Source: a virus
Lineage: Duplodnaviria > Caudoviricetes
Virus record (IMG/VR): IMGVR_UViG_3300011409_000010
Location: 1 to 37,837 of that record
Reading direction: 5' to 3' (one strand)
DNA: 37,837 bases
Within the stretch, counting starts at the first letter, position 1, and every line of letters starts with the position of its first letter. The translations under genes and the position numbers were made by a program. Under the pieces are notes generated by a model. The model was not told the DNA's origin. It saw nothing but the letters and a program-made list of their open reading frames with translations, and searched no databases. Positions 1 through 37,837 of the stretch are shown in pieces.

Positions 1-232
1 AGAATATGCAACGGAATCATATCTCGTCCCGCTGTACCGCTACATCGAGGAAGAACTCACAACGCAGTTCCTCGGTGACTTTGAGGATGATACTGAGCGC
101 CATCAATTCAGGTTTGATCTGACTGCGATACGTGCGCTGAGTGAAGATCAGGACGCGCTGTATGCGCGGCTCTCGGTGGGCTACAAAAGCGGCTGGCTGA
201 AGCGCAGCGAAGTGCGCGAGCTGGCAGGCTAC
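1..232 (+). repeat. Left copy of 232-bp imperfect terminal overlap (matches 37606-37837)
   Basis: Manual alignment: colinear, no indels, 16 substitutions. Confidence 0.97.
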
Positions 233-475
233 GAGTTCGATGCTGAAGACGAGATATATGCGCCAATACAGACCGGAGGACCGTCGATGGGTGATGACGC
301 AATGAGGGATGGTGAGCAGGGCGGCAAGGTGCTCACATTCAAAGCTGCCGATCCGAATGCAAGCGGCAATGATGCAGTGCTGGATGCTGCAATTCCGTGG
401 CTCCTGGCACTCGGTGAGGATGAAGCGGCGCAGATGCTCAAGGCAAAACCGAAAGTGACAATCGAGCACGAGTGA
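2..475 (+). CDS. Portal protein, C-terminal part (continues 36608-37837)
   Basis: Frame from nt 2 reads EYATESYLVPLYRYIEEEL...GWLKRSEVRELAGY, identical in protein to the end of the right-hand portal ORF; stop at 473-475. Confidence 0.92.
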   Translation, partial: EYATESYLVPLYRYIEEELTTQFLGDFEDDTERHQFRFDLTAIRALSEDQDALYARLSVGYKSGWLKRSEVRELAGYEFDAEDEIYAPIQTGGPSMGDDAMRDGEQGGKVLTFKAADPNASGNDAVLDAAIPWLLALGEDEAAQMLKAKPKVTIEHE

Positions 476-479
476 CAAT

Positions 480-1091
480 GTGCCTGACTACCAGTGGGAC
501 CCAAAACTCCGCAGATACATCAAACCTAACGGCAAGCCGCTCACACCTGCCGAACAGCGCAAGATCGGGCTGAGAATCGTTTCGAAGAGTGCCGATGCGC
601 TTGAAGACTTAACCCAGACATACGTAGACGGGAAGATCAGCTTCGAGGACTGGGCAGTCGCAATGCGCGAAGGCGTCAAGGCAACGCACAGCGCCATGTC
701 GCAGCTTGCCTTTGGTGGCAAGGAGCAGATGGGCGCAAGGCAGCGCGGGAAGCTCGGCTCACTGCTCGTGCAGCAATACGGCTTCCTCAGCCGGTTTCTC
801 TTGGGCGTCGAATCAGGGCAGGATACGCCTAGCCCGGGACGCTCCGCACAGTACGGGCAATCAGGCTGGATCAGCTACACGGAGTCGATTGGGCAGCGCG
901 AGAAGTACGCAGGGATGCAGGAAGAACGCAGCTTCCTCGAGCCGGACGCGGATCATTGCGAGGAATGCTTTCAGGAGGCAGGCAAGGGCTGGCAGCCAAT
1001 CGGGACGCTTGTGCCGGTAGGCGAGCGCACCTGCCGCGCGAACGATCAATGCGAGTTTGAGTACCGCCAATCCGCCACGGCAGACAGCTAG
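480..1091 (+). CDS. Head morphogenesis / minor head (MuF-like) protein
   Basis: Lies between portal and protease; C-terminal HCEEC...TCRANDQC Cys cluster is typical of this class. Confidence 0.6.
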   Translation: MPDYQWDPKLRRYIKPNGKPLTPAEQRKIGLRIVSKSADALEDLTQTYVDGKISFEDWAVAMREGVKATHSAMSQLAFGGKEQMGARQRGKLGSLLVQQYGFLSRFLLGVESGQDTPSPGRSAQYGQSGWISYTESIGQREKYAGMQEERSFLEPDADHCEECFQEAGKGWQPIGTLVPVGERTCRANDQCEFEYRQSATADS

Positions 1092-1093
1092 AA

Positions 1094-1144
1094 ACTCCCG
1101 CCAAAAGTACCGCCCAAAAGTAAGGGCACCTGCCATGCTATAAG
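1094..1144 (+). promoter_or_regulatory. Putative late promoter: AAAGTAAG-N11-TGCTATAAG with upstream CCGCC(C)AAAAGTA direct repeat
   Basis: Intergenic; extended -10-like TGnTATAAg; the same bipartite motif and spacing recur at 29768-29795. Confidence 0.45.
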
Positions 1145-1159
1145 GCACCATCATTTCAG

Positions 1160-1870
1160 ATGGAGCTTGAACGCAAACAATTCACAGCCAATGTGCAGCC
1201 AGGTGATGCCGGGGAGATTACCGCCCTTGTCAGCGTGTTCAATAACGTTGATCACGCAAGCGAGAAGGTGATGCCGGGCGCATTCAGCAAGTCCCTGGCG
1301 AAGCGCACACCAAAGGGCGTATGGGCGCACGACTGGTCGCAACCCATCGCCAAGACTCTCGAGGCGCGTGAGACAAGCGAAGGATTGGTCATCCGTGGCC
1401 AATTCAATCTCGACACGCAGCGTGGCCGTGAAGCGTTTAGTGACATCAAATTCGGAATCATTGATGAGTTCTCAATCGGTTATCGCGTCGTGAAGGATTC
1501 ATTCGACTCGGAGCAGAAGGACATCCGCCAGCTGGATGAACTCGAGCTTTACGAATGGAGCCCAGTGCTTGTTGGGATGAATCCTGCGACTGAACTTCTG
1601 ACAATCAAATCTGACGTGCCTGCTACGTTAGACAGCCAGGTTGCGAGCGTGCTTGCCTGCGCGAATCAACTTGCCAATCGCTTCGAAGCAATCCACGAGC
1701 TACGCGCAAAAGACGGTCGTCATCTCTCAGCAGCCAAATGGGAGCAGATCGGTGCGTGCAGAGACGTGTTTAGTCGTCTCTTCAACCTGTCTCAGCCAAA
1801 GGTAAATGCAGATGACGCTGAAGCGCGGCGGCTCTTAGCGGAGTTCCTAAACACCCAGATCAAGAAATAG
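1160..1870 (+). CDS. HK97-family prohead protease
   Basis: VFNNVD...PGAF...WAHD...PIAK...GL...FSIGY...LYEWSPV..GMNP motifs; directly upstream of capsid gene. Confidence 0.93.
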   Translation: MELERKQFTANVQPGDAGEITALVSVFNNVDHASEKVMPGAFSKSLAKRTPKGVWAHDWSQPIAKTLEARETSEGLVIRGQFNLDTQRGREAFSDIKFGIIDEFSIGYRVVKDSFDSEQKDIRQLDELELYEWSPVLVGMNPATELLTIKSDVPATLDSQVASVLACANQLANRFEAIHELRAKDGRHLSAAKWEQIGACRDVFSRLFNLSQPKVNADDAEARRLLAEFLNTQIKK

Positions 1871-1879
1871 GAGTTTGCA

Positions 1880-3127
1880 ATGTCCCATAAAGGCAAGACA
1901 GCCACGGAGCTTGAGCAGCTGCGCCTGGCAAAGTCAGAAGAATGTCAGAAGATTTTCGATGCACACAAGGTTGAGCAGGATGGCAAGACTACGTATGACC
2001 TGACGCCTGAGCAGCTTGATGACGTGCGTGCGCGAATGGCGGAAATCAACGCGATCGGCAAGGCACGCGATGAGGTGATGGAGACTGAGCAGATCGCTGC
2101 AAGCGTCAAGAGCATTCAGGACGATCTGTCGAAACCAAACCGCCCCAACTTTGGCGGCAATCCAAAGGGCAATGTGCCGGAGCCATCCGAGAAGGGCATC
2201 GGGCAGCAGTTCGTAGAATCGAAGTCATATCAGGAGTTTCTGCGCAATCACGCAACGGGTCAGGAATCCGATGCCGTGTTCATTGATATGCGCCTGAAGA
2301 CGCTCTTGACGACTACAACCGGCTGGGTTCCTGAGCGAGTACGCTCGACCGTAGTAGTTCCATATGCCACGCCTCAGCCAATGGTCACTGATCTCATCCC
2401 GACGATCCAGATCACTCAGAATGCATTCATCTACATGGAAGAAACCACGTTCACGAATGCAGCTGTGGAGACGGCTGAAGGTTCGGCCAAGCCTGAAGCA
2501 ACACTTGCATTGACAGAGCGCACGAGCCCTGTGCGCAAGATTGCCGTGTGGATTCCAGTCACTGATGAGCAGCTCGAGGATGTGCCTGGAATGCAGGAGT
2601 ACATCGAGAACCGCCTTGGATTCATGGTCAGGCAGCGGCTGAATACGCAGATCCTCGTGGGCAGCGGCATTACGCCGAACCTGCTGGGCATTGTCAACGT
2701 CGTGGGCGTGCAGACGCAGGCGAAGGCAACGGACCCGACACCTGATGCAGTCTATAAGGCGATGACGAAGGTGCGCGTGACTGGCCAGGCAATGCCAAGC
2801 GCGTATGTGTCGCATCCCAATGACTGGCAGGATGTGAAGCTGCTTCGCACCACTGATGGCATCTACATCTGGGGCAACCCGTCAGAGATGGGCCCGGATC
2901 GCATCTGGGGTCTGCCGGTTGTGCTCGATGCGGGACTTACCGAAGGCACTGGAATCGTGGGTGATTTCGCCAACTATTCACTGCTTGCAGAACGCAAGGG
3001 GCTGACCATCAAGGTGGGTTATCAGAACGATGACTTCATCAAGAACCAGCGCAGCATAGTCGCGGAAATCAGAGCGGCCTTCGCGGTTATCCGGCCTACG
3101 GCTTTTTGCCTCGTAACGGGCATATAG
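1880..3127 (+). CDS. HK97-fold major capsid protein with N-terminal delta domain
   Basis: Coiled-coil N-terminus, AEGSAKP, KIAVWIPVTDEQLED, IWGLPVV, GDF, RPTAF; RBS AGGAG. Confidence 0.95.
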   Translation: MSHKGKTATELEQLRLAKSEECQKIFDAHKVEQDGKTTYDLTPEQLDDVRARMAEINAIGKARDEVMETEQIAASVKSIQDDLSKPNRPNFGGNPKGNVPEPSEKGIGQQFVESKSYQEFLRNHATGQESDAVFIDMRLKTLLTTTTGWVPERVRSTVVVPYATPQPMVTDLIPTIQITQNAFIYMEETTFTNAAVETAEGSAKPEATLALTERTSPVRKIAVWIPVTDEQLEDVPGMQEYIENRLGFMVRQRLNTQILVGSGITPNLLGIVNVVGVQTQAKATDPTPDAVYKAMTKVRVTGQAMPSAYVSHPNDWQDVKLLRTTDGIYIWGNPSEMGPDRIWGLPVVLDAGLTEGTGIVGDFANYSLLAERKGLTIKVGYQNDDFIKNQRSIVAEIRAAFAVIRPTAFCLVTGI

Positions 3128-3136
3128 GAGGCACAC

Positions 3137-3649
3137 ATGCCAATCATCGAAGGCTCTTTTGGATTGCTTCAATATGCCGGAACTCCGGCGACCGGCACTG
3201 ATGAAGTGCAGACACTCACACTGGGCGGCACGATCACAGGCGGGACGTTCACAATCTCATTCGAAGGACTCACGACCGCAGCGATCACGTGGAGCAACGT
3301 CAATGCCACGCTCGTAGCTGCGATTGATGCGGCTCTCGAGGCTCTTTCGAACATCGGCACCGGCAATGTCACGACTGCTGTTGGCACGATGACCGCAGGT
3401 GTTGGCACGGCAACGATCACGTTCACCGGGGCACTCGCCAAGCGGGATGTGGGCCTCATGACAGTGACCAGCTCATTGACCGGCACGAGCATCGTTACCG
3501 GAATGGTCACAACAACGCCAGGCGTGGATTCAGGCGGGCGAGGCGCACCAAAGGGCGCGCTCTTGACTGACACCACGAATGGCATTTTGTACGTGAACAC
3601 CGGCACGGCGGCAGGTCCGACCTGGACAAAGGTAGGAACTCAGACGTGA
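3137..3649 (+). CDS. Putative capsid decoration / head fibre protein
   Basis: Follows MCP with strong RBS; Thr/Gly-rich beta protein (DEVQTLTLGGTITGGTFTISF; APKGALLTDTTNGILYVNTG). Confidence 0.55.
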   Translation: MPIIEGSFGLLQYAGTPATGTDEVQTLTLGGTITGGTFTISFEGLTTAAITWSNVNATLVAAIDAALEALSNIGTGNVTTAVGTMTAGVGTATITFTGALAKRDVGLMTVTSSLTGTSIVTGMVTTTPGVDSGGRGAPKGALLTDTTNGILYVNTGTAAGPTWTKVGTQT

Positions 3650-3942
3650 TCGCAGATCGCAGGCTTTACTTAACAGCTGATCGCAAGACGCTTGTGGAGG
3701 AAGGCGACCCGAGTGCCGCCTTCCTCTGGGTTAAGCACGGCGACTATTACGATGAGGATGAAGCGAAACGGCTCGGCTGGCCACCAGAAGAGCTTGTGAC
3801 CACTGAACTTATCGACATGGAAGAAGTGCTGAGGCGAGCTGAAGTAGAACCTGAAGTAGAACCTGAAGGTAAAGCATTACATGAGCCGCCTGAAACAAAG
3901 GCAGAGCGTGGACCAAGACTTGTGAAACGACCGAAGAAGTAA
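3646..3942 (+). CDS. Hypothetical head-region protein
   Basis: Overlapping start/stop with both neighbours; acidic body and basic tail. Confidence 0.65.
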   Translation: MIADRRLYLTADRKTLVEEGDPSAAFLWVKHGDYYDEDEAKRLGWPPEELVTTELIDMEEVLRRAEVEPEVEPEGKALHEPPETKAERGPRLVKRPKK

Positions 3943-4421
3943 TGGCTGATTTTACCCTCGAAGAGATGCGCCACCAGGCATACGAGCAGCTTCTGCTGCA
4001 CGCAGAACCTGACTGCACGCCAAGCATCGTGGGTGAGGAAGCGGCGATCCTCGAGCGGCATATGCGGTGCGGGGTGTGGACACCTTCGACGCTCTACATC
4101 TACGGGGATGAAGTGCAGATATATCCACGCAATGGGCGACGGTATATGTGCATCCAGACCGGCACGAGTTCAGCAACTGCGCCTGACTGGTCAACCCACG
4201 CTTCCTCGAGGATGGCAGATGGCACTGCGAACTGGGAAGAGATTGGGCCGGATTACGAGAACGTGTTTGATGTGCGCGCAGCTGCGCACGAAGCGTGGTC
4301 AGTCAAGGCAGCGCGCGCATCGCACCTTGTGACCACATCAGCAGGCAATTCAAGGATTGAGGCATCGCTGCTCCACGAACAGTGTCGAGCGCGTGCCCGC
4401 GAGTTCACACCGTTTGTTTGA
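3942..4421 (+). CDS. Head-tail adaptor-like protein with inserted carbohydrate-binding-like module
   Basis: Position; helical FDVRAAAHEAWSVKAA segment; internal WTPSTLYIYGDEV...NGRRYMC...PDW...W segment. Confidence 0.6.
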   Translation: MADFTLEEMRHQAYEQLLLHAEPDCTPSIVGEEAAILERHMRCGVWTPSTLYIYGDEVQIYPRNGRRYMCIQTGTSSATAPDWSTHASSRMADGTANWEEIGPDYENVFDVRAAAHEAWSVKAARASHLVTTSAGNSRIEASLLHEQCRARAREFTPFV

Positions 4422-4452
4422 TTCGCTTCGCGTCTGAAGGGATGGTGACTTT

Positions 4453-4818
4453 ATGGCGTGTTTGACTATAGCTGAACTGTATCAAGAGCAGCTTGACGGG
4501 CTCGTCAATCTTGCAGGTACTCGCGTGACTTACTATCCGGTTGTTTTGCAGGGATATAGCACGGCAACGCAATCGCGCAGCCCGGCTGAGGCGGCAAGTG
4601 TCGAAGTGAGTGGCATATTTGGCGAAGAGCGAGTCACGGCACCCGAAGGGGCAATCACCTACGCAACCACATTCACGATCAGCTCAGGCGCATATCCAGG
4701 CACGCCTTCGCCTGGCGATCGCCTCGAACATAGCGGCATCTCATATCGCGTGGTCGAGTTGCGGCGCGCGTGGTTTGGCAGCGTCCTCGCGAATTACGTG
4801 CTGACACTGGGGAACTGA
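4453..4818 (+). CDS. Head closure / head-tail joining protein
   Basis: Position; GTRVTY...PSPGDRLEHSGISYRVV beta pattern. Confidence 0.6.
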   Translation: MACLTIAELYQEQLDGLVNLAGTRVTYYPVVLQGYSTATQSRSPAEAASVEVSGIFGEERVTAPEGAITYATTFTISSGAYPGTPSPGDRLEHSGISYRVVELRRAWFGSVLANYVLTLGN

Positions 4819-5252
4819 TGGCAGCTGTAGGCAGAAGCAATTACAAGCAGGTGCTGAAGAAAGTCGAGCGCGAGACACCGCAGCGACTCAGTAAGGCACT
4901 CCAGGCAACGGCCATCGAGGGAATCAACCGATTGATAGATCGTACGCCTGTGGATACAGGTGCGGCAAAAGCGCATTGGTTTGTGCGACTGCAGCCCGAT
5001 GAAAACTTCGACAAAGAACGCACCGATCCAAGTGGCACCAAGGCAAAGGCACAAGCGAAGCGAGATGTGAAGCTCTTCAGAATTGGCCAGACAGTATGGC
5101 TTGTGAACTCTGCGCCATATTTTGTGTACCTCGAGCACGGCTCGAGCCAGCAGGCTCCCAACGGCATTGTTGCAATCACGCTTGCAGAGATGCAGTTGCT
5201 CTGGCAGAAGGCAATTCAGGTGGCATTTTCGAGGGACGCTAGATCGTCATGA
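4818..5252 (+). CDS. HK97 gp10-like neck/tail-completion protein
   Basis: TPVDTG and NSAPYFVYLEHGSSQQAPNG motifs; ATG at 4818 overlaps upstream TGA. Confidence 0.85.
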   Translation: MAAVGRSNYKQVLKKVERETPQRLSKALQATAIEGINRLIDRTPVDTGAAKAHWFVRLQPDENFDKERTDPSGTKAKAQAKRDVKLFRIGQTVWLVNSAPYFVYLEHGSSQQAPNGIVAITLAEMQLLWQKAIQVAFSRDARSS

Positions 5253-5689
5253 GCTACGCAATCGCCACATCTACAAGTGAGGTGCGCGCGGTAATCGAAC
5301 CGGCAGTTGAGGCGGTGTGGACGGGCCTTGGCTACACGAGCGACACCATTGAGTGGCCCAATACCTACTTCGTGAAGCCTGGCAATGGCGCGTGGATTCG
5401 CGTCACCTTCCCGCAATGGTCAACGGCTGCCTTCACGTGGAGCGCGGGCACGGTGCAGAACACAACGATTGGCATACTCGCCATTCAGGTGTTTGCACCA
5501 CGCAATGCAGGCGATGCGCTGCTGATTGCTGCAAGTGACGCGCTGCGCGCGGCATTCGAGCGCCGGTCATTTGGTGATGGCATACGTTTCAGGGAGTCGC
5601 TTGGGCCGAATGATACGGCCTTCGAACAGCAATGGGCGGGGCGAGCGTTCCTGTTCCCATTTGAGTTTATCGAAGACATAGCCCTGTAG
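5249..5689 (+). CDS. Tail terminator-like protein (DUF4128-like)
   Basis: IEWPN..F..P...WIRV...GILAIQVFAPRNAG pattern; precedes tail tube gene. Confidence 0.7.
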   Translation: MSYAIATSTSEVRAVIEPAVEAVWTGLGYTSDTIEWPNTYFVKPGNGAWIRVTFPQWSTAAFTWSAGTVQNTTIGILAIQVFAPRNAGDALLIAASDALRAAFERRSFGDGIRFRESLGPNDTAFEQQWAGRAFLFPFEFIEDIAL

Positions 5690-5782
5690 AGTTGGTTGAG
5701 CGATGTACATTCAGCGGACATGCAAACAATGTGATGGTCACGAGGCTTGCTTGTCCGCCCTTTTAACTAAAGAGGAGCAATC

Positions 5783-6721
5783 ATGCCAGATCCCGCATTA
5801 CTTTCGAACACGATCATAGGCATCCAGCGTGAGACTGTGCGCGGGACTGCCCCAACTACAGGCGTATATGCAGCTGTGCCATTCCTTGATGGCATCAGCC
5901 TCTCATACGAATCAACTCCCACTGAGTTTGATGTGTATGACGGAACAAGGATGAAGTCATTCACCGTGGGCGGCTCGAGGGCTGTGCGGCTGCGCATCCC
6001 GACAGTGCTCAATTATGAGCAGGGGCAGCAGGACCTGCTGAGGGCATGGCTGCACGCGGCGGCATGGGCAGGCGGCGCAATCGTTGCCGATGCTGATCCT
6101 GGCTACTTCTTCACGATCATTGCGAAGATGGAACTGAGTACAGGTGACGACTACCTGATCTTTACTGGCTGTGAAGTGGCATCAGCCACGATGGATATGC
6201 CGCTCAATGACAAGGTGTCAATCAATTACGACATCTTTGGACTTGCGCAGACTGTTGGCAGCGCATTGCCTGGCACAGCCACGATGGGCGCGCTTACAGG
6301 CAAATCGCCATTCACGACTGGCTTCACTGGCGCGACAGTTACGTGGGATGGGGTGGCAGTGCCTGGCGCATTCACGGCATCGCTGACGCTTGATAATCAG
6401 GCTGACCCGAAGTATGCGTGGGGCAGCGCAAGCGCAGATCACATCATCAACAAGAATCTGCGAGTCAGCGGCACGGCTGAGGTCTACTATCGCGACGATG
6501 CGTTCATCGTTGATGCGATTGCAGGCACGCTGACGCCGCTTACGTTTGTGCTCAAGTCAAGCGAGGGCGCAGCTGAGGACACCTTCACAGTCAGCATTCC
6601 AAAGGCGCTCGCAGTGAATGCGCCGGTAAGTGATAGCGCCGGATCAATGGCAAGTGCGGTGGACTTTCGCGGCCAGTACGATACCGGCATCAGTTCACTC
6701 ATCGGGATGACGGTGGCATAG
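5783..6721 (+). CDS. Major tail (tube) protein
   Basis: Strong RBS (AGAGGAG); IGIQRETVRGTAP N-terminus; beta-rich 312 aa; upstream of chaperones and tape measure. Confidence 0.85.
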   Translation: MPDPALLSNTIIGIQRETVRGTAPTTGVYAAVPFLDGISLSYESTPTEFDVYDGTRMKSFTVGGSRAVRLRIPTVLNYEQGQQDLLRAWLHAAAWAGGAIVADADPGYFFTIIAKMELSTGDDYLIFTGCEVASATMDMPLNDKVSINYDIFGLAQTVGSALPGTATMGALTGKSPFTTGFTGATVTWDGVAVPGAFTASLTLDNQADPKYAWGSASADHIINKNLRVSGTAEVYYRDDAFIVDAIAGTLTPLTFVLKSSEGAAEDTFTVSIPKALAVNAPVSDSAGSMASAVDFRGQYDTGISSLIGMTVA

Positions 6722-6723
6722 CT

Positions 6724-7227
6724 ATGGCAGACTTCGGGCAACTCTCAAAAGAGATTGAAAGCTGGCAGGAACGCGCAGCCTGGCTTGTGCTCAAGCATCC
6801 CTACACCGGCGAGCCAATAGGCGGCGACGAGCCTGCCCGGATTCTGCTGACTTCGCCTCTATCGAAAAGGTGGCAGGAGATGGACCGCACCTGGCAGGTT
6901 GAGCGCATTGTGAGCCGTCAGCGTGACGCTGGGAAGGTGCAGTCAGATGACATAGAGAAGTTTGAAGCGCATCGAGTGCGGTGCTATATGGCAGTCACAC
7001 GCGAATGGGAGCACATCGAGCGCGATGGGGCACCGCTTGTCTGTACGCCTGTGAATATGGAATGGCTCTACGGCCTGCCGTGGGTGCGCAGTCAGCTGCT
7101 CGAGTTTGTGTCTGATCTGACCAACTTTGGCGCACCTGAAGGCACTCTCAATGGGCATGTGCCGGCTGATGTCGTGGAGGACAGCGAAAAAAAATTGTTG
7201 ACTGGTGCTTCTGGCAGTTCGCCGTGA
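6724..7227 (+). CDS. Tail assembly chaperone (gpG-like)
   Basis: Between tube and tape measure; LKHPYTGEP motif; slippery A-run near 3' end. Confidence 0.8.
   Translation: MADFGQLSKEIESWQERAAWLVLKHPYTGEPIGGDEPARILLTSPLSKRWQEMDRTWQVERIVSRQRDAGKVQSDDIEKFEAHRVRCYMAVTREWEHIERDGAPLVCTPVNMEWLYGLPWVRSQLLEFVSDLTNFGAPEGTLNGHVPADVVEDSEKKLLTGASGSSP
7186..7194 (+). other. Programmed -1 frameshift site GAA AAA AAA
   Basis: A AAA AAA heptamer in the chaperone frame; -1 frame is open from here to 7592. Confidence 0.8.
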
Positions 7228-7592
7228 GCAACAAGTTGATGGTGAGCGCGCTGCGTGATGCGTGCGAGGGCGACAGTACGTCTTCGAAGATGATCGAAGT
7301 GAACCGCAGGGCCACGAGGTTGCCACGCAGTGAACGCGAGCCGCCATTCCCACTGCACGATGCGTACCTCTTTGGAATCTTCCAGGAACTGAATGCATCT
7401 CGATCACACAACGGATTCGGTTATAACCCGCTCACTTACACGGAAGTTGATGCATACAGGCGAATGACGGGCACCGTGCTCAATGCCTGGCAGGTAAAGA
7501 TGCTCATGCGAATTGACCAGATATACCTTGCGGCAAGTGCGAAGGGGCAAGAGGTTAAGGCTAAGACACAATCGGCAAGGGCCAAACGCTGA
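7194..7592 (+). CDS. Tail assembly chaperone frameshift extension (gpT-like)
   Basis: -1 frame IVDWCFWQFAVSNK...FQELNASRSHNGFGYNPLTYTEVDAY; stop overlaps tape measure ATG. Confidence 0.8.
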   Translation: MVDWCFWQFAVSNKLMVSALRDACEGDSTSSKMIEVNRRATRLPRSEREPPFPLHDAYLFGIFQELNASRSHNGFGYNPLTYTEVDAYRRMTGTVLNAWQVKMLMRIDQIYLAASAKGQEVKAKTQSARAKR

Positions 7593-9544
7593 TGGCTGAC
7601 ATTGCTTTAGTACATCTTGCGCTTGATTCGTCAGGTGTTGTGGCTGGTGAGAAGCAGGCGACGCGCGCGCTGCAGAACGTTGATTCTTCGATGCAGCGTT
7701 CGGAGAAGCAGGCGCAGCGATTCGGTTCAGCATTGCAGGGGCTTGGTGGGCCTGTCGGTCGGGTTGGCGGCGAGATTTCGAACCTGGGCGGGCAGCTTGA
7801 ATCGCTCACGGGTAGCTTTGGTTTGGCTGGCGGCGCGGCGGTGGCTGCTATTGCCGGAGTTGCAGCACTCGGTTCGGCACTTGTGAAGCTCACACTCGAG
7901 GGTGTTGCCGTATCTGATTCGATGCTTGACGTGGCTGAAAGCACAGGGTTGAGCATTGATCAGGTGCAGCGTCTCTCAGCAGCGGCACGGCTATCAGGCG
8001 AAAGCGCAGACTTTGCAGAGCGATCATTCCGCACATTTGAAAACGTAATTCAATCGGCAATCAATGATCCGGCGAGCGATGCGGCGAAGGCACTGAACGT
8101 GCTGGGCATCAATGCAGTCGAAGCGGGCCAGGACACAGGCGATGCATTCCTGAAGGCCATCAGCAACCTCAAGGAATACCGATCAACCACAGAAGGCGCA
8201 GCCGCTACCAATGAAGTGTTCGGGAAAAGCGTCGGCCAGCTCGTGCGATCGTCCGAGAACCTGACCACAGTGCTGCAAGGCTCAAGGAAGGAACTTGAAG
8301 AGTCGGGTGTGATCGCAACAGAGAGGGCCATCGACGCGGCGGGGCGACTCGACGCGAAGATCAACCATCTTGATAACCAGTGGACTGTATTCAAGCAGAA
8401 TCTTGCGGGCACGTCAGCGGGAGATACAGTCGCTAACACGCTTGATGGCATATCGACGAGCTTGGGGCTTACGTTTGCGGGCCTGCAAAAGGTTGACAGT
8501 CTCATAAGTAAGTCAACATATCTGCAACTTCTGCTGGGCTTGGGGAAAGTTGCAGTTAATCCCGTAGGGCTGCTGGCACCGTTGGCGGGAGCGGATGAGG
8601 TTGCAGGGCCGCCAAATGCAGGATTCGTTACTGGTGGCAGGGGAGGAGGCGGTGGTGGCGGCGGTGCTGGTCGCCGTGCGGCAGCTAGAGCGGTTGAGTT
8701 GCGGCTACCTTTAGGGCGTGCATTCGATCCCATTGCATTATTGCGCCCCGCGCTCGAGCGACTGGAACGCGAGGCAGATGATGCGGCGGATATGGCACGC
8801 GCACTGGCAGAAGTGGACGCGCGTGAGATTGCACGCAACCTGACAATATTAGGCAATCAAGTTGCAAACATCACCGAAGGCGTACCGCTCGCAGTGTCCG
8901 GCTCGCCGTTCCAGCAAGCGCGGCCAGGTCAGATAATCCCAGGGCTGTCGGCTTCTGGGCTTCCGCCACATCCAAGCACTGTTCGAACAGAAGAACAGGC
9001 GCGGCTTGATGAGCAATTCTCGGCAATCTTCGATGACATGCTCATCAGCATCCTGACAGCGCAAAAGACAGTGGGGCAGGCATTCGCGGGCCTGGCCATT
9101 GGCGTCGTTGACACCTTCGCCATCGAGTTCACGAAAGCACTGCGCGAGTCGTTTGTCACACCGGTCATTCGCGGCTTGACTGACATGCTTCAAAGCGCAC
9201 TCAAGGACTTGTTTGGCGGCTTGAGTGCGGGCGGGCTGAAGGGCGTATTCGGTGGAATTGCGAAGGGGATTGGAACCATCTTCGGCGGATTCTTCGCAAG
9301 CGGCGGCACGTTGGGGCCGGGCAAGTTCGGCGTGGCTGGCGAGCGGGGGCCGGAGCTTATCTTCAGCGGCAATCAGCCAATGCACATCGCACCTGTGACA
9401 GCAGGCAGTGCCGGCAATGTGTTCAACATCAGCGTCGGCGTGAATGCGCCATCAGGCACCGTAGACAAGCGCACGCAGGATCAGCTTGCGGCAACTGTGA
9501 TGAACGCAGTGAAGCGAGCGCAGCGCAACGAAGGGGCCAGGTGA
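7592..9544 (+). CDS. Tape measure protein (650 aa)
   Basis: Ala/Gly/Leu-rich helical; C-terminal FASGG...GVAGERGPEL motif; position. Confidence 0.92.
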   Translation: MADIALVHLALDSSGVVAGEKQATRALQNVDSSMQRSEKQAQRFGSALQGLGGPVGRVGGEISNLGGQLESLTGSFGLAGGAAVAAIAGVAALGSALVKLTLEGVAVSDSMLDVAESTGLSIDQVQRLSAAARLSGESADFAERSFRTFENVIQSAINDPASDAAKALNVLGINAVEAGQDTGDAFLKAISNLKEYRSTTEGAAATNEVFGKSVGQLVRSSENLTTVLQGSRKELEESGVIATERAIDAAGRLDAKINHLDNQWTVFKQNLAGTSAGDTVANTLDGISTSLGLTFAGLQKVDSLISKSTYLQLLLGLGKVAVNPVGLLAPLAGADEVAGPPNAGFVTGGRGGGGGGGGAGRRAAARAVELRLPLGRAFDPIALLRPALERLEREADDAADMARALAEVDAREIARNLTILGNQVANITEGVPLAVSGSPFQQARPGQIIPGLSASGLPPHPSTVRTEEQARLDEQFSAIFDDMLISILTAQKTVGQAFAGLAIGVVDTFAIEFTKALRESFVTPVIRGLTDMLQSALKDLFGGLSAGGLKGVFGGIAKGIGTIFGGFFASGGTLGPGKFGVAGERGPELIFSGNQPMHIAPVTAGSAGNVFNISVGVNAPSGTVDKRTQDQLAATVMNAVKRAQRNEGAR

Positions 9545-9545
9545 C

Positions 9546-10460
9546 ATGGCAACCTACGATGCGTCATCGTTCCCCGAATTGGCGATCTTCGCGAACGGCG
9601 CTATCACAGGCGGGCCGATGTTTCAGACAACTGTAGTGCATTCAGCCAATGGTACAGAGCAGCGCAATGCGGCAAGCGGGATGCACGCGAGACGCATCTT
9701 CCGCCTCGACACGAGCACCATCAACGATGCGGTTCGAAATCTCGTGATTGGGTTTTTCGATCTGAGGCGTGGCCAGTCTGATTCGTTTCGCTTTAAAGAT
9801 CCGTTCGACTTCGAAGCGAGTGGCGAGCCGATAGTCAGCGGGCAACTCGTGAAGCGATACACGGCAGGGAGCGTCAGCTACGATCGGCCAATCGTGAAAC
9901 CTATCAGCGGCACGGTGAGCTTCTCAGGCGGTGGCACGCTCGACTACGAAACGGGAATTATCTCAGGCGGTGCAGGCGGCACATGGTCAGGCGAGTTTGA
10001 GATTCAGGCGCGCTTCACAGGTGACAGATACACTGAGCGCAACTTCTTTGTGGATTGGCACGAAGTGCAGCTCGAGATAGTCGAGACTTTTGACTACGAC
10101 CTGCCAGGCGCATCAGGCGCATCGCTCGCATCGACAATCACATATGAGTTCCCGCTTCCGCTCGAGGTGGGGCGCAATCGCTTTCAGGACTGGAGCACGT
10201 ACGTGGTGCAGGGCGGTGGCTACTCTGAGGACCGTTTCTCGCAGTACTCAAGCGGTCGCGTAGGTTTTGAGGGCAATGTGCTCTGCGCAGATCGCACTGA
10301 CCTCGAGACGCTCTTGAGCGCATTCCTGTGCGTGCGTGGCAGGCGCACTGCATTCCAGCGTGAAGCATTCAATGTGCGGTTTGATCGTGATGCGCTCGTG
10401 ATTGGCTACACCGGCAATGAGTCGTTTCAGTGCCCTTTGGGGTTTGTGGGAATCATCTAG
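9546..10460 (+). CDS. Distal tail protein, DUF2460/GTA-like, with duplicated C-terminal domain
   Basis: GGPMFQTTVV...NGTEQRN...FFDLRRGQSDSFRFKDPFD; QLVKRY...RPIVKP. Confidence 0.8.
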   Translation: MATYDASSFPELAIFANGAITGGPMFQTTVVHSANGTEQRNAASGMHARRIFRLDTSTINDAVRNLVIGFFDLRRGQSDSFRFKDPFDFEASGEPIVSGQLVKRYTAGSVSYDRPIVKPISGTVSFSGGGTLDYETGIISGGAGGTWSGEFEIQARFTGDRYTERNFFVDWHEVQLEIVETFDYDLPGASGASLASTITYEFPLPLEVGRNRFQDWSTYVVQGGGYSEDRFSQYSSGRVGFEGNVLCADRTDLETLLSAFLCVRGRRTAFQREAFNVRFDRDALVIGYTGNESFQCPLGFVGII

Positions 10461-10463
10461 CCT

Positions 10464-11384
10464 ATGCCTCGAAACATACCAGCAGCTCTTGCAGCCCACA
10501 TCGCACTTGGCGGAACAAGTTTGTGCGAGCTGATCAAGGTGACGCCAACGGTGGGCAGCGTGCTCGCCTTCACGAATCATATTCAGAACCTGACAGTGGA
10601 TTCGCAGCTTTACCTGGCACGACCGGGAATGCGCGTGAGTGAGGTGAAAAGCGGCCTGAAGATGGAAATTGACACATCGCAGGCGCAGGGCTTCTTCCAG
10701 TCAGGCGTAATCACGCTGGCCGATATTCTCAAGGGCAAATTCAGGGATGCGACTTTCGAGCGCAGGTTTGCGAATTACGACTCGCCTGGCGACGGCGGCT
10801 ACACGTACCAGTCAGGGCAGATTGGGCGCGTGGATGTGGCTGACAACTCATTCACGGTGGAGCTGCGCGGGCTGATCCAGAAGCTGTCGCAGCCTGTGGG
10901 CCGCGTCACTTCGAGGATGTGCGATGTGCAGCGCGTGGGCGATGCGAGGTGCAAGTTCAATCTGGCAACCACGCAGGCTGGAACAGGCACGCCATTTACG
11001 CAGACGCTGACAGTTACCGACGTAAACACTGCAAATGAATTTGAAGTAAGTGGCTACAGCGGAGGCATTGACTGGTTTGATGGCGGCTATCTCACATGGA
11101 TCACTGGCAATAATGCCGGATACACGGCAGAGATAGGCGCGGGGATAATTATCGGCTTTGGGAGTCTGACGCTGTCGCTAATTATGCAGCCGGGCCAGGA
11201 CATTCAGGTTGGAGACACGTGCAGTGCGACTGCCGGGTGTGATCGGTTCAACCATACCTGTCAGAACAAGTTTCGAAACGCAGCGCAGCCCGATGGCAAC
11301 CTCGTCAACTTTCGCGGTTATCCTGACCTCGCAGGCGCAATCATCTACAAGGCAGCAGATGGAATCATCGCAGCAGGTGGATAG
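10464..11384 (+). CDS. Baseplate hub protein (DUF2163 / BR0599-like)
   Basis: CD..VGDARC, WFDGGYLTWITGNNAG, AGCDR...TCQNKF...NLVNFRGYP. Confidence 0.88.
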   Translation: MPRNIPAALAAHIALGGTSLCELIKVTPTVGSVLAFTNHIQNLTVDSQLYLARPGMRVSEVKSGLKMEIDTSQAQGFFQSGVITLADILKGKFRDATFERRFANYDSPGDGGYTYQSGQIGRVDVADNSFTVELRGLIQKLSQPVGRVTSRMCDVQRVGDARCKFNLATTQAGTGTPFTQTLTVTDVNTANEFEVSGYSGGIDWFDGGYLTWITGNNAGYTAEIGAGIIIGFGSLTLSLIMQPGQDIQVGDTCSATAGCDRFNHTCQNKFRNAAQPDGNLVNFRGYPDLAGAIIYKAADGIIAAGG

Positions 11385-11799
11385 GGAACTGATTGTCAGG
11401 ACTGCGCGCGGCCTGCTTCGACCGCGCGTGCTCTTTCGTCCCTATGGGCGTGATCCGCAATATGGGCTGGATTGTGTGGGCGTACCTATCTGGGTGGGCA
11501 AGCAATGCGGATACCTGCCACCTGACTATGAGCCGCCCTTATATGCATACCCGCCACAGGCGGAACTCTTCGAGCGCTTTGACGATGTGTGCCAGTGGCG
11601 CGAAGGGCCCGCACACGGTGCGGTTGCAATCCTGGGGAGAAATGGCACACCGCAGCATTCGGGCATAGCGGCATGGGTAGATGATCGATGGAAAGCGATT
11701 GGCGTTGACCTGAATGGCCATCGGCCTTTCGTGACTATGACGCCACTTGAAATGGATTTTGTCTGGCGATTCTATGATTTTAGACTGGCGCAGAGTTAG
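11359..11799 (+). CDS. NlpC/P60 tail-associated cell-wall peptidase
   Basis: GRDPQYGLDCVG (catalytic Cys) and PQHSGI (His); GTA-like synteny; start set at ATG 11359. Confidence 0.8.
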   Translation: MESSQQVDRELIVRTARGLLRPRVLFRPYGRDPQYGLDCVGVPIWVGKQCGYLPPDYEPPLYAYPPQAELFERFDDVCQWREGPAHGAVAILGRNGTPQHSGIAAWVDDRWKAIGVDLNGHRPFVTMTPLEMDFVWRFYDFRLAQS

Positions 11800-13924
11800 T
11801 CATATCATTGCGGCACTTGTCCTGTTGACGACGCCTGCCCTGGCTGATCCATTCAGCGCGATTACTTTGCTTGCATTCGTGGCAGACGTTCTCGCTGCGG
11901 CCATCATTGTTGGTGCGAGCTATCTACTTCAGCGTGTGCTCACACCACGCCCGAAGCCAGCCGAAGCGCCACACACTGATTTGCAGATTACTTCATCGCG
12001 CGAGGGTGAACCAATTCCGCGCATATACGGCCAGGCGGCTGTAGGTGCGAAAGTTATCTGGCTGGGGCCAGTTCGCCCACATCCGGTACCGGGGGCGGGC
12101 CAGGGCAAGAGCCAGGCTCCCACCACACACGGATGGAATGTCTCAATGGGGTTGCTTGTTTGCGAGAACCGCAATGATTCAATACGTGGCATTTCGCGTA
12201 TGTATGCCAATGGCAATTTGCTCTATGAGCGCGACCCGGTAACACTGACCGGCGCTAATGTCACGGAGGGCTCGTATGGCGGCCCATTCAGGCAGGACCT
12301 GCTCTATGCGCAGCGATTGCAGATTCTCCTGGGGAATGAAACGCAAACTGATCGGTGTCCGTGGTACGCCACAAGTGGTGATGATGATGATTATCCGGGC
12401 TATCGCGGCTCTGTCGTTGTCTGGCTCGAGGGTGTGGACCTGACGCCTTCTTACAATCAGATTGCACAATATCAATTCGAGGTGGTCAATAATGATGGCT
12501 TAATCTCGGACATTGTTACAGCGGAGTGCGCATATGCTGGCGTCTCAGCTGCTCAGATCACGAATGATGCGCCTGCCGAGCCTGTGAATGGCTGGATTGT
12601 GATAGGGCCGACAGCACCCAAAAACACCTTCGAAGCACTTTCAATCGTTGCGCCTTTTGACTGTGCGGAAGTCGATGGCAAGCTCAAGTTCATCACACAG
12701 CCGCAATCCTCGAGCGTAACCATTCCCGATGGTGATCTTGGTGCAGTCTCGTCAGGACGTGAGGAGCAATCAGAGAAAGCGATCAAGTTTGCGCTATCAA
12801 GCGAGCAGAGCCTGACTGAGGTGGCGCAGCGAGTAGAGATTACGTTCTTCGATCCTGATTTCAAGTATGAGGAAGCCACCGCTGGCTATGGCCTGCAATT
12901 CGGATCAGGTGCGGCAGTCAAAGAGATATTCCTGCCAATGGCGTCAGATCGCGCGCAGATGCGCAACAGGGCCAGCAGATTGCTTGCGCGCACGCGAATG
13001 GAGACAGATTCACTGAAGATTGAACTGCCGCCAAAGTATGTCAAATATCATCCCGGCGATGTGGTGACTGTACCTGCACCCAATTCGCAGCTGCTTGATC
13101 TGCGCATCACCGGGATGGAGTTCATACCTGGCGATAAGCTAAAGATCGAGGGCGTGCGCCAATTGCGTGCAGCAGGTGTCGGGCCATCAGACGCGGATCT
13201 GATCACGCCAGGCGAGAGTGATGAAGTGCCGCCACTTGATTCCATTTTCATCCTCTCAAACGCACCGCCACTAATCGACGATCACGATGGGTTTGATGGC
13301 ATCTACTGGGCAGCAGGGCCGCGCGCGGTGCCAACCACAACACCAGCACCCAGCTGGCTTGGCTCGACGCTCTTCAGGAATGCGTGCGGGTCAGATGATA
13401 CCAACAAGCAATACTATGCGATTGCGCTAACGCGAACCGCAGCCGTGATTGGCAAAGCGCGTACGGCGCTCGCTGATGGAAGCGGTGTTGATGCCACAAA
13501 CACTGTTGATGTGGACTTCCCATACGGCGCAGGCACGAACACTGTGCTTGGTATCCACAATGATGCATTCACGAAGATCACGCAGGCGAATCTCTGCATA
13601 CTTGGGAAGGAAGTCTTGCAGTTCCGTGACGTGACAGATGTGAGCGCATCCTATTCGCTTGCGGCGGGCCGCGTCTGGCGATTGTCGCAGCTTAAGCGTG
13701 GCCTGCGTGATACGGGCACGATGACAGCCACGCACGCAATCAATGAAGGATTTGTTCTCTGGAATCCAGACAGCCTGATCCGAGTGCCGCTTGATATTAT
13801 CGAACAGGACAATACCTGGAACTTCAAGGCGCTATCACTGGGTCAACAGGAAACTGACGCTGATCCAATTGCCTTCGAATACGACCCTGACGATGGCCAC
13901 ATGACCCTTTGGGATACACCATAA
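11774..13924 (+). CDS. Large tail-tip / host-specificity protein (GTA g15 / gpJ-like)
   Basis: SSREGEPIPRIYG...VIWLG, YPGYRG, EVDGKLKF, HPGDVV, LGKEVLQF...LSQLKRGLRDT. Confidence 0.85.
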   Translation: MILDWRRVSHIIAALVLLTTPALADPFSAITLLAFVADVLAAAIIVGASYLLQRVLTPRPKPAEAPHTDLQITSSREGEPIPRIYGQAAVGAKVIWLGPVRPHPVPGAGQGKSQAPTTHGWNVSMGLLVCENRNDSIRGISRMYANGNLLYERDPVTLTGANVTEGSYGGPFRQDLLYAQRLQILLGNETQTDRCPWYATSGDDDDYPGYRGSVVVWLEGVDLTPSYNQIAQYQFEVVNNDGLISDIVTAECAYAGVSAAQITNDAPAEPVNGWIVIGPTAPKNTFEALSIVAPFDCAEVDGKLKFITQPQSSSVTIPDGDLGAVSSGREEQSEKAIKFALSSEQSLTEVAQRVEITFFDPDFKYEEATAGYGLQFGSGAAVKEIFLPMASDRAQMRNRASRLLARTRMETDSLKIELPPKYVKYHPGDVVTVPAPNSQLLDLRITGMEFIPGDKLKIEGVRQLRAAGVGPSDADLITPGESDEVPPLDSIFILSNAPPLIDDHDGFDGIYWAAGPRAVPTTTPAPSWLGSTLFRNACGSDDTNKQYYAIALTRTAAVIGKARTALADGSGVDATNTVDVDFPYGAGTNTVLGIHNDAFTKITQANLCILGKEVLQFRDVTDVSASYSLAAGRVWRLSQLKRGLRDTGTMTATHAINEGFVLWNPDSLIRVPLDIIEQDNTWNFKALSLGQQETDADPIAFEYDPDDGHMTLWDTP

Positions 13925-14125
13925 ATGGGCAAGGAAAGTATATTGTGTCGGTTCTGTGGTGGCGCTGTCCTGCTGGTCAAAGAAAGAAGCGTCTTTGTCA
14001 TCAAGTGTCAGCAGTGCAATGCAGTCACATGGGACTGGAAAATGAATTGGCAAATCGAGGTTGATAAAGTATTGGCCAACATCGAGCAAGTCTCAGCTGA
14101 GGTGCAATCATCGGAAAGCGCATAA
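13925..14125 (+). CDS. Small zinc-ribbon protein
   Basis: CRFC...CQQC; begins immediately after the upstream stop. Confidence 0.55.
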   Translation: MGKESILCRFCGGAVLLVKERSVFVIKCQQCNAVTWDWKMNWQIEVDKVLANIEQVSAEVQSSESA

Positions 14126-14136
14126 AGTCCACAGGT

Positions 14137-16851
14137 TTGGTCCTTGACGCATCATCAATGGCGAGCGCGCCAGTCAGCCCGGCTGGTACTGTGGCGCTGC
14201 GTGCCAAGCCTGACTCAACGCAGTTGCAATACAGTGCAAACGGCGGAGCGTGGACCGACCTCGCAGGCGGCGGTGGTTCTTCCGTGCGGCTCGATCAGGT
14301 GCTCGACCCTATTGATCCTATCGTTACGCCCTATCCAGGAGTCAAAGCCTTTGGAATGGGCAGCAACCAAATCTCTTTCAGCTTTTTGGGTGCAGACCAT
14401 GAAGATTGCATGGTCTTTCAATCGACGACTGATGCGCCCGGGTCAGGATCGGTGCTGCTTTTACGCACGCTTGGCGCATCTACAACCAAAAGCCCGTTGA
14501 GGGTTGAGGGTCGAGGCGCGTTCTATTTCTCAGTTGGGGTAGATGGCAAGGTGGCGATAGGTGCTGAATCAGGGCTCGTCCACAAGCTGAACGTTTATCA
14601 CACGAACACTGGCGGTGCGTCTGTCGGAATCCTGCACGCGGCCACTACTCTCGCAGCAGGCAACACTGCCATTGCGATGAGCAATGCTGAAATACGACTG
14701 GATGACACAGGAAACACTACAGCACTGCTGGCGATGACGAATCTTGAGCTGGATCTGGATCGTGACAGCTCCTCTGTAGCTAATTCGAGCCTTGTCTGCA
14801 CCAACATCAGCGCCAGTTCAAACATCAACGCCAACACACTGACAGTTCGCAATCTCGCCCTCAGTATTGGGGTGCATAACTCAGCGACGGTGACGAACTG
14901 GGAAGCGATCAGGATCACTGCGCCGAGCACATTCGGCGGTGGGGTGCTTACAAATAAACGTGCCATCATTACTGAGTCTGGTGCAGGTGATGTGGGATTT
15001 GGCACGCTCACTCCTGCTGCGCAACTTCACGTATCCGGCACGGTGCAGGTAGATCAAACCACAACTCAAGCAATCACGCTTTACAAGTACACAGACACAA
15101 CTGACCCGTTCACCATCGACATCAAGCGCGCGCACGGCAGCTCAAGCGGGACGGCTGCGAATATTGTGACCGGCGACATCGTAGGCCGGATGCTCTTTGA
15201 GGGCAGGCTCGCGGGTACGTATACGCAGCTCGGTTATTTGCAGACGCGATATGACTCAACCTACATCGGCGTTGTTGAGCTTGGCGCGGGTGCCTACAGT
15301 CTGACGAGGGTTGAGCTGGTCGAGTCAGGTTCGGTGGGTGCTGTTTCGCTGCGTGCGAATGGCGGCAATTACTTTCAAGTGCAAACATCCGGCTTCATCT
15401 TCTCGCACGGCTCGACTGGCGCTACTTACTACAAAGACTCAGGCGGCTGGTTCGCAGCCCTCGCGATTGGAACAGTCAGCCAGGTGCTTACAGTCACTGA
15501 TATTGGCGGAGGGGTGCTTCAGCCAAGATGGGGAGCCGCACCGGGAGGCGGCAGCGCACCGGGCGGGTCAGCCACAGAATTACAGTATCGTGCAGGGGCA
15601 TCGACATTTGGCGCGTTGCCATCATCAAGTGTCAGCGGCACAAATTTAACAATTGGTGGAGGGCTATTTCTCACTCTAACAAATATCAACGCGGTTCTAT
15701 ACGCGGATTCTACCAATCAAATCGTCTCAACTTCAACTGGATCGAACGGACAATATTTGAAGGTAGCCTTTGGAGTTCCTACTCTTGGCACGTTGAATAT
15801 GAGTGATGCCGGGTCTGGCACATTGGCACTTGCTCGAGGCGGTACTGGGTCAAGTCTGACTGATCCCGGCGCGGATCGCATCCTGTTCTGGGATGACAGT
15901 GCGGGAGTAGTGACCTGGCTGACTGCCAGCACTGGGCTGACTATCACCGGTACATCAATGACCGCATCGGGTGGTACGCCTGCCGGTAGCGGATCAGAGC
16001 TTCAGTATCGAGACGCCGGGGCATTTGGCGCAGTCACAAGTTCAAGCGTGGACGGTTCGGGCGTGATCACGCTTGGTGCTGGCTCAACCATCTGGAAAAG
16101 CGACTCGAACGTGCTGCTCAGTTTTCGTCTTTACAACTCAAGTGCAAATGCTCCGCAGTTATCCTTTCTGAAGTCTAGAGGTTCAGAATCCAGCAAGAGT
16201 GCAGTGCTGTTGGGTGATTCGTTGTTTACTTCGGCATTTTATGGGCAGTACGACTCAGTGGGTCAGCGTCAGGGTGCCGCAATGAATTTCGATGCACAGT
16301 ACAACTTCTCGACAACTTCTGCACCGACTGTATTCAAACTCAAGACAAGTCACGAAAATTCCATCACACCGTTAGACAGACTCGTGATCGGTGGAACAAA
16401 GCAACTAACCAATGCCACTCTCACGGATTTATTTACCATCACCTTTGGGACTGCTGATCAGTTAGCCCTCGGTGGTGAAGTGCATCTGCTGTTTGTAGCT
16501 AAGGGGCTAATTTCAAGTTTGCCCCACATCTTTGTGCATAGAAGGGTCATCTCTTTTGCGGTAGCCCACAATGCGAATAACGATATGCAGGTGACATTCA
16601 CTGAAGTGCAGGCGGCTCGTGCTGGCGGTGCAAGTGATGACACTGGATTAACCGCCATTTCACACGCTCTCAATTCAGACAGCGCAGTGGGCACCGGCAC
16701 CAACATACCTTCGACGCCGAACGCATACGCAACGAATGCAATCACATACAAGATACTGGCCACAGCAGTTCCCAATATGGCCAGCGCCAGCCAACTCACT
16801 TTGTACTACCACGTGATTTACCATGGGGAGGCGCAGCTTACATTGTCATGA
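14137..16851 (+). CDS. Long tail fibre / receptor-binding protein (start uncertain)
   Basis: 904 aa Gly/Ser/Thr-rich mosaic; VGFGTLTPAAQLHVSG, GTLALARGGTG, repeated PGGS.TELQYR modules. Confidence 0.8.
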   Translation: MVLDASSMASAPVSPAGTVALRAKPDSTQLQYSANGGAWTDLAGGGGSSVRLDQVLDPIDPIVTPYPGVKAFGMGSNQISFSFLGADHEDCMVFQSTTDAPGSGSVLLLRTLGASTTKSPLRVEGRGAFYFSVGVDGKVAIGAESGLVHKLNVYHTNTGGASVGILHAATTLAAGNTAIAMSNAEIRLDDTGNTTALLAMTNLELDLDRDSSSVANSSLVCTNISASSNINANTLTVRNLALSIGVHNSATVTNWEAIRITAPSTFGGGVLTNKRAIITESGAGDVGFGTLTPAAQLHVSGTVQVDQTTTQAITLYKYTDTTDPFTIDIKRAHGSSSGTAANIVTGDIVGRMLFEGRLAGTYTQLGYLQTRYDSTYIGVVELGAGAYSLTRVELVESGSVGAVSLRANGGNYFQVQTSGFIFSHGSTGATYYKDSGGWFAALAIGTVSQVLTVTDIGGGVLQPRWGAAPGGGSAPGGSATELQYRAGASTFGALPSSSVSGTNLTIGGGLFLTLTNINAVLYADSTNQIVSTSTGSNGQYLKVAFGVPTLGTLNMSDAGSGTLALARGGTGSSLTDPGADRILFWDDSAGVVTWLTASTGLTITGTSMTASGGTPAGSGSELQYRDAGAFGAVTSSSVDGSGVITLGAGSTIWKSDSNVLLSFRLYNSSANAPQLSFLKSRGSESSKSAVLLGDSLFTSAFYGQYDSVGQRQGAAMNFDAQYNFSTTSAPTVFKLKTSHENSITPLDRLVIGGTKQLTNATLTDLFTITFGTADQLALGGEVHLLFVAKGLISSLPHIFVHRRVISFAVAHNANNDMQVTFTEVQAARAGGASDDTGLTAISHALNSDSAVGTGTNIPSTPNAYATNAITYKILATAVPNMASASQLTLYYHVIYHGEAQLTLS

Positions 16852-17189
16852 AATACATCGAACTCAAGGAAGTCACCACGCGCAAAGGCGAAAACGTGCG
16901 CCTGAATTATGCCCAGCAGATCGAACTGATCGTGGGCGAGGCGATGGACGGGGCAAACGGCCAGCGCCAGGGATTTGACCGCGAAACCAACCGGCGCGCA
17001 CTTCGCATACTCAACGCTCTCGAAGAACAGAAAGATGCCGGGGTGCTCGCGCTCGAGGATGCGGATCACCAGTTTCTCGTTGCCCGCGTGAATCAGTTTA
17101 TCTGGCCATTTGCTGATCGTGTCTTCGAAGAGTTCTGCGAGGCGATCGAGCAGGCGGGCAAGGATAAGCCAAAGGCAATCGCGGCATGA
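16848..17189 (+). CDS. Hypothetical protein, possibly fibre-associated
   Basis: ATGA overlap with fibre gene; 113 aa helical. Confidence 0.65.
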   Translation: MKYIELKEVTTRKGENVRLNYAQQIELIVGEAMDGANGQRQGFDRETNRRALRILNALEEQKDAGVLALEDADHQFLVARVNQFIWPFADRVFEEFCEAIEQAGKDKPKAIAA

Positions 17190-17313
17190 TAGTTGCACTG
17201 TTCTAATCTGCCAGCACGCTAAGTGTGTGCCTGGCATTACCGCGCCCACGCTCTTGTGGCGTGAGCACTCGAAACACAGTCCATAATGCAGCAGCTAACC
17301 AAGGGAGAACACC

Positions 17314-17562
17314 ATGGCAGATCAGGCACGAGACAAATGGCAGCAGCAGGGCGATGCGGAGTTCGAGAAGGTCAAAGTAACCATCGAGAAGGTGAAAGTG
17401 GATGTGCCACAGAACGTCAGACCTAAGCTCGATGAAATTCTGCAATCAGTGCAGAGCCTCATCGCACACTACAAGAACCAGCCGACGCAGCTGCCAGCAG
17501 ATCCAAACAACCCGCAGGCGGCGAATCCGATTGCGCCTGGCGGTCAGCCGCAACCAAAGTAG
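17314..17562 (+). CDS. Hypothetical accessory protein with Pro/Gln-rich tail
   Basis: RBS AAGGGAG; followed by terminator. Confidence 0.7.
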   Translation: MADQARDKWQQQGDAEFEKVKVTIEKVKVDVPQNVRPKLDEILQSVQSLIAHYKNQPTQLPADPNNPQAANPIAPGGQPQPK

Positions 17563-17635
17563 GGTTGACACGTGAGATAGAATCGGCGGCAATTAGTCGC
17601 ATCTGGTCTCAGCCAATTTTCGACACATATGATCC

Positions 17636-17677
17636 ACACGCTTCCCGAAGTGAGAAACGGGGGGCGTGTTTTGTTTT
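17636..17677 (+). terminator. Rho-independent terminator ending the rightward late transcript
   Basis: 12-bp stem ACACGCTTCCCG/CGGGGGGCGTGT (two G-U pairs) followed by TTTGTTTT. Confidence 0.75.
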
Positions 17678-17693
17678 GCGCTCTGTTCTATTT

Positions 17694-17938
17694 AAAGCGG
17701 CCAAAAAGCGGCCATCAATGTTTCACGTGAAACGGGGAATTGCTAATGTTGGCGGATAGTTAGGTGAGATATGCAAAACTACTCAGGATAGTACCACGGG
17801 TCTTCGATATGGGCATGTAACCTCCTTAAAGTGTGTAGTTTGTAGAGGTTCGAAGAAATGGGCGAAAACCTTAATGGCCGCATTTTGGCCGGTTTTTTTG
17901 CCCTTTTCCATTCTATGTGGCCAAAAAGCGGCCATCAA
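17694..17938. repeat. attP-like region with three pairs of integrase arm-type repeats (AAAGCGGCCA, 11-bp period)
   Basis: GGCCAAAAAGCGGCCATCAA exact at 17699-17718 and 17919-17938; inverted degenerate pair at 17875-17895; non-coding, downstream of integrase. Confidence 0.8.
17719..17734. promoter_or_regulatory. parS: parS-like palindrome TGTTTCACGTGAAACG
   Basis: 15/16 match to the bacterial parS consensus TGTTTCACGTGAAACA; intergenic. Confidence 0.8.
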
Positions 17939-17991
17939 GTAAAAGCCCGCGATAACGCGGGCTGAGAGTGATATTCGTGTGTGAAGCAAAT

Positions 17992-18312
17992 TCATTTAAG
18001 CTCCTTCTCCATCGCGTCAACTTCATCACGAATGGCTCCCATCAGCAACTCACCGAGTCTCGGATCAGACATACTCCCGTACTTGCCGCTAAGTCTCACC
18101 ATTACCCGCTCCACGAATGAGCGGATGATTTGCATACTTGGCTCTTTTGGGATAATCACGGCGCCTGTGGAGTGAAAGACATAGCCTAGCGCCATCAGGT
18201 CTCGCTGCTCTTTGAGAATGGAACAGATGGCTTCAAGCATGTCTGAGTGATCTACCCATGCCTGATGCTCCACCCACGCAATCATTTCATCAATCGTTGG
18301 TTCGCTCATCAT
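17992..18312 (-). CDS. MSEPTIDEM-family framework/variable small protein, copy C
   Basis: Shares four blocks with 27832-28188 and 36292-36618; start overlaps integrase stop. Confidence 0.85.
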   Translation of the reverse strand: MMSEPTIDEMIAWVEHQAWVDHSDMLEAICSILKEQRDLMALGYVFHSTGAVIIPKEPSMQIIRSFVERVMVRLSGKYGSMSDPRLGELLMGAIRDEVDAMEKELK

Positions 18313-19364
18313 TCATTCACCGCGCGCGGGAATTGAGCAACGCGATTGCCGCTCCAGTAGCTTTCAAGGACTGACGACGCGGCGCGAAGTGCGGGCAGCG
18401 TCGAGTGCGTGTAGCGGGAAGTCATACCGCCAAGCGAATGCCCCAGCAGGTCAGCAATGATCTTCTGGTTTATCCCGGATTCGGCCAGCACCGATGCGAC
18501 CGTATGCCGAATGTCGTGAATCCTCCAGCTATCCATACCGACTACGATGCCACGGCCATGCCCTGCCGCACATACAGCCCTGTAGAACGTTGCATAGCAC
18601 AAAGGTGAGGCATTGGATCGTCTGCGCAGTAAAACTTCAAGGGTGGGCGTTATTGGAAGAATACGGGCGCTTTTAGTTTTGGTTGCGCTCGCTGGCAATC
18701 CCACGAGGCCTCGCTCCCATTCGATCCATTCAGGGCGCAGCGTCAGCAATTCCATTACGCGGCATCCGGTCAGGATCAGCATTTCGAAGATGTCGGCAGC
18801 GGCGTCCCGGTCCATCCGGCGAAGCTCATCGCGAACGGCTACCAGCTCGGCTCGAGGAACGAGAACCGCGCGACCTGGATTTGGCAAGCCGACAAGCGCG
18901 GGTGCGCGGAAGGTTTCGAGTTCAGGAAAGTAGAGGCGACCGGAATTGAGCCCCGCAACGATTCCGGCAATGGCAAACTCGATTGTTGACACTTTGAAGC
19001 TGCTCATCAGCGTTGCGCGATAAGTCGCAAGGCGGGAAACCGTCACGTCACGTACTGGCAGTTCAGGATCAATCGAAACGAAATCGGCAAAGTGGCGGAG
19101 TAGCTGGCGGCGCGATCCTGTGCTCTTGTTGATTGGATCGCGGTCGCGTGCGTCGAACAGATCCTGAAGCGTAATTACGCGGCGCTCGTATTCCGGCTCA
19201 ATCCCGATGATGCGGTTTCTGTACGCATCTTTCAAATCCCGGATGTACTCGTCGGCCTTTTCCTTTGTCTTGAATCCAGCTTGCCGGTAGCGGTTTCCGC
19301 CCACCCTGACGGAAATCGCCCACGTTGTCTTGCCTGTGCGTTTGGATAGAACTTTGTGGATCAT
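18309..19364 (-). CDS. int: Tyrosine integrase
   Basis: TGCRVMEL (R), TKTK (K), HDIRHT (HxxR), LLGH, SRY (Y); N-terminal arm-binding-like GFKTKEKA segment. Confidence 0.95.
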   Translation of the reverse strand: MIHKVLSKRTGKTTWAISVRVGGNRYRQAGFKTKEKADEYIRDLKDAYRNRIIGIEPEYERRVITLQDLFDARDRDPINKSTGSRRQLLRHFADFVSIDPELPVRDVTVSRLATYRATLMSSFKVSTIEFAIAGIVAGLNSGRLYFPELETFRAPALVGLPNPGRAVLVPRAELVAVRDELRRMDRDAAADIFEMLILTGCRVMELLTLRPEWIEWERGLVGLPASATKTKSARILPITPTLEVLLRRRSNASPLCYATFYRAVCAAGHGRGIVVGMDSWRIHDIRHTVASVLAESGINQKIIADLLGHSLGGMTSRYTHSTLPALRAASSVLESYWSGNRVAQFPRAVNE

Positions 19365-19549
19365 ATGCTCAGTGGACTCGCATCGAGACGCGCTTCAATT
19401 CGGTCTAGCAGAGCTTCGATCCGCGTTAACCGCTCGTCGATTGCCGCGAAACCGGCGCGCATTTCTTCCTGAAGCTGCGCCAACCCGCTGCGCACCTCTT
19501 CAATGATGTCTTTCAGTAGGGGCTGTGTGTCTTTCACTTCGTCAGTCAT
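19361..19549 (-). CDS. Small coiled-coil protein
   Basis: MTDEVKDTQPLL...EMRAGFAAIDERLTRIE heptads; 4-nt overlaps on both sides. Confidence 0.7.
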   Translation of the reverse strand: MTDEVKDTQPLLKDIIEEVRSGLAQLQEEMRAGFAAIDERLTRIEALLDRIEARLDASPLSI

Positions 19550-20061
19550 GGTAATTTTGGTACTTCGAAAAAGGCCGCATTTTCGGGCGAGATGTGCCAG
19601 TATGCCGCTACTCCTATTTCTTTTATCTTGTGAGCCTTGAGCGCCGTCCGATGATCCATTAGCCACTGTCCGACCTGGCGGGCTAACGGTCCGGCGCTAA
19701 ATGCGTACTGGTTAAAGAACGGATGCAGCCCCACCAAACACTTGTGGTAGTGATGGCGTCCCGCCTCCACTTTGATGTAGTTGTAATCCGGTATTGCTTC
19801 GCTTAGTAGCCGTTCATAGGACGCCTTGAGTTCGTTTAAGCTGAACTTGTCGCGCTTCTCTTGTGCGATGGCGTCTTGAGCCAACGCCGCCGTCACTTCC
19901 CGATAGTTGCCTTCGGGCGGAGGGCCAGCTAGCGGAATCGCGGGCGTTGATACGGCTGGCAGTTCGGGCGCTGCCTTACGCGGCTGTGTGTTCTCTGGTT
20001 GTCCGGCTGCTGTCATTGTGAATGCGAGCAAAAATGCGCTCGCGAGAATTGCTTTCTTCAT
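19546..20061 (-). CDS. Secreted protein of the lysogeny operon
   Basis: Sec-type signal peptide MKKAILASAFLLAFTMTAAG, Pro-rich linker, globular domain. Confidence 0.75.
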   Translation of the reverse strand: MKKAILASAFLLAFTMTAAGQPENTQPRKAAPELPAVSTPAIPLAGPPPEGNYREVTAALAQDAIAQEKRDKFSLNELKASYERLLSEAIPDYNYIKVEAGRHHYHKCLVGLHPFFNQYAFSAGPLARQVGQWLMDHRTALKAHKIKEIGVAAYWHISPENAAFFEVPKLP

Positions 20062-20099
20062 TTACTTTCTAATTACTTCCTTCTATTAAAATTGGGGCT

Positions 20100-20411
20100 T
20101 TAGGCGACTTTGTCCGGTTCGATCATTTCAAGTATCTGACCAACAAGCCGAGCCTTGCTGAGTTTCTTTTTCTGTGCGCTATGTTCTGCGATCCGCTTCT
20201 TGACCTCTTCGAGTGTTTCGGCGAAGGTGATCGGATCCTGCATCTGTTCCTCCCGGATTATGCTGACAGCGAATTGATGCACCAGGCTCGATGGTCGCGA
20301 CCCTCGAAGCAGAGCGGCCGCCGCGAACCTGGCATAAACATCGGGAGACATCTTCACTGTGAGGAGCGACTTATCGCGTGATTTCTTTCTCACGATATTC
20401 TTAGTTTTCAA
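20100..20411 (-). CDS. Ribbon-helix-helix-like regulator, paralog 2
   Basis: LLTVKMSPDVYARFAAAALLRGSRPSSLVHQFA: alternating beta ribbon, helix, G-x-x-x-S turn, helix. Confidence 0.7.
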   Translation of the reverse strand: MKTKNIVRKKSRDKSLLTVKMSPDVYARFAAAALLRGSRPSSLVHQFAVSIIREEQMQDPITFAETLEEVKKRIAEHSAQKKKLSKARLVGQILEMIEPDKVA

Positions 20412-20670
20412 AATCTTTCATAGAATTGGATTCTGGGGGCTTCTTCCTCTTTGCACTATGTTCCGCCACTTCTCGTGCGATCTCTGGATAAATTCGCGTC
20501 CACTCCACCGGATCGCGCATCCTCTCTTCGCGACTAACCTTAACGGCAAATTGATGGACGATGCTCGACGGCGTACCTCCCAGAAGTTTTGCCGCCACCC
20601 TGAAATTGACATAATCATCCGGCTCCATCTTTACCGTTAGCGTCGCCTTGCGCCTTCTATTGGTACTCAC
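20401..20670 (-). CDS. Ribbon-helix-helix-like regulator, paralog 1 (candidate repressor)
   Basis: TLTVKMEPDDYVNFRVAAKLLGGTPSSIVHQFA; clearly homologous to 20100-20411. Confidence 0.7.
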   Translation of the reverse strand: MSTNRRRKATLTVKMEPDDYVNFRVAAKLLGGTPSSIVHQFAVKVSREERMRDPVEWTRIYPEIAREVAEHSAKRKKPPESNSMKDFEN

Positions 20671-20800
20671 AATATCTAGTATATGTCAAGACGTTTCTGT
20701 CTCCTGAGTGGGCTTCCAATCTTTACTTGACGTTTTCTAGTCAGTTAAAGTACACTTGTCAGTGTCTAGTCACTGACTATGTGATTTGTTTACACCCAAC
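20671..20800. promoter_or_regulatory. Divergent promoter/operator region with TCTAGT boxes
   Basis: Rightward TTGACG(20727)-N18-TACACT; leftward -10 TATACT (20683-20678) 7 nt before GTG; near-palindrome GTCAGTGTCTAGTCACTGAC at 20758-20777. Confidence 0.7.
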
Positions 20801-20809
20801 GGAGCCCTT

Positions 20810-20986
20810 ATGAAGCGCGAGCCCAAAACGGAAGTCATTTTCGTGAAAGCGGACAAGAGTCTTGCAAAACGTCTCCAAAAGGCGGCTTTGCTCACAGATA
20901 CAACGATGTCCGCCTTGACCAGGGAAGCCGTGCGCGAGAAGCTGGACCAGCTCGCAGAGAAATATCCTCAACTAGCGGCTGCTTAA
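20810..20986 (+). CDS. CopG/Arc-like RHH protein in the Cro position
   Basis: EVIFVKADKSLAKRLQKAALLTDTTMSALTREAV; GGAG RBS. Confidence 0.75.
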   Translation: MKREPKTEVIFVKADKSLAKRLQKAALLTDTTMSALTREAVREKLDQLAEKYPQLAAA

Positions 20987-20993
20987 AATTCAC

Positions 20994-21055
20994 TTGACAG
21001 TGTCTAGACACTCTGTATAATCAGAATGTACTAGACAACGTCTAGTCAATCTAGT
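20994..21055 (+). promoter_or_regulatory. Strong sigma70-type early promoter with operators
   Basis: TTGACA(20994)-N16-TATAAT(21016); perfect palindrome AGTGTCTAGACACT at 20999-21012; three more CTAG boxes at 21030-21055. Confidence 0.85.
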
Positions 21056-21066
21056 TGAGAGGGGCA

Positions 21067-21294
21067 ATGATTCAGCAAATGGCAACCAAAGAAACCAAGC
21101 TCAGACCGGAAGCGGCTGAGATGCTCATTGAGACGGTGACGTGTGATCACTGCGGCGTGCCGGAGACGCTGGGGAATCCGATTGAGCTGCGCCACGTCGG
21201 GGCTTACGGCTACGCGGCCTTCGAAGATGGACCGCCGGAATATTGGATGGAGTGCGCAGAGTGCAAAGCGAAAGATGACGAGGTGATTTTCTAA
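21067..21294 (+). CDS. Small Zn-finger early protein
   Basis: CDHC...CAEC; RBS GAGGGG. Confidence 0.65.
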   Translation: MIQQMATKETKLRPEAAEMLIETVTCDHCGVPETLGNPIELRHVGAYGYAAFEDGPPEYWMECAECKAKDDEVIF

Positions 21295-21560
21295 TGATGA
21301 GCAAACCTGAATGGGACACCTACTGGGAAATGGTCGAGCGCGAAGCTGAAGCGAGCGATCCGGGCGGGCTTCAACGAAGGCGCGATGCGCTTCGCGACGA
21401 GCAGAAGATGGTGCAGAAGACTATCAAGATGCTGATGGATGGCATCGCGCAGTGGGAAAAGCGCAATGACGAACTCGATTCAGAGATTGATGCAATCGAC
21501 GAGCAGAAGGATCGGAACTGGGATACCTGGTTCGCGGCAAGAACGGCGGTGGGACGATGA
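21294..21560 (+). CDS. Coiled-coil hypothetical protein
   Basis: Overlapping start/stop; heptad pattern. Confidence 0.65.
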   Translation: MMSKPEWDTYWEMVEREAEASDPGGLQRRRDALRDEQKMVQKTIKMLMDGIAQWEKRNDELDSEIDAIDEQKDRNWDTWFAARTAVGR

Positions 21561-21829
21561 CCTACGAAGAACTGGAAGCAGACGCACGCGCTGACCGCTA
21601 CTACGAATGGCTCGAAGATCAGCCAAAGTGCCGCAAGTGCGGCAAGCTCTGGAAAGAGGCAACCGGAATCTACGACGAGGACCGCGACGAGTATTACTGC
21701 AATCAGAAGTGCGTAGACAACTACGAGAGCGACCGCGACGAGGCGGCTTACATGGCGCAGTTCGAGGGCGAAGGGCCGGTTACGGCAAGCGAACGCCACC
21801 AGCGCGATTGGCAGCAGAAGAGAGGCTGA
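21557..21829 (+). CDS. Small Cys-motif early protein
   Basis: CRKC...YCNQKC; ATGA overlap. Confidence 0.65.
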   Translation: MTYEELEADARADRYYEWLEDQPKCRKCGKLWKEATGIYDEDRDEYYCNQKCVDNYESDRDEAAYMAQFEGEGPVTASERHQRDWQQKRG

Positions 21830-21833
21830 AGCA

Positions 21834-22046
21834 ATGATCGACAAGCTTCTAACGATCGAGGAAGTGGCCGCAATCACCGGCCTCGCAGTTCGCACGATCT
21901 ATGTGCGCGGTGGAGGTACAAGGACTCTGCCGCGCGTCAAGATCGGCCATACGCTGCGCTGGCGTGAGCAGGATGTGCGCGACTGGATTAACCGCCACGT
22001 CGAGCGGCCCTTCGATCCGAGGAAGGCTTTCAAAAGGTCAGCATAA
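21834..22046 (+). CDS. Excisionase / AlpA-like HTH protein
   Basis: LLTIEEVAAITGLAVRTIY...LPRVKIGHTLRWREQDVRDWI. Confidence 0.85.
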   Translation: MIDKLLTIEEVAAITGLAVRTIYVRGGGTRTLPRVKIGHTLRWREQDVRDWINRHVERPFDPRKAFKRSA

Positions 22047-22074
22047 AAGAAAAGCCCACGCGGGAAACGTGGGC
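22045..22074 (-). terminator. Hairpin GCCCACG/CGTGGGC with T-tract on the minus strand
   Basis: 7-bp perfect stem preceded on + by AAAAGAAAA. Confidence 0.5.
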
Positions 22075-22087
22075 AGTCACTACATAC

Positions 22088-22897
22088 ATGGTAACGAAGG
22101 AGAAAGATAAAACAGTGTCAACTGCAATTGCAACTCAAACTGAGCACCAGGACTACGCCGCAATCATCGAACGGGTGATTGCGACAGGCGACCTGGCGAA
22201 GCTCTCAAGCGCAGATCGAATCAATTACTACAACGCAATCTGCCGTTCGGTTGGGTGGAATCCGTTAACGCAACCTCTGCAATACATCACCCTGAATGGC
22301 AAGCTCACGCTCTATGTCCGGCGCGATGGCACGGACCAGCTCCGAAAGATTCACAACGTTTCGATCCAGATCGTGAGCCGTGAGCATATCAACGACGTTT
22401 ACATCGTCACCGCCAGGGCAACCACAAAAGAAGGGCGCACCGATGAGTCGATTGGTGCCGTTTCGATTGGCAGCATCAAGGGCGACGTGCTCTGCAACGC
22501 CATCATGAAGGCTGAGACGAAGGCGAAGCGCCGAGTGACGTTGAGCGTCTGCGGGCTCGGCTTCCTGGATGAAAGCGAAATCGAAACGATTCCCGACGTT
22601 GTATTGCACGAAGCGCCGGCCATCGAAGAGGGGAAGAAGCCAAACGGCAACGGCGGCAACGGCAATGGGCGCGAGAAGCTGATCGCAACGGTGACGCGGC
22701 TCGACAATCTGATCCGCGAGATTCGCGAATACGGGCCAAAGAACTCGGACATTCAGGCGCGCATGAAGGCGCTGACTGGTGTTGAGAAGCGCGCTGATTT
22801 GAACGAAGCGCAGATGGAGATCTGCATTGAGGCGTTTGGGGATTGGGCGAATGAGCTGTATGTCACGAAGCACGGCGAAGGGGAGGATGTAGGCTAA
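22088..22897 (+). CDS. Single-strand annealing recombinase (RecT/Red-beta-like); start may be GTG 22115
   Basis: GWNPLTQP..YITLNGKLTLY...NAIMKAETKAKRRVTLSVCGLGFLDESE; adjacent to Gp157-like gene. Confidence 0.7.
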   Translation: MVTKEKDKTVSTAIATQTEHQDYAAIIERVIATGDLAKLSSADRINYYNAICRSVGWNPLTQPLQYITLNGKLTLYVRRDGTDQLRKIHNVSIQIVSREHINDVYIVTARATTKEGRTDESIGAVSIGSIKGDVLCNAIMKAETKAKRRVTLSVCGLGFLDESEIETIPDVVLHEAPAIEEGKKPNGNGGNGNGREKLIATVTRLDNLIREIREYGPKNSDIQARMKALTGVEKRADLNEAQMEICIEAFGDWANELYVTKHGEGEDVG

Positions 22898-23412
22898 TGG
22901 CTACTCTCTACGCTATCTCTGATGACCTGGCTGCGCTCGAGGAGCTACTGACCGAAGTCGGCGGCGAGCTGGCAGATGGCGAAGCGGAAGCCGCGATTGA
23001 TGCGTGGCTCGAGGAAACGGGCACAGCTACGAAGGAAAAGGTGGATCGCTACTGCGGGCTGATCCGCGAACTGGAATCCAGGGCAGCCGCGCGAAAAGCT
23101 GAGGCGAAGCGTTTGGCGGAACGAGGCAACATAGACGCCAGCGCCGTTGATCGTCTCAAAAGCAGGCTGCTCTGGTTCTTCGAAGCGCACCAACTGAAGA
23201 CGCTCGAGACGCCGCGCTTTCGCGTTACGGCTGCGCAGAATGGCGGGGTTGCACCGCTCACGATCACCGCACCGCTCGAAGAGATTCCCGATGAGTTCAT
23301 CGAGTTTGTGCGCAAGCCAATGAATCCGATGATTCGCGAGCTGCTCGAAGCGGGCGAACGGTTGCCGTTTGCCGAACTGGGTGAGAGGGGCAAGTCAATA
23401 AGGATCAAGTGA
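22897..23412 (+). CDS. Siphovirus Gp157-family protein
   Basis: MATLYAI...KEKVDRY...KAEAKRL...IPDEF...SIRIK. Confidence 0.85.
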   Translation: MATLYAISDDLAALEELLTEVGGELADGEAEAAIDAWLEETGTATKEKVDRYCGLIRELESRAAARKAEAKRLAERGNIDASAVDRLKSRLLWFFEAHQLKTLETPRFRVTAAQNGGVAPLTITAPLEEIPDEFIEFVRKPMNPMIRELLEAGERLPFAELGERGKSIRIK

Positions 23413-24087
23413 ATGAATCCGTATTTCCAAGATGAATACGTGACGATCTACCACGGCGATTGTCGGGAGTTGCTTGATGAGATGCCGCGTGTAGATTTGG
23501 TGCTGACTGATCCGCCGTATGGAGTTCAACTTAGGAATAACGGCAGGGTGAACAACAGAAGGTCACAACGGCACTTTGATATTGTTGGTGACCACTCTCA
23601 AGAGTTAGGCCAGTACGTAATTGACTGGGCCGCAAATCAAGAAATCGCGGTGATTGCTTTCGCTAATCCGATGATGGCTTGGGAGGGTCATTGGCGTCAG
23701 TGGCTTGTCTGGAATAAAGGCCCTGCTGTTGGTGGTGGAGGCGATCGGGGCAAATGCTGGAAGCAAACGTGGGAGTTGATACAAGTAGCTCGCACTCCAG
23801 AGCTGCAAGGTAATAGGGATAGTGCTGTACTGAACTTTTATGCGACACCCCAACTTAGCGCGGAACATGTGGCCGCGAAGCCGCTAGCGCTGATTCGTTA
23901 CCTACTCGCGAAGGTTAATGCGCGTCTAGTGCTCGACCCATTCATGGGAAGCGGTACAACGTTGCGCGCAGCAAAAGACTCCGGCGTTCGCGCTATCGGA
24001 ATCGAAATCGAAGAGCGTTACTGCGAAATCGCCGCAAGGCGTATGGCGCAGCAGGTACTTCCAATCTACGAGAAGGTTGCCGGGTGA
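23413..24087 (+). CDS. Orphan beta-class N4-C/N6-A DNA methyltransferase 1
   Basis: HGDC, LTDPPYG (motif IV) precedes DPFMGSGTT (motif I); no cognate REase adjacent. Confidence 0.92.
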   Translation: MNPYFQDEYVTIYHGDCRELLDEMPRVDLVLTDPPYGVQLRNNGRVNNRRSQRHFDIVGDHSQELGQYVIDWAANQEIAVIAFANPMMAWEGHWRQWLVWNKGPAVGGGGDRGKCWKQTWELIQVARTPELQGNRDSAVLNFYATPQLSAEHVAAKPLALIRYLLAKVNARLVLDPFMGSGTTLRAAKDSGVRAIGIEIEERYCEIAARRMAQQVLPIYEKVAG

Positions 24088-24296
24088 AACTCACGCTCAT
24101 CATCATCGGGATCGCTTGTGTCGCATTCATCGTCGGCTTCTTAGTTGCCGCGTGGGTGCGACAACCTGATTTAGAGAAGGAGCGCGTTGAGTTGGCGCTG
24201 TGTCGTGACAGGGAACTGAAGCTGCAACAGCTTGTGACTGATTTGAAGGCGACGTTGCGCGATACAGCACAGGACGTTGCCCGGAGGATTGCGTGA
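24084..24296 (+). CDS. Small membrane-anchored protein
   Basis: N-terminal hydrophobic helix then coiled coil; GTGA overlap. Confidence 0.6.
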   Translation: MKLTLIIIGIACVAFIVGFLVAAWVRQPDLEKERVELALCRDRELKLQQLVTDLKATLRDTAQDVARRIA

Positions 24297-24532
24297 AGCT
24301 GCCGGCAAACTTCCGAGACTTGATCGACCAGCAGGAATCGCTTGAGGTGAAGCGCACGAAGGTGGTGCTCCAGCTTGAATGTGCGCATATGAGTGCGGAG
24401 ATGGAAGCAACTGCGCTTTTGTTGCTGCAAATGATTCTGGCATCGCAGGCAACAATTGCGCGGGACTTGCTCAGAGAGTGCGCCACGCTGACCTGCGAAA
24501 ACGTTGAGTGGCCTGTTGAAATTCGCGCGTGA
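24293..24532 (+). CDS. Hypothetical protein
   Basis: GTGA overlaps; GGAGG RBS. Confidence 0.55.
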   Translation: MKLPANFRDLIDQQESLEVKRTKVVLQLECAHMSAEMEATALLLLQMILASQATIARDLLRECATLTCENVEWPVEIRA

Positions 24533-24717
24533 AGAATCCGACCGGGTGGGTGCGTCGTGTTCTCACTAATCAGGGCGGGAACGCAGTACGCACGACTTCA
24601 CGCGCGGCCCCGATTGCACACGAGATTCGTGCGCGGCGAGTATGCGAACCGCGCCTGCGAGCTGTAGGGCAGCGAGCCAGGCGTGAATTTGAGGTGGCTC
24701 GCCGCGCGCGAATGTGA
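24529..24717 (+). CDS. Basic hypothetical protein
   Basis: GTGA overlap; fills the operon gap. Confidence 0.4.
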   Translation: MKNPTGWVRRVLTNQGGNAVRTTSRAAPIAHEIRARRVCEPRLRAVGQRARREFEVARRARM

Positions 24718-24723
24718 ACCACG

Positions 24724-24858
24724 ATGCTCAATCCAATCGAAGTAATCCTGTACGCGCTGATTGTGCTGCTTGGCATCGGGGCGATGATGTGCTTTGCGGT
24801 GTGGCTGATCAACATGCCATCGAAGCGCGCACGAGCCGCACGGCGGCGAAAGTATTGA
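24724..24858 (+). CDS. 44-aa single-TM protein (not in ORF track)
   Basis: MLNPIEVILYALIVLLGIGAMMCFAVWLINMPSKRARAARRRKY. Confidence 0.6.
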   Translation: MLNPIEVILYALIVLLGIGAMMCFAVWLINMPSKRARAARRRKY

Positions 24859-24859
24859 T

Positions 24860-25063
24860 GTGTGGTGGACTATTGGTGCATTCCTGGCAGGCCTCGCGCT
24901 TGGCGCATTCGTGACGCTTGTGTTTTTCGCGGAGCAGCTCGGGCCGTGGATCAAGTGGAAGGAGCAAGTGATGCAGAAGGAAATGGCGCTCGCGGAATTA
25001 CGGATGGCGGGGAAGTTAAATGAGCAGGGGCACAAGCGGAGCGAGTTTCGGAGTGAATTGTGA
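24860..25063 (+). CDS. Small membrane protein
   Basis: N-terminal TM helix; overlaps next gene. Confidence 0.55.
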   Translation: MWWTIGAFLAGLALGAFVTLVFFAEQLGPWIKWKEQVMQKEMALAELRMAGKLNEQGHKRSEFRSEL

Positions 25064-25422
25064 TGATAAGGCGAAGAACGCGAAGAAGTAATGTGCTCGA
25101 TATTGTCGATGAACTTGAATGGAATGGGCAAGCATTGCAATTAGCTCTTTTCGATTTGAGTGAATACGACACGAGGAAGCGCGATATGGCAAAAGGTCCA
25201 GGTGGAAAAATTGTACATATGAAGGAGGCGTGCAGCATTCTCGATATGTCACGCAAGACTGTAGTTAAGCACGCAATCGCCGGAGATGTACCTGGATGGA
25301 AGAATGTCTTAGGTGAGTGGTGTTTCTATGAACAGGCACTGATTAACGTAAACGCACCGCCACCTACACCTCCACCCAACAATATCGAATCACTGGAAAA
25401 GGTTCGTAAGCAGGCAAGTTGA
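25060..25422 (+). CDS. Xis/MerR-like (HTH_17-type) DNA-binding protein
   Basis: MKEACSILDMSRKTVVKHAIAGDVPGWKNVLGEWCF. Confidence 0.75.
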   Translation: MMIRRRTRRSNVLDIVDELEWNGQALQLALFDLSEYDTRKRDMAKGPGGKIVHMKEACSILDMSRKTVVKHAIAGDVPGWKNVLGEWCFYEQALINVNAPPPTPPPNNIESLEKVRKQAS

Positions 25423-25427
25423 AAGGT

Positions 25428-25455
25428 GGGAGAGTTCTCGAAAAAGATCTCTCCC
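25428..25455. terminator. Hairpin between convergent genes
   Basis: GGGAGAG...CTCTCCC stem; no clear U-tract. Confidence 0.4.
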
Positions 25456-25475
25456 GCGATTCATCGCTAACATGC

Positions 25476-25835
25476 TTAGGCTGCTTCAAGTGGCAGACCC
25501 ATTTGGTCCGCCTGCTTGATCATTAATGCTTTAACAACTTGATGCATGTTATCCAGTGTTGCTTGTTTTTTTTCTATCAGATCATGACCCAACTTGTGAC
25601 AAAACTTACACATTCTCACGAGGTCGGAAGGGACTTCTTGGCCAAGTCGCTCATAGGTCTTATGGTGCAAATCAAGATTAAAGGCCTTCCAATCACCACA
25701 CGAATAGCAGGGAATGCGATCGTGTTGTCTTTTGAGCATGTGCCAGTGCGGACTTCTGGTCAGATAGTCCTGATAGGAGTAGAATCCCAGATCACGGGCT
25801 TTGACATTGACGCTGATGGGAACGGTGAAACTCAT
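25476..25835 (-). CDS. HNH endonuclease
   Basis: YQDYL..PHW, CYSC, LDLHHKTY, CKFCH; own GGAGGT RBS; antisense and AT-richer than its flanks. Confidence 0.85.
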   Translation of the reverse strand: MSFTVPISVNVKARDLGFYSYQDYLTRSPHWHMLKRQHDRIPCYSCGDWKAFNLDLHHKTYERLGQEVPSDLVRMCKFCHKLGHDLIEKKQATLDNMHQVVKALMIKQADQMGLPLEAA

Positions 25836-25938
25836 CGTGTACCTCCAAGCTGCAAGATTAAGGAATCGTTCGATCTGGATTCTTGCACTTTGGGCGTCAA
25901 TCTCATAGCCCTTTCTTTTGCCTTAACTTACACAGCCG

Positions 25939-25998
25939 GCAAAGCTATCCAAAGATACGCAAAGATAAGCAAAGGTATGCAGAGGTATGCAAAGGCAG
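25939..25998 (+). repeat. Six tandem 10-bp direct repeats (GCAAAGRTAN)
   Basis: gcaaagctat ccaaagatac gcaaagataa gcaaaggtat gcagaggtat gcaaaggcag. Confidence 0.9.
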
Positions 25999-26024
25999 CC
26001 GTTTGCACGCCTCTGGGTAGGTAG

Positions 26025-26783
26025 ATGTCCAGGATACGCACCATCAAACCGCAATTCTTTACGGACGAGATAATCGCGGAACTTCCGCCACTTACGCGGC
26101 TGCTTTTCATTGGATTATGGACTGCGGCAGACCGTGAAGGACGTTTAGAGGACCGCGCGAAGCGAATTAAGGTGGAATTGCTGCCATATGACGATGCAGA
26201 TGTGGATGAAATGCTAAATATTCTGGCCGATCGGCAGTTTATTACGCGTTACACCGTAGATTTTCATCGGTATATCCAGATTCGCACGTTCGAAAAGCAT
26301 CAAAATCTAAATCCGCGCGAGTCACCGAGCGTGATTCCCAAGATTCGCACGAACGACGACGCGTCAGCATCTAGATCGTCACGCGTGCGCACGCGTGCAA
26401 ATCTAAAAAAGATCCGTGCAAATCTAAAATCTGCTAATACGGAGGGAAGGGAAGGGATAGGGAAGGGAAGGGATAGGGAAGGAGAGAGAGAGGATGTGAC
26501 AGTGAAAGTGTCAGGCAGGAAAAAGCACTCTCTCTCTGATTCTGATTTACAGGAACTTCAGGACAACCCGGTCTATGAGCATCTCGATGTGCGGCAGGTG
26601 TTCGGGAAGTTCAAAGCGTGGTGCAAGGCGAAAGGCATCGAGCCGGAGCCTGAAAGGTTCGTAGGCTGGCTGAATCGCGAAATACCAAACCGAAAGGGGA
26701 ACGGGGCAGATGGCGATGATGACGACAGAGGCACAAGCGCCCAGGCTCGAAGGGTTGCCGCAAGTCTTGAGCGCGATAATTAG
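26025..26783 (+). CDS. Phage replication initiator
   Basis: MSRIRTIKPQFFTDE...RLLFIGLWTAADREGR N-terminal domain, low-complexity linker with repeats, C-terminal FVGWLNRE. Confidence 0.8.
   Translation: MSRIRTIKPQFFTDEIIAELPPLTRLLFIGLWTAADREGRLEDRAKRIKVELLPYDDADVDEMLNILADRQFITRYTVDFHRYIQIRTFEKHQNLNPRESPSVIPKIRTNDDASASRSSRVRTRANLKKIRANLKSANTEGREGIGKGRDREGEREDVTVKVSGRKKHSLSDSDLQELQDNPVYEHLDVRQVFGKFKAWCKAKGIEPEPERFVGWLNREIPNRKGNGADGDDDDRGTSAQARRVAASLERDN
26300..26495. other. Putative replication origin within the initiator gene
   Basis: Repeated (GTGC)AAATCTAAA, 18-bp palindrome at 26380-26397, polypurine GGGAA tract at 26441-26493. Confidence 0.55.
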
Positions 26784-27222
26784 CGCAGCGCGTCGGCGTG
26801 CAGGAGTCGCAGCTTTGAGCGATGCCGCACTTGCTGACGAGATTCGCGACTGGCAGCGCATACTCGCGCCGATACCAGCTGATCGCCTGGAGGAGTGCGA
26901 GCTGCACGCAATTCGCACTCGCAGCGTCAAGGCGTTGCTTCAGCCGCAGGAACTGCTCGCAGCCTGGAGCGTGATCCGCGAAGGGGAGCGCGACAGGCGA
27001 CCGGCGCAGCCTGGCGCCGAAACCGCGAATGGTGCGAGCTGCCCGTACTGCGATCAGGGATGGCAGATCTACGCATATCTCAGCGCTTCCGGGAATGAGA
27101 ATACAGCGGCGCGGCCATGTGCGTGTGAAGCTACGCCGATTGAGGTTCGATCATTGCAACCGCTTCGCGAACCGGAGTGGCAGAAGCGCAAGCATTCGAG
27201 CGTATGGGAACGCGTGACGTGA
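26710..27222 (+). CDS. Replication accessory protein (possible helicase loader) with Zn finger
   Basis: Follows initiator; helical domain then CPYC.QGW...RPCAC. Confidence 0.55.
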   Translation: MAMMTTEAQAPRLEGLPQVLSAIISAARRRAGVAALSDAALADEIRDWQRILAPIPADRLEECELHAIRTRSVKALLQPQELLAAWSVIREGERDRRPAQPGAETANGASCPYCDQGWQIYAYLSASGNENTAARPCACEATPIEVRSLQPLREPEWQKRKHSSVWERVT

Positions 27223-27277
27223 TCTGGACCGTCGTGATCTGCGCACTCTACGGCGGGCTGGCATTCTGGATTTACCG

Positions 27278-27481
27278 ATGGATCACACGGAAAGAGTAAC
27301 GGGCCCTGAAGCAATGGCGAAGATCGAAGCATACGAAGCCGCGCTCTTCGAAGCGCTTCAGTTGCTTGGACACGCGCGCTATGTTTCCGACGTGGAACGC
27401 GCACGTGACGTGATTGTGAAGGCACTCAAGGGTACGCGGTATGACAGACCAATCGAACGACGCGGGAACGTTCAAGGTTGA
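27278..27481 (+). CDS. Hypothetical protein
   Basis: Operon-sense ORF, 67 aa. Confidence 0.5.
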   Translation: MDHTERVTGPEAMAKIEAYEAALFEALQLLGHARYVSDVERARDVIVKALKGTRYDRPIERRGNVQG

Positions 27482-27677
27482 CACGCCGGTGTATGGAATC
27501 TTCGAATGCTGGCAATGCACTGCGCGTCGGCCAATATTCACACCGCCAAGCGAACGGCGTGGTGGTGAGAGAGTTTGGTATTGCAGAGTGTGTAGAGCCA
27601 AGAGCAGTGTAAAGTGGCTTGATCCACGGATAACGTTTCGAGATTACCTCGAGCTGGCGAACAAGGAGGCAACGTAA
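27441..27677 (+). CDS. Small Zn-ribbon protein
   Basis: CWQC...CRVC; stop overlaps next ATG. Confidence 0.6.
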   Translation: MTDQSNDAGTFKVDTPVYGIFECWQCTARRPIFTPPSERRGGERVWYCRVCRAKSSVKWLDPRITFRDYLELANKEAT

Positions 27678-27835
27678 TGCTGGTTACAATTATTCCGATT
27701 CTGTTTGCGATACTTGGCGCGCTTGCATATGCGCTCAGTGCGAATCCGAAGATTCAGGAACTTGGCAGATTGCTGTTCGCTGCTGGTGTTTTCGCGCTTG
27801 CGTTTAATTTGGCTGGCTACAAGTTTTCACTATGA
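27677..27835 (+). CDS. Putative holin, 52 aa with two TM helices (not in ORF track)
   Basis: MLVTIIPILFAILGALAYALSANPKIQELGRLLFAAGVFALAFNLAGYKFSL; AAGGAGG RBS; two genes upstream of endolysin. Confidence 0.6.
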   Translation: MLVTIIPILFAILGALAYALSANPKIQELGRLLFAAGVFALAFNLAGYKFSL

Positions 27836-28188
27836 GCGAACCAACGATTGATGAAATGCTGGCGATAGTGGATAGCGCCATCTTTAACTGCACTCCCGAT
27901 GACGCCCCAAGGATTCGTGAAGCTATCCGCGCCATTCTCGAACAGCACCAGATGTGGTTGAAGGTAGATGAAGTCAAAGATGAACGCATTTTGCAACTCG
28001 AAGCCGAGCTTGACGGACTGGAGCGGGAATCAACCAAGAATGAACGCGCCGCGATCCGCGCATTCGTGGAGCGGGTAGAGAAGCGGCTACCGGAATACAA
28101 CACAGGCAAAGGCGCTGACTCGTGGCTAAGGGAATACCGGCAAGCTGTGCATGCAGAACTCGCCGCGATGGAAAAGGAGGCTGAGTGA
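27832..28188 (+). CDS. MSEPTIDEM-family framework/variable small protein, copy A
   Basis: Four conserved blocks; ATGA and GTGA overlaps with flanking genes. Confidence 0.88.
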   Translation: MSEPTIDEMLAIVDSAIFNCTPDDAPRIREAIRAILEQHQMWLKVDEVKDERILQLEAELDGLERESTKNERAAIRAFVERVEKRLPEYNTGKGADSWLREYRQAVHAELAAMEKEAE

Positions 28189-28757
28189 GTCACACTAACC
28201 TGGAATTATTTGAGCAGAAGATCACGCGGCGATTGAGACGCATCGAGCACATTCTGACTCGCGTAAAGACAGAGCTTCTCGATGATGCTGTACCGGATGA
28301 GCCCAGCTGCGTTGATGCTGATGGCATCGCCTTCATCACCGAGTGCGAAGGGTGCGAGCTCGACCCGTACTACGATCAGGCGGGCTACCTCACCGTTGGT
28401 GTTGGGCATCTGCTCGATGGGCCTGATGACCCGTACAATCGCACGATCACGCAGGGCGAATCCGATATGCTGCTCGAGGGCGACTTGATCGAAACGGAAG
28501 AGTGCATGGAGGAATGCGTCGCAGTTCCAGTGAATCAGAATCAGTACAACGCAATGTGCTCGCTTACGTTCAACATTGGTGTCGGTGCATTCGGTGATAG
28601 CACTCTGTTGAGGCTGCTGAATGAATCGGACTATATGGGCGCTGCGGATCAGTTCCTTGTGTGGAACAAGATCACAGTGAATGGCGAGAAAGTGGTGAGT
28701 GAGGGGTTGGCGAATCGCCGCGAGAAGGAACGCGCTTTGTTTCTCGAGGAAGTATGA
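28185..28757 (+). CDS. Endolysin, GH24 (T4/P21-type) lysozyme
   Basis: E-x8-D-x5-T triad (CEGCELDPYYDQAGYLTVGVGH), NQNQYNAMCSLTFNIG, GLANRREKERALFL. Confidence 0.93.
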   Translation: MSHTNLELFEQKITRRLRRIEHILTRVKTELLDDAVPDEPSCVDADGIAFITECEGCELDPYYDQAGYLTVGVGHLLDGPDDPYNRTITQGESDMLLEGDLIETEECMEECVAVPVNQNQYNAMCSLTFNIGVGAFGDSTLLRLLNESDYMGAADQFLVWNKITVNGEKVVSEGLANRREKERALFLEEV

Positions 28758-29257
28758 GTCTGCCACGAAGCGTACACACTGACACCCGCGTTGGGCACAT
28801 TATCCAGACGCGCTATGCGAATCGCTTGTTTCGCTCGCGCACAGAGGCGCGCTGGGCGGTGCTTTTCGAAGCGCTTGGTGTTCGCTGGGAGTACGAACCG
28901 GAAGGCTACATCGTGCGCGGCCACGCATACCTTCCCGATTTCTGGATCGAAGACTGGAGTGCCTGGATTGAGGTGAAGCCAGTGAGCGAACGACAGAATG
29001 CGAACTCCCTTATGTGGCTCTTGCAAACGCTTCGACGTGATACGAAGGCGAAGCAGGCGTACGTTGCGTTCGGTGCTCCAGACTTAATTCGAGGTTCGTA
29101 CATCGTCAATGATTGCTGCGTGTTTACGCATTGTGATTTGCTTGGGCCAACGCATCGCGCGCCGGAAGATGGCATAGCTTACGAAGCGTATCGCAGGGCG
29201 ATGGAAGAACGCTTCGAATCGCCCCATCGTAAACCACAACGTTTAGTAGGACTTTAG
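28754..29257 (+). CDS. PD-(D/E)xK nuclease-family protein
   Basis: FRSRTEARWA...WEYEPEG...YLPDF...WIEVKP. Confidence 0.8.
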   Translation: MSLPRSVHTDTRVGHIIQTRYANRLFRSRTEARWAVLFEALGVRWEYEPEGYIVRGHAYLPDFWIEDWSAWIEVKPVSERQNANSLMWLLQTLRRDTKAKQAYVAFGAPDLIRGSYIVNDCCVFTHCDLLGPTHRAPEDGIAYEAYRRAMEERFESPHRKPQRLVGL

Positions 29258-29269
29258 GTTTGTACGCAC

Positions 29270-29288
29270 TATCCGGATTATCCGGATA
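29270..29288. promoter_or_regulatory. Palindromic tandem ATCCGGAT operator candidate
   Basis: TATCCGGATTATCCGGATA ends 10 nt upstream of a regulator ATG. Confidence 0.6.
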
Positions 29289-29298
29289 AAAATTACGT

Positions 29299-29676
29299 AT
29301 GGCAGGATTACGCGTCGAGGTGGCAATTTCTGACAAGCGGCTCAAGCGCGAGTACCGTCGGTCGTGTCAGCTGCTTGGAACCACAATGTCTCAGCGCATT
29401 CACCAGACGATGATTGCGACGATTCGCAAAGCAAAGGCAGAATTTCCGCAAGCCTTCAAGATGCTGACGCCTGATGAGGAGCTGATCTTCGAAGCAGTCG
29501 AAGAACATCACTCGACCGTGCTCGACATCCAGATGTACACGCGAATGGAAAAGGTGAAGGTGACTGATCTGCTCGAGGGACTGGTAGCGCGCGGGATTGT
29601 GCGTGAGGCTCGTGAGCGGCGGCAGAGCGTGACGAAGGGACCGGAGCTTCGCACCTACACAATCATTCGCAAGTGA
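29299..29676 (+). CDS. Regulator with RHH-like N-terminus and winged-helix C-terminus
   Basis: LRVEVAISD...LLGTTMSQRI; LTPDEELIFEAV...LLEGLVARGIV...YTI. Confidence 0.6.
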   Translation: MAGLRVEVAISDKRLKREYRRSCQLLGTTMSQRIHQTMIATIRKAKAEFPQAFKMLTPDEELIFEAVEEHHSTVLDIQMYTRMEKVKVTDLLEGLVARGIVREARERRQSVTKGPELRTYTIIRK

Positions 29677-29767
29677 CGATCTACGTCCGTTGGATTCACA
29701 CTCAATCCTTTCGCTCTTGGCGTCCGTGCTCAGTGAGTTGCACGGACGCCTTTTCTTTGCTCTCGCC

Positions 29768-29801
29768 AAAGTAAGCATATACCGCGTGCGATACTCCCGC
29801 C
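29768..29801 (+). promoter_or_regulatory. Putative late promoter AAAGTAAG-N11-TGCGATACT
   Basis: Same motif and spacing as 1117-1144; heads the structural/packaging operon. Confidence 0.45.
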
Positions 29802-29806
29802 TTGAA

Positions 29807-29905
29807 ATGAACTGGAACAGGGATCGCGTGATCTTGTGGGCGGTGGCACTACTCGTAGTGCTCGTTGTGATCCTTGCCCTCCTCATTCTCCTCAAGCACG
29901 TCTAG
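29807..29905 (+). CDS. 32-aa single-TM peptide
   Basis: MNWNRDRVILWAVALLVVLVVILALLILLKHV. Confidence 0.55.
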   Translation: MNWNRDRVILWAVALLVVLVVILALLILLKHV

Positions 29906-29916
29906 GAGGCATTGCA

Positions 29917-30318
29917 ATGGCAGGTTCATTGACGAATTACGGCGAAGGCAAAGTACTGGGGCATCTCTTTGGCGGCACTACCTATGCGCCTGTTGCGACG
30001 TGGTATGTGGGCCTGTTCAGTGTTGCCCCGACTGATTCAACGGCTGGCACAGAGTTGACTGGCGGTGGGTATGCTCGAGGCGCAGTCACGAACAACACCA
30101 CGAACTTTCCGGCTGTGACGGCTGGCAGTCCTGTAGTGACTGGCGCAGATGTGACGCTCTTCACCTCGAGCGGATCGCACACGGCAGTGGCTATGGGGCT
30201 CTTCGATGCGGTGACAGCTGGCAACCTCGTGGCGTACTCAACGTTCACATCAACACCAATCGTCAACCTGGATGTGGTCAGGATCGTCGCAGGCCAATTG
30301 CAGATTTCGCTCGATTAG
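29917..30318 (+). CDS. Virion structural protein (fibre-associated family)
   Basis: WYVGLFSVAPTDSTAGTELTGGGYARGAV...GLFDAVTAGNLVAY; AGGAGG RBS. Confidence 0.75.
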   Translation: MAGSLTNYGEGKVLGHLFGGTTYAPVATWYVGLFSVAPTDSTAGTELTGGGYARGAVTNNTTNFPAVTAGSPVVTGADVTLFTSSGSHTAVAMGLFDAVTAGNLVAYSTFTSTPIVNLDVVRIVAGQLQISLD

Positions 30319-30322
30319 GTGA

Positions 30323-30664
30323 ATGACACTTGGCGCATCAGCACTGGGGCAGTTCGCGCTCGGCGGCAATGGCTTCGAGGCGGCGGTTAACTATGTCGAT
30401 TGCGCGGCAAGCATCACCAGCACCTCGAGCGTCACGTGCGCCATTGCAATCACCAGTGCGGGTGAGATTGAGATTTCAGCGCAGATCGCGGTTGCATCGA
30501 GCGTCACGTGCGCCATCTCAATCACAGGCGCAGTGTTTGGTGACGTAAGCATCTCAGCATCAATCACGATGGTTTCAGCAGTCACATCAGCGATCACGGC
30601 AATGCAGCCAGTTCCGAATCCAGGCGTATCGTTCACACTTTCAGACAGAGCAGGAGGCGCGTAA
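30323..30664 (+). CDS. Small beta-repeat structural protein
   Basis: Three A(S/Q)I...S(S/A)VT(C/S)AI repeats; LG-repeat N-terminus. Confidence 0.7.
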   Translation: MTLGASALGQFALGGNGFEAAVNYVDCAASITSTSSVTCAIAITSAGEIEISAQIAVASSVTCAISITGAVFGDVSISASITMVSAVTSAITAMQPVPNPGVSFTLSDRAGGA

Positions 30665-31800
30665 TGGACCTATTCAAGAATTTCGCAAAGGTGACAGTAT
30701 CGACGGGCTATGACGCCGCCGCCACGTCCATCGTGCTTTCAGGCGGGCACGGCGCGAAACTGCCAGCAGCTCCATTCAATGCCACGTACTGGAATAGCAC
30801 CGACTTTGCCGACCCGACGGATGATCCGAATGTTGAGATTGTGCGCGTGACTGCCATCAGTACCGACACACTCACGGTTACACGTGGTCAGGAAGGCATC
30901 ACCGCAAGCACGAAGAACACCGCCAGCAAGACGTATCGGATGATTGCGGGCCTGACTGCCAAGACACTGAATGAAGATTCAATGAGTGCAATTCAGGCAT
31001 CAGATGGCAGGCTGACGCTCGAAGCGGGTGTGCCGATTTCAAACACGGATCAGACTGCAAAAACTACAATTTATTTCACGCAGTATCAGGGTAACTGCAT
31101 CAGTCTTTACACTGGCTCGGCGTGGATGTGCCACTCGTTTAGTGAGCTATCGCTTGCGCTTGGCACTCTTGCCGCTGACAGCAACTACGATGTTTTTATC
31201 TACAGCAATGCAGGCACGCTCACGCTTGAGTTCTCAGCAGCGTGGGCTTCCGCCGTTGCTCGTACTGATGCGCTTGCCTTGCAGGATGGGATCTACGTGA
31301 AAAGCGGCGCAACCGCGCGGCGCTATCTGGGCACCTTCCGAACCACATCGACGACCACCACGGAAGATTCGTTGATAAAGCGATTTGTCTGGAATAACGC
31401 TAATCGCGTATCGCGTGATATGTACAAGGCTGATGCGACCATACATGACTATAACGGCGAAGCTCGGCAGTGGAATAACTCTGCCACAAATCAGGTAGCA
31501 TTTGTGAGCGGGCTAGCCGAAGAAATGAGCCATGTATCAATACAGAATGCCGGGGGCTCGCCTACGGGCGTGTTCCTGGTGTCGGGCCTGGGGCTGGATT
31601 CAACCACGACTATTTATCGTAACAGCCGACAATACACTTGGCACAATCTAGGGGTCGGGAGCGTAGCGGCGGAGCAATGCAATTCAGTGGGCATTGCGCC
31701 GCAGATTGGTTATCACTTTATCGCAGCTCTTGAAAGCTCGCTGACTTCAGGCATAGCACATTACGAGAACTTTGCCATCAATGGGATTTTTGTAGGCTGA
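30664..31800 (+). CDS. Fibre-like structural protein
   Basis: EIVRVTAISTDTLTVTRGQEG domain; GRLTL..GVP; RRYLGTFRTT. Confidence 0.7.
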   Translation: MDLFKNFAKVTVSTGYDAAATSIVLSGGHGAKLPAAPFNATYWNSTDFADPTDDPNVEIVRVTAISTDTLTVTRGQEGITASTKNTASKTYRMIAGLTAKTLNEDSMSAIQASDGRLTLEAGVPISNTDQTAKTTIYFTQYQGNCISLYTGSAWMCHSFSELSLALGTLAADSNYDVFIYSNAGTLTLEFSAAWASAVARTDALALQDGIYVKSGATARRYLGTFRTTSTTTTEDSLIKRFVWNNANRVSRDMYKADATIHDYNGEARQWNNSATNQVAFVSGLAEEMSHVSIQNAGGSPTGVFLVSGLGLDSTTTIYRNSRQYTWHNLGVGSVAAEQCNSVGIAPQIGYHFIAALESSLTSGIAHYENFAINGIFVG

Positions 31801-33687
31801 ATGCTGTTAGGGTCAAACATACTCGGGCAGTCTGCGCTAGGTGCCATTAGCGGCGGCACGTCAGTAGATTTTGTCGAACTGTCGGCGCTGATTGAGATGG
31901 GGCTTGTTGTTCAGGCACAGGTCACAGCATCAGGATTTGAAGCGCCGGTTGGCTCATCCGTTTTTGCCAGTTTTGGCATCGCAGATGAACCGAAAAGCCT
32001 GCTCATTGCACACAATAACGGATCGGCGCTGCTCGGCACAGGCATTGCAGCTGACGCTGCCACGCTGACAGTGGTGGGCGATATATCAGCGTGGCCATCA
32101 TCAGGCGCGCTCACGCTTGATCTGACATCCAGCTCAACAGGCTCATCTGAGATTTGCTATTACGATGGCATAGCTGGCCAGGTCGTGACGCTTGTAGAAC
32201 GTGGGGCAGACTCGACCACCGCCAAAGCATTCTCAGCAGGGGCGCGTGTTCAGCTTCGCGTGATTGCGCATCATCACAATCTGCTTGCGCAAACACTCAT
32301 CGACGTTCAAACGGAAGTGCTCACAAAGGCTGACAGTGCAGAACTGGCAAGCAAGGCAGACGTAGACCACACGCACACATCGTCAGACATCACCGATCTT
32401 GGGCCAACCTTTGTAGCCAAATCCGGTGATACGATGACGGGACCGTTGACGTTGAGTGGATTGCCCACATCCGCACTGCACGCTGCCACGAAGTCATACA
32501 TAGACTCACGTCTGCCGGTCTATTTCATACTTGATTACAACGCATCCGGCGATATGACCACAACTACCGGCTCAATCACTGGCGGCTCCAATCAGCTTAG
32601 TGTGGCAAGTGGTGCAACGTTTTCAGTGGGGCAGGGCATTTACATCGATGGTGCGGGAGCAGGCGGCACTCATCTGATCACATCAATCACAGCTATTGAT
32701 GGCAGCGTCTTCACGCTTGCCACGACTGCCAGCGCCTCGCGCTCGAATGTGACAGTGCAGCACGACGATACTGTTGCCATTAATACCGCCATGGCATCAG
32801 TGATTGCTGCTGGTGGTGGGCGGCTGCTCTTTGCGTCCGGTTATTATCGCTGCAATGGGCCGATACAATCAGCAACAAATTCGATCCTTGCGCCGCCCTA
32901 CATCCCGATAGCAGAAGGCACGCCTGTTACCCTGTCCCTTGAGGGGCTTGCATACATGGAGTGGCCATCGTGGAATCTCACAGGTGGTTCAAGCACTGCT
33001 GGTGTCATCATTCAATCGGATCGCAATGGCAGTGATGTGAATGCGGCGCTCTTTGCGATGGCGCTTTGGGTTGGTGGCATTACGACCGAGCCCTTCAACA
33101 ACGTGCACATCTACATCAACGACATAAATTTTCGAACTAAAGATAATCCGCAACTCTCAGGGCTTGATCTGGGTATGGCTGCTGCTGCTGAGTGCGGGCG
33201 TGTTCACATAGACACTGGTGCACTGTTTGGATCAGAGCCGACATTTGACCGTTTCGCTTTTCGAATGCCTCGCGTCAATACGGCATCAGCATATTCAGCG
33301 CACTTGATGGTCGTGGGGCGAAACTACTGGACGGGAGCGATACTTGCTGAAGCACCATTACGCGGCAGCAATATCAGCATGGCAACGTGCAAGGTAGGCT
33401 TCAGATCAGATTTTAATTATTACCCGTTGCAGGCGCTGTTGCTGGCATTCAACTGCCCGACATCAATTCACATTACGGACAATACGTATGCAGACTGGAC
33501 GCTGTTCATTGAATCCGCACAGGCTGGGCACTGGTACAGCCCTACAGCCAATCGTGATATTTATGATCCTGACAACAAACTGCATGGTGTGATTCGCTAT
33601 AGCAAACATCAGAGCGGCACAGGCACAACAATCGCAATCAGCAATACAGGCGCAACATCGGCAGTGCTTACGAATCTCAGAGCATAG
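31801..33687 (+). CDS. Tailspike/fibre with pectate-lyase-like beta-helix (putative depolymerase)
   Basis: HTHTSSDITDL, VAKSGDTMTGPLTL...HAATKSYID fibre motifs; DDTVAINTA...GGGRLLFASGYY beta-helix cap. Confidence 0.75.
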   Translation: MLLGSNILGQSALGAISGGTSVDFVELSALIEMGLVVQAQVTASGFEAPVGSSVFASFGIADEPKSLLIAHNNGSALLGTGIAADAATLTVVGDISAWPSSGALTLDLTSSSTGSSEICYYDGIAGQVVTLVERGADSTTAKAFSAGARVQLRVIAHHHNLLAQTLIDVQTEVLTKADSAELASKADVDHTHTSSDITDLGPTFVAKSGDTMTGPLTLSGLPTSALHAATKSYIDSRLPVYFILDYNASGDMTTTTGSITGGSNQLSVASGATFSVGQGIYIDGAGAGGTHLITSITAIDGSVFTLATTASASRSNVTVQHDDTVAINTAMASVIAAGGGRLLFASGYYRCNGPIQSATNSILAPPYIPIAEGTPVTLSLEGLAYMEWPSWNLTGGSSTAGVIIQSDRNGSDVNAALFAMALWVGGITTEPFNNVHIYINDINFRTKDNPQLSGLDLGMAAAAECGRVHIDTGALFGSEPTFDRFAFRMPRVNTASAYSAHLMVVGRNYWTGAILAEAPLRGSNISMATCKVGFRSDFNYYPLQALLLAFNCPTSIHITDNTYADWTLFIESAQAGHWYSPTANRDIYDPDNKLHGVIRYSKHQSGTGTTIAISNTGATSAVLTNLRA

Positions 33688-33692
33688 AAGCA

Positions 33693-33857
33693 ATGTTCAA
33701 TAGCGATTTATTCAATGATCTCTTGTGGAATGATTCAGGTGAGGGCGCATTTGTGCCGGTCGTCGTCGATACACCTGATCCAGGCGTTTCGTTCACGATC
33801 AGCGATGAGCGTGGCGGAATAAGTGAGGTGGACGGTAGCGATGGCTGCGAGTGTTAA
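33693..33857 (+). CDS. 54-aa structural/adaptor peptide (not in ORF track)
   Basis: MFNSDLFNDLLWNDSGEGAFVPVVVDTPDPGVSFTISDERGG...; shares a motif with the C-terminus of 30323-30664. Confidence 0.65.
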   Translation: MFNSDLFNDLLWNDSGEGAFVPVVVDTPDPGVSFTISDERGGISEVDGSDGCEC

Positions 33858-34176
33858 CACATACGACATAGGCGATCTGGTGATACTGAAGAACGGCACG
33901 TTCGTAGATTCGGAGAGTGTCGCAGTTGATCCGTCACTCATCAACGTGAAGGTGCAGAATCCGAACTTCGTTGATGCTACCTACACGTACGGCGTTGATC
34001 CACAAGTGGAAAAGCTCGCCATCGGTGTCTATCGCTGCACGATCAAACCCACAGTGCCTGGCATGTGGTACTACCGCTGGGAAGCTGTGGACCCGTCATC
34101 CTCAATCGTGGTTGCAATGGAAGGCGCAGAAGAACACAGGTTCAGTGTGCGTCCGAGTGCGTTTGTTTATGGCTGA
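33841..34176 (+). CDS. Ig/BppU-like beta-sandwich virion protein
   Basis: YDIGDLV...AVDP...V..P...GVYRC....PGMWYYRWEA...FSVRPS. Confidence 0.6.
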   Translation: MAASVNTYDIGDLVILKNGTFVDSESVAVDPSLINVKVQNPNFVDATYTYGVDPQVEKLAIGVYRCTIKPTVPGMWYYRWEAVDPSSSIVVAMEGAEEHRFSVRPSAFVYG

Positions 34177-34504
34177 AGTACGGACGCCACTACCAAAAGG
34201 GCGACCAAGCAAGGCATACCGTGAGGGGCTCTCGTGGCTGCTGCGCACAGCATTCACGGAAGATGACCGGATGGAAGTCATCCAGATGCTCGTGCGCCGA
34301 GCGAAGGCGGAAGACTTGGAAGCCACCAAGATTTTGCTTGCATACACGTTCGGGAAACCAAAGGAATATCACGAGCATTCAGGTGGGGTGCTCATCAGGA
34401 TAGTTGATGATAGCGACGGCCAAAGAACTGACGATACACCTGCCATCAATGCACTTGAAGCAGGCAGCGATAGCGAAGACGAAGGCGAAGAGAGTCGTGA
34501 TTAA
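34169..34504 (+). CDS. terS: Terminase small subunit
   Basis: KGRPSK...AKAEDLEATKILLAYTFGKPKEYHEHSG; directly upstream of and overlapping terL. Confidence 0.7.
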   Translation: MAEVRTPLPKGRPSKAYREGLSWLLRTAFTEDDRMEVIQMLVRRAKAEDLEATKILLAYTFGKPKEYHEHSGGVLIRIVDDSDGQRTDDTPAINALEAGSDSEDEGEESRD

Positions 34505-35642
34505 TGCCGGGCGTAGGGCCGGAAAAACGACACTCGCGGCTCGCGTTTCGGTGAAGAAGATGCTCGAGGGCAGGCGCGTGCTTCTCGCATCAACCACGCA
34601 GGATCAGGCCGATGCGTTCTGGGACAAAGTGAAGGCGTGGCTTTATGAAGTCACGGAGTTTGGTGTGATCGAAAAGAACGAACAACGCAGGATCATGCTG
34701 ATGCCCAACAATGGCGGGCGGATCAAGGTGAAGACTGCGAGCGATGCCGATACGCTGCGCGGCGATCATGCAGACTTCCTCGTGCTCGATGAGTGCGCGT
34801 ACCTGGCACCTGATGCGTGGGGCAAGGTGGGTGCGCCGATGCTTCTCGACAACAACGGCGATGCGTGGTTCATCTCGACACCGCGCAGACGCAACTGGTT
34901 TCACGATCTCTATCAGAAAGCAAAGAGCGATGAGACTGGGCGATGGCAGGCGTGGCATTTCACCTCCCTTGATAATCCGCACTTGTCGAGAGAGGCGCTT
35001 GATGAGATTGCGGGCGACCTGACAGATGAGGCATACCGCGAAGAGATACTTGCAGAGTTCCTTGAGGGTGAGGGGAGCGTGTTTCGAAACATTGCCGCCA
35101 ACCTGACTGCGCTGCCAGGTGCGAGCCCTGCCGATCATTGCGGTCATCGCCTCGTGATGGGAGTCGATTGGGCCATGAAATCTGACTACACAGTTCTGTG
35201 CGTTTTATGCACAGAGTGTAAGTTGGAGGTGGCGCTTGATCGCTTCAACAAGATTCAGTGGTCATTTCAGCGTGCGCGCCTTGATGCGCTTGCCAGGCGC
35301 TGGGGTGTGCAGCATATCGAAGCGGAAGAGAACTCGATTGGCTCACCCAATATCGAAGCATTGCAGCGTGAGGGATTGCCGGTCATTCCCTTCACGACTA
35401 CGGCTGCATCGAAACCGCCATTGATCCAGTCATTGATGCTTGCATTTGAGCGCAGTGAGTGCAGGTGGCTTGATGTGCCGGCGGCAACGGCAGAGTTGCA
35501 CGCATTTGAGTCGAAGGTGGCAGCGAATACGCAGCGCGTGAGCTATGCGGCACCAGAAGGCTTGCATGATGACACGGTCATTGCGCGTGCGCTTGCATGG
35601 CGTGCGGTTGTGGGTGTGCGGAACTGGGTGGTGTCAGGATGA
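34407..35642 (+). CDS. terL: Terminase large subunit
   Basis: Walker A AGRRAGKT, LRG, Walker B LVLDE, ISTP, nuclease MGVDWA...D and HDDTVIA. Confidence 0.95.
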   Translation: MIATAKELTIHLPSMHLKQAAIAKTKAKRVVINAGRRAGKTTLAARVSVKKMLEGRRVLLASTTQDQADAFWDKVKAWLYEVTEFGVIEKNEQRRIMLMPNNGGRIKVKTASDADTLRGDHADFLVLDECAYLAPDAWGKVGAPMLLDNNGDAWFISTPRRRNWFHDLYQKAKSDETGRWQAWHFTSLDNPHLSREALDEIAGDLTDEAYREEILAEFLEGEGSVFRNIAANLTALPGASPADHCGHRLVMGVDWAMKSDYTVLCVLCTECKLEVALDRFNKIQWSFQRARLDALARRWGVQHIEAEENSIGSPNIEALQREGLPVIPFTTTAASKPPLIQSLMLAFERSECRWLDVPAATAELHAFESKVAANTQRVSYAAPEGLHDDTVIARALAWRAVVGVRNWVVSG

Positions 35643-36295
35643 AACCGTATTTCGAAGATGAGTCAGTGACGATTTATCACGGCGATTGCAGAGAATTGCT
35701 AGGTGAGATGCCGCGTGTTGATCTGGTGCTGACTGATCCGCCTTATGGCATTAGTATATCTAACCGACCATCCCATCTGCGCCACTTGTTTAAATGGGAT
35801 GCACTGATAGAGCAAGCATTATTTAATCAGTTAATTACCTTTGCACCCAAAGCTATTATGTGGGGTGGAAACTACTATCACACTCCACCATCAGCCTGCT
35901 GGCTGGTATGGGATAAAGACAATACTGGTGATTTTGCAGACTGCGAATTAGCGTTCACGACTTTGCGCGGTGCGGCGCGTCTGCTTCACTATCGCTGGAA
36001 TGGATGCCTGCAAGAACCGCATGTGCCGCGTCAGGTACGCCAACACCTCACAGAGAAGCCTATACCACTGATGCGTTGGTGCGTTGGTCTCGCAAAAGAT
36101 GTGCAGACGATGATTGATCCGTTTATGGGCGGCGGTACTTCACTTCGTGCCGCGAAGGATTGCGGAATCAAGGCAATCGGAATCGAGATCGAGGAGCGGT
36201 ACTGCGAGATTGCCGCACGGCGGATGGCGCAACAGGTACTGGAGTTTGAACCGCAACCGCAACCAGTACCACAGCAGATGAGCATGACCGGATGA
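35639..36295 (+). CDS. Orphan beta-class DNA methyltransferase 2
   Basis: LTDPPYG...WDK...HLTEKP...DPFMGGGTS; termini closely match MTase 1. Confidence 0.92.
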   Translation: MKPYFEDESVTIYHGDCRELLGEMPRVDLVLTDPPYGISISNRPSHLRHLFKWDALIEQALFNQLITFAPKAIMWGGNYYHTPPSACWLVWDKDNTGDFADCELAFTTLRGAARLLHYRWNGCLQEPHVPRQVRQHLTEKPIPLMRWCVGLAKDVQTMIDPFMGGGTSLRAAKDCGIKAIGIEIEERYCEIAARRMAQQVLEFEPQPQPVPQQMSMTG

Positions 36296-36618
36296 GTAAA
36301 CCAACGATTGATGAAATGCTGTATTGGGTGGATCGTTTCGAGATTAATGCGAAAGAACGCGGTCTTGCTGTCGACGATTACGATCTCGCTAATGTCGAAG
36401 CCATCCGAGCCATTCTCGAACAGCACCGGAAGCCATTCGCTGAACCCACGATGAAAGAGGCAATGGGGCATATGAAAGCCATCAAACTCGAAGCTGTACG
36501 CGATTTCGTGCAGCGGGTCGAGAAGCGCATAGAGCACGAACAGCCCTATCAGGAAGTGGACTACAGCAGGAACGCAATGCATGCAGAACTCGCCGCGATG
36601 GAAATAGATGGCCAATAA
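36292..36618 (+). CDS. MSEPTIDEM-family framework/variable small protein, copy B
   Basis: Four conserved blocks; ATGA overlap with MTase 2; 3' end overlaps portal start. Confidence 0.88.
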   Translation: MSKPTIDEMLYWVDRFEINAKERGLAVDDYDLANVEAIRAILEQHRKPFAEPTMKEAMGHMKAIKLEAVRDFVQRVEKRIEHEQPYQEVDYSRNAMHAELAAMEIDGQ

Positions 36619-37837
36619 GGAAACATCCCTAATTCGCCGTAGCATCCAGGCACTCGCCAGCCTGAAGGACGCCATGCGCTTTCCAAGTCAGGGCGGCACT
36701 GCTGGCAGTTCCGGGATTGTGTGGAACGTGCTCAGTGATGCGTGGAACGGCTACGGCTACAGCGGCAAGAATATCGACTACACAGCAGAAGCGGGCAGCA
36801 TAGGCGGTGCATCGCTCGTAATGGCGGCAGTTAACTGGCTCGGTCGTGTGCTCCCTGAAGCACCACTGAATGTAGTTGAACTCGACGAAGATGGGATGGA
36901 GCAGGTCATTCCAGGCCATCCGGCAGCCAAGCTCCTGCGCAGACCCAATCTCTACTACTCAGGCACAACACTGCTCAAGGCATTCGCATACTCGTGGATC
37001 GTGAGCGGCAATCCGTATGTGCTCAAGGTGCGGAATGGCGGCAGTCGCGTGACTGAACTCTGGTATGTGCCACCGCATATGATGCGTCCATTGTGGCCGC
37101 AGAGCGGGAGCGAGTTCATCACAGGCTACGAGTACAAGGTAGACGGCGCCACGCAGACCTTCGAACAGGAAGACGTGATCCACTTCCGGGATGGTATCGA
37201 CCCGATGAACACGCGCATGGGGCTCAGCCCGGTAGCAAGCGTGATGCGCGAAGTGTACACAGACAATGAGATTGCCAATTACAGCGCACTGCTGATGAAG
37301 AATGGCGCAGTGCCGCCTGTGGTGATCAGCCTCAAAGAGAACGTGAACGCATATCAGTTTGATCCAAATGATGTGCGTGAGAAGTACCTGCGGCAGACGC
37401 AAGGTGATCAGAGAGGGAAAGCGTGGGTGAGCGGGGCAGCTGTGAATGTCGAGAAGGTGGGCTTCAGCCCGAATGATCTCAACCTGGCACAGCTTCGCCG
37501 GCTCCCGGAAGAGCGCCTCTCGGCAGTCATTGGCATACCAGCGATTGTGCTGGGATACGGGGCGGGACTCGACAAAGCGACTTACTCTAATGCCCGTCAA
37601 CTGGTAGAATACGCAACGGAGTCTTATCTCGTCCCACTGTACCGCTACATCGAGGAAGAACTCACGACGCAGTTCCTTGGTGACTTTGAGGATGATACTG
37701 AGCGCCACCAATTCAGGTTTGATCTGACTGCGATACGAGCACTGAGTGAGGATCAGGATGCGCTCTATGCGCGGCTCTCGGTGGGTTATAAAAGCGGCTG
37801 GCTGAAGCGCAGTGAAGTGCGTGAGCTGGCAGGCTAC
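36608..37837 (+). CDS. HK97-family portal protein, N-terminal 410 codons (about 490 aa when circularised)
   Basis: HPAAKLLRRPN, SGNPY, ELWYVPP, DVIHFRD, GLSPV, NGAVPP, GIPAIVLG, TYSNA; open to window end. Confidence 0.95.
   Translation, partial: MANKETSLIRRSIQALASLKDAMRFPSQGGTAGSSGIVWNVLSDAWNGYGYSGKNIDYTAEAGSIGGASLVMAAVNWLGRVLPEAPLNVVELDEDGMEQVIPGHPAAKLLRRPNLYYSGTTLLKAFAYSWIVSGNPYVLKVRNGGSRVTELWYVPPHMMRPLWPQSGSEFITGYEYKVDGATQTFEQEDVIHFRDGIDPMNTRMGLSPVASVMREVYTDNEIANYSALLMKNGAVPPVVISLKENVNAYQFDPNDVREKYLRQTQGDQRGKAWVSGAAVNVEKVGFSPNDLNLAQLRRLPEERLSAVIGIPAIVLGYGAGLDKATYSNARQLVEYATESYLVPLYRYIEEELTTQFLGDFEDDTERHQFRFDLTAIRALSEDQDALYARLSVGYKSGWLKRSEVRELAGY
37606..37837 (+). repeat. Right copy of 232-bp imperfect terminal overlap
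   Basis: Matches 1-232 with 16 substitutions. Confidence 0.97.

What the first reader, a model, noticed from the sequence alone, without database searches (positions are those of the whole stretch)
27832..28188. Dispersed three-copy gene family with fixed framework blocks and hypervariable inserts: candidate segment-shuffling system
Seen: ORFs A (27832-28188 +), B (36292-36618 +) and C (17992-18312 -) share four short blocks in the same order: MS(E/K)PTIDEM, EAI(R/C)(A/S)IL(E/K)(Q/E), (I/V)R.FV(E/Q)RV..R and A...E(L/V).AME. The three intervening segments differ in length and cannot be aligned. The blocks match at DNA level including wobble positions. ATGAGCGAACCAACGATTGATGAAATG (27 nt) is identical in A and C; AACCAACGATTGATGAAATGCTG (23 nt), GCCATTCTCGAACAGCACC (19 nt; 27931/36409) and TGCATGCAGAACTCGCCGCGATGGAAA (27 nt; 28148/36578) are identical in A and B. 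Inference: uniform divergence would not leave synonymous-site identity beside unalignable segments. The blocks may be microhomology handles through which the phage's own annealing recombinase swaps variable segments on a helical scaffold, giving a diversifying family (possibly anti-defence or host-interaction). I do not recognise this family; function is unknown.
Basis: partly seen in the sequence, partly recalled or inferred. Interest (0 to 1): 0.85.

Follow-up and report, generated by a model that had tools for sequence, protein, structure and literature searches.

The report
Cassette-shuffled mini-proteins in temperate phages
A temperate phage carries three scattered copies of an unnamed small gene whose three variable segments recur in new combinations among about 140 relatives, likely swapped by recombination within four short conserved DNA blocks, giving a natural protein library that is predicted to dimerise and probably binds still-unknown host targets.

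Summary
Observation confirmed. A, B and C belong to an unnamed family (205 HMM hits, no Pfam/PHROG/NCBIfam match) found only in one group of temperate phages. Four blocks frame three variable segments with about 100 alleles each. Segments reassort: of 101 protein pairs sharing segment 1, only 15 share segment 2. Two relatives differ by a clean swap of segment 2 between flanks that are 97-100% identical. Near-identical segments occur at different genomic sites. B is a three-way mosaic of segments seen in three other proteins. Synonymous divergence is halved in blocks 1-3 (dS 0.41-0.46 vs 0.96 in core genes), not abolished. Segments are under purifying selection (pN/pS 0.21-0.31), so the protein matters. 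Copies slot into ATGA stop/start overlaps at five genomic sites; one empty/filled pair shows precise insertion. Models give a helical protein, predicted (borderline) to form a parallel dimer. Inferred, not shown: exchange by the phage's Rad52/RecT-like protein, and a host-binding role. Host unknown. It works like gp38 adhesin or HsdS segment shuffling but is neither. This scan reported the same kind of system in eight notes on other genomes, mostly as arrays; none matched this sequence.

The parts
27832..28188 (+). Copy A (118 aa), between a holin-like gene and a lysozyme, with 4-nt overlaps at both ends. Segment 1 is shared with P0006 and P0008 (82%); segment 3 is the commonest allele (80% to P0002-P0005); segment 2 has no relative and is coiled-coil-like.
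27832..27861 (+). A block 1 (MSEPTIDEML)
27922..27951 (+). A block 2 (AIRAILEQH)
28051..28086 (+). A block 3 (AIRAFVERVEKR)
28156..28179 (+). A block 4 (ELAAMEKE); holds a Shine-Dalgarno-like AAGGAGG just upstream of the lysozyme start (role inferred)
36292..36618 (+). Copy B (108 aa), between a DNA methyltransferase and the portal start (36608). Three-way mosaic: segment 1 like P0096 (61%), segment 2 like P0080 (89%), segment 3 like P0035 (69%). Each partner is unrelated in the other two segments. Blocks at 36292-36321, 36400-36429, 36493-36528, 36586-36609.
17992..18309 (-). Copy C (105 aa from the conserved ATG), directly after the integrase. Segment 2 like P0086 (62%), segment 3 like P0089 (80%). 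Blocks at 18280-18309, 18202-18231, 18094-18129, 18001-18024.
22088..22897 (+). Likely single-strand annealing protein (Rad52/RecT superfamily) beside a Gp157 gene; candidate agent of exchange (inferred)
   Evidence: Pfam Rad52_Rad22 E=0.015, below the cut-off; protein-language-model neighbours Rad52 0.93 and RecT 0.91
27677..27835 (+). Small membrane gene, holin-like (weak); upstream partner at the commonest insertion site
   Evidence: Pfam Phage_holin_2 E=0.089
28185..28757 (+). Lysozyme, downstream partner of A; optional at this site in relatives
35639..36295 (+). N4/N6 DNA methyltransferase. It sits with B at the terminase-stop/portal-start overlap, where six loci of relatives have nothing.
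18309..19364 (-). Tyrosine integrase, upstream partner of C

Best explanation
A, B and C are copies of an unnamed family of small acidic proteins of one temperate-phage group, whose three variable segments occur in reassorted combinations, likely exchanged as whole in-frame cassettes by short-homology recombination inside four DNA-conserved blocks, probably by the phage's Rad52/RecT-like annealing protein, to vary what is predicted to be a dimeric helical binder that likely targets host proteins. SHOWN: four-block architecture; reassortment; movement of segments between genomic sites; reduced dS in blocks 1-3; purifying selection inside segments; insertion of whole genes at ATGA overlaps. INFERRED: exchange happens mostly between genomes (co-infection, or phage with prophage) or as patch-type double crossovers, because a single A-B crossover would delete 8.4 kb including the terminase and a single A-C crossover would invert 9.5 kb. 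Repeated crossing over homogenises the blocks and keeps them usable. The blocks form the helical core and dimer contacts, segment 2 is a variable-length stalk, and segments 1 and 3 are exposed loops at the two ends. Block 4 supplies the next gene's ribosome-binding site, so a new copy does not uncouple an operon. GUESSED: the allele pool is kept by frequency-dependent selection against host proteins (counter-defence or host takeover). My odds: reassortment among family members about 0.9; phage annealase as agent about 0.6; host-binding arms-race function about 0.4.
For: (1) Among 143 four-block proteins (61 of 204 distinct dropped for lacking a block) there are 99, 103 and 96 alleles. Pairs sharing V1 also share V2 in 15 of 101; pairs sharing V2 share V3 in 20 of 73. 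105 of 143 proteins have a partner sharing one or two but not all segments. (2) One six-edge V1-V2 cycle and one V1-V3 four-gamete quartet, which clonal descent cannot give. (3) L055 vs L063: upstream 99%, V1 100%, V2 40%, V3 97%. (4) Cross-site sharing: V1 100% between a recombinase-site and a lysis-site copy; V3 96% between a lysis-site and a recombinase-site copy. (5) Synonymous codon identity is 0.76 in blocks vs 0.60 in 113 core ortholog pairs, and higher in 20 of 23 loci. Controls: first 12 codons of core genes 0.68; fully conserved 10-residue windows 0.64. dS is 0.41-0.46 in blocks 1-3, 0.96 in core genes and 1.03 in the commonest V3 allele. (6) pN/pS in segments chosen on DNA identity alone is 0.21, 0.26 and 0.31, vs 0.23 in core genes. 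(7) ATGA/GTGA overlaps at 38 of 44 starts and 36 of 49 ends; an SD-like motif before 28 of those 36 ends; L075 is empty and L069 filled at a shared 8-nt junction. (8) AlphaFold2 gives a helix-loop-long helix-loop-helix model, pLDDT 94. Homodimer of A scores 0.42, best of 3 controls 0.00; that mark was reached by 20 of 30 solved homodimers and 1 of 23 single chains; runs agree in at least 69% of contacts, pLDDT at least 68; residues of blocks 1-3 and the helix leading into block 4 are at the interface. (9) All 143 proteins are net acidic (median -7), vs 17 of 34 other small proteins of the window. (10) Relatives carry a whole WDGH domain as V2 (P0012) or a Lar restriction-alleviation domain joined to blocks 3-4 (P0028).
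Against: Only two graph cycles were found, each depends on the clustering threshold, and there is none for V2-V3. The protein lists are cluster representatives at 90% and 50% identity, which removes pairs sharing all segments and inflates apparent reassortment. Linkage is still well above background (15% vs 0.7%). Exact shared runs have medians of 12-17 nt and reach 20 nt in only 15-39% of pairs, below the 23-27 bp quoted for Red-beta (PMC3945230, passage). Block 4 dS is 0.79. dS values come from non-independent pairs. No recombinant among A, B and C appears in run X1's contigs (contigs drop rare variants). The annealase assignment is below Pfam's cut-off (4 of 42 relatives match weakly). The dimer score sits exactly at the pass mark, and many of its best contacts lie in A's own coiled-coil V2. 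No function, target or host was found. The gene is dispensable at the lysis site (absent in 4 of 13 loci fetched through a neighbouring gene).
Confidence: 0.62

Rival explanations
1. Passive mosaic: the protein has a generic or weak role (for example a soluble, translationally coupled passenger). The blocks are conserved for folding; crossovers fall there only because nothing else aligns, and low dS is a by-product. The diversity is not adaptive.
For: The gene is optional. It sits in operons of unrelated function. Two-block, internally duplicated and fused forms are common (13 of 54 copies in loci lack a block). dS is only halved.
Against: Segments are as constrained as core genes (pN/pS 0.21-0.31 vs 0.23). 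About 100 distinct, individually conserved alleles per slot is more than a spacer needs. No decayed copies were found outside the called genes.
Confidence: 0.24
2. Segments are captured one at a time from unrelated DNA by illegitimate recombination, and are not exchanged among family members.
For: 77-81 alleles per slot were seen only once. Whole foreign domains occur as inserts. L019 fuses blocks 1-3 to a lysozyme C-terminus.
Against: Near-identical alleles recur in family genes at other sites, and graph cycles exist. No donor was found in 392 kb of related phage DNA with the family genes masked. Capture may explain where alleles first came from, not their spread.
Confidence: 0.06
3. The mosaics are metagenome assembly chimeras formed at 20-30-nt repeats.
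For: All data are metagenomic contigs, and the blocks are near common k-mer lengths.
Against: Shared alleles differ at synonymous sites (dS about 0.7). Several genes recur letter for letter in contigs of different length and data-set id (these may be re-assemblies of the same reads). A separately assembled contig spans A without a difference. Blocks plus a segment are shorter than a typical read.
Confidence: 0.04
4. Codon fixation in the blocks reflects an overlapping nucleic-acid signal (RNA hairpin, protein-binding site or Chi-like motif), not homogenisation.
For: The block 3 consensus folds an 8-bp hairpin (-14.4 kcal/mol; 3.8% of synonymous recodings fold as well). Block 1 is a translation start and block 4 holds a ribosome-binding-like motif.
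Against: No compensatory changes: the outer pairs are broken in 15 and 22 of 49 sequences, and only 5 of 50 real block-3 sequences reach z<-1.65. Block 2 is less structured than its recodings. The blocks do not occur outside the family.
Confidence: 0.04

Closest known systems
gp38 adhesins of T2/T6-type phages (PMC3157838, passages read)
   Same: Hypervariable segments separated by conserved motifs that form the structural core; exchanges reported within or near the conserved motifs.
   Different: gp38 is one virion gene at the tail-fibre tip with glycine-rich motifs and a restricted, largely co-inherited palette of segments. Here the gene is multi-copy, dispersed, helical, optional, has about 100 alleles per slot and no sequence or fold match.
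Type I restriction specificity subunit HsdS (PMC12707154, passages read)
   Same: Variable domains joined by conserved helical regions; recombination among modules gives combinatorial variants.
   Different: HsdS target-recognition domains are large DNA-binding domains working with HsdM and HsdR. Segments here are mostly 10-35 residues, and A, B and C have no Pfam match.
Temperate-phage mosaicism driven by Rad52-like recombinases (PMC3945230, passages read); phage domain shuffling (PMC10684548, abstract and outline only)
   Same: Exchange of small gene fragments bounded by short, partly identical homology; the phage likely encodes such an enzyme.
   Different: Here the homology tracts are fixed, recur inside one 300-nt gene and define three slots. 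In the abstract read, the shuffling is of domains in receptor-binding, lysis and replication proteins.
Ead/Ea22/Lar mosaic accessory proteins of lambdoid phages (recalled; no call describes them)
   Same: Small modular phage proteins with swappable pieces; one relative carries a Lar domain.
   Different: A, B and C match no such Pfam or PHROG family and are not confined to one early region.
Cassette-shuffled small-protein families noted earlier by this scan (unchecked AI notes)
   Same: Three or four DNA-conserved blocks framing swapped segments in small phage proteins of unknown function.
   Different: No sequence match to this family. Most of those notes describe arrays in T4-like, cyanophage or jumbo phages; this one is dispersed through core operons of a temperate phage at ATGA overlaps.

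Membership tests
gp38 adhesin | Glycine-rich conserved motifs | tested here: not met
   Block consensus residues hold no glycine and are predicted helical
gp38 adhesin | Encoded beside the tail-fibre gene; virion tip protein | tested here: not met
   Sites: lysis 30, integrase 6, recombinase 6, terminase-portal 3, head-tail 1, of 46 assigned copies
gp38 adhesin | Variable segments between conserved motifs, exchanged by recombination | tested here: met
   (works like it)
gp38 adhesin | Receptor binding | not testable with these tools
   needs an assay
Diversity-generating retroelement | Reverse transcriptase gene | tested here: not met
   No RVT_1 match in G000, estimated 97% complete
Diversity-generating retroelement | Template and variable repeats colinear, differing at adenines | tested here: not met
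   Segments differ in length and do not align; 29 of 71 block mismatches involve no A
Invertase/shufflon systems | Dedicated site-specific recombinase acting on one repeated crossover site | tested here: not met
   No resolvase/invertase. Four different blocks at 79-90% DNA identity. The only tyrosine recombinase found looks like the prophage integrase.
Type I HsdS | Target-recognition domains with HsdM/HsdR partners | tested here: not met
   No Pfam, NCBIfam or consistent PADLOC match
Ead/Ea22/Lar accessory proteins | Profile match to those families | tested here: not met
   None for A, B or C; Lar only in relative P0028
Rad52/Sak/RecT annealing proteins (gene 22088-22897) | Profile match above the curated cut-off | tested here: inconclusive
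   15.7 bits vs cut-off 20.3; best relative E=0.0012; language-model neighbours Rad52 0.93 and RecT 0.91; no credible PDB sequence match
Any solved or predicted fold | Significant structural match | tested here: inconclusive
   Foldseek: none at E<=0.001; VIA-align best Z 6.3, rmsd 7.2, 116 aligned, generic helices

The most novel reading that the evidence does not exclude
The family is a self-renewing combinatorial binder library of temperate phages. A dimeric helical scaffold has three slots drawing on hundreds of alleles each (Chao1 about 300-420; likely inflated by clustering), reshuffled by plain annealing recombination and able to drop new copies into any operon at ATGA overlaps without breaking translation. 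Heterodimers among copies would add more combinations, and the library would be used to neutralise changing host defence proteins: an RT-free counterpart of diversity-generating retroelements.
Probability: 0.3. Interest if true: 0.85.

Novelty: new variant of a known kind. Interest (0 to 1): 0.56.

Why it matters
It shows sub-gene modularity at the scale of 10-35 residues in a 100-residue phage protein, with direct DNA evidence of recent swaps and of precise gene insertion at stop/start overlaps. That makes two old questions testable in one small gene: whether phages keep short linker homologies for recombination, and how accessory genes enter tightly coupled operons. If the alleles bind different host proteins, the family is a source of counter-defence proteins and a natural mini-binder scaffold. 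Interest is tempered because the principle is known (gp38, HsdS), this scan has noted other families of the kind, and function and host are unknown.

Tried and rejected
Pfam, PHROGs and NCBIfam: no match above cut-off for A, B or C. PADLOC: eight scattered single-member hits among 90 members, none consistent. Fold searches: nothing significant; ESM Atlas: only unnamed clusters at 0.89. Cultured phages: one weak hit, E=0.3. Host: two GTDB scans (the family, and a group-specific neighbour gene) found no relative. RNA hairpin in block 3: no covariation, rejected. DGR and invertase models: rejected. Donors of segments in non-family DNA: none in 392 kb; the one strong hit was a family gene's own unmasked N-terminus. 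Blocks as genome-wide linkers in other genes: one clear block-1 match (L071) and one chance-like match. Four-gamete test at the 55% threshold: 0 quartets; cycles appeared only as listed. Allele sharing between copies on one contig: 0 of 32 comparisons, uninformative because about 1 is expected. Sequencing runs: no RNA holder listed. Family genes in other phages with a similar annealase: 0 of 79 loci L080-L158. A Chi-like reading of block 3 (motifs recalled) could not be tested without a host. Literature: ten full-text searches listed no paper on this family; an unnamed family is hard to find by words, most subscription papers are not searched, I opened no supplements, and bioRxiv supplements are closed.

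Full report
SETTING. The window is the whole 37,837-base record G000, a virus record estimated 97% complete. It has an HK97-type capsid, protease and portal, a GTA-type tail, a tyrosine integrase, a lysozyme and two DNA methyltransferases, so it is a temperate siphovirus-like phage (inferred). No relative was found in GTDB genomes, so the host is unknown.

OBSERVATION. The three ORFs, the four blocks and all four exact DNA strings are as described. Chance gives at most about 0.01 such repeats. Synonymous codons in the blocks agree in 24 of 29, 19 of 22 and 15 of 19 cases, against 10.7, 8.5 and 6.7 expected. The segments between blocks are no more alike than codon-shuffled controls.

FAMILY. 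phmmer gave 77 proteins. A profile search of 1.84 billion representatives gave 205 at E<=0.001, of which 150 were listed. Loci: 19 viral, 18 pattern matches in largely the same contigs and 38 metagenomic (L053 is the window itself). They held 58 distinct hits, four of which I set aside as distant or doubtful (g15, g18, g28, g57). Of the 54 kept, 41 have all four blocks, 7 blocks 3-4, 4 blocks 1-2 (three of these are cut by contig ends) and 2 three blocks. Nothing matches A, B or C in Pfam, PHROGs or NCBIfam above cut-off. The family was found only in relatives of this phage; 0 of 79 loci fetched through the annealase of other phages carry it.

REASSORTMENT. Of 204 distinct proteins, 143 had four recognisable blocks and 61 were dropped. 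At 55% identity (shuffled null maximum 47%) they fall into 99, 103 and 96 alleles. Pairs sharing V1 share V2 in 15 of 101 and V3 in 31 of 101; pairs sharing V2 share V3 in 20 of 73. By number of shared alleles, 451 pairs share one, 39 two and 9 all three. These lists are cluster representatives, which thins the all-three class. The allele graphs contain one six-edge V1-V2 cycle (threshold 55%) and one V1-V3 four-gamete quartet (75% and 85%), and none for V2-V3; free shuffling predicts 0.1-2 per test and clonal descent none. DNA shows clean cases. L055 and L063 are 99% identical upstream, 100% in V1 and 97% in V3, but 40% in V2. The L017 gene has V2 identical to L055's and V3 96% identical to a gene at another site in L057. 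Twelve cross-site allele pairs were found. In the window, each of B's three segments and two each of A's and C's have a relative in a protein that is unrelated in the other segments. Contigs from three other runs match A only in blocks and then run into other sequence.

DNA CONSTRAINT. Across 46-50 copies per block, same-residue codons are identical in 72-77% of comparisons vs 35-40% from codon usage. Core orthologs between the window and the same phages give 60% (113 gene pairs), and blocks exceed core in 20 of 23 loci. Gene starts give 68% and fully conserved core windows 64%. dS is 0.41, 0.46, 0.44 and 0.79 for blocks 1-4, 0.96 for core genes and 1.03 within the commonest V3 allele. So the reduction is real for blocks 1-3 but is a halving, not a collapse. 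Exact shared runs have medians of 12-17 nt, shorter than the 23-27 bp minimal segment quoted for Red-beta (PMC3945230, passage), though 15-39% of pairs reach 20 nt. A block-3 hairpin lacks covariation.

SELECTION ON THE PROTEIN. Same-length segment pairs chosen on DNA identity only, counted on a spanning tree (16, 5 and 15 edges), have pN/pS 0.21, 0.26 and 0.31, each p<1e-4 against neutrality; core genes give 0.23. The segments have protein-like composition in frame and stops in the other frames. All 143 proteins are net acidic, vs 17 of 34 other small window proteins.

GENOMIC BEHAVIOUR. Of 46 copies with an assignable site, 30 lie in the holin-like/lysozyme/endonuclease interval, 6 after the integrase, 6 near the annealase, 3 between terminase and portal, and 1 among head-tail genes. 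Ten of 42 locus groups hold two or three copies. Starts overlap an upstream stop in 38 of 44 copies and ends overlap a downstream start in 36 of 49; 28 of those 36 carry an SD-like motif just upstream. L075 lacks the gene where L069 has it, with the same 8-nt stop/start junction on both sides of the insert. Six loci join terminase directly to portal where the window has methyltransferase plus B. The lysis-site copy is absent in 4 of 13 loci fetched through a neighbouring gene.

STRUCTURE. AlphaFold2 gives helix 6-15, a loop, helix 24-85, a loop and helix 95-117 for A (pLDDT 94, pTM 0.56), and a hairpin plus one long helix for a short member. No fold match stands out. Two copies of A score 0.42 against a best control of 0.00; that mark was reached by 20 of 30 solved homodimers and 1 of 23 single chains; runs agree in at least 69% of contacts, with pLDDT at least 68. 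The contacts are parallel and include residues of blocks 1-3, the helix leading into block 4, and the heptads of A's V2. This supports but does not show a dimer, and it may lean on A's own coiled coil.

MECHANISM. Shown: slots, reassortment, cross-site movement, constraint on blocks and on segments, insertion at overlaps. Inferred: exchange by short-homology annealing, most plausibly by gene 22088-22897, a likely Rad52/RecT relative. It should run mainly between genomes, because single crossovers within this genome would delete the terminase (A-B) or invert 9.5 kb (A-C), as the coordinates show. No reverse transcriptase or invertase is present. Guessed: a dimeric binder whose loops meet host proteins. 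Hints are the allele number, the purifying selection within alleles, the acidity and the Lar and WDGH domains captured in relatives. The main rival is a passive mosaic with a generic role.

COMPARISON AND VERDICT. It works like gp38 adhesins (PMC3157838, passages) and HsdS (PMC12707154, passages), and fits Rad52-type mosaicism (PMC3945230, passages) and phage domain shuffling (PMC10684548, abstract and outline). It fails the defining features of gp38, HsdS, DGRs and shufflons. Ten searches listed no paper on this family. This scan has eight unchecked notes on the same kind of system in other genomes, none matching by sequence and none found for a dispersed temperate-phage form. Verdict: real, a new variant of a known kind, interest 0.56.

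Noticed in passing
window 1-232 and 37606-37837: Terminal direct repeat at 93% identity. The portal gene starts at 36608 and appears to wrap round the ends, so the contig is likely circular with strain variants at the overlap.
   Followed up: partly
window 23413-24087 and 35639-36295: Two paralogous N4/N6 DNA methyltransferases with similar ends (110 nt at 85%, 130 nt at 75%) and a divergent middle; synonymous identity is high only in patches.
   Followed up: partly
window 28185-28757; L019:308-664: The lysozyme is present in only 7 of 17 loci spanning the holin-like to endonuclease interval. In L019 a family gene is fused in frame to the lysozyme's last residues.
   Followed up: partly
window 20745-20774, 20983-21012, 21021-21050: Three related 30-nt repeats flanking a ribbon-helix-helix gene (20786-20986), likely operators of the lysis-lysogeny switch. 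Two paralogous small genes (20100-20411, 20401-20670; 51% identical) lie beside them.
   Followed up: no
window 17674-17718 and 17894-17938: 45-nt repeats (80%) just past copy C and the integrase, likely attP arm sites.
   Followed up: no
L069:7562-8098 (P0012); P0028; P0130: Whole foreign domains in family genes: WDGH (PF25311) as segment 2, Lar (PF14354) replacing blocks 1-2, and phrog_2864 as an N-terminal extension.
   Followed up: partly
blocks 2 and 3, e.g. window 27922-27951 and 28051-28086: Blocks 2 and 3 begin with the same AIRA peptide and near-identical DNA, suggesting an old internal duplication. Several relatives join block 1 almost directly to block 3 (P0149, P0152, P0025).
   Followed up: no
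13 of 179 listed proteins: C-termini read as the overlap of a following block 1 in another frame, marking tandem copies not seen as loci.
   Followed up: partly
window 22088-22897: Abundant phage protein family (473 confirmed relatives among the 600 stretches examined before the viral scan stopped at its limit) with no PHROG and only weak Rad52 hits; a likely under-annotated annealase clade.
   Followed up: partly
L040:3062-3298; L016:10866-11192; L071:7327-7791: Distant genes with only a block-1/block-2-like hairpin or block 1; possible ancestors or derivatives, left out of the counts.
   Followed up: no
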